Shown here one piece after another: positions 1 through 64,000 of a DNA stretch of 64,000 nucleotides. The stretch's first letter is position 1. Each line of letters begins with the position of its first letter. The notes below the pieces were generated by a model that was not told where the DNA came from, did no database searches, and saw nothing but the letters and a program-made list of their open reading frames with translations. A program made the translations under genes and the position numbers. Source of the DNA: Saccostrea echinata (taxonomy: Eukaryota); NCBI RefSeq assembly GCF_033153115.1, contig NW_026889750.1, forward strand, positions 3,844,001-3,908,000. The letters are read 5' to 3'.

Positions 1-438
1 TAATTCATTGAAATTTCACCACATAAAATTCTTCTTTCGCTTTCATTTTTTCAAGATGGATGTCAAACCAAGACATTTCGTGTCAAAAATGATTCGATTT
101 TTTTTTTTACATCCGAAAAAAGTCAGATAAAATATAGATGTTTAGCATTAAATACACTCTCTTAGATGCATAATTTGGTCAACATATTATATAATGCTTT
201 TGTTTCACAGTGATATGGCGAAAGATAGATTATTTACATGGTTGCAGAACAAGTTAACTTGTTCCATCACGAAAGATCGATTGACACTGAAAATTTGATT
301 GGTGGAAATCTTCAGTATAAATAAATCATCTGCATATATTGCTTCGTGACTCCCTGAATTTCTGCAGAAAGCTTAGAGGTGTACATTGGGATTTATCCAT
401 TGACGTTTATAACACATGGAATAAGTGGAAAGGGTAGA

Positions 439-3400
439 ATGGCGACTGATATGACCGACACGAAGAAACCCGTGAAAGGAATTTTAAAGTCTTCCTCGAG
501 CTTTGACCATGAAAAACACAAGGCAATGAAGGAGTATGCTTGTTTTGTTTTTCCCTTTTTACACTTATGATTAATACAAAATAAATGTTATGTGATATAT
601 ATATTTAGTATCTATCTTCGTTGTCAAAATTATGTTGTAAGATTTGTCGAGAGAGAGTTGACAGTTAAGTTGCTCACTTTCAGTTGAGTAATGACTCAGA
701 CTGGTACTGTGACTGTGTGATTGTAAATTAGAGTATGGACTTGAATATTGGAGAAACATTGGACAACCAAACTAGAATAGCATCTATCCTGTAGTTAATC
801 TTAATTTGGGCTTTGTAAGCTTTGCTCTGTTTAAAAATGATAGCCCTGTGTTAACCATGGTTAAAATTTTTATAGGAAGGAAAACTTAACTTATGCTGTA
901 CATATTCATGTAAGATTCACTATAATTTTATGTATGCAAAACTGACGAATCTTGGTTTATAAGTTTTAGATCCTGTATTGAGAGAAATATAGTTCAATTA
1001 GTACATGCAAGCAATCAACAAATTAAGGATTTTATGAACACGTTGAATAAGTGAAATACTCAAATTAGGATATATATGCTTAATGTGAATTTTTAATGTG
1101 TTTGCATAAATAATGCATCCGTTTATTGCATAAATAACATTTTGTAAAGCATGATGATGATCATTGAATATATTAAAGCTGTTTTCTGGATGTATCCCAA
1201 ATTCTTAACATACCTAACAGTCTTTTCACCTCCTTACTGCACACTCCTTTGAAAAAAATGTTAAGTTCTGGACATAAAGTTAAAACTTCCATTTGGAAAG
1301 AACAGGGATACTTTTAAACCTAAGTTCAAATTAGAATTTAGCTGCCAACTTCTCCCCCACCCTGGCCACCCACTTTCCTATTTAAAAAATAAAAAAAGAA
1401 ATATTGACATTTTCCAGATAAAGTTGGAAAACTGTATATGGAATACTGTTCCATTTTTTTTTAAATCTATTAACATGATTAAAATACAGGAAAATTTAAA
1501 ATATGGTGAGTGACACTTGAATACTTATCATTTAAGCTTTCATTATAAAATAATTCTCAAAATTTTTAAATTTTTTTTTATGTTATCATTGTGGTCATTA
1601 CTTCACAGTAAAAGTCTGATTTCTGAAGGTATCAGCCCTGTTTACAGAATACAGAGGAAAAATCTGTAATACTTGTAGTAGTTATACACTGACTCTTGTT
1701 ACTCATGCAGTAACTGTCTATCTCTATCACAGAGTTGACATAACTGCTGTTGTCCATTTGGTATTTGTTCATTTGTTTGTATGAAGTCACACAACCAGAT
1801 AGCATAAACTCTGGCAGATTTACTTTTTAGCCATCATTTTCCATTATATCAGCATTTTTTAAAAACATTCTCTACGTTGGCTATGTAATAATTAATCATT
1901 TGTGGATGATTCAAATGTAAATCCATTGTTCTATAGATCGCAAAAAAAAAAAAAAAAAAAAAAAATCAACAAATTTGAAATGAGGAAAGTGAATATAAAT
2001 CATGTTTTGTTTGTTTGTTTGTTTGTTTGTTTTTGTTTATTTGTTTTGTTTTGTTTTTTTGTTTGTTTGTTTGTTGTTGTTTTTTTTTTTTTTGTCAAGA
2101 AAACAAAATTTAGGCATAAGTAAGGAAGATTGTTAGTATCCCAATATTGAAAAAAAATTTAATTGAGAAAAAAAATATATGATGTGAATTTTTATGATAT
2201 CCCACTCCCACTACACAATAAGTGAGTCTGACAAATGGCAATGTTTGAAAATTTTTGTTCATCAAATTTGATTTTCTTTTTAATACAAATATTGTACTTC
2301 TTAGGCAAAAAGACAAAGAGATGAAGTGGGATGAAATGAATATATTAGCCACACACCATCCCCCTGACAAAGACTATGGTCACATGAAAATTGATGAGCC
2401 TCCAACTCCCTACAGCAAATATTCAGATGTGGAAGACGATGATGATGATGAAGAGAAAGCCAGTAAGAGTGGTTCTGGGACGATGGGAGACCTCCTCCCG
2501 GAAGACATTGCTAACAGGTAACAATAATCTGTTTCAAATAAGGCAATTAAAACAGCACTGTAACCAATATTCTTTGTGAATGAGGTTCTTTGATATGATT
2601 AAACACATATTCGCTTTTTATCCCATTGTGTATCTATGTGTTTAGTTTTTTGGGGTGGGAGGGGGGTTGGAGAGGGGTGGATGGGGGTGGAGAGGGTTAG
2701 GAGTTAGGTTGTTGCTATTGATTATTATGGATATTTTACTATTATTATAATTAGTTTTCATTTTGCATATTGCATCTTCTCAAGGTGTCAATTAAGTACA
2801 TGTATATACAAGTTAAGTTAGTTAACATATGCAATTTGTTTTTCAATTAGGTTTCCTTGTAGATACTGGTACTTGGATTGTGAGTGTGTATAACTAAGTG
2901 ATACGTGATAAGTGATAAGCATACATAACATTGATATAAACTGTACCTGCTTTGTGTAAATGGTATTATAAAAACTTGTAAGGCTTACATTACATTATTG
3001 TAGACTTGCTGAGACACATAGACCTAGATCAACATCTTTCAGTGAGGAGGATTCTTCCTCTGAGGATGAGAATGAAACTGAGGAGGAAAGGGGTGAGGAG
3101 TTAAATTAAGCATGAACAGTAGATTCTTTTCTGATGAGACCCATATTAGCTGTGATTGGTATTCTTTATAGATCCCCTGCAGGGTTGTCCCTAAGACCGG
3201 GGGTCGGGAAATTTCCCCGCCTATAATGACATAATCCTCACGGTTACTTTGGTATTCCTCCTCTCAGTCCCCTGTTAGCAGAGATCCCCTTCTACTCTTT
3301 TAATGTCCCCTGCTATTTTAATTCTTAAGGACAACCCTGCCCTGTAATAAGTGTACATTTGTCATAGAACAATGTGTAAAAGAATATCTTGATATTTTAA

Positions 3401-4156
3401 GGGGGGAAAAAAATATAAGAATTTACTTTCCTTTGTAGGTAATATGATGTGTAATAAATCATAAATGCTGCAGTTTAAACCTCATGATTGTTCAGAATAG
3501 ACAAATTTCACATTCTTAAGAGCTATCTCCCGTTGTCGGCGTAACACTCATTTTTGTCACTATATCCTTTGTAACTTACCTGTTAAAAAATGGAATCGGA
3601 CAATTTTGACCCATTCCTGAATTGCCTTAGTATGGGGCAACATGAAAAACATAATGAACATATTCAAACGGATTTACTTTGCGAGGTATTGCCCCCAAAA
3701 GTTGATAATGTTATAAAGGGAAAACAATGTCTTGAGCCAGTTGACCCCAGATTGACCCCACAAAGGGAAATAACTTTCGTAAATGTGAAATTCGTCTATT
3801 TCAATGTGCAGCAGATATCTTTCATGTATAAAAACTGTAAAAGCTATTATTGAAAACCAATTATTCCTTTCAAAAGCAAAAATAAATCTGTCCCTTTTTA
3901 TTGATTCACAAAAAAAAAAAAAACTTGTGTACATTCTTTAATTATTATAATTGTAGCTAAAAGAAAACAATTTGAGCAGAAAAGGAAACTGCACTACAAT
4001 GAATTTCAAGCTGTTAAACTCGCCAAACAATTGATGGAAGAAGAGGAAGAAGAAGATGATGAAGAAGACACAGAAGAAAATGGGACGAAGGAAGAAACCA
4101 CCAATAGTGAAGTCATCCAGCCTATGGAAGAAAACAATATAAAGGGATCTAGTTAA
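439..4156 (+). CDS. PPP1R2: Protein phosphatase 1 regulatory inhibitor subunit 2 (inhibitor-2), 4 exons, 198 aa
   Basis: Exons 439-533, 2305-2517, 3004-3092, 3957-4156 join in frame with GT-AG introns. Motifs: KGILK (SILK-type), [31 protein letters not shown] and [16 protein letters not shown], all hallmarks of inhibitor-2. Confidence 0.95.
3180..3339. mobile_element. MITE with CAGGG termini and 5-bp TSD, in PPP1R2 intron 3
   Basis: TIR cagggttgtccctaaga / tcttaaggacaaccctg; CCCTG flanks both sides (3175-3179, 3340-3344). Confidence 0.75.
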
Positions 4157-7100
4157 TTTAAAATTAATGCCATGGATCCTATTTTTCATAACTCAGTTGT
4201 ACTTAATATTTAGTCAAGTGGTTGATAATTTTCCATTAGAATCTGCTTTTTTGCAAATTTCCCCCTTTCGAATTGCAAGGTTTGATAAAGTGTACAATAA
4301 CAGAGGTCATTCTACATGGACAACGATTTCTTGTGAAACGTGTGCATTTCCTTGTACAAATTAGTTAACACATGTTTTGTACCCAAGCAGCATTTTAAAG
4401 ACCTGAAAATTTTGCAAAACATTTTTCCATCATTTTTTCCATTATATGCTTTCATATTTTTTGCTTGCCATAGTAAAGGATTTTACTTCATATTCATGCA
4501 TCACTGTGCCAACAATGATAATTCTAGACATCTGTACACTAGATTTCTGCCAACAGTTGTTTTTGGACAGTTTTTCAGGAAAGGGAGACATCTTAACTTT
4601 TCTCAGCAGCAAGGACCATTTCAATTGATTATCGTGTAATCATGTAACAAATTATGAATTATTACAATTTTTGTCACATTTGTAATATTAACGTGATGTT
4701 GGCTCTGAAAAGATTCATCTAGTGTAATAAATTTTAAATAATAAGATCAGAATACTGTACTGTAATTAGTACATCACCATAATATTTCATTCCTGGGTGG
4801 AAATGTATTGAGAACTGTATTTTTGTCTGGAGAATCTCATTAGGTATGGATGAAATTGAGTATATATAGCACCGAAAACATGTCTTAGTGGCCATAGTTA
4901 AATGTATTTAATACTTAAAGTGCAAATATTGTCCCATGTTGTGATACATATCTGTAGTCCCTTAATTTGTTCTGCATCTTTTATTTGATTCCATTAGTTG
5001 AGCAGTTTTCTGTTTGTTTGTTTTTTTTATTTTTTCGTTTTGTTTTTGTAGTTCATTTAAGGATCAGTCAAACATTATGCAAATGTGATTTCTACTTCAG
5101 GATATCATTTATTTATGGCTAGTTTTTGTGTAAACTTCTACACAAATGCAGTGTTGGGTATATGTGTGGAATATAGTACAATGTAACGATTTATAATTGT
5201 AACATGGGGTTAGACATAAGAAAGGGGGAGGAGGTTGAGATGCTGCAGTGTTATTTAATATTAATTGATTATTTTGGACTTTACAGTACTGTTAATCATA
5301 CATCTACATGTACCAATTGACTGAGACACATCAGCCTTAATATATGAAAACTTGAATGCACACCAAGGTATTTTATTAATATTTTGAAAGTCAGTCTCGT
5401 AAATTGATTGTCTTGAACCGTGACATCATGGAAGAGTATAGATATATCTCTATAACACAAGACAAAATCATTAGCCAAAGCACATCAAAGATTAAATTTA
5501 TAATGACCTGCACAAAATGCACTCTAATACTACAGAAATATGACTACTCTTTTTTAAAAAACTAAGATTTTACCACAGAAAAAAATTAATGGCTGAAATA
5601 TTGCCATCTTAGTGCAAGCCCAAAACAATCAATCAATCAATGTACATGTACTAAGATTTTACGTACAATTTTTTCCCCCCATTTTTGATTCACATATGCG
5701 GTGAAAATTTAAAATAGCTTTGTAAACAGCATGCTATATGAAAAGATTACAACTGTAATTATGTCCATTTAATGTGTATCATTGGTTTGTTGAAAATTTG
5801 TGACTGGAAAGTGGTGTATATAATCTACTAGGATTGGGGAAAAAGTATATGTGTTTGCTTAAATAAATGCATAATTTTATTAGCATACTATAAAGACTAT
5901 TGTATATATATACCTACTACAGTTCTGCCTGAACATTACACCTAAGCTTAATACAGATTTAGTTTAGTTTTAAGAGTATAAGTTTGACACAGTTGCTTTG
6001 TTTTAATATACAGGTTGTGTGTTTCAAAAGCTTTGCAAATATACCTGTAATTCTTAAAGAAGCCATAGACATGGATATATTTTTGTTATTTTGCTTCTTT
6101 TTTTCTTTTCAAATTATAGTTATTAGACTAAGTGCTTTATTACATGTATCTCCATTAATATTAATTTTGAACATTTAGACAGTAGAGTTTGATTCAGTGA
6201 CTAATTTACAAATATTGCTGAAAATTATTTACAATGGGGTTTTAATTTTTAAACAGAGTGACCTCAAATGTGTCTCTTCTTCAATATATGGGACACATAG
6301 TCTATTTGTGAGTCTTATTTCTCCCATATTTTATAGTGCTTTGTTTATATTTCTACTTCACTAGTTGGGCATGATAAAAGATACCTCACCCCTTTTATAT
6401 TCTTAAAAGCTCAACATTATTTATTGATGTAAAGTTGCTTTTTATGTATAGCCTTAAAACTTCAAAAACTGGAAGATGGGACATACATCACCTCCATATG
6501 GTTCAACCATATTCAAGGTCCTTTTCTAAAGTGCTATTTTGTAAAGTTTCTTGGCTTTATTAAAGCCAGCAGTGATTTGAAATAGGGGAGTAGTCTACAA
6601 CGTTCCCCTCTAAAATATTAAAATTACTCAACTTTATCAATAGAAATATGTGTATAATCTTTCACAGGAGCAGATCCTAAACAGTGCTTTTAATTTACCA
6701 GAAAGCATAATGTGAGAGAAAAATTGCAATATTTATGCAAATCTTTTCTGACACACATTTTTATTTTGTTTCTGACCTGTAACTTTTGTAAAAAGTTAAA
6801 GATCATACAGTTAAAGCGAGGAGAGCGTACTTTAAAGGTATAAGTGATTCTTAACTTGGTCTTGGTCTTGTTATTCTGTTTATTAAAGAGGGGATTTTTT
6901 TTTTTTTTTTTTTTTTGGTAATCAAAAAAATGATACACTTCATTCTTTTTTTTTCATAATATACCAGTTGATATGCAAATAAAAATATATGAAGAATTTT
7001 GTTCATTGTTATACCGTATAAGCAGAATATTCTTAGCTAGGATTCAATTTTGGCATTATTATTATTTGAGATCTCTAAAATTGAATATCACTAACAATTT

Positions 7101-8562
7101 ATTCCTTATCTATAGGTTGTTATAGCTATCTTCCTTGACATTATAAAATCGCTAAAATTATTTCTCCCTATAAATATATACCAATTTTTGCTGATAAATA
7201 GCTAAATTTGCGTCTTGGTAAAAATTCAACTTGTATGGTATTAGACAATAATTTTTTGTTTTAATGAAAGTTTTATGAATGTTTTATTTGTTCCTTTTCT
7301 GCAAATTTATTTAAAAAAATTCATTGTATTGATCTTTAGTTAAAAGTGTTATTTTGTATATACCATTTCTATAAATACCTGTAAATTTTGAGAATTGTGA
7401 GACTTGATATAGATTTATTTATCAATTAATTGTCAAATAAGTGTAATAGGCTAGCTGCTGGTGCAAAGGAGTGCATTAATATTAAAATCAGAAAAAAAAG
7501 TATTATTTGTAATAAAATTGAAGAACTGGCTGAACAGTTTTAATGGTTTTATAATCTAAATAAACCAGGCCTTGGGACGACCAGGAGAGTATAGTGTTGA
7601 AGAAGAAGTTGATTTTTTAAGTGTTCAGATGTGCTTCTTCAACCAGAGATGGTATGGTAATAAAGTAACTTATGATAAGGTTGACAGGAACTGTACTTTG
7701 GAGCAAAGTAGTGTGTGACTTTTGTGTTGGAAATTTGAAGTATGATGAATTAATCATATAGGGACATCTGCAAAAGCTGATATCAGTTTGTTTCATTACA
7801 AAGTTCAAGGTTTTGATGGCATATTATCCTGATTGTATATGAAATGTGATGTTTTGAAAAGGTCAAATCCAAAATAAAGTATTGATCTGCCAATTACAAG
7901 GTTAAAGGTTGTAACCAAGTTGCATTTAAAAAATCTCATCCTAATTGATTTAACTGTGAAGCTGGAAGAGATAATCATAATGAGTTGACACAGGACTCCT
8001 GACATTGTGAGGATGGAAACTTCAGAAGTAAGAAGATAATCAGAATCGGTCATTCTCAACAGATGTAAACAAAGGGTCACTTGAGTCGTTTGGATAACCT
8101 ATTGCTGTGTGTTTGTCCTTGGTTATGCTTTGTCTATGATATTGGTTGTGGACTTTTGAACATTTCCAGCACCTTCTCTGTATCAACTGAAACAATTTTT
8201 GTAAAAAGATTCTTTGAAGAAAATTGTAAAATTTCATGGTCTGAGAGGTGTGAACAAAGCTTATTTTTTCTTCAAAAATCTTCTTTTCTCCTTGGACATC
8301 AAAAAGTCTCAAATTGTTGATACATTTGACTAAAACTGCAGTTATTCATTACCCCTGAGTTCAGGGTTAAAGCTTCAGGATTGGGAAAAGAAATGCATTT
8401 TATATTAAAAATTTTTGAACTTTACTCCTAGACTTTGAGGAACAAAATTTTCAATTGCAAAATTTAATATAATGATGTAATTACAATTTTTAAGCAAATT
8501 TGTGACCCCAGGGTTCAGGATTCTGGCCATAGGGTATAGTTTTTCACTTGGTGAAATTTTAA

Positions 8563-9341
8563 AGGTGCTTAGACACAGATTTGAAGTTAATATTTTCTCA
8601 AATTTTCTGTATGATATGACGACTTGTATATTGCAATAGCATTTCACACGAAACTATAATTAAAAACTTAATTTATCTGGAAATTATTGGAACTGCGAAT
8701 TCCTGGACGCGTTTGATTAACACATCCTTGCACTTTCACAAATTTTATCTCTATCCTTGATATTTAAGGAAAGAAGCGATTTTGTTGTGTATTAATGAAA
8801 AACATTACATCTATAATCCAGAAAATTCAGAGTAGAAATGTGCGAAAGCAAACCCCCTCACTAATATCGTCAGCTTGTGCTCAGTGTTATGTACAGAGTT
8901 TAACAAATTGAATACACCCGTGAAACGTAAACTGTTTTTGTAAACAGGGCACGAGCTCTGTTATTGTTAATGTTTACGATTCACCGGGTGTGTTCAATTG
9001 TTAAAGTCTGCACACACCACTGAACACGGACTGACAATACTGTGAGTGGGTTTTGCTTTCGAATATTTCTACTCTGAATTTTCTGGATTAAAGTTTTTAT
9101 ATTTTTCATTAATACACAACAAAATTGCCACTTTTCTTAAGTATTAAGAATAAAATTAAAATTTGTGAAAGTGCAAGGATGTGTCAATCAAACGCGTTCA
9201 GAAATTTGAAGTTTCAATAACTACGAGATGAAATAAGATTTTTATTATATTTTAGTATGAAATGTTATAGCAACATATAAGTCATGAAATTATACAGAAA
9301 ATTTGAGAAAATATTAACTTCAAATCTGTGTCCAAGCACCT
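8563..9341. mobile_element. Foldback (near-palindromic) non-autonomous DNA transposon, Kolobok-like
   Basis: TTAA at 8559-8562 and 9342-9345; termini AGGTGC...GCACCT; the two arms are diverged reverse complements over about 380 bp each, centred near 8950. Confidence 0.8.
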
Positions 9342-9733
9342 TTAAAAGCTGGATATCAAATTATTAGATATTCAGGTACATTGCCTCACCAAATAGTAAA
9401 ATTCTTGTCACATGAGTCCCAAATCCCATGATGGACTGATCAGTGGGTCAAATCATTGACTATAGAGAAACTCATGATATTCTGGTGACCCTTAAGGCTC
9501 ATGGGTCTCTTATTTATCACCTCCAAGGTTATAAATCAAGGACAAGCTGAACCTTGGTATTGATTTCAAAATATCATTCTGATTTACTTGTGTGTGATGG
9601 AGATCAGAATAGGTTACCCTCTGATGATATCTGACTTGATTTTAATCAATAGACAGGACATTGCTACCCAAATTTGGTTCAAAATGTTCTAAATAAAAAC
9701 AAGTTAAAATTACTTTGGCCAAGACAATAGAAA

Positions 9734-9866
9734 ANNNNNNNNNNNNNNNNNNNNNNNNNNNNNNNNNNNNNNNNNNNNNNNNNNNNNNNNNNNNNNNNNN
9801 NNNNNNNNNNNNNNNNNNNNNNNNNNNNNNNNNNNNNNNNNNNNNNNNNNNNNNNNNNNNNNNNNN
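9734..9866. other. Assembly gap (N run)
   Basis: Run of n characters. Confidence 1.
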
Positions 9867-10384
9867 TAGTTTGCACAAATATGTAACCTGTTCCTTGAGT
9901 TACTGGTATTATTTCTAAATAGATGTTACACCCCCAATAAGTAAATACAATGCATTTAACATATTACACAAAATATATTTATATTCAATCTCAATCTTCC
10001 TTTTGTTTTAGCTCAAGATATCATTTAAATCCCAAAGTGAAATGATTAAAAATTTAATAATTCTTCAACATGTATATATAACTAAATATGGAGCAGTTAT
10101 ACGAGTTAAACATATTGATGCTCAAGACTCGTCCAAAAATAGCTCTGAATATGCAAGGGAATAATCAACCAAACTTAATGTGATAAGTCTCCACAAGAGA
10201 AAGATCATTATGCAGACATTTTCATCTAGATAAATGGGACACAAACTGGAACCAGAAGTCATTGATGAGACTGTAGCTCTACTGGTTATACTTATAAAGG
10301 AAGATAAAAGTAGCACTTGGACTTGAAACTTTGCAACAGCAATAAATAGAATAATGATCTTTGGTTTAGTCTCTTTTTTGTGGC

Positions 10385-11282
10385 AAGACTTATTGCAATC
10401 AGACTAAAACTGTAGGAGGAGTAGCCTTTTAAAACAATTTTACAGAAATTTCTATTTAAGTAACCATGGCAACATCATTCAACATAATCAAAACAATAAG
10501 ACAATTATGTATCTCAGTGTAGTCTACTTGTATGCCAAGTTATACTGAAATCAGACAAAAAGTGCAGGAGGAGTAGCATTTTGAAAGTATTTCAAGAAAA
10601 TTTCTATTTTTAGTAACCATGGCAACACTGTTCATCGAAATCCAAAACCGATGAAAAGAATTATGTATCTCAGTGTAGTCTACTTGTTTGCCAAGTTATA
10701 CTGAAATCAGATCAAAACTGTAGGAGGAGAAGTGTTTTGAAAGTATTTCCAAGAAATCTCTATTTTTAGTAACCATGGCAACACCGTTCATTGAAATGAA
10801 AAAAACCAATGCATAGAATTATGTATCTTAGTGTAATCTACTTGTATGCCAAGCTATACTGAAATCAGACCAAAACTGTAGGACAAGTAGTGTTTTAAAA
10901 GTATTTCACAGAATTTCTATTTTTAGTAACCAAGGCAACACCATTTATTGAAATCAAAAACCGATACACAAAATCATGTATCTTATTATAGTCTTCTTGT
11001 GTGCCAAGTTATATAAAACTGTACGAGGAGTAGCGTTTTGAAAGTTTTTCACAGAAATTTCTATTTTTAGTAACCATGGCAACACCGTTCATTGAAATCA
11101 AAAACCGATACACAGAATTATGTCATGATCTTAGTGTAGTCTAATTATGTGCCAAGTTACATTGAAATCAGACCAAAACTGTAGGAGGAGCAGTGTTTTG
11201 AAAAATTGTCTACAGACGGACAGACGACGGACACCTTACTATCGCATAAGCTCTTCTGGTCTCTGACCAGTAGAGCTAAAAA
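10385..11282. mobile_element. Helentron/HINE-like non-autonomous element with an array of about 153-bp units
   Basis: About 5-6 diverged units containing taaccatggcaac and gccaagttatactgaaatcag; then a (gacg/gaca) microsatellite, terminal hairpin agctcttctggtc-tct-gaccagtagagct and an A run. Confidence 0.7.
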
Positions 11283-12219
11283 TGGCCTCATAATGGACAC
11301 ATTATAGTAAGTATTCGGGTGTCAATTGCTATACTTTTATCCCCATTCATTTACATTAGCTCTACCATTTAAAAGTTCTAAGAACATATTGGTCATTTCG
11401 CCTTAAATTCTATTCATTAAATTAATAAACTCAATGCTTTAAGTACCAGTGGTTTTATGTCCAAAGCAATAAGTTGGTTTCTGAATCAAATTACATGGAC
11501 ACGACCCAGCCATCTTGCTGGTAAATTTCCTCCGAATCTATAGTACATTGACCTCAATTTGCTAATAGTGCTGTTAATGGCTTTCATTCTGATAAATTGT
11601 ACATTTCACTGATGAAAATTGCTGAGATCTAAATTGTGTAAATAATTGGAATCCAATAACAATCAGGTATCCTCTATCCTAAATAGGTCATTTTTCACTT
11701 TCGGAGTTTCCTGCTTCATATAATGTACAATATGTAACTTTTGTCTTAATTTCCATTTAAAGCACATCTTTTTTTTAACAAGTTTAATCTTTCCAACTTT
11801 TATATCAAGTAATTGATTGGAAGTAGATAGTGCGAATTAGGAAATTCCTTTGGATTTTTTTTTATTAAGAATCCAATGATATTAAATGAACAAAGTAATT
11901 AATTTTAATCAATATTTAATTCATTAAAGCACCAAAATGAATAAACATTCCTTCTAAAAAAATTCAAGTCATACACAGTAACCTGATCATTTCACTTTAA
12001 CATATTTTGCAGTGTACTAGAAGCAACAGTTGCTCATAACTTTTTATGACAAAGAGACTTTTATTAGTCTGAGAAAGTGATAAACATTATCTGACATGGG
12101 ATGTTAACAATGCATATGAGAGGAAAAAATCAATGCCTAAACGTAGAACATCCAGACAGAGTATTGAGAAAATGTCCACTTTAACATTCATCATAAAATA
12201 TTGTCATGCAAATGTTCAC

Positions 12220-14265
12220 TCAAGGTAGGATATAAGAATTAGCTTGTGTGGCAAAGCATTGCTTTATTGCTTCTTGACAATTATTGATGTCTCTCCATGG
12301 CAGAGAAATGTGAGTCGTCAGGAATTCAAGGTGATTCAATAACATCGTTAATGCAACTGTCATGTCAATTCCTGCAAGCACCTGCTCCAATGCAACGTGA
12401 TATTGGTTGGTTGATTCCTGTAATTCCTTCACAGTTTGAGTCAAGTCTTGCTTTCTGTGGCAGCTTGAACACTCAGAGTCTGAGAGATGTTTGTTAGGCA
12501 AAATGAAAACTGGCCCAGAGCACTCTTCACATTTGAACACAGGGGTGTCATCAGGAATATCAAAGTATAGAGGAAGATCCAATTGACAAGCATCACAATT
12601 GCAATCAAAGTAATACTGTGGTCTTAGTTTTGACCGTCGTTCAGCCCTGGTGGTCAAGGGATAAATTGCTCCATAATTATCAAGGATTTCCTCCCCTTTT
12701 TGAATGGGCTTTATTGCTCTGACAACACAGACATTGCCATAATTGTGTCTAACCACTGAAGGATCACACGAATGGTTGATGAGGCTGAGAAGAGCATAGG
12801 CTCCAGATCCTACCTCCACTGTATTTGTAACAGTGGGGTCCCCTGGCTTCCAGTGAATTTCTGAAATTTCATGGGCATTACAGGGCAACATCTGTATCTG
12901 TCTCAAAATGTGTCCTCCTACATAACACCTTGCATCTTCCTCCTGCTCTGAAGGGCAATTCTTAAAGAAGGGAGTTAACTCAAGACACTTCAATAAATAC
13001 ACTGTCTGAACTGCTTTGTTGAATAAGTCCTCAGGTGTCCTTTTGTCCCCATGGTTCACCAGAGTGTACAAAGCATAATAATCCTCAGAGTCATAACAGC
13101 CATCTTTATTGTACCCTAAGACCTCTGACACATCACCACTGCAAAAGTTACTTCGTTCTTGCATCAGATATGAAAACCCTGCTTTCATCACCATTCGAAG
13201 TGCTAGATGTCCAAGCTTCGATTTCATACTCTGAACATGTCTTATAATTTTACATTCTATTCTGTGATAGTCTGACCATGCTTCCTCCTGACATTGAAGA
13301 GAACAAAAAGCAACATCACAGCACTGTTGACAAGGCACGGGGCACTCGACTCTTGTACTGCAGTGACTACAGTATTCTTGTTCTCTCTCCGAGAGATTTA
13401 CAGATGCGAAAGGTTTCTCCACTGCTATAATTTCTCCAACTTTAATATCAGTGGATGCCATCAGCCCTCGTCCCATTTCAGCACTTTCTCGTAAGGCAAC
13501 TTTAGAACTAGCTGACATGAACACAGGATTTCTTGCCCTTTTATCAATTTGAGGCACATCCAAATGACAATGGATTGATTTCCTACTGCCATCTTCTAGC
13601 TCTTTCTCCAAATCCACATCATAGTCTACACTTTTCACCTCTTTAATCAAACTTTGCAAGTTCTGAGTAAAATGCTCCCTCTTCTTCTCATCAAGAGTGG
13701 AAAACTCTAATGACCTTACAGCTGATTCAAATGACTGCTTTGCCTTGGTAAAGTTGTTCAATTTTCGATGACACTTTCCTTGTCGCTCATGAAGCTTGTA
13801 ATGATTTACTTTGGGGTATCCACAACGGAAAGCAAGTTCTGCATTTTGCAAACAAGCATCGTAGTTGTCAAGATGGAACAAGACTGCTGATCTGTTTGCA
13901 AAAGCATTGGCTAGTTCTAGGTCATTGCTTTCTGTATTAGAATTTGATTGGTCAAAACAATTCATATTTGTCACTGGGGCCTTCAATACACTTGCTGTAT
14001 ACAATTTTAAAGACTTGACATAATTTTTCTTCTGAAAGAATTGGTTTCCTTGAGTCCTGAGTTGACAAGCCTCTTCTGAATTTTTGCTATTATCATATTC
14101 TTCGAGACGTATATGTTTCTGAACAGCTGGTAAGGACAGAACAAAATGCACTCGCTTCTCATTGGTTTTCACCTGTGAAAAATCCTCCATGGTTTTTACA
14201 TATTGTCTGTTCTTCTGCAGGTCCTCTCGTATGGCTTTTTGGATATGCTCCATGTCTACTGGCAT
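12220..14265 (-). CDS. SMYD4: SET and MYND domain-containing protein 4-like lysine methyltransferase, 681 aa, intronless CDS
   Basis: N-terminal TPR region (GNQFFQKKNY...ANRSAVLFHL), SET-N GRGLMAS, MYND finger (CSHC...CQQCCDVAFCSLQC...HRIEC), INHSCDP, DNYG and post-SET FDCNCDAC. A splice acceptor at 14284-14286 lies just upstream of the ATG. Confidence 0.93.
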   Translation of the reverse strand: MPVDMEHIQKAIREDLQKNRQYVKTMEDFSQVKTNEKRVHFVLSLPAVQKHIRLEEYDNSKNSEEACQLRTQGNQFFQKKNYVKSLKLYTASVLKAPVTNMNCFDQSNSNTESNDLELANAFANRSAVLFHLDNYDACLQNAELAFRCGYPKVNHYKLHERQGKCHRKLNNFTKAKQSFESAVRSLEFSTLDEKKREHFTQNLQSLIKEVKSVDYDVDLEKELEDGSRKSIHCHLDVPQIDKRARNPVFMSASSKVALRESAEMGRGLMASTDIKVGEIIAVEKPFASVNLSEREQEYCSHCSTRVECPVPCQQCCDVAFCSLQCQEEAWSDYHRIECKIIRHVQSMKSKLGHLALRMVMKAGFSYLMQERSNFCSGDVSEVLGYNKDGCYDSEDYYALYTLVNHGDKRTPEDLFNKAVQTVYLLKCLELTPFFKNCPSEQEEDARCYVGGHILRQIQMLPCNAHEISEIHWKPGDPTVTNTVEVGSGAYALLSLINHSCDPSVVRHNYGNVCVVRAIKPIQKGEEILDNYGAIYPLTTRAERRSKLRPQYYFDCNCDACQLDLPLYFDIPDDTPVFKCEECSGPVFILPNKHLSDSECSSCHRKQDLTQTVKELQESTNQYHVALEQVLAGIDMTVALTMLLNHLEFLTTHISLPWRDINNCQEAIKQCFATQANSYILP

Positions 14266-15615
14266 GACTTACAGCATCTCAATCTGAAATAAAATTTAAC
14301 TACATGTAATTGTATAGTCTTGTTTTTTAAGGGAGATTCAAAATATAACACTCCACAAGACAAATTTGGTCAACATAAACCTAAATGATAAAGAAGATAT
14401 ACACCCTTGTGAAAATAGACCAGGATATCCCAAGATTTCCTGAGATTTTCTCAAGATATCTTGGTTAAAAATCCCAGGAAGTCTCAGGATTATCCTGGTT
14501 CCTAACCTCAGGAATTGTCAGGATGGTATTGGAACAAGGATTTCTCAGGATTTCACAGGACATCCTGGTAAAGCAAAATATCCTGAGATATCTTGAGAAT
14601 TCCTGGGACCACAATTATCCTGACCTCAGGAATATTTCACTTGTTTCATGGTAGTACAAAAATCCTGAGATGTCTTGAGATTTCCTGGGATCACAATCCT
14701 GTCATCATCCTGGCCTCAGGAATTTGACTTTGAAGTGTAAAAATCCTGAGATATCTTGAGATATTCCTGAGATCAACAACCCCCTTACTATCCTGAACTC
14801 TGGAATTTTGTCACTTCTTTCAAAAACAGATCTTTCAAAAACAGATTCAAGTTCTCAAAATGCATTTTAAATATCGACAATGTCCCTCTTTTAGTCTAAA
14901 AAGACAAAGAGTTATTATTTAGGCAAATTATTCTTTAATCAAATTTTTTTTCTTTGAAACTTTAAAAGTCTTTCATGATGTAATGAATGGTGGTAACATT
15001 GACCCCAGGGATGCATTCTGTTATTAGACCTGTAAAAGTAAAGATGCTTTATTATTCTAAAACAATCACATTAATGTTCATGTCGAAATGAAAAAAAAAC
15101 AACAACAAAAAAACATACAACTTTATGTATTTTTTTGCTTTTTACACTTACAATATCTACTTGTGTTAAAACATAACTTTACCTTCATTTAATGTTCTCT
15201 TTTCCTCGACAAGGCCCCTTTTTTTGGTGAAAACACCAATAAACTAGAAGTCATCAGCTTCTCTTTACTGAAAAATATAAATGACAGGTAGTTGACATAT
15301 TTCTTCTTTTTAAACAAAAGACTAGTCAGCTTCTTCTTTTAAAATGAATGAGAATGAAATTGTTAATAGGTTCTATCAGCATTTTTTTGAGTTTCTTAAA
15401 AATATCTTTTAAATTTGACTCATTAAAAAATATCAATAAAAATATACCAAGTTTATTCCATGGGCAAGAGGTCTTCATCATCGCATCTTCCAAAATGTTA
15501 CTGCTTTTGCTATTTGTTTCTGTGGGGGAAAGATAGATCATAGAGTTTACCTACAATATTATCTATTGCTCCTGAGTCCAAATACAATATTATTACAAAT
15601 TATGCATGCACTAAC

Positions 15616-16274
15616 CAGGTCTGGTACAATCACTAGATTTAGCTACATAGCTTGAATTACCTACATAGCTTTATTTACCTACCTGAAGTAGCTTTATTTA
15701 GCTACTAAATCAAACTTATTTCATAAACTAGCATTTTTCCAGAAAGTGCAGAAAATTGCACTTTGATGCAGTGATAATTTTCAACTTTTAACTCATCTGA
15801 AAACAATTTGTGAAAAATTCACTCTTGGAAATGTGTCTTTTTCTGCACAATTGCAATCAAAGTTCTAAAAGTTTCGGGGCTTTAATTTGTGACCTAACCA
15901 TTACTTCTCGATTGAAATAACAAAGAAAACCAGTTCTGGTTAACATGAGCACAATGTGAAGTAATCATACTTATCCACGCCTCATCACACACAAGGTGGT
16001 GTATAGTTACTCAAACAATGGAAATACATCTTTTCCTTAAAAGTGTTCAAACGCAGCAATGTTAAAACTATCTCTGCTTTAGATTGGTTTTTAAACAATA
16101 ACTAAAATAAATATAAGTAGACATTTACTTGCGATTTTTTGTATTTTTAAAATAAAAAGCAAAATTGTGAAAAGTTGCTTGAAATAGCTAAATAAAGCTA
16201 CCCGAGGTAGGTAAATAAAGCTACGGTAGGTAATTTTAGCTACATAGCTTAATGTATTGATTGTACTGGACCTG
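15616..16274. mobile_element. MITE with about 100-bp TIRs and 5-bp TSD, nested in the 3.7-kb element
   Basis: caggtctggtacaatc...gattgtactggacctg with internal tagct/tacct repeats; CTAAC at 15611-15615 and 16275-16279. Confidence 0.8.
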
Positions 16275-16279
16275 CTAAC

Positions 16280-16349
16280 GGGCACTGGAAGTTAATGTAA
16301 ATATAGAGTATGTGCATGTAAAAAAAAATTACATTAACTTCCAGTGCCC
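16280..16349. repeat. Small hairpin / micro-MITE remnant
   Basis: gggcactggaagttaatgtaa ... ttacattaacttccagtgccc, a 21-bp perfect inverted repeat. Confidence 0.7.
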
Positions 16350-17308
16350 ATGCATGCACTTAATAATGCATATCATCACACCCTGCTTATTTAGCACATT
16401 TGTTTTATAAACACCAAACTTCTGAAAGTGTTCAATTGGCAATTAACTCGAAATTTAAAAGAATACAATTTTATTGTGAAATATTCTATATGATCATATT
16501 TGAACCATGATACCTATTATATTAAAGTTTAAATAAGTTTGAACTTACAACCAACGTCATGAACTATGAATATTCCCATCTTCATTCCCTGAATATGTGC
16601 ACATCATTGTCCCTTTTGTGGGTATAAACATTCCAGGTTTTTTCTCCAGGGGTGCATTATTTCCTCACTGTCCGTTGTCTTCACTTTTTCATTACTTCAG
16701 CTTGGCATTCTTCAGTGGCACACTTCATTTTCTGTAGTTCGGTGTCTATTCAAATACAGTATCTCAAGCAAATCCAAATAAATTCTCTCCGCGGACATCT
16801 TGACCTCATCCAATTTGAAAAACGCGGATTATTGAAGTGGGTCACTCTTTGTCATTAAACCGCTTGATTTCCCACACCGTGCACACTTTAAGATAAGCGC
16901 TCAGTTGACCAGATAATGTTTGGTAACTTGTACGCGTTTTGATTCCATATGGGATTTAGGTTCTTTTCGTTTTTAGTAGAAGAGTGCAGCTATAGCCTAA
17001 ATGTTGTACTTATATTACTGTAACAGTATTGTAAAAATTAATTTACGGTAAAAAAAACTTCTGAACTTGAAGTTTTTAATTATTTTGTTGTAATAAATAA
17101 TTATTTTACATTATGGTGCCAATGTTTATATTATATGCAGAAAAACGTCTATTTGTCTGTTTATATCACTGTATCTATACATAAACGTTATTATTTACAG
17201 AGCTAAGGCTTTGATTTTTTTCCCACATTCAAAATAGGTTCAACAAAACAGCAATTTCAATGGTAACAAGTCCTCAGATGTTATTATTGAGGGGTAAACC
17301 ATAATATA

Positions 17309-17475
17309 CACTGGCGGATTTAGAAAGGGGGCCAGGGCACCCGGGTCCCCCTTTTGTGTCCAAAATATACATAAGATTTAATAAATAATTTTTTTTGGTG
17401 TGGCTGTGGGCCCCTACCCCAACTCCAAACTGGTCAGCCCCCCCCCCCTTTTTAAAATTTCTGGATCCACCACTG
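17309..17475. mobile_element. Short G/C-run MITE
   Basis: ctggcggatttagaa ... ttctggatccaccactg inverted termini with internal G/C runs. Confidence 0.5.
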
Positions 17476-18973
17476 ATATAGTTTTAGGCCTATTTGTTTT
17501 ATTGAATAGGCCTAGTGTATTCGCAAACTTAATCATGGGAGTTGTGCTGATTATAATCCCCTAGTACCTCAAGTGCACTATTCAGTATTCACCTAAGGAA
17601 TGTCCTTTATTAATTAAGATGGCTTTTATTAAGATAAAATTATCTGATCATCAACACATTGAAAAAATATAATATATTGTGAATGTCTCATATATTATTA
17701 TATGTTGAGTCTTGACTTCAGGATATTCTAGGACTTAAATTTAACAGTCCTCAGCTCAAGATATCCCAGGACTTATTTGATTCAGTTGGTTTTAGTTCAG
17801 AAAATGTCAAGAGTCCTGAGATTTCCTTATGTCAGGACTTGATCTCTTGTAAAAGTCCCGAAAAATCCTGGGATAATCTTGTTCTGGTGAAGAGTTAACA
17901 TGAAGTCCTGATATTTCCTGACAAAATCCTGTGCCTGATATCAGGATATCTCAGGATTTGACAATTGTCAGGAGCAAAAATTTTGGAGAGCAGGACATAT
18001 CAAGATATCTCAGGAAAATCCCAGGATATCTTGACTTCTCCTGACCCTCCAGGATTTATTTCTGCAAGGGTAAGCATAGTCAAACTTGTACATGTATTTA
18101 GCAGTCTTTTCACATCAAATGGAAATGTTGCCTTATGTAGTTGTATTAATTTGATATACTTGTAATATTACAGTAACTATGTATGCACATTCCTAGAGAG
18201 AAAAAAAATCAGTCTGTAGTTAACATTGATAAATTGGTTCAAGCTAAAGAGCATAATAAAGGGAGGTGGATTATATATTTTCTTATGCTAATATAAGCGA
18301 GTCTTATTCTGTTTCATCACATCTAAAACAATGAACACTTGAAGGCTAATTTTAAAAGAGGCATATGTTCATATGAAGGGAAATAAAAAAAAATTATATG
18401 AAAAAAAAATGTTCATCCAAAAAATAATGCTAATTCTATGTATGTATGTACTGTCTGTTCTTTTTTTTAAAGGTTAAAAAATTATACTATAGCTATAGTG
18501 TTCTTATATATGCAGCTTTCCCAGTCCTATTTTGAGTGTGACTGTGTCTGTTATAGACTGTTTCACGATAACTGCAGTACTACTCTTTTGCAGGGCAAAT
18601 TGATATAGTTTGACGAAAAATGACGTTAACAGCAATTGTTTTATAAACATCATTTTATTACCTGTCAAGAAAAAGTTAACCAAATGTTACTGAATTGCCC
18701 TGCAAGATAGCAGTACCACAGTTATCGTGAAAGGACTAATTACAACTTATTCTATTTTGTTCATCTCTCAAGTGAACATGCAAGGAAATAAGGAGATGGG
18801 ATCGAAAAGGCAGAGGGAAGGGAGGAGACATCCAAGAGTGAAGAGGTATGCAGGAGAAGAGGGGTGGGAAAAGAGAGGAAGGGTAGGTATGAGAAAAGAG
18901 GACAGCAGAGAAGAGATAAGAGATGGGAGGAAGAACAGAAGGGAAAGGGCCATCCCCCCCCCCCCCAATTCAC

Positions 18974-19409
18974 GGTAACGGGACGTTTCGCCCCTATTGA
19001 CGGTTCGCGCCGAGACCATTCGCCCCAGAAGACCTTTCGCGCCGAGACGTTTCGCGCCGAATTTAATCTATAACGATACAAATACGATATGTTTTAAGAT
19101 AAATATTTACATATAAGGTTAATATTGACTCTATTAAAAAAAAGTTCTAAAGTTACTAAAAAAACTTTCATGACTGTTTAAATTGTTGAAAATAGGCTTA
19201 TACCATAATTAAAGGTATAATTATCCATGTGCAGATATATAATTATGTTTATTCAGCAATCATAATTGTCTGATTCAGTATTGTAATTAAGGTGTTATAA
19301 TTATCATTTGGAGACTCTCCATGTCAAGATAATTGATCTGAGGCGCGAACCGTCTGGGGGCGAAACGTCTCAGCGCGAATGGTCTTTCGGGGCGAACCGT
19401 CCCGCACTC
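18974..19409. mobile_element. MULE-like MITE with repetitive TIRs and 8-9-bp TSD
   Basis: Left arm has repeated ttcgcccc/ttcgcgcc units and the right arm has their reverse complements; CAATTCAC at 18966-18973 and 19410-19417. Confidence 0.8.
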
Positions 19410-19655
19410 CAATTCACTTATGTTTTTATTTTTTGTCAAATGCAAGGGTTTTTAGACAATTTTCATTCTCTGATTACTGTCAGAAATATGTAAACATTGT
19501 ATTAAAATCATTTAACGCAATCAACATGACTTTGAATATGACACTGGACATGTGTAACTTGAGACTGATGACGCTGAGGGATGAAGAAACCAGGTGCACA
19601 TGTGCATGTATCCATTTTTAATTGTATATCAACAAGTTGCTGAATTTGCAATTAC

Positions 19656-20028
19656 CTACAAGAATCTAAAACGGGATAATTCACAAATATACTACCTAAA
19701 CAAAATGAAAAAGTAAAAACTCTTCTCTTTCGTTAACTTTGCCAGGCTCCTTCTTTTACCCACACCCTCGCTTGTTAATGTCGTAATTAGGCATTTAACG
19801 AAAAGTTTCCAAATGATTGAAAGGGATTTTTAAGAATTGTCATATAATTTTCAAGGATTACATTGATAAAGTGTAGATTATAATATATGCTACTTGTCCA
19901 AGATTAAAAGATCACAAATGTAAACAAAATCACAACAACCAAAGAGCGGCATTCAGAAGGTTCTGGTGTGTTCGATGTTTTGATGCGTAATAATTGTATA
20001 AAAAATATAACATTTTTAGTGGTAAGGA
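19656..20028. promoter_or_regulatory. Putative bidirectional promoter shared by SMYD4 (-) and HSPBP1 (+)
   Basis: Minus-strand donor ag|gtaatt at 19656/19655 could supply a non-coding SMYD4 exon 1 for the acceptor at 14284; the HSPBP1 ATG is at 20029. Inferred; no transcript data. Confidence 0.4.
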
Positions 20029-23000
20029 ATGGAAGGCGGAGGTTCTGGTGGCAGGGAGCCACCTGAAGAAAAAAGGCCACCCAAAGATGTACGAGCACTG
20101 CTACAAATGTGCATGGAAGTGCAGAGTGAAGATAAAAAAGATCAAGAAAATGTTGCGCAACCGATGCCAGAAGATGTAAGTTTCCTCATCAATATTTTAT
20201 TCGGGTTGTGAAGTAATGTAAATGAGTCGCAACATTATTTTAACGGCTAAACATTTTTTGGATACCAGAGGTGTCTTTAATGCAAATTCACACACTGTGT
20301 GACACAGGACCTCGTGTCCTAGTTCGACTAGATGCTATGAAAAGATCTATGAAAATGTTACACGGATATATCAAATGTTAGGGATGTTCAGTTATGAATG
20401 AATGTTAATAATATCCTGTCACTGCTGTTGATTGGCGTTGATATGTATGATCTTTAAAATCCTTCATCTAAGAAAAAGGTATAATATATAGAAGATTCAG
20501 TTTGTGTTGAAGTTTGTGTTGAATTTAATATCTTTTACAGCGACGGCAGTGGTTGGAGAATGCTATTACTGACTTGACAGTTAGCCCAGTTGAAAGAATG
20601 AAGGCTTGCTTGCTAATTCTGACTTCACCAGACAGTACAGAGAAGAAAATTATAGCAGCGTTAGAGGAAACAGCAGAATGGTGTGAAACGATAGATTTTG
20701 CTTCTGGTTTGTATTTGCCACAATGAATACATATTTTTAAATTTTCAAAGATGCTTATTTTGAGTCAACAAGTTTTATATTGAATGTTCAGAAAAGAATT
20801 CAAAATTATTCAGAACAAGTCAATGGAGGATTTGTATTATTAAATTTTATAACTGTTTGATATTTTATTAAATATTTATTTTTTGAACTTTAAAATGTTA
20901 ACGCTTATAGCATTTATGTTTTTTTTTAATTGATGGAGATTTATTGCATGCTTAAACCTTTTTGTTCAGATTTCTACAAGATTGGTGGATACCCTGTGAT
21001 AAAAATATTATTAACACACAAGACACCAGAAATAAGGTGGAGGACCCTGGATTTAATAGCAATATTGGTCCAGAACCATCCTTTCTGTCAGATAAAGGCA
21101 TTAGAAGAAAATTGGCTAACTCTAATGCTAGATATCCTGGATAAAGATGAAGATCCAAATGTGAAAATCAAAGCTATGTATGCCGTATCATGTAAGTTTA
21201 TCAAGGAAATGTAATGTTTCAATTGATGTAGGAAAACATAAGCAATTTCTAATTAAAGAATTTGAGTTTTTGAAGCTCAAATTTTAGATTTTGAATCATT
21301 TTTCAGGCCTTGCAAGAGACAATGTTGAAGCCCAGAAAGTTTTTGAAAAGCATGATGGTTTCTCTGTTCTGATGAGGGCCATGCAGACAGATGTAGAAAA
21401 ACTTAGAATTAAAGCAGCATTTATGCTATCGGCATTATGTGCTAAGAGGCCAGATTTTAAAGGTAGATGTAAATGACAATTTTACTCAGACTATTCCTAA
21501 ATGAAATCTTGAAAATGAAATGAGGCATTTTTTCCCCCTTTTCATTAAACAGAGCATGCTATATGGTTTTGTATACCAAATGTTTTTTACAAATAGACTA
21601 TACTTGAAAAGGTAAGGTAAGGGACTGAACAGTCATCAATAGGGATTGGGGCATTTTTACCATTTTAAAGAATGTGCCTAATCCCTCAGATCAATAAAAT
21701 GTGTTTCAATTGAATAAAAAAATCATGCTTGATACATGTAAATCAATTTGTTATAGTTTGAAATTTTCTTCCTCTTCAACAAAGAAACCACTCGCCATTG
21801 AATCCGCTAGACAGGCATCTTCACAGAATGATTGAAATGGATCTCAAAATAAAATGTGTCATGATCCCCAGGGGTAGGGTTGGGCCATAAGGGATCAAAG
21901 ATTTACATAGGAATATAAAAAAAAAAATGTTGAAAAATCTTCTTCTCAAGAACAGTAGTCTTGTATAGTCATATTGATATGGAAACATCCTCAGGTAGTG
22001 TAGATTTAGGTTCTTTCAAATCATGACCCCGGGGTAGGGTGGGGCCACAACAGGGGATCAAAGTTTGACATTGGAATATATAAGAAAAAATCATGAAAAA
22101 TTTTCTTCTCAAGAACAGCAAAGCCTTGATAATTAGTCATATTGATGTGGAAGCATCCTCAGGTAGTGTAGATTCAGGTTTGTTCTAATCATGACCCCTT
22201 GGGGATTGGATGAGTTCACAACAGGGGATTTTATAAGATTTACATAAGAAAAAAATGATAAAAAAAATCTCCTCCTCAAGAACAGCAAAGTCTTGTGTAG
22301 TCAATGGGGGATCAAAGTTTTACATAGGAATATAAAAGAAAAAATCTTTAAAATTCTTCCCAAGAATGGGAAAGTCTTGTTTAGTCATTAATATGGAAGC
22401 ATCCTCAGGTATTGTAGATTTAGATTTGTTCAAATCATGAACCCTTTGAGGTTTTAAATGTAGGAAAAATTTTCTTCTCAAGAACAGCAAAGCCATGATT
22501 AGTCGTATTATCACAGAAGCATCCTGAGGTAGTGTAGATTCAGGTTTGTTCAAATCATGACCCCTTGGGATTGGTTGGGGCCACAATAGGGTATTAAAGT
22601 TACATACATGTAGGACAGCAAAGTCTTTTGTAGTCATATTGATATGGAAGCATCCTCAGGTAATGTAGATTTAGGTTGGTTCAAATCATGACCCCTGGGG
22701 GTAGGGTGAGGCCACAATGGGGGATCAAAGTTTTACGTATGAATTTGTAGGGGAAAAACTTTAAAATTTTCTCAGGAACAGCAAAGTGATGATTAGTCAT
22801 ATTGATATTGAAGTATCCTCAGGTAGTGTAGTTTCAGATTTGTTCAAATCATGACCCCTTGGCTTTGGATGGGGCCACAACAGGGGATCAAAGTTATAAT
22901 AAAGAATATAAGGGATATGTATCAGTAAAAATTTTCTTCTCTAGAACAACAATGCCAGTCTTATTAATTCAGAAGCATCCTCAGGTAGAGTAGTTTCAAA

Positions 23001-24231
23001 TGTTTTCCAGTCATGTCCCTAGAGGTAGGGTAAGGCCTCAATAGAAGATCAAATGTTGGAACCACATTTAAAAATTTCTCAATACTGAACTGATTTCTGC
23101 TTTTTCCTAGCCAATGTGCTCAGGTGAACAATGTGGCCCATGGGCTTCTTGTTACTGATTTTCAGTTAGTAGGTTAAAAATTGATATTACAAGGTCATAT
23201 AATTAGGGAGTTTTTTTTACTCATATTCAAACTCCTTAAGCATGTTGTCCGTAACTAGTGGGTGACCATTCATTTTCAGGTGTCAAAGGTAACTTTTTTA
23301 GGGACTCCAACTGCCTCCAAGTTTATGTTTCTTTTTTTCTCAGAATTTGTCATACATGTTATATACTTGAATTTAAACATTCTATTTTATAGATGTGATG
23401 TGTGATACTGGAATGATTGACCAGCTAGTTGGAGTTTTAAGTGAAGAGCATAATTCATTTCATGAACACAACCTAGCTGCCCTTCTGTCTATAGTAATGG
23501 ACCATCAGAGAGCAATAGAGGAGTGCCAGAGACCTGAGCTGGAGCTTGAAAAGAAGTTACGGGAACGGATACAGTTTCTGAAGGACAAGGATGAATTCAG
23601 GGTAAATGTCAACTTTAAATTTACTGTAAGGTGCTTATTCAGGGTATGTCTCAAGATCCTTTTTTTAACCTTTTCATGGTTTAAGTGCTTGCATTACTCT
23701 TGTGTCCTGTTACCTTGTTGTTTTCATAATTAGTTTTCCTGGAGGAACACAGAGAATGAAACAGACAAATTTGGTCTGTAAATTGTGATGAATTACAGAG
23801 GCCAGAATTTTATGCTTTAAAATATCAAATTTCTTTTGTATTGTGTTCCTTGTACATATAAATACTTACCATTATTCCAGGTGATATCCAGCTTGATATG
23901 AACAGTACGAATCATCTTCTCCAAAGATTCCAACCTCGATGAGTGGAAACATCATCAGAAACTCCCACTTGTAGTTTGGGAAGGCCATTCCCAGAAACTA
24001 ATTTTATGTTTTTTGCTAGGAGTACTTTCCCAGGTGTGGCAATGTGTCAGCTAAACTTCCCAGCAAAATTTGTACTTGCATGTGTGTGTGACCCCACTGC
24101 AACAAATTTAATGATCCTTAATGACTGATAATTATTATTATTTATTTTTTATTTGTTTGTAGGAGGAAAGTCAGTATGCGAAGGAATTGCTGAAAATAAT
24201 ATCAACTGATGACGATGAAGTTCAAAGGTGA
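20029..24231 (+). CDS. HSPBP1: Hsp70-binding protein 1 (Fes1-family nucleotide exchange factor), 6 exons, 322 aa
   Basis: Exons 20029-20175, 20541-20706, 20970-21191, 21307-21462, 23393-23601, 24163-24231 join in frame. Motifs RRQWLENA, DFYKIGG, VQNHPFCQ, KAMYAVSCLAR, HDGFSVLMRAMQ, KLRIKAAFML and ECQRPELEL. Confidence 0.95.
21770..23153. mobile_element. Helentron/HINE-like element with a satellite array of about 170-bp units (HSPBP1 intron 4)
   Basis: About 7 units of aagcatcctcaggtagtgtagattcaggtttgttcaaatcatgacccc...gggccacaa; ends tcaggtgaacaatgtggcccatgggcttcttgtt. Confidence 0.75.
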
Positions 24232-26209
24232 ATACCAGAAAAGAAAATGGCCAGATGAAAGGGGGAAAAATGACCCAGACTCGGATTGACAGATTGCTTT
24301 TCCAGGTTCCTTTGCAAAAGGGGACATACATGTTGTTCACCTGTGCATCTGTTCGTTTATGCATGCATCATATTTTTGAAAGTCATAGTAAGAAAAAGTT
24401 CAACCTCTTACGGTCATACTTGCTACTGGAATAATGGGAGAAAAATCTTGGTGATTTTTGGGTTAAGAGGTAATGCATGTACCACAAATCAGTAATACGA
24501 TCATAGACTGTAGTCACCACTTTTATTCAACCTACAGAAATTTATAGTAAACTTGGGAAGAAGCTATTCTTGTTCTACTTGACTGGGTAGGAATAACCCG
24601 CTAATGATTTTCAGATGAAGTAAGATTTTTTAGAATTGTTTCCATTTCAAGGAAATCTGGTTGATATGCAATGGACACACTGTGTTGTGTCTGCATCACA
24701 ACTTTGTTCCCCCCCAATTTAAAGGCAAACAGTTCACATCATATTTCAATATACCTATATCTTTATATCATGTTTAATCCCAGTCCTCAAAGAAAAAAAA
24801 GTATTGGGTAAGATTTTGAGCTTGTCAGTGAAATGAAGTGCAATTATTTAAAGACAATAATTTATCCAGTATTGGTGAATGTGATTTTATTGTGTATATT
24901 TCAATCTATGTGGTATATATATATATATGTTAATGTATTGTAGAATTTTTAATGGCTTGTCAGATCTGAAATGCTAAAATAGGTATATGTATGTCTGGAA
25001 TACTGTAGACCAACTTTTATTCATGTGCAAGAAATATCTGATAGTCTTGGGACCTTATTTTACTTGCTAATGTTGAAACCATTTAGGGATTTGTCCCCCC
25101 ATCACTGGCTAGAGAGGCTCATCTCGAACTTCTTAATAGTAAAATATATCTAATCCAGACACCACTGTTTTTAGAGAAATTGGCTGGATTAGACAGCATT
25201 CTGGATTAGACAATTCAATTTTAACAAATTGAAGTTATTGAAAGGGACTTGAATTTTGCATCATATTAGGCAAGATTTCGGAATACACAACTTCTGGATT
25301 TGGCCAGTTTCACTATATTATTAGTGTATTTTTATAAAATATTTCCTCAATAATGAAAACTAATATCCTGTCATTGCAGACAGATTAGAGGCTGATGAAT
25401 TGCTAATATTAGTGGTTTATAGTTATGTATTTTCACTACTGGGGTACTTACTTTTTCAAAATGGCAGCATTGCAGTCTTATTTGAACAATACTAAAATGT
25501 AGGTCTCGCAATATTTCAAAGAAGCAAAAAATAATAATTTCATAGCAAATAACCATATTTGCTATTGTCTCCGTCCCCAGTGATAAAAACTTTGCTTATA
25601 ATTAGTGTCTAAAACATCTCTCTAAAAAGAGGCGAGGAATCAAAAAAAAAAATGAGAGATAGCTGTCATGGCTGGGTTGGATTGTACCCCATTTTGCCAA
25701 ATATATTCCATGTCACCAAGGTTCCAAACATTGAACAATTTATCTAGACGATAAATCCCTATAATGGTTAGTGAAGCTCTTATCCTAACACAATATATCA
25801 ACTTTTTTAATAGGTAAGCTATAAGAATGCTTTTGGCACAGGAAACTGAAGCTCGATCATGAGCCTGTTACTAGTGTTATATACATCTATTTATGAATGA
25901 TTATTTCATCGAAACTGTTTTTCAGTGAATAAATTTTTGTAAAAAGATACATTTGTCTGATTTATACAAATGGGTGTACCAATAAAGTAGATATTGTTAC
26001 AAGAGAGTACAGTACAAACAAAATAGATGATTTTTTGATGCATGTACATTGTAATTGGTCATCTCTTCCCTTTCCAAATCATACTCTGTGCATCACTATG
26101 TAACAAAATACTGTTTCATTGTACTATATTACGAAAGATTTTCAATGCAATGTTTTTCAACATATGAGGGATTGAATATACATGTATTTTTAATATCCCT
26201 TATTCAGTT

Positions 26210-26372
26210 TGTGACGGTCAGGCAGGTTCGATCACCAGTGGCCAGAGAGCTCTGTAGAGCACTTGACTAGTGATTCAGGGGGTACGAGTTCAAATCCTGG
26301 TCCTTGGCATTATTTTCCTTTCCTGTTGCATTTGGTGACGTACCATGCCATGGAAGTGACAGGTGAAAGCTA
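26210..26372 (+). mobile_element. TRIM fragment: tRNA-containing LTR, PBS and partial internal region
   Basis: TG-start LTR (tgtgacggtcaggcaggttcg) contains a tRNA-like gactagtgattcaggg...gagttcaaatcc segment, ends in CA at 26330 and is followed by TTTGGTG. Homologous to 55700-56197. Confidence 0.6.
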
Positions 26373-26619
26373 CACCACTCTCTACCATCAGCTCATACAT
26401 TCATCTGTGTCTTTGACTCGCATATATCACAGTGATAAGCACAAGAAATATTGTGGGTTTTTTTAAATTTCATTATAATTAAATGCCAGCACTAATGTTT
26501 GTCCCTAAAGGTTGATACATGTATTTACTAAGAAGATCTAGAACTATTAGTGTAATTTGAAATAATGCTGAATATTACTAATTTATTTTATGTCAAAAAT
26601 CTTTACACGAGCCCATTGC

Positions 26620-26985
26620 AGGGGTATCTGAGAGACAGATCGCACCCAAAATAGAAACAGACCTAGACATTTTTATGATAAATCTGTATACCAAATTTCA
26701 TTTCAGGATGTCCAACCTCTGCAAAGAAAATGAACGAAAACTGTAAATAATTGGAATTTTCTTAAGTCCACAGGGCATAACTCTGTCAAAAATTGCTCAA
26801 TTGTACCCAAAACAGAACTTGGCCTAGATATTCTTGTGATAAATCTGTATACCAAATTTCATTTCAGTATGTGCAACCTCTGTGAAGAAAATGAACGGAA
26901 CTGTTGGTGTACCGACAGAAAGACAGACCGACTGACAGACAGCAGCAAAGCACTATGCCCTTCCTTCTTCAAAGTGTGGCATAAC
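26620..26985. mobile_element. Short HINE-like element (2 units of about 165 bp, gaca microsatellite, terminal hairpin)
   Basis: Duplicated gataaatctgtataccaaatttcatttcag; gacagaaagacagaccgactgacagac; atgccc...ggcataa end. Confidence 0.55.
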
Positions 26986-27319
26986 TCTTGCAAATGGAAA
27001 ATTTGTCTATTCATGAGAGAAATACCAGTTCTTTTCACAGAAACAAAACACGTTTCTGTCACATTGACAGCTTTCTTGTTTTTATAGGAGAAAACTATTA
27101 TTTGTAATCCCCGATTTGCTTTTTGTATATAGATTTAATTTTGTAATCTTTGCGAGATCTGATTTTAATTCTTTTATTATGCAGAGTTAGTGAACAGTGC
27201 TTTTTATGCTACTTTTGTCTGGTAGTTTGCTCCTGCAGTATTTAATTTCATCAAAAGATACCTGTATATGTGGTTTCAATTTCAATGTTTGGGAATGTGC
27301 ATCAAGCTCTTGATGGGGA

Positions 27320-27606
27320 GTCACCCACATGGCACAGTGGTTAGAGTGTCTGCTCCAGAGTTGTGGAGTAAGGAGCAGATCCTTACGTTGTGGGTTTGAA
27401 TCCACTGCGGGACATGGAGACCGGTCCTTGGAATGAGACTGTATAAATCGAGGTCCCGTGTCGCAGTAGGTTTGGCACAAAAGAGATCCCTCACTGCTCA
27501 ATGGCCCTGAGTGCCGAGCATAATGTATAAACTTGCAGCCCTCCACTGACAAGTGGTGGCATCTCCATGAGTGAAAAATTCTCTTGAGGGGCGTTAAACA
27601 ACAAAC
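27320..27606 (+). mobile_element. tRNA-derived SINE with Meta-type central domain
   Basis: A-box tggcacagtggttag, B-box gggtttgaatcc, central gaggtcccgtgtcgcagtaggtttggcac...ccctcactgctcaatggcc, tail gagtgaaaaattctc...cgttaaacaacaaac. Confidence 0.75.
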
Positions 27607-27946
27607 TTGATGGGAAATAAAATGGGTAACTTTTTCTTCCATAAATGTCACACAATTTTTTTAATATGATTTATATCTTAATACTTTGCTTATTAATATT
27701 TCACTTTTTATTGCAAAAAAAAGGCCAAATCTGATTTTTCATTGCGAAAAAAATGGCCAAATCTGATATCAATTCTTGTATTTTTGAACATCTTTGACTA
27801 GAATTTGTAATATGCCTTCTACATGTATGGCATAGAAGGTTAAGCTTATCGAGAAATCTTAATTTGTTTCAAGTGACCGGATAATTAGAGCATGTAAAAT
27901 TCAATTTGGATTTTATAAAGCTGTGTCATGTCTCCATAAACTCGTA

Positions 27947-28100
27947 CAGTAAAACACGCTTATAATGAATTGTCCCTTACAGCAAAGTGATATTCATTCA
28001 CCTTCACCTGAAAATATATTGTGAATTCAACGAGTTGCGTTTATAACAAAGCAAAATTGTCCTTCGATCCCTAGCACTTCGTTATAAGCGTGTTTTACTG
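27947..28100. mobile_element. Tc1/mariner-like MITE (TA TSD)
   Basis: TA-cagtaaaacacgcttataa ... ttataagcgtgttttactg-TA; a second copy lies at 36636-36783. Confidence 0.75.
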
Positions 28101-29834
28101 TAGAGGGATATATTTCAGTAAAGAGTCTGAAAATGCAACACCTTTTAATCTTCAAAAAACAACAAGAAGGCAATTTCTTTTCAAAATTTGATTAGGCAGT
28201 CAAAAAAAAAATCAGCATTACAAAAAAAAATCTTGATTGTTTTAAAAAAAAAAAAAATCATGCAAATCATCAAATCTGAAAGATCATGGCACTGATATGT
28301 TATCAAAACTTCAGATAATGGAAAAGGACAGTTGTAGATTGTAGATTAATCTTCTCAAACTAAAAAAGCTTTTTCAAATACACAAAATGCATGTACATGT
28401 ATCTATTCATGTACCTCTTTCTACATGTGCAATGTATCTTAATGGTCTAAAATGTATCTTAATGGTCCAAGTTGTATTTTGAATTCTATTTGATTTTAAT
28501 TAAACATTCAATGGTTGAGAATATAACTTTAAATGAATGCAACACATTTTTTCCCATATGGTTCAGAAAAAATAATCTGCTTATATATACATGTAGCTTT
28601 GTATCAAATGATCAGAATACATGCACTCCATTCGAATATTATGATTTGCAATATAAAATGAGTACCACAGTTTGATATGTTCAGGAAGAAAAATTATAGG
28701 TACTGATTATAAGCAGTATTAAAAAGCATATACAGTATTTGCATACAAAATTCAGCGTACCTGGATACACTAGATGGATTTATCTACACTCAAATTCTTT
28801 CACAAAATTTAGATTCTAATACAAATACATTTAAGGGGGAAAATGAAATATCACTGCTGTTTACAATAAGTAATATGTCATTAAAAAGGCAAAGTTGTTC
28901 ATTTGATTTTTACTGGAAATCTAGCTGGCACCATTGTACAATGTACTTGTGCACTAGATTCTCAAAATGAAATGTCTGATACATTCAAATGGTCCTTTGT
29001 ATACAGTGAAATCACATATTTTCATGGTGTCAAATTTTCTCGGTTTGAAGAAAAAATATAGGTTCGGAGGAATTTGATTTTGGGTTTGGGGAAGTGTTAA
29101 GTAATTATGTATATGAAATTTTTACATTTTGTGGTGAACATGAATTCAAGGGTTTTTTCATACCCAGAAAACAATGAAAATTAGTGATTTCACAGTAGTT
29201 TATGCATACACTTCATTAAATACATGTACCTTCCCCCTCTTTTGTTTAACCTTCAACATTCAACATAAAATCTAGGAAATCTCATTTTCACATGTGGGAT
29301 GAGCTTTTGGTCAAATTACTGTGATGTTTGTTTACTGAATGGTACTTTGGGACATATATACATGATTCTGGTCTACTGTAAAAAGTTATATACAGACTTT
29401 ATGGAAAGATAAAAATAAAATGTTGCAACCAAAGACCAAATAAAAATCTACACATCATTAAAAACACAACAATTGCAGAACAACACAACATAAACTGCTT
29501 ATAAACTGTGTCACATCAAAATACACTTAAGACAAAATTTAAAACTTTCAAATAGGTTTTTAAAAATGATATGATATGTTTGTTGACAACTAGTGATGCA
29601 ATACACACTGTACATGTTATTGCAAGACTGCTTCAGAGATTTGTCAGGAACTTCCAAAGTTGAAGAAAAACTGTGCTATGTCATGTCATGATGAATTTTC
29701 TAAAATGTCGCAAGTTACAAAAGCCAAAATATTTTGTAAATTAAAAAAAAAAAAAATGTTCTTTGAGAAAAAAGAGTTTGTCTAAAGCTGCCAAAAAATA
29801 TCAACCATATTAAAGCAACTATTCAAAGAACATG

Positions 29835-29837
<3 letters not shown>

Positions 29838-29873
<36 letters not shown>
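29838..29873. repeat. (TA)n microsatellite
   Basis: Direct reading. Confidence 0.9.
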
Positions 29874-29879
<6 letters not shown>

Positions 29880-31010
29880 TAAATGTATTGCTATGGTTTT
29901 CTGCAGCAGTCTCGCAAAGAAATTGAATATACTGGGTGGGACTTCAACCTAATAGTTTTGTATATCTACATATAAATTACATTGAATTTATCACATACAC
30001 ATATGTAGACATCATTGCACATGAATTATTGCATAAATAAATACAAAATGAACATGCATGAATATGTATTAAAAAAAAATGGAATGTACACATGGTTGAC
30101 TATTTAAAGAGCCTTCGATGAATTTCTATAGAGGAATGAGATTCTAATTACTAAAAGTTTCTGATATTTATCTAATTAATTAATGGGTTGGACACTGATT
30201 CTCTGTATCTGTAATAGTTGTTACAAAATTATCGGTAAAATACTGTTTCATTTAATAACAGATTCAATATAATGCAGATGGTATTTAATTCTCTTCGTTT
30301 AATTATTTAAATTAATGCATTCAAATTAATTCAAAAAAACTGAATCATTTGATCAGAAAATATATAAATGACAAGTTTAAATTTTATAACACAGTGTCAC
30401 CATAAACAGTGTGCCTCTTGGCAACTGTGAAAAGCATGGTTTACATCATACTTTTAATTGTGAATTTAATCAAATTGTACAGCAGTAAATTTACATGTAA
30501 TTTTATGAATTTGTTGATTTCTTAAAAAGTTGAAAAAAGGAAATGGTTAAGTTTTTGTGCATATTACATACTGAAACCACATTAGTACCATCAATAAATT
30601 GATAGATTGAGGTACATTGTATCACTAAGAAGTACCATATCATTTCAAAAATACCACTATGGTATCATTCCGTTTCATCCTTAATAGTATCCAACCCTAT
30701 AATACAATAGCAAATAATAGTTGACGAGTACTGATATCAAATATATATACATGTACTTGGATATGCATACCAGTAATTAAAATGTGAATATAATTTTAAG
30801 GGAAGAATAAAAACGATCTTATACTTTAAACAATGTGTTCCAAACCAGTCAAAGGTCTTCCCCTAAAAACACTGCTTCCATAGACTTTAAAAGAATACAA
30901 GAATTTTTATAATCATTACATGGCATTTTTTCCTACCCATTAACAATCTGATGAAAAGTGGAACTTTTTACATTATAGTTATTTCTTCAACAAATACAAA
31001 TTAAACAATT

Positions 31011-34000
31011 TTACAGAGCATTATCGTCGTCATGGAAGTCTGTCTCTTCTTCGTCCCTCTGGAACGGCAGGCGGAGACCTTTATTTCGCATTCTCTTCCT
31101 CATAAGGCCACAGCCCACTGCAAACCCCAACAGACTCCCCAGGATGAAACAGCCCACACTAATACCGGCCACAGTACCGGCCATGTTTAGATTGTGTTCC
31201 TGTATCTCTCCTTCACTGAATAAACTGTGGAGGATCCAATTCCATTCTGTATCATCTTCCACACCTTTTCTGGACAGGTCATCTCCTGTCCAAATGACCA
31301 TTCCTGTAAACATTAATAATACTTCCTGTGAACATTAATAAGACATGTACTTATCACTGAAAATTGCTACCAACTATAATTTAATGTTTTGCGCACTTTT
31401 AAAATTAGCAATAAACATTAAATGTGAGTAATAGATGTTTGTAAACACTTTTTATGTCTGTATGTAGCTCTCAATAAAATCATTCTATGTGTAAATAGGA
31501 TTAATAGCATCTATCACTCTATGCCATATTTGTAAATATGTGTGAAGAAATGTTTGAAAACTGTGCACTTATCTTTTCCCAAAAGATCATGTTTGTCAAA
31601 AATTAGAACTGTATCATCTTTCTTAAATTATGTTTCTGAATAATAATTTTGCAGAATGGTCAATTACTATGAACTCTGACCTTTTCAATCTTTGTTTATG
31701 ACCTTTCCACTCTTGCTAAATAGGGAATATAAATTTTTATTACTCTGTAAACTCTTTTTGTCTCAGACATTTTAAAAGCAGCTCTTTTGGTAAAATAAAT
31801 TTTGTTCCACTCCCTTAACAAAACGTAGCACACTATAATGGCTGATTTTAATCAAAATGGATCTGCCTCTAAACATGCTGAGAATGGAAAGGAACTTTAA
31901 TACAATGCATAAAATCTAAATACTGGTACATGTATTTTAAAATTCAGAAATTATGTCACAAATTGTGCAAGTTCATAAAAAGAACACTGACATTTTGTTA
32001 TGTGTAATTTTTTGATGTGCAAAAATAAAAAACAAAAAAAACAAACAAAATACATGATGAATCAGTGCATTTCAGTTGGAACGATCATGTCCTTGTTAAC
32101 AAATTAATATACATATCCTGTGTGTGTCACAGTGACAATAGCAGAGCAATGGCAGAGAAGATAGAGGTGATGGATTCAATATCCTAAACTGAACCAAAGA
32201 TGGGTCATGAACTCCTTTGGTTAGAAACCCCAGATGCTTATTACTTAGGGAAATGTACTTAAGATGGGAAAGATCATTGATTTTACCTTTAAACTGCATG
32301 GATCTGATGTACATGTACTTGTCTAGTAGACTATCATGCCCTTCGTACCACAACTGATGCTGTACATGATTTATCTACAATAATGAAACCTTTGAAGATA
32401 TTTTGGCTGTACCCAAGTTTTGTTTATAAGCACTCTAGTTACTTTTCATAATCATTTTCACAAAGCCGAGTCCATGCAACTTTAGTAACAAAAACACTTA
32501 ACTTATTCCCTCCCATTTCACCCTGGAGTATTTTTTTTCAATTCAAAAACGACAAGAGTTGGGTCAAGTGGATAAACTAGATTTATCAACAACAAAAAAA
32601 ATAAAAAAAAGAAACCATATTCTTAATTCTGTACAAATAATACAGTTTTATACCTAAGTTTTACTTTGAAACTTGCCTAATGGAAATAATGGGATGTTAC
32701 AGAAGCACTTACCATTATATTAATGTAGTCAGATCTATAAATAGGATGATAGTGGTGTGCCTTGGCATTCCTATACTGTTCAGAATAGTTGCCTTTTATC
32801 TCTGCTAGGCTGATTTTCTTCCTTTTAGATGTATCACAGGTACTGCTGTCATTTTTCTTGTCGAAATAACAGGTCAATGCTTCTTTACCTCCAGTCTTTT
32901 TCTAAAAATACAAAAACAAAAAAAAATTACATACGGTGGATTTATGACCAACTTTGATTTAAAACTTGTAGTTTAAAACTTTCTTTTTTTTTAAAGTAGT
33001 TTATAGGTCAAATTAAAGGTCACTAAGTCGGTAAGCCTGTCAGAAAGCTAACTAAAGTGCATACTATCAAACACTGGTCTCATATTGTTCTAAAGGTTTA
33101 GGGCAAAGATTGATTTTTCAAAGAAAATCACATACAGTAAAACTTTTTTCTTAAGAACAGGGATAACAACAAATTTACAGATACATGTATACAGTGAAGT
33201 TTTTTTGGAATCCATGGCAAAAACAATTCCTTGTGAAATTTTCCAGTTATAACAAACTTTGAATAACAAATTTACGCACATAGCGAACTGATTTTGTGTC
33301 CAAATAGAGATTAAAACAACCATATTTACATCTTCTAGAACAAATTTTTAAAGTTCTAAAAATTGAAAAAATTTAATTGACTGTTACGCATGCAAACACT
33401 CAATCACCCACCCACACATACAAGTCCATTACTATATCCCCTCCGACTTCATTACAAAGGCATAAAAAAGAAGGAGGCTAACTCTAGGGGTGAAACGATA
33501 CAACTCCTTCACGGTTCGATACGTATTGTATAATTTTTGTCTTGGTATGGTTATTTTCGATACGATACATTTTGATAGATGGAAACAAATACCTTGTTTT
33601 ATGCTTTCTTTTACTAAATCTAGTACCTTTATCTATGAATTTTTATTAGCAAATTGACTATAAGAAATTGATTAGAATTATTTGACTGTCGAAAACTATT
33701 TTACAGACTATCAGTCATCAAAAATTTACGTTTTCTATACTTATTTATACTGAGTAACGTGTTTTACCTTATGCCAAACCTGACTGAATAACGATCCCAA
33801 CCGAAAAATGAACCGTACCGAAAATTAGAGATCTTGCACCGTGTATCAAACCGAGAAAAAATACCGCGTTGAATCGATACCTCGGTGAACCGTTTCACTC
33901 CTAGCTAACTCTACCCCTTCTAAAAAAGGATAAAAATATCATTTCTAGAAACATCACATTACCATAACCTGTTTCTATCAATAAGAATGTACATCAATCA

Positions 34001-37000
34001 TTGGATTTAAAAAACAGAACACACCTGGATGGTAGAATTACTACAGGTGTAATCATAGCCATGCCAAGGAATTCCAATCAACAGCTTGTCTGGAGAAATG
34101 CCATGATCAATGTATTCTTCTACACCTGAAAGAATAAATAAAGCTTGTTGAACTAATAGATGGATTTTCAATCCTGGTTGGCATAGTATTTCATGAACTT
34201 CATGAAACACCTATCAATATTTATACAAAAATAAGTAAAATACTTAAATAAATTATCATTTATAACAGATACATGTATGAACACTATCAAAATTTGACAC
34301 CTTTTCTGCCTGAATACTAGGTATGTTTAAAATATGTATAATAGCAATCACTGTGATCAAGGAGAAAACCTAATATTTCATAATTTTTGCCATTGTGACA
34401 TATCTCAAGCACTGCCCATTTGATTTTTGTTCTCTTTTTGAGATGCAAAAAAATTACCGGTATATATTATTAATTTCTTTTGATTGAATTAAAGAAAAAT
34501 ATCAGAGAGGGAGATGTATCGTATTGTATAACAATTTAGTTCTGTTATTAAATTAAAACAATTGTCATAGAGATGATGACCTGGCAGAAAGGATAACTCA
34601 GGGTATACAGTTAACTTTTACAAGAAAATCAAACGGTACTGGCAAGACTGGTGAAATATTAATATGTAAAATAGTACAATAAAACAAGCAGAGTTTTCTA
34701 GACAAATCTTTTTATAATTATTTCATTTTTCACTGGGATCAAAAATGTAAGTGTAACCTGATCTAACACATTGATAAAACAAAAAACTTAAGCAAACATG
34801 ATTGAATAAAATGTTCAGATATCCTTCAAAAATAGTTTTGCTTCATTTGAACTTAAGAGATATTTTTTCCATGACCAGTTGGGCTACTTTGATGTCGAAT
34901 AAACTAGAACATCTTTTACTTCTCTGAGTCAGTCAGACAAGCCTTATGTTAAGCACCTGACCTTATTCCATTTCATTATAAAGGAAGGCAATATTAGAAT
35001 TCACCAACTTTTTCCATTTCACAATATTGTACCAAACGTCATTAATGAAGGCAAAATACTTACCATACACCAAGCTTGTCATTGGCATAGTGGCTTTGGC
35101 AATGCAGTTTGTATTGGTATCACATGTGAAAAAGCTTTCAGGACTGGTGATAAAAGCAACACAATGCTCGGTCAAATACTTGGCTAAGCTACAGTCACCA
35201 TTGTAACAGGGAGGTTTGTATGGAACAATACATAGCAGCTACAGAGGAAATTATACCAGTTTAAAAAAGCAGTAGGTTTATGTATAAGAAGTGCTTCTAT
35301 AATGTTTTGTGTAAATAGCAAATATTCAATCTATATTTGTGTAATACCTCTAATATAGCATTTTAGAAGATATGTATCATGTATTAAAATTTAGAACTTT
35401 TAAAAATATACTGTAATTTTTGACATGTTAAATTATATGCTTCCTCATCTCTCTGACTAGAAATTTAAATTACAATGATCACAACCTTAATAACAAAAAA
35501 ATTGACATTCTTACCTCAGCACTGTGAGGAAAAAAATAATTTTTAACCATATATGTCAACAATCCCAGTACTTCCTGAACATGGGTGCTATCAGCAGTAC
35601 ACTGTCCCAACAGATCTAGCAAATCTAGTGCTACATAATCTACGTAAAGCAGATCCCTCTTGGCAGCGACCGTATTCAGCCACTTCTGTAGTCTGGGATC
35701 CGAAGTATTTGTTATAACTGGTACCTTTTCTGAAATTATTATATTAAAAACAGTTTTCGTACGTTTTCAACTACAAGGCTTTGCAATATATATAATAATC
35801 AACTCACTAGAAATTTTCAATTAAAGGATTTTTGAACAAATTAACATTTTATTTTAGTGAAATTACCAATAAATGCAAAGTTGGCTTTATTTTTGTGAGC
35901 AGTGCACATCAGCTTTTGAGCAGTACGATTCGGGACATCCTTTGTAGCAATGACTGTAGTAATCTGGGACCAAGGCCATTTTGTATGGTCTGATGTGCCT
36001 TCTGCAACAACTACTTTCTGTAATGAGATTAAAAAAAACAATGACTATATTTCAAGAAAAAAAATTCCTATATTTAATCATTTTTTAAATGATTAATGAC
36101 CTACAATTTTACTTCATAAATCAAGAGTCAGTGAATGAAACTAAAGTTTCCTTTGAAAGGACTATACATGTGAAAAAATCATCCAGCATTATTTAAAAAG
36201 CAATTATGTCCTTTTAAATATGGCTTTTTCTAGTTTTGCAATAAAACCAAAGGAAGTTACATTATTACATGAAACTTTGCTTACATTGTTACATAAATAA
36301 AACAAACCAAGCTAAATTTGGTCATAATCTCCATGTAAGAGTGTATTAAATTACTATTTGATAAATATACTTTTGGTCACCAAACTGCAAAGAATTTTTG
36401 TAAATTTTCTTAGCACAAAAATATTTAAACTATTTCATTAAATAATTTCAAACCAATGTGATTCATGTAATTTAGCAACACATTTCTATGTAACTAATTC
36501 TCCACTATCCATCAAAGGAATGACCGATTCTTTTTTTTTCTTCAACATGTTCAATCAATCTCCTTCTAATTTTGTAGATAATGAAATGATAAGGTCTACC
36601 CCTCTGAACTATAGTATAGAGGATAGACCTATGTACAGTAAAACAAGCTTATAATGAATTGACACTTATAGTGAAGTGATTTTTCATTCCCTGTGACTTT
36701 AAAATATTATAATCTTAAGGGATATAACGAATTACGCTGATAATGTAGCAAAGTTGGCAATTTGTTATAAGCGTGTTTAACTGTATACTTATCATCTACA
36801 AAACTAGATGGGGAGCACCTACTGTAAACCAACTTTTATTCGCGTGCAAGAAATGTCCGTGAGTTTCGCGACCAACTTTAACTCACGAATATTAATCGCT
36901 GCAAACCATTTTAATCTGCTTTTTATTTGTAGAGAATGTTCCTCCATCGCGAAAATGAATCGTCGAATCGGGAATAAAAGTTGACGCGAATAATAGTTGG

Positions 37001-38511
37001 TTTACAGTATATGTATGTGTAAAATATATTTCCCTTGGTTGCCATCTTTGGGGAAAAACCATAAAATTCTCACATTAGCCTTTGCAACTTTAAGGTTTGT
37101 AACTTTGTCATTTGACTTGAAAATAATTGTTGGATCTTGTATATTGATTGCCCCAGGATGGGGCTATACCCATACACTGAAAGAAAATATATGTTAACAA
37201 TGGCAGCCAATTAATCACAGCATGCCCAAATATTTGGTAGTGTAAAGTGCTTTTTCCCCTATTGACCTCTTGGTTGACCCCACAAAGGGAAACAACTTTT
37301 GCAAAGTGTAGCTTGGACTATAACAATCTCCCTTGCAGAGTTGTAGTTCATTTCTCTCTCAGACACCTCTGCATTATGCAAGTTTCAAGATAGAGGCACA
37401 AAAAGTATCCATATCAGCATGGAAGTGGGACAGGTTGTCCATATCCATATACACAAACGTGCATAATGAATGTCGTTTTCATTTAAGAGGATATCTGAAT
37501 ATTTACATGTTTGACTTTATTTCTTGTAACCTTTAATTAAAGTTCAAAATATTGATCTTATAATCCATTGTATGCCACCGAATTAATTTGATAATTGATA
37601 GTAAATATGGTCCGATTTTGCAATACTAGTCACAAATCAGTTGCTTTATATAGTCCCTAACCTTTTTCGGCTTTAAATACAGAGTCTCTCAACAGATGGA
37701 GACCACTAGATTTTCTGACCTCAGCATAAATTTGCATGTTAAATGAGCTATCTGTTTACTTTACCGACTGACCAATCAGTTGAATGAGTGGCAATGCAAT
37801 ATGGGCTACAACAACTTTCAGTACAAACACAGAGTATTGAAGATATTCAAGATAAAGAGCAATTTTAATTTTCCCATGAAAGATCATTTCAACTCTTTTT
37901 TTATAACATATTTTATTATGTACTGATTGGTAATAATTCAGTACAATGTGAAGTAATCATAGATGTACATGCCTCACAGTTACCAATACAGTGGAATTAT
38001 ATCTTTTGCTTACAAGCGTTCAAAAGCAGCAATGTTTAAAACGATGTTTGAAACAGATTGCTTTTTTGAAAGTCCATAGTACAAAGTAGTAACATACTTG
38101 CAATTTTAATAGACTAAAACAGATTTATCGAACTATTCTGAATAGTTTGATAAAACTATATAGCTAATTCAAGCTATAAAGCTAAAACAGGAAATTGTGC
38201 CATGGACCTGTTTTAGGACTACATCTTCACTGCATTGTGATATTTGTTTAAATCATAGGTATGGTTACATTTTCTTTTCATGCGGTCTCGAAAAAAAGTG
38301 AATGGACATTAAAACCATTCCCCTTCAAAAGAAAACAAAAATAATTAGAACAAACCTCTTCATTGTACTCAAATTTATGCACTCTGCAATAAACTGGGTC
38401 ACACGGACAATCATGATGGATATTGTACTTCACAGCAGAATCAGATGAAATCCCCGATATGAACAGTAAAACATGTACACATAAAGTTAATTTTATCCAT
38501 GAAACCCTCAT
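31011..38511 (-). CDS. Di-N-acetylchitobiase (CTBS, GH18)-like protein, predicted catalytically inactive, type I membrane protein; 8 exons, 455 aa with first exon 1b
   Basis: Exons 38511-38356, 36017-35867, 35729-35515, 35238-35064, 34125-34025, 32901-32713, 32374-32287, 31303-31011 join in frame. CTBS-like motifs CPCDPVYC, WSQITTV, LMCTAHK, SPDKLLIGIPWHGYDYTC, HQLWYE and GMVIW. Signal peptide plus C-terminal hydrophobic helix. Confidence 0.88.
33485..33903. mobile_element. hAT-like MITE with 8-bp TSD
   Basis: taggggtgaaacg ... cgtttcactccta; GCTAACTC at 33477-33484 and 33904-33911; subterminal cgatac motifs. Confidence 0.85.
36636..37007. mobile_element. Two adjacent Tc1/mariner-like MITEs (36636-36783 and 36822-37007)
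   Basis: TA-flanked TIRs cagtaaaaca...tgtttaactg and ctgtaaaccaact...agttggtttacag. Confidence 0.7.
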
Positions 38512-38755
38512 TGTTTTAGTTATGATATCATACGAGTTTGAAGAGAATTATAAACAGTTCAGTGTAGTGACAGTGTACACAAATCAAGAAGCTAGGGACA
38601 TTTAGTCATACTTCCGGAATCACCGATTGTCTTCAATTCGTACAAGATTTATTCGTCTTCAGAAACTCTGACTATTCCAATAATATTTTGTCTAAAAAAA
38701 TATCTTAAAGATTCACAGATGATTCCCAAAACATTTAAAAAACAAAGTTACATAC

Positions 38756-38893
38756 CTCCCTGCTGAACTTCCTTATCTCTTTAGAACAAAGACTAGAGTC
38801 GGAACACACGCATGATTTTACTTTTCTGGTCTTTGAACACGTAAATGAAATTATGAAAATGAAAACAAGTGTCAGCAAACTTGGAAAGCGCAT
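38756..38893 (-). CDS. Alternative first coding exon (1a) of the CTBS-like gene
   Basis: MRFPSLLTLVFIFIISFTCSKTRKVKSCVCSDSSLCSKEIRKFSRE followed by a phase-0 gtatgt donor. Signal peptide plus CxCxxxxxC, parallel to exon 1b and to the CTBS N-terminus. Confidence 0.7.
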
Positions 38894-39429
38894 TTTCCCC
38901 TTAGACGGTAAGTTCAGTTCATGTTCTTCAAACTTGAGTAACTTCTGTGATGTCACATCCGGAAGAACATGCACAATTTAACAAATTTCCTTAAGTAATC
39001 TCCCTTTTTCTGTAAAATAAAACATTTTTCAAATAAAAATACGACAATTTATAACGAATAATAATATTTAAACAAAAGCAGAATAAATAAATTATCTTTT
39101 GTTTTATGTTATAATAAAGTAAAACGAGAATATAAGACAAATTTTTAATTGATTACAAAATGTGCTTTAAAAACATTTTGATGAATGTTTGGAATTTAAA
39201 ACGACCCCCCTGTTTGATTTCATAATCATTAGACGACAGACAAAGTGATCCCTTACAGTTCGAACTCATGTGTCGCCTGTATAGGGTTTAATTAAATTTT
39301 GTATCCTGTGATACACAGGAGATAGATTTTAAATAAAAAAAACGACATTAGAATTAGTAATATGCCAAACAAGGACAGATCATTTCTTTTCAAGATGATC
39401 AGAGACAGATTTATTTTTCTTTCTTCACT

Positions 39430-39790
39430 ACAAGCAACGTGATCGGAAGGTCGTGTGTTCGAATCACGGCCGCGACTGCACAGGCACTTGTTTCGTATAC
39501 GGTGCACCCCTACTTATTTGTGGTAAAAATAAGTAAGGGGTGCTCCGTATACGAAAGAAGTGCCTGTGTGCGACTGACCTCAGTCGATGAAAAATAGGTA
39601 GCAACTGTTCCTTCGCCAAGCGCACGGCAATTTGAAGTGAAAGTTGCGGGTCCTTCGGATGGGACTTTAAAGACCCCGTGTCACGGTAGGGCGTTGGCAC
39701 TATAAAGAACCCGCACTGCTCAATGGCCCTACGTGTCGATTAAAGGTCTAAATTTGAAGCCCTTCACCGTTACATGTTAACGTATGAGTG
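39430..39790 (+). mobile_element. Meta-type SINE, 5'-truncated, interrupted by a 90-bp palindromic micro-MITE
   Basis: B-box gtgttcgaatc; central ccccgtgtcacggtagggcgttggcac...gcactgctcaatggcc is shared with 27320-27606. Confidence 0.7.
39479..39568. mobile_element. 90-bp palindromic micro-MITE with 8-bp TSD
   Basis: cacaggcacttgtttcgtatacggtgcaccc...gggtgctccgtatacgaaagaagtgcctgtg; flanks CGCGACTG and TGCGACTG. Confidence 0.75.
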
Positions 39791-40100
39791 TAAAAAATAT
39801 TTATTACAAAAAGACACCTATACTATATACTAAAACAACACAGGGGCTTCCACCTGGCGTGTAAAAATATTTATTAAAAACACATATACGATATACTAAA
39901 GCTATAAACAACACGTGTTGTTTTAGTATATCGTATATGTGTCTTTTTGTAATAAATATTTTTTACACGACAGGAGCAAGCCCCTATGCACAAGTAGAGT
40001 TTTTACTGCTTGTGTTGATTGATTGATTGTTTGTTGTTTTACGTCCAGTTCGAGAATTTTCACTCAAAGACACGAAGAGAGAGTCGACGTCTATACTAAT

Positions 40101-53739: not shown

Positions 53740-54404
53740 GTGTTCCATCTTCTTTCAGTACCAACTTATTTCAGTGCCAAATTTTTCTCCTACATTACTG
53801 CATTATTTCCCTTATTTGACTTTACTGCAACAAAAAGGGGGGGGGGGGCAACCGGTCTTTCAATGAACATTTTCAATAGTAAAAATTATGTTTGGAAAAA
53901 AGTAGGAGGGGGGGGGGGCTATTCATGTACAATGTGTATATAATCATTCCCTTTTTTAACTTCAGGTGAGCACAAAGGCCTCCTTCTAGGAGACTCAGGG
54001 TATCCATGTCGCAGGTTTCTGATGACTCCATATCTCAGCCCAACTACAGAGGCCCAGCAGAGGTTCAATGCATCCCTATGTAGAACACGGGTGCTAGTCG
54101 AGCAGAGTTTCGGCATCCTTAAAAGGCGTTTTTCCTGTCTTCAGGGAACACTTAGGTAATGAATTTTGTTTAAACTGCGTCAAGAATTTTAACTTCTTAT
54201 ATCATGCTTTCACTTTGTTATATGTACACTTTCAGAACATGCCCAGACCAAGCAGCGGCCTACATTGTTGCGTGCGTGGTTTTGCACAATATCGGGATAG
54301 AGCGTGGGGATATTGCGATGGACAGACAGGACGTGATTCACTACAATCCCACGGACCACCACGTTGCGTGTAATGGGACCTTTTCTTTTATGATTTTTAT
54401 ATAG
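48455..54404 (+). CDS. PIF/Harbinger (HARBI1-like) DDE transposase/nuclease, 5 exons, 337 aa
   Basis: Exons 48455-48884, 53215-53327, 53409-53520, 53966-54155, 54236-54404 join without stop or frameshift. Motifs [67 protein letters not shown] and ACVVLHN. Confidence 0.92.
48997..49075. mobile_element. Orphan piggyBac-like terminus in transposase intron 1
   Basis: TTAA-CCCTT followed by a duplicated tcaacgccaaa.cgaca.aaatgtcgttt subterminal repeat; no partner end seen. Confidence 0.5.
52130..52258. mobile_element. Internally deleted, inverted copy of the G-run MITE
   Basis: catggccgtaggaacc ... aactgaaattgcttcctacggccctg; flanks AACAA and AATAA. Confidence 0.7.
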
Positions 54405-54658
54405 ATAAGAAAATTAATGAATGGCCATGGCCAAGTCGTTTTCATGTTTTTCGAAAGGTCCTGTGACGTCATCAGGCTTGACATTTAGCAGCTTTTAATG
54501 TGTAACTAAAATCCTAGAAAATGCTGAAAAATGTAGTTTTTTACGAACGTCTTCACAAGGTTTTTCTCTGGACTTTATTTTAAAACTTGGGTAATTAAGT
54601 AAGAAAGGGAAGGGGGTTATTATTGTTATGTAAACGGCAACTCACGATGAGAAAAAAT

Positions 54659-55682
54659 TAGGGATGTCAATTTTGTCAATAATTCATATTCGAATATTCA
54701 ATGAAAGTATTCGAATATTCGATAAAATAAATAAAATCTGGTATATTTTTAATATGCATCATCCTACTTTCGTGAAAAGTTTAGCGTGTAGGTATTCCTA
54801 TATTGGAAATAAAATTTTATGAAGACTTGTAGGTGTACAATAAGGAATTCCATTTGATATTTGTCAATGTTTGAAATAAATAATTGATTTAAATGTAGAA
54901 AAGCATAATTTTAACAAATGATTCATGTGTATTTATAGTAGCTCCAACTGAGGAACCAGTCATCTTACCAAAGGCAAGATAGTCGTATACTGTTCAGATT
55001 CCAATATGTGTAATTAATTACAGTTATCAGCCTAATCAGAGATATGATTATAATCTTTGATACAATGTTTTAGAAATATAAACAAACATTTCCATAGACA
55101 ATTTTCCTAGGTAATTAACTAATTTCCCGATAATGAATATAAAATTCAGGATTATGTACAACCCGAGATAATCAAGTAATTTACACATTTATTCTGAAAT
55201 TGAGTCCTTTACAATATTAATTACAGACTAATTCCAGCGGACATTCATTTGAATGATCAATTAAATTTGTTTTGATAAGTATACTCTTCAAGTCTTTTAG
55301 ACATTCAAGAAGGTTTTTATTTTGTTGTCCTCGATTCTAGATCCGATCGTATTTAACTAATAAAAACTATGAAAGTTTGTTTTATATTATACATAAAGCA
55401 TTATTGTATAATTCTTTAACACCGTACTCAAAACAAAATAAATAAGTAGTAGATCTATACAAGATAAGAAAGTAGTGAAAGAAATATGGCGATCAAAATT
55501 GATCGCTAGTAAATTAAACAGGGGTAATAAATTCCAGCACTGTTCTAATCAAAATTTATTAATCACAGTACGTCTTTTTATGAAATCCGAAAACACCGAA
55601 TATTCGAATCTTAAATTCATATTCGAATATCAACTCATCGAATGAATATTCGAATGTTCGAATATTCGTTGACACATCCCTG
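54659..55682. mobile_element. hAT-like non-autonomous element with cgaatattcg subterminal palindromes
   Basis: tagggatgtcaa ... ttgacacatccctg; clusters of attcgaatattcg at both ends. Confidence 0.7.
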
Positions 55683-55699
55683 GTCAAAAAATACGACGG

Positions 55700-56197
55700 A
55701 AATATTAAGAACAGGATTCGAACCCGGGTTATCGGATTGCTCAGTAGGAGCACATGACTAGTGATTCAGGGGGCTGGGTTTGATCCATCGCATTTTTCTG
55801 CTTGCTGGTTACATTTGGTGCCTGCCATGCCCAGGAATGCAAGATGAAAAACCTGCCATGCAGGGAAGAGCCTACATATGTTGCTCAATTGAAAGAGTAT
55901 CTGACTTGTGATTCAGGGAGTCAGGGTTCGAATTTTGGTCTGATTCGTCGATTTTCCTCCTCGCAGGTTACATTTGGTGCCATGACTATGCCATGGAAGT
56001 GACAATTGAAAGACCTTTCAGGAAGAACCCGGGTTGGTGTCTTCTGATGCAAACACTTTTAAGGAGGTGGGTAATATGGTGGTCAGGCAGGTTCAATCGC
56101 CGATTACCACATGGCTCAGTTGGTAGAGTATCTGAGTTCCAGGGGCCCGAGTTCGAATCCTGATCTGATTCGTCGTATTTTTCCTCGCTGTGTTCGA
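55700..56197 (+). mobile_element. Tandem TRIM array (LTR-int-LTR-int-LTR) with tRNA-like LTRs, Helenus-type
   Basis: Three tRNA-like units; ttaca followed by TTTGGTGCC (PBS-like) at 55814 and 55973; polypurine tract aaggaggtggg at 56061-56071 before the third LTR. Confidence 0.6.
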
Positions 56198-57394
56198 TTT
56201 TAAGGACCCTCTCTACAACAGTGAATGTTTTTTTTTTTGGACATTGACAAAATTATAGTCTATAAAGGTGTAAATACTGCACTTATTTATTTAATTTTCA
56301 ATATATGGTACGTGCCATTTACTCCCAGGAAAAATGTTCAAAGACAACAATGTATCAAATGAACAGAAATCACTGTTGATTACTTCTGTGGAGAAAATCA
56401 TGGAAATAAAGTGTTCAATAAATTTATCTTGGTCTTTTAATATGTGAAGAATGCTTGAATTGATTACAAATTGTGTAATACATAGTAAATTTCAGTTTAT
56501 TTGAGTTTAGATCTAAGGGCAGATCACTCTAATTGCAGAAAAATTTCACAGAATCAGAACTCTTTAGTGTGCAGTGTAGAGAGGGTTTTAATTATATATC
56601 AATATTATGTATTTATAATTTGTAATTAATAAGCGTATTTATAACGACGCACCAAGTATAGCACTAGTCAAGGACAGATTATTTATTTTCTTGTCAGTCG
56701 AGGACAGATTATTCATTTTCAACATTTTCAAGAGATAGATATTCTTAATATTATAGAAAGAATGGCATGTTTCTTGTTTTGCTGTGAAAATCCCCAAATA
56801 TCTATACGATCAAAATGTAAACAAGCTAATTCAGAGAATTTGTGTTCCCAGCTTAGGGGAAAAAAGAGCATGCGCAGTTCGGGGGTGGGGGGTGGGGGTG
56901 GGGGGTCGGACTCCCCTTGATTTGTAGAATTACTGAGTATTAAATGTATATAATTATGCATATTGAAAGAAATAAAAAAAGCCAATATGGATATAAAGAT
57001 TTGATTGCTTATTCTTTAATATATGTATAGAAGATTCTTTTTGTATAGAATATTATCACACTGTAATAATGATTTTATGAGTTTGTACAAGCCAGACGTC
57101 ATAACTTTTTTCATTTCACATGCTGCACCCCTATTAATGTTATTGTGATTTAAATTCAAGACACGTGGTGTAGGTTGATCCATTCTAAGGTTATAGGGTA
57201 GAACCGGTTTTATAAATAAAATTGGCAGTAAACAGGAAATTGCTATAATCTGTTTCCTATAAAAATGTGTTTCCAGAATTTTCTGAAAGATTTTAAAGAT
57301 TTTAAACAGAAATGAGTGCGATTTAAAAAATCACAACCTTCTTAATTAATCTTCGCTTTTGTGATAATTAACCGCAAAAATTGGAGCTTTACGG

Positions 57395-60300
57395 GTAACG
57401 TCGCGTGTAAATGACTTAGTGTGAGCTTACCTCACTAAACAATTACTGCTAATCAGTACTGAAAAGCGTCTTTGATTGTTTTACAAAGTCATCGGAGCTT
57501 TGTTTGAGTCTCAAAATATTGACTCATTAGTCAAACAGGAAAGTTTATATTTTTTTCACTGTTTTGCCTAATAATAAAAATTGACCAAGCATATTTTAGA
57601 TAGACAGTACATCAAGCATTACAATGAAATGTATTGTAGGACAGTTATATTTTTATTTAAAAGCAAAATTAAATAGCTTGCAATTAAAGAACTTCACTCG
57701 ACACTCCAATTTTCCTCGGGATGTTTGGCACATATCCATTTCAGTCTTTCAATAAAAAAATCAGCAAAAGTATAACTGTTCTTTGACGAGAACTTAGCTC
57801 TAAGTACTGTTATCAGAATATATTCTCTTTATCCTTCCTGGTGCTTGTCTGCATCACTCTCAAAATTTACACTCATTAGTAAACACGAGATTTCTCTCTT
57901 TTTCAATCTTTCATATACCCAAACTAAGCGTTGCATAAAATAATAAACAGCAATGAAAAAATTTGTCGAAAAATCCTTCGGCATTATTACTGCCTTGTTA
58001 ATTCAGATTCGTATGAAAGAGAACAATCATATAAGAAAATGTGAATGAAAATATTCCATCCAGTCTGTTTTTCAGAACTTTTTAAAAAATTAAAAATATA
58101 TTAGAAAATATTGTTAATTTACATTTTATTTTCAATACCATAATGTAAAACAAAAATGGACTGCATTTTATTGATTGACATTGCATTGTAGTGCAATGCA
58201 ATAAAATGCAGCTAAATTCTTATGGTAAACAGTATGAATTCTCTTGTAAACAAAAAAATCCACTCATCATGCAGGCAAAGAGGAGTGTTCATTTCTTTTG
58301 GATCTTTTGCGCATACTCAAACTAGTCATTCGATAAAAAAAATCCCAGTAACACGTAAGTTTGCGAAAGTCCTTGGACTTAATTACTGATTGTTAATTTT
58401 GATTCATATGAAAGAAAACAAATATTTAAGAATATGAGAATAAAAGAAATGCTCTCTAGTCTGTTTTTGAAGCCTTTTTTTTTCAAAGCATAAAATGAAA
58501 AAAAACTGTGTGTGTATTCAATCAGGTTTTAAATTTAATTAAGAAAAAAAATTGACTAAGTTAATTTTGATTGGACAATTTGGCAGGCATCACAATGTAT
58601 CGCATTGTATTACGGCAGAGTGGAGTATGGTGCAATTCTTTTGGATCTTTTGTGCATACTCAAACTAGTCATTCGATAAAAAGAATCCCAGTGACACGTA
58701 AGTTTGCGAAAGTCCTTGGACTTAATTACTGATTGTTAATTTTGATTCATATGAAAGAAAACAAATATTTAAGAATATGAGAATAAAAGAAATGCTCTCT
58801 AGTCTGTTTTTGAAGCCTTTTTTTTTCAAAGCATAAAATGAAAAAAACTGTGTGTGTATTCAGTCAGGTTTTAAATTTAATTAAGAAAAAAAATTGACTA
58901 AGTTAATTTTGATCAGACAATTTGGCAGGCATCACAATGTATCGCATAGTATTACGGCAGAGTGCAGTATGGTGCAATTCTACTTGTATTTAAACAAGCA
59001 CAATTATTTTACTTGTCAGGGTATTAGAAACATTCCCCACCATCCACCCTCCAAAGACAGCTTTTATATACAATTTGTCCTTGTGATCGAATGTTTATTT
59101 GGAAATTTGCATAATGTAAGTTTTGTTTCAAAGTTTGATAACTCAAATTATGTCCCTTTGAACAACGTAGACAAAACGATCATTGATTCCTGCTTTATTT
59201 TATGTAAATGTTTAAGCAATGCTAACGAGTAACAGGCTTGTATACTATATATATAAGACGTTAGAAAGAAATTCACAAATGACCATGTGTTAAAGTCAGA
59301 GTAAATAACGGTGACAGGTAATGTCGCGAGTAAAGGACTTAGTGTGAGCTTATCTCACTAAACAAGTACTGCTAAGCAGTATTGAAAAGCGTCTTTGATT
59401 GTTCTACAAAGTCATCGGAGCTTTGTTTGAGTCTCAAAATATTGACTCATTAGTCAAACAGGAAAGTTTATATTTTTTTCACTGTTTTGCTTAATAATAA
59501 AAATTGACCAAGCATATTTTAGATAGACAGTACATCAAGCATTACAATGAAATGTATTGTAGGACAGTTATATTTTTATTTAAAAGCAAAATTAATTAGC
59601 TTGCAATTAAAGAACTTCACTCGATACTCCAATTTTCCTCGGGATGTTTGGCATATATCCATTTCAGTCTTTCAATAAAAAAATCAGCAAAAGTATAACT
59701 GTTCTTTGACGAGAACTTGGCTCTAAGTACTGTTATCAGAATATATTCTCTTTATCCTTCCTGGTGCTTGTCTGCATCACTCTCAAAATTTACACTCATT
59801 AGTAAACACGAGATTTCTCTCTTTTTCAATCTTTCATATACCCAAACTAAGCGTTGCATAAAATAATAAACAGCAATGAAAAAATTTGTCGAAAAATCCT
59901 TCGGCATTATTACTGCCTTGTTAATTCAGATTCGTATGAAAGAGAACAATCATATAAGAAAATGTGAATGAAAATATTCCATCCAGTCTGTTTTTCAGAA
60001 CTTTTTAAAAAATTAAAAATATATTAGAAAATATTGTTAATTTACATTTTATTTTCAATACCATAATGTAAAACAAAAATGGACTGCATTTTATTGATTG
60101 ACATTGCATTGTAGTGCAATGCAATAAAATGCAGCTAAATTCTTATGGTAAACAGTATGAATTCTCTTGTAAACAAAAAAATCCACTCATCATGCAGGCA
60201 AAGAGGAGTGTTCATTTCTTTTGGATCTTTTGCGCATACTCAAACTAGTCATTCGATAAAAAAAATCCCAGTAACACGTAAGTTTGCGAAAGTCCTTGGA

Positions 60301-63300
60301 CTTAATTACTGATTGTTAATTTTGATTCATATGAAAGAAAACAAATATTTAAGAATATGAGAATAAAAGAAATGCTCTCTAGTCTGTTTTTGAAGCCTTT
60401 TTTTTTTCAAAGCATAAAATGAAAAAAACTGTGTGTGTATTCAGTCAGGTTTTAAATTTAATTAAGAAAAAAAATTGACTAAGTTAATTTTGATTGGACA
60501 ATTTGGCAGGCATCACAATGTATCGCATTGTATTACGGCAGCGTGGAGTATGGTGCAATTCTTTTGGATCTTTTGTGCATACTCAAACTAGTCATTCGAT
60601 AAAAAGAATCCCAGTGACACGTAAGTTTGCGAAAGTCCTTGGACTTAATTACTGATTGTTAATTTTGATTCATATGAAAGAAAACAAATATTTAAGAATA
60701 TGAGAATAAAAGAAATGCTCTCTAGTCTGTTTTTGAAGCCTTTTTTTTTTCAAAGCATAAAATGAAAAAAACTGTGTGTGTATTCAATCAGGTTTTAAAT
60801 TTAATTAAGAAAAAAAATTCACTAAGTTAATTTTGATCAGACAATTTGGCAGGCATCACAATATATCGCATTGTATTACAGCAGAGTGCAGTATGGTGCA
60901 ATTCTTTTGGATCTTTTGCGCATACTCAAACTAGTCATTCGATAAAAAGAATCCCAGTGACACGTAAGTTTGCGAAAGTCCTTGGACTTAATTACTGATT
61001 GTTAATTTTGATTCATATGAAAGAAAACAAATATTTAAGAATATGAGAATAAAAGAAATGCTCTCTAGTCTGTTTTTGAAGCCTTTTTTTTCAAAGCATA
61101 AAATAAAAAAAACTGTGTGTGTATTCAATCAGGTTTTAAATTTAATTAAGAAAAAAAATTGACTAAGTTAATTTTGATCGGACAATTTGGCAGGCATCAC
61201 AATGTATCGCATTGTATTACGGCAGAGTGGAGTATGGTGCAATTCTTTTGGATCTTTTGCGCATACTCAAACTAGTCATTCGATAAAAAAATCCCAGTAA
61301 CACGTAAGTTTGCGAAAGTCCTTGGACTTAATTACTGATTGTTAATTTTGATTCATATGAAAGAAAACAAATATTTAAGAATATGAGAATAAAAGAAATG
61401 CTCTCTAGTCTGTTTTTGAAGCCTTTTTTTTCAAAGCATAAAATAAAAAAAACTGTGTGTGTATTCAATCAGGTTTTAAATTTAATTAAGAAAAAAAATT
61501 GACTAAGTTAATTTTGATCAGACAATTTGGCAGGCATCACAATGTATCGCATTGTATTACGGCAGAGTGGAGTATGGTGCAATTCTTTTGGATCTTTTGC
61601 GCATACTCAAACTAGTCATTCGATAAAAAAATCCCAGTAACACGTAAGTTTGCGAAAGTCCTTGGACTTAATTACTGATTGTTAATTTTGATTCATATGA
61701 AAGAAAACAAATATTTAAGAATATGAGAATAAAAGAAATGCTCTCTAGTCTGTTTTTGAAGCCTTTTTTTTTCAAAGCATAAAATGAAAAAAACTGTGTG
61801 TGTATTCAATCAGGTTTTAAATTTAATTAAGAAAAAAAATTGACTAAGTTAATTTTGATTGGACAATTTGGCAGGCATCACAATGTATCGCATTGTATTA
61901 CGGCAGAGTGGAGTATGGTGCAATTCTTTTGGATCTTTTGCGCATACTCAAACTAGTCATTCGATAAAAAAATCCCAGTGACACGTAAGTTTGCGAAAGT
62001 CCTTGGACTTAATTACTGATTGTTAATTTTGATTCATATGAAAGAAAACAAATATTTAAGAATATGAGAATAAAAGAAATGCTCTCTAGTCTGTTTTTGA
62101 AGCCTTTTTTTTTTCAAAGCATAAAATGAAAAAAACTGTGTGTGTATTCAGTCAGGTTTTAAATTTAATTAAGAAAAAAAATTGACTAAGTTAATTTTGA
62201 TTGGACAATTTGGCAGGCATCACAATGTATCGCATTGTATTGCAGCAGAGTGCAGTATGGTGCAATTCTACTTGTATTTAAACAAGCACAATTATTTTAC
62301 TTGTCAGGGTATTAGAAACATTCCCCACCCTCCACCCTCCAAAGACAGCTTTTATATACAATTTGTCCTTGTGATCGAATGTTTATTTGGAAATTTGCAT
62401 AATGTAAGTTTTGTTTCAAAGTTTGATAACTCAAATTATGTCCCTTTGAACAACGTAGACAAAACGATCATTGATTTCTGCTTTATATTATGTAAATGTT
62501 TAAGCAATGCTAACGAGTAACAGGCTTGTATACTATATATATAAGACGTTAGAAAGAAATTCACAAATGACCATGTGTTAAAGTCAGAGTAAATAACGGT
62601 GACAGGTAATGTCGCGAGTAAAGGACTTAGTGTGAGCTTATCTCACTAAACAAGTACTGCTAAGCAGTATTGAAAAGCGTCTTTGATTGTTCTACATGTG
62701 TACAAAGTCATCGGAGCTTTGTTTGAGTCTCAAAATATTGACTCATTAGTCAAACAGGAAAGTTTATATTTTTTTCACTGTTTTGCTTAATAATAAAAAT
62801 TGACCAAGCATATTTTAGATAGACAGTACATCAAGCATTACAATGAAATGTATTGTAGGACAGTTATATTTTTATTTAAAAGCAAAATTAATTAGCTTGC
62901 AATTAAAGAACTTCACTCGATACTCCAATTTTCCTCGGGATGTTTGGCATATATCCATTTCAGTCTTTCAATAAAAAAATCAGCAAAAGTATAACTGTTC
63001 TTTGACGAGAACTTGGCTCTAAGTACTGTTATCAGAATATATTCTCTTTATCCTTCCTGGTGCTTGTCTGCATCACTCTCAAAATTTACACTCATTAGTA
63101 AACACGAGATTTCTCTCTTTTTCAATCTTTCATATACCCAAACTAAGCGTTGCATAAAATAATAAACAGCAATGAAAAAATTTGTCGAAAAATCCTTCGG
63201 CATTATTACTGCCTTGTTAATTTAGATTCGTATGAAAGAGAACAATCATATAAGAAAATGTGAATGAAAATATTCCATCCAGTCTGTTTTTCAGAACTTT

Positions 63301-64000
63301 TTAAAAAATTAAAAATATATTAGAAAATATTGTTAATTTACATTTTATTTTCAATACCATAATGTAAAACAAAAATGGACTGCATTTTATTGATTGACAT
63401 TGCATTGTAGTGCAATGCAATAAAATGCAGCTAAATTCTTATGGTAAACAGTATGAATTCTCTTGTAAACAAAAAAATCCACTCATCATGCAGGCAAAGA
63501 GGAGTGTTCATTTCTTTTGGATCTTTTGCGCATACTCAAACTAGTCATTCGATAAAAAAATCCCAGTGACACGTAAGTTTGCGAAAGACCTTGGACTTAA
63601 TTACTGATTGTTAATTTTGATTCATATGAAAGAAAACAAATATTTAAGAATATGAGAATAAAAGAAATGCTCTCTAGTCTGTTTTTGAAGCCTTTTTTTT
63701 TCAAAGCATAAAATGAAAAAAAAAAATGTGTGTGTATTCAATCAGGTTTTAAATTTAATTAAGAAAAAAAATTGACTAAGTTAATTTTGATTGGACAATT
63801 TGGCAGGCATCACAATGTATCGCATTGTATTTCAGCAGAGTGCAGTATGGTGCAATTCTTTTGGATCTTTCGCGCATACTCAAACTAGTCATTCGATAAA
63901 AAAAAATCCCAGTAACACGTAAGTTTGCGAAAGTCCTTGGACTTAATTACTGATTGTTAATTTTGATTCATATGAAAGAAAACAAATATTTAAGAATATG
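57395..64000. repeat. Higher-order tandem array: about 1.24-kb spacer plus a variable number of about 342-bp monomers
   Basis: Macro-units start at about 57395, 59318 and 62606. Monomer marker ggatctttt occurs at about 58301, 58644 | 60224, 60567, 60910, 61251, 61591, 61932 | 63520, 63864. Copies are nearly identical. Confidence 0.95.

Follow-up and report, generated by a model that had tools for sequence, protein, structure and literature searches.

A gene in the rock oyster Saccostrea echinata very probably encodes a type I membrane glycoprotein whose GH18 ectodomain, of the chitobiase (CTBS) branch, has lost its catalytic acid and gained a transmembrane (TM) helix and an acidic cytoplasmic tail, and which is transcribed, spliced with the TM exon and conserved in this architecture. 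The fuller statement, in which the anchored, dead CTBS paralog also has the lectin or receptor role that we infer for it, stands at about an even chance. Oysters are already known to possess TM-anchored active chitinases and soluble chi-lectins; no paper was found in the literature that recognises the dead, membrane-anchored nature of the protein described here.

Gene structure, isoforms and expression

The gene has nine exons and occupies positions 31011-38893, minus strand, of the window, the whole 64,000-nucleotide stretch of DNA that was analysed. An earlier note on this DNA had presented it as an unannotated discovery, which it is not: RefSeq already holds the gene model as "di-N-acetylchitobiase-like" isoforms X2 (XP_061174413.1, 449 aa) and X1 (XP_061174409.1, 455 aa), and databases still name the protein as enzyme-like. 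The sole difference between the isoforms is the choice between two alternative first exons, each encoding a signal peptide, and since both exons lie within the span, 31011-38893 takes in both isoforms. Scripted exon joining yielded a protein identical, letter for letter, to database protein P0013 (449 aa); the 455-aa isoform is P0019 and starts in the first exon at 38356-38511. The features are:

38756-38893, minus strand: alternative first exon E1a, ATG at 38893, signal peptide and CVCSDSSLC motif
38356-38511, minus strand: alternative first exon E1b, ATG at 38511, signal peptide and CPCDPVYCRVHKFEYNEE, phase-0 donor
35867-36017, minus strand: exon 2, strands beta-1 and beta-2 (KVVVAEG, WSQITTV, LMCTAH)
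35515-35729, minus strand: exon 3, helix and strand beta-4 with the degenerate active-site motif, reading QKWLNTVAAKRDLLYVDYVALDLLDLLGQC
35617-35640, minus strand: DYVALDLL, codons 127-134, at the position of the GH18 DxxDxDxE motif
35064-35238, minus strand: exon 4, strands beta-5 and beta-6, Cys-rich, with RNA joints
34025-34125, minus strand: exon 5, beta-7 region, LLIGIPWHGYDYTC, containing PWHGYDY
32713-32901, minus strand: exon 6, GH18 alpha+beta insertion region, RNA joint 32374/32713
32287-32374, minus strand: exon 6b, 88 nt, INHVQHQLWYEGHDSLLDKYMYIRSMQFK, equal to P0013 residues 324-353
31011-31303, minus strand: last exon (E7), beta-8 (GMVIW), final barrel helix (EWNWILHSLF), 10-residue linker, TM helix and tail, with the stop codon at 31011-31013
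31101-31181, minus strand: TM helix, residues 394-420, AGTVAGISVGCFILGSLLGFAVGCGLM, pattern AGxxAGxxVGCFxxGxxxGxxxxC with conserved small residues
31014-31100, minus strand: cytoplasmic tail, residues 421-449, DEEETDFHDDDNAL, with the RKRMRNK stop-transfer, LPFQRD, an acidic run and C-terminal FHDDDNAL
30700-31010, minus strand: 3' UTR, from an RNA contig of run X5 (2540 nt) that extends about 855 nt further below 30700

E1a, the exon of isoform X2, has a phase-0 GT donor at 38755, and residues 1-46 of P0013 match the genome there at 100% identity (tblastn). S. cucullata, C. virginica, P0003 and P0011 likewise have N-termini of the E1a type. The X1/X2 pair is kept in Saccostrea echinata, S. 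cucullata and Crassostrea virginica, and between genera the mature part of E1b, the first exon of X1, is better conserved than that of E1a.

Spliced RNA contigs from three runs (X2, X4 and X5) in two studies bridge all introns from exon 2 to the last exon (E2-E3-E4-E5-E6-E6b-E7), with CT..AC joints that read GT..AG on the gene strand. Exon 2 is bounded by the joint 35729/35867, exon 3 by the same joint and 35238/35515, and exon 6b by 31302/32286 and 32374/32713 in all three runs; exon 5 likewise has RNA contig support. The last exon is joined to exon 6b in contigs of two studies, so that the TM-coding exon is part of the spliced message. The strings quoted in the earlier note (from exon 3, PWHGYDY, GMVIW, the hydrophobic helix, RKRMRNK and the acidic tail) were all recovered on the minus strand, and its 455-aa model equals P0019, although exon 6b had to be inserted between its late exons because the last exon is otherwise out of the GMVIW/TM reading frame. 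Of seven exonic SNPs listed, four are synonymous and the others are R>K, T>K and V>I.

Fold and descent of the ectodomain

P0013 scored 38.0 bits against the Pfam GH18 profile (PF00704; cut-off 29.6), the match covering only residues 223-358 and profile positions 204-313; the N-terminal half gave no match to Pfam or PDB GH18 profiles, and among the single exons only exon 5 matched Pfam GH18, weakly. The AF2 model (pLDDT 77.2, pTM 0.72) is a (beta/alpha)8 barrel with an alpha+beta insertion, which Foldseek matched to GH18 chitinases and chi-lectins with a probability of 1.00 and a TM-score (target) of up to 0.65, the structural neighbours including goat, sheep and bovine CHI3L1 homologues and YKL-39.

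A canonical CTBS is present in the same genome on another contig (C9, about 33889400-33897990). It carries YLDGINIDFE and MSYDEQSQ, and its C-terminus, ...KKMWDALPVY, is without a TM helix. When a profile of the membrane-anchored family was run over the genome, the only match outside its own locus was to this canonical locus (E = 0.002); of about 79 chitinase-like exons the profile matched none. Together with the RefSeq name, this profile match indicates a CTBS-branch GH18 paralog that is nearer to CTBS than to the chitinases, the placement that the earlier note had given. The gene originated as a duplicate of the soluble CTBS, whose canonical copy the genome has kept.

Degenerate active site

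The end of strand beta-4 in an active GH18 enzyme bears DxxDxDxE with the catalytic Glu; here it reads DYVALDLL, and Leu134 (codon 35617-35619) stands in place of the acid, as had been read from the DNA at the outset. Local alignment, BLASTP and mafft addfragments all align DYVALDLL without gaps to YLDGINIDFE of the canonical CTBS and put Leu134 under Glu, the alignment of exon 3 to the paralog being weak when taken alone (z = 2.4; BLASTP E = 0.62), and exon 2 aligns with exon 2 of the paralog. In the AF2 model L134 lies just after the beta-4 strand (residues 128-132). The acid position is occupied by Leu, Ile or Val in all ten family members, with no acidic neighbour conserved among them. D127 is kept across the family; at 132 eight members have Asp and two have Asn.

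The neighbouring strands have diverged strongly. Exon 4 contains five cysteines (C171, C179, C184, C194 and C213) that are conserved in the family, and at the end of beta-6 (AF2 strand 194-199) the protein has TSPE, with an invariant P201, where CTBS has MSYD, an equivalence taken from strand position alone because exon 4 does not align significantly with its counterpart in the paralog (z = -1.3). The -1 subsite looks remodelled; with beta-5 and beta-6 too diverged to align, MSYD replaced by TSPE and new conserved Cys, retention of the GlcNAc pocket cannot be assumed. Exon 5 is the best-conserved exon relative to the paralog, and PWHGYDY and the beta-8 segment G-V-V-I-W/Y are kept in the family. 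PWHGYDY and the late Trp are both present in the Saccostrea protein, as the earlier note had it; the Trp of GMVIW is Tyr in two distant members.

Membrane anchor, tail and conservation in molluscs

The TM helix reaches a Kyte-Doolittle 19-residue peak of 2.18 and is modelled by AF2 as a helix at 393-426. All ten sequences begin with a hydrophobic signal and have one TM helix, behind which the net charge is +4 to +7; from this we predict the type I topology already suggested for the Saccostrea protein: a signal peptide, one C-terminal TM helix and a positive inside flank. A linker of 10 residues, modelled by AF2 with low confidence, connects the barrel to the TM helix. All five N-glycosylation sequons named earlier are present (NRT76, NTS104, NST256, NDS277 and NYS298), and the one around N104 is kept in seven of ten sequences (five oysters, P0010 and P0015). 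In the tail, P432, F433, D436, D444, D445 and L449 are invariant in ten sequences, while the canonical sorting motifs YxxPhi, DxxLL and [DE]xxxL[LI] have no exact match there.

The family set comprised ten sequences: five oyster proteins, one scallop, one scallop-like, an ark shell, a hard clam and one gastropod. Beyond the aliphatic acid position, all ten share a glycine-zipper pattern in their TM helix and a tail of the form PFxxD...[FY]HDDD..L, in agreement with the earlier expectation that orthologs would combine Glu loss with a TM helix. Identity between oysters and non-oysters is 0.49 in the TM helix, 0.40 in the tail, 0.33 in the ectodomain and 0.14 in the linker. Bivalves and at least one gastropod thus share the whole architecture, that of a mollusc-wide membrane-anchored pseudo-chitobiase.

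Discussion

The duplicate of the soluble CTBS very probably lost the catalytic acid (Glu to Leu, Ile or Val) and gained a C-terminal TM helix with an acidic cytoplasmic tail of about 30 residues. GH18 substrate-assisted hydrolysis should be impossible for such a protein. Having lost the catalytic residue while remaining expressed and conserved across molluscs, it is probably a binding protein rather than a cutting one. A non-catalytic binding module is most likely, with GlcNAc-containing glycans as the most probable putative ligands, the candidates being either chito-oligosaccharides or the chitobiose core at the reducing end of N-glycans. A part in chitin sensing, uptake or the shell matrix, as suggested in the earlier note, is likewise putative. 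The barrel would lie about 10 residues from the membrane and, from general TIM-barrel topology, its cleft should point away from the bilayer. The glycine-zipper-like TM pattern suggests helix-helix association, while PFxxD, the acidic cluster and the C-terminal Leu suggest that the tail contacts the cytosolic sorting machinery. Because TM helix and tail are conserved above the ectodomain, the protein may be a receptor or cargo-sorting protein that travels through the secretory and endolysosomal system, and not one that is passively tethered.

An unlikely alternative is that the sole task of TM helix and tail is lysosomal delivery, after which the luminal domain would be clipped to give a soluble non-catalytic glycan-binding or chaperone-like protein beside active CTBS. 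The model would be lysosomal acid phosphatase (ACP2), whose precursor is synthesised as a type I membrane protein. The short, poorly conserved linker with its low model confidence could be the cleavage site, the tail is acidic and conserved, and the ancestor CTBS is lysosomal (PMC1945033); however, no recognisable cleavage motif was found, and no segment is better conserved than the TM helix, in which small residues are regularly arranged, which is unexpected in a disposable anchor.

The ancestral GlcNAc pocket may also be gone and the ligand be a protein, bound in the remodelled cleft; the oyster protein would then act, for instance, as a co-receptor, as an adhesion partner or as a regulator or inhibitor of another hydrolase. 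Some plant GH18 relatives have turned into xylanase inhibitors in a comparable manner. Strong divergence with new conserved, disulfide-capable Cys around beta-5/beta-6, the apparent loss of the Tyr and Asp of MSYD in addition to the catalytic Glu, and an N-terminal half below GH18 profile thresholds would all fit such a pseudoenzyme. We nevertheless regard it as doubtful, since PWHGYDY, the beta-8 G-V-V-I-W/Y, D127 and mostly D132 are kept, which fits a retained sugar-binding floor.

It is very improbable that the protein is still an enzyme, acting through another acid or mechanism. The RefSeq name would imply this, the chitobiase group counts as active in a review of GH18 genes in molluscs (PMC7560691), and in Saccostrea Asp135 directly follows Leu134. 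Other members, however, have Lys, Gln or Ser as residue 135, which leaves no conserved substitute for the acid; an aliphatic residue invariably fills the acid position itself, and the published chitobiase-group logo LDGxNxDxE (PMC7560691) fits the canonical paralog and not the membrane-anchored family. An annotation artefact or decaying pseudogene is ruled out by the intact 449-codon frame, the canonical splice sites throughout, spliced transcripts from two studies and orthologs ranging from Ostreidae to Gastropoda.

Comparison with known systems

Canonical CTBS, a lysosomal GH18 reducing-end exo-hydrolase, is the closest relative in the genome of the membrane-anchored protein described here. 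The two share, in the same order, a signal peptide with CxC...C, W-S-x-(I/V)-T-T-V, LMCxAH, (G)xPW(H/Y)GY, QxWY(E/D)xxxSLxxKY and G-x-x-x-W, and, as far as the exon ends show, the introns that follow exons 2 and 3 appear to lie at matching positions. In contrast to CTBS, which stops after the last barrel helix, the oyster gene adds a linker, a TM helix and a 29-residue acidic tail, has two alternative first exons and additional conserved Cys, and differs in Glu to Leu within DxxDxDxE and MSYD to TSPE. CHID1 is likewise a non-catalytic GH18-like protein tied to the endolysosomal route (PMC1945033). By description it is set apart as soluble and sorted by a separate receptor, and it was not among the best 49 Foldseek matches of the AF2 model.

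CHI3L1 has Leu at the GH18 catalytic Glu position. Like this and the other chi-lectins (CHI3L1/YKL-40, CHI3L2, Ym1, insect IDGFs and oyster Cg-Clp1/2), in which a GH18 barrel has a non-acidic residue in place of the catalytic Glu, the oyster protein has lost the acid and kept the fold. Chi-lectins, however, belong to the chitinase (CHIT1/CHIA-like) branch and are secreted and soluble, whereas the oyster protein is of the chitobiase branch, membrane-anchored and equipped with a conserved cytoplasmic tail; and the carbohydrate binding that defines chi-lectins is putative in the oyster protein, whose pocket residues are only partly conserved. Its sequence points to a convergent origin separate from the chi-lectins.

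The oyster "atypical" GH18 chitinases Cg-Chit and Ca-Chit also have a C-terminal TM anchor, and thus present a GH18 ectodomain on one C-terminal TM helix in oysters (PMC4457423). Those proteins exceed 1000 aa, belong to the chitinase branch, possess two intact catalytic sites and a Thr-rich stalk and are regarded as active (PMC4457423), whereas the protein described here is about 450 aa long, with a single degenerate site, a linker of 10 residues and a tail unrelated to theirs.

Gene structure and isoforms

The host genome is AT-rich (923 Mb assembly), and the gene under study, a catalytically dead paralog of chitobiase (CTBS), lies on the minus strand of the window (G000:C1:3844001-3908000). 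Its exons were defined by six-frame translation and splice-site inspection.

Exons of the dead-paralog gene (positions in the window)
E1a: 38893-38756, minus strand, alternative first exon
E1b: 38511-38356, minus strand, alternative first exon
E2: 36017-35867, minus strand
E3: 35729-35515, minus strand, carries the active-site motif
E4: 35238-35064, minus strand
E5: 34125-34025, minus strand
E6: 32901-32713, minus strand
E6b: 32374-32287, minus strand, 88 nt
E7: 31303-31011, minus strand, stop codon included

Both E1a and E1b provide an ATG start, a signal peptide, a CxC...C motif and a phase-0 donor at the end. The product of E1a is identical letter for letter (tblastn and exon join check) to P0013, which was recovered through an exon-3 library search followed by a word search with the best full-length match, and which corresponds to RefSeq XP_061174413.1, 'di-N-acetylchitobiase-like isoform X2 [Saccostrea echinata]'. 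The E1b product is P0019 (XP_061174409.1, isoform X1, 455 aa), a cluster mate of P0013 and the same protein as the 455-aa model of the earlier note. With two alternative first exons, the isoforms thus have different sequences over the first ~20 mature ectodomain residues. The X1/X2 pair is present also in S. cucullata and Crassostrea virginica, and the E1b-type mature part (CPCDPVYCRVHKF) shows far stronger conservation from genus to genus than that of E1a. If the 88-nt E6b were left out, the frame of E7 would hit a stop upstream of the transmembrane (TM) helix.

Expression and splicing

Each of five sequencing runs contained 14-18% of the gene's sampled words, approximately the share expected for mature mRNA, and four of these runs were mapped onto window positions 30700-36699. 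Contigs from the read sets X2, X4 and X5, representing two studies and two organism labels, contain the joints 31302/32286, 32374/32713, 34123/35062, 35238/35515 and 35729/35867, all five with CT..AC ends, i.e. GT..AG on the gene strand. One X5 contig of 2540 nt runs from the 3' UTR through E7, E6b, E6, E5, E4, E3 and E2 and 160 nt into a first exon. The contigs reach 155-160 nt past E2, compatible with either first exon, as both end in ...GAG. Run type was assigned as RNA by guess only, and the runs were taken as transcript-derived because spliced contigs come only from transcripts. The earlier note had named an unjoined TM-coding exon and a lack of expression as outcomes that would overturn its proposal; E7 is joined in the RNA contigs, and the spliced contigs of X2, X4 and X5 establish that the gene is expressed. 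Seven exonic polymorphisms were extracted from the RNA contigs and classified with an in-script exon join: four are synonymous and three are replacements (R>K, T>K, V>I), a small sample that fits purifying selection.

Repeats and other features

A repeat of ~420 bp (window 33485-33903) lies in the E5-E6 intron, with 'gctaactcta' on both sides and near-complementary ends (gggtgaaacg / cgtttcactcc). Its RNA contig depth is 10-50 times that of the gene's exons, and contigs break exactly at 33485 and 33903; it resembles a high-copy, transcribed MITE-like element. An inverted-repeat scan of this intronic repeat reported none, and a tRNA scan found none. The edge of another high-copy repeat (36641-36699) lies in the intron between the first exons and E2, where numerous RNA contigs, drawn from all four runs, stop at 36641-36648 and 36683, with divergent flanks. 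Elsewhere in the window, an unbroken minus-strand ORF of 681 aa (12220-14265), intronless over that stretch and located in the most GC-rich 2-kb bin (0.40), matches SET, zf-MYND and TPR domains and resembles a gene, or a retrocopy, for a SMYD-type lysine methyltransferase. A stretch of 132 N (9735-9866) marks an assembly gap or masked sequence. Near-identical GH18 chitinase copies form two tandem arrays outside the window (G000:C60:5477043-5496712 and G000:C34:4349556-4363930), with a copy spacing of ~1.89 kb and identical scores between copies; they may reflect a recent tandem expansion, or else sequence duplicated between the two contigs in the assembly.

The canonical chitobiase of the same genome

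When the own genome was searched with the family profile, the gene itself and two collinear weak exon matches on contig C9 were retrieved. The latter belong to a canonical, apparently active and soluble CTBS gene outside the window (G000:C9:33889340-33897984, loci L046/L045). Its translated region begins with a signal peptide and CACPCEYKQQC, followed by WSKVTTV and LMCFAHKHG, and carries the active-site motif NYLDGINIDFE, then VTVDVAWSP...FLFIMSYDEQSQ with MSYDEQSQ, LGVPWYGYIY and YQIWYDDPESLVLKY...RGVGMWNAD. It ends in ...KKMWDALPVY, without a TM helix. A repeat-rich region of ~6 kb separates exon 6 from the last exon, which is unsplit at the position of the dead paralog's E6b/E7 intron. When exon 2 and the last exon of the dead paralog were searched against the own genome, they matched the dead-paralog gene alone; the TM/tail exon is without a detectable donor or second copy in the genome.

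Loss of the catalytic acid on a GH18 fold

The Pfam GH18 match on P0013 is limited to residues 223-358 (38 bits), a profile run against PDB sequences matched in the C-terminal half only, and the exon-by-exon Pfam scan gave a GH18 match, a weak one, for exon 5 only. Single-exon family scans are too insensitive for this gene. As GH18 and PDB profiles recognize only the C-terminal half, the acid position is mapped on the closest relative, canonical CTBS, rather than residue by residue on solved structures. An hhalign comparison of the family with a small profile of the genome's chitinase N-terminal halves was spurious, placing the helix and strand before beta-8 on those before beta-4 with a probability of 1.6%.

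Local alignment, BLASTP and mafft --addfragments onto the family alignment all place YLDGINIDFE over YVDYVALDLL without gaps, setting D127 against D, A130 against N, D132 against D and L134 against the catalytic E. Exon-3 similarity is weak when taken alone (z = 2.4 against shuffles, BLASTP E = 0.62), and the exon is flanked by clearly homologous ones. In the AF2 model (pLDDT 77, pTM 0.72), L134 immediately follows strand 128-132; GH18 enzymes carry the catalytic acid directly after the equivalent strand. Foldseek assigns the model to the GH18 barrel with probability 1.00 against plant, fungal, insect and bacterial chitinases and mammalian chi-lectins. The Glu-to-Leu replacement previously read from the sequence is supported by three alignments and by the predicted strand position. 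The family reads T-S-P-E, with an invariant P201, at the close of strand beta-6 (194-199), a site occupied by M-S-Y-D in CTBS. This second catalytic element also seems to be lost, the equivalence of TSPE being presumed, since exon 4 does not align significantly with the canonical paralog (z = -1.3). That another Glu takes over the acid position, which the earlier note had named as a refuting outcome, is improbable: around position 134 the family conserves no acidic residue, with D, K, Q or S at 135. We give very little weight to residual catalysis or to an artefact.

Conservation across molluscs

The family was assembled from P0013 and nine further full-length relatives, whose identity to P0013 ranges from 84% down to 32%.

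Relatives of P0013
P0014: S. cucullata
P0012: C. virginica
P0003: oyster-like protein, Logan assembly
P0011: oyster-like protein, Logan assembly, standing for a cluster of 199 sequences
P0010: scallop-like protein, Logan assembly
P0016: Mizuhopecten yessoensis
P0015: Tegillarca granosa
P0018: Mercenaria mercenaria
P0017: Gigantopelta aegis, a gastropod

The acid position is aliphatic in all ten (L in eight, I and V in one each), and in every member one C-terminal TM helix precedes a flank with a net charge of +4 to +7. Orthologs from oysters to a gastropod hence share both the loss of Glu and the TM helix, a point the earlier note had set out for checking. The tail likewise has a common form in 10/10: a basic stretch, (R/A/L/K)PFxxD, an acidic run, [FY][HT]DD... 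and a C-terminal L. The helix shows an ordered pattern of small residues (A394 G395 xx A398 G399 xx V402 G403 C404 F405 xx G408 xxx G412 xxxx C417).

Mean identity by region, oysters versus non-oysters
TM helix: 0.49
Tail: 0.40
Ectodomain: 0.33
Linker: 0.14
Signal peptide: 0.11

The TM helix is the best-conserved part, unlike what a purely passive anchor would be expected to show. The N104 sequon recurs in 7/10 members, in keeping with an ectodomain that is luminal or extracellular. In the protein atlas, P0013 falls in a cluster of 64 members, with Mollusca as the commonest phylum. A word search with the ten-sequence alignment gave no additional relative among the matches listed, and a protein atlas search with the linker-TM-tail part gave no usable match.

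Proposed role

The dead paralog is expressed and conserved; it is a type I membrane glycoprotein whose GH18 ectodomain derives from CTBS and is missing the catalytic acid, and we infer that it binds instead of cutting. In TIM-barrel topology the last helix ends on the face opposite the cleft; with a linker as short as ~10 residues, the cleft is expected to face away from the membrane. GlcNAc-containing glycans are the most probable ligand class, because the family retains PWHGYDY, GxVIW/Y in beta-8 and the aspartates of the motif (D127 in 10/10, D132 in 8/10). The conserved TM pattern suggests helix-helix association, and the conservation of the tail suggests that cytosolic machinery recognizes it, in which case the protein is likely sorted; given the lysosomal ancestor, an endolysosomal route is a reasonable guess.

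We put the chance that the protein is a membrane lectin or receptor at about even. A lysosomal form that is tethered and then cleaved appears unlikely. We likewise assign a low probability to a pseudoenzyme that binds protein, although a protein ligand is quite possible, the beta-5/beta-6 region being remodelled and newly Cys-rich. Returning to the membrane receptor, a broader and less probable proposal is that molluscs own an unrecognized class of transmembrane glycan receptors. On the cell surface or within endosomes, the ectodomain of the dead chitobiase would trap chito-oligosaccharides or free N-glycan cores; oligomerization, endocytic sorting or signaling would be linked to this capture through the conserved TM helix, with its glycine zipper, and through the PFxxD/acidic/C-terminal-Leu tail. 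If true, this would be an independently arisen animal counterpart of chitin-sensing receptors and the first chi-lectin from the CTBS branch.

Comparison with known systems

GH18 pseudoenzymes, the chi-lectins, are important immune and tissue-remodelling factors, and the well-known ones are, to our knowledge, all soluble and all chitinase-descended. A chitobiase-derived, membrane-anchored version across molluscs would be a second, independent origin of a GH18 lectin-like protein. It would also be the first to carry a TM helix and cytoplasmic tail of its own, so that receptor or sorting functions can be tested directly. Since molluscs make and remodel chitin (shell, radula) and encounter chitin-bearing food and pathogens, a receptor for chitin fragments or N-glycan cores would bear on immunity, digestion and biomineralization.

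Full-text literature searches found no description of a catalytically dead, membrane-anchored chitobiase; the gene models are already public, and their reading as such appears to be new. Soluble chitinase-like proteins are known in oysters. Oysters also have TM-anchored chitinases, which are active and two-domain (PMC4457423). The dead paralog resembles the chi-lectins in that its fold is intact and its acid gone, but it stands outside their clade because it belongs to a different branch and is membrane-bound. CTBS is the closest family, yet two of its defining features, the catalytic motif and solubility, fail, and the protein should therefore not be classed as a chitobiase. A survey of molluscan GH18 genes counts the chitobiase group among the enzymes and gives it the logo LDGxNxDxE (PMC7560691), which suits the canonical CTBS paralog but not the dead-paralog family; the label of active 'di-N-acetylchitobiases' in genome annotation and GH18 surveys (PMC7560691) is probably wrong for this clade.
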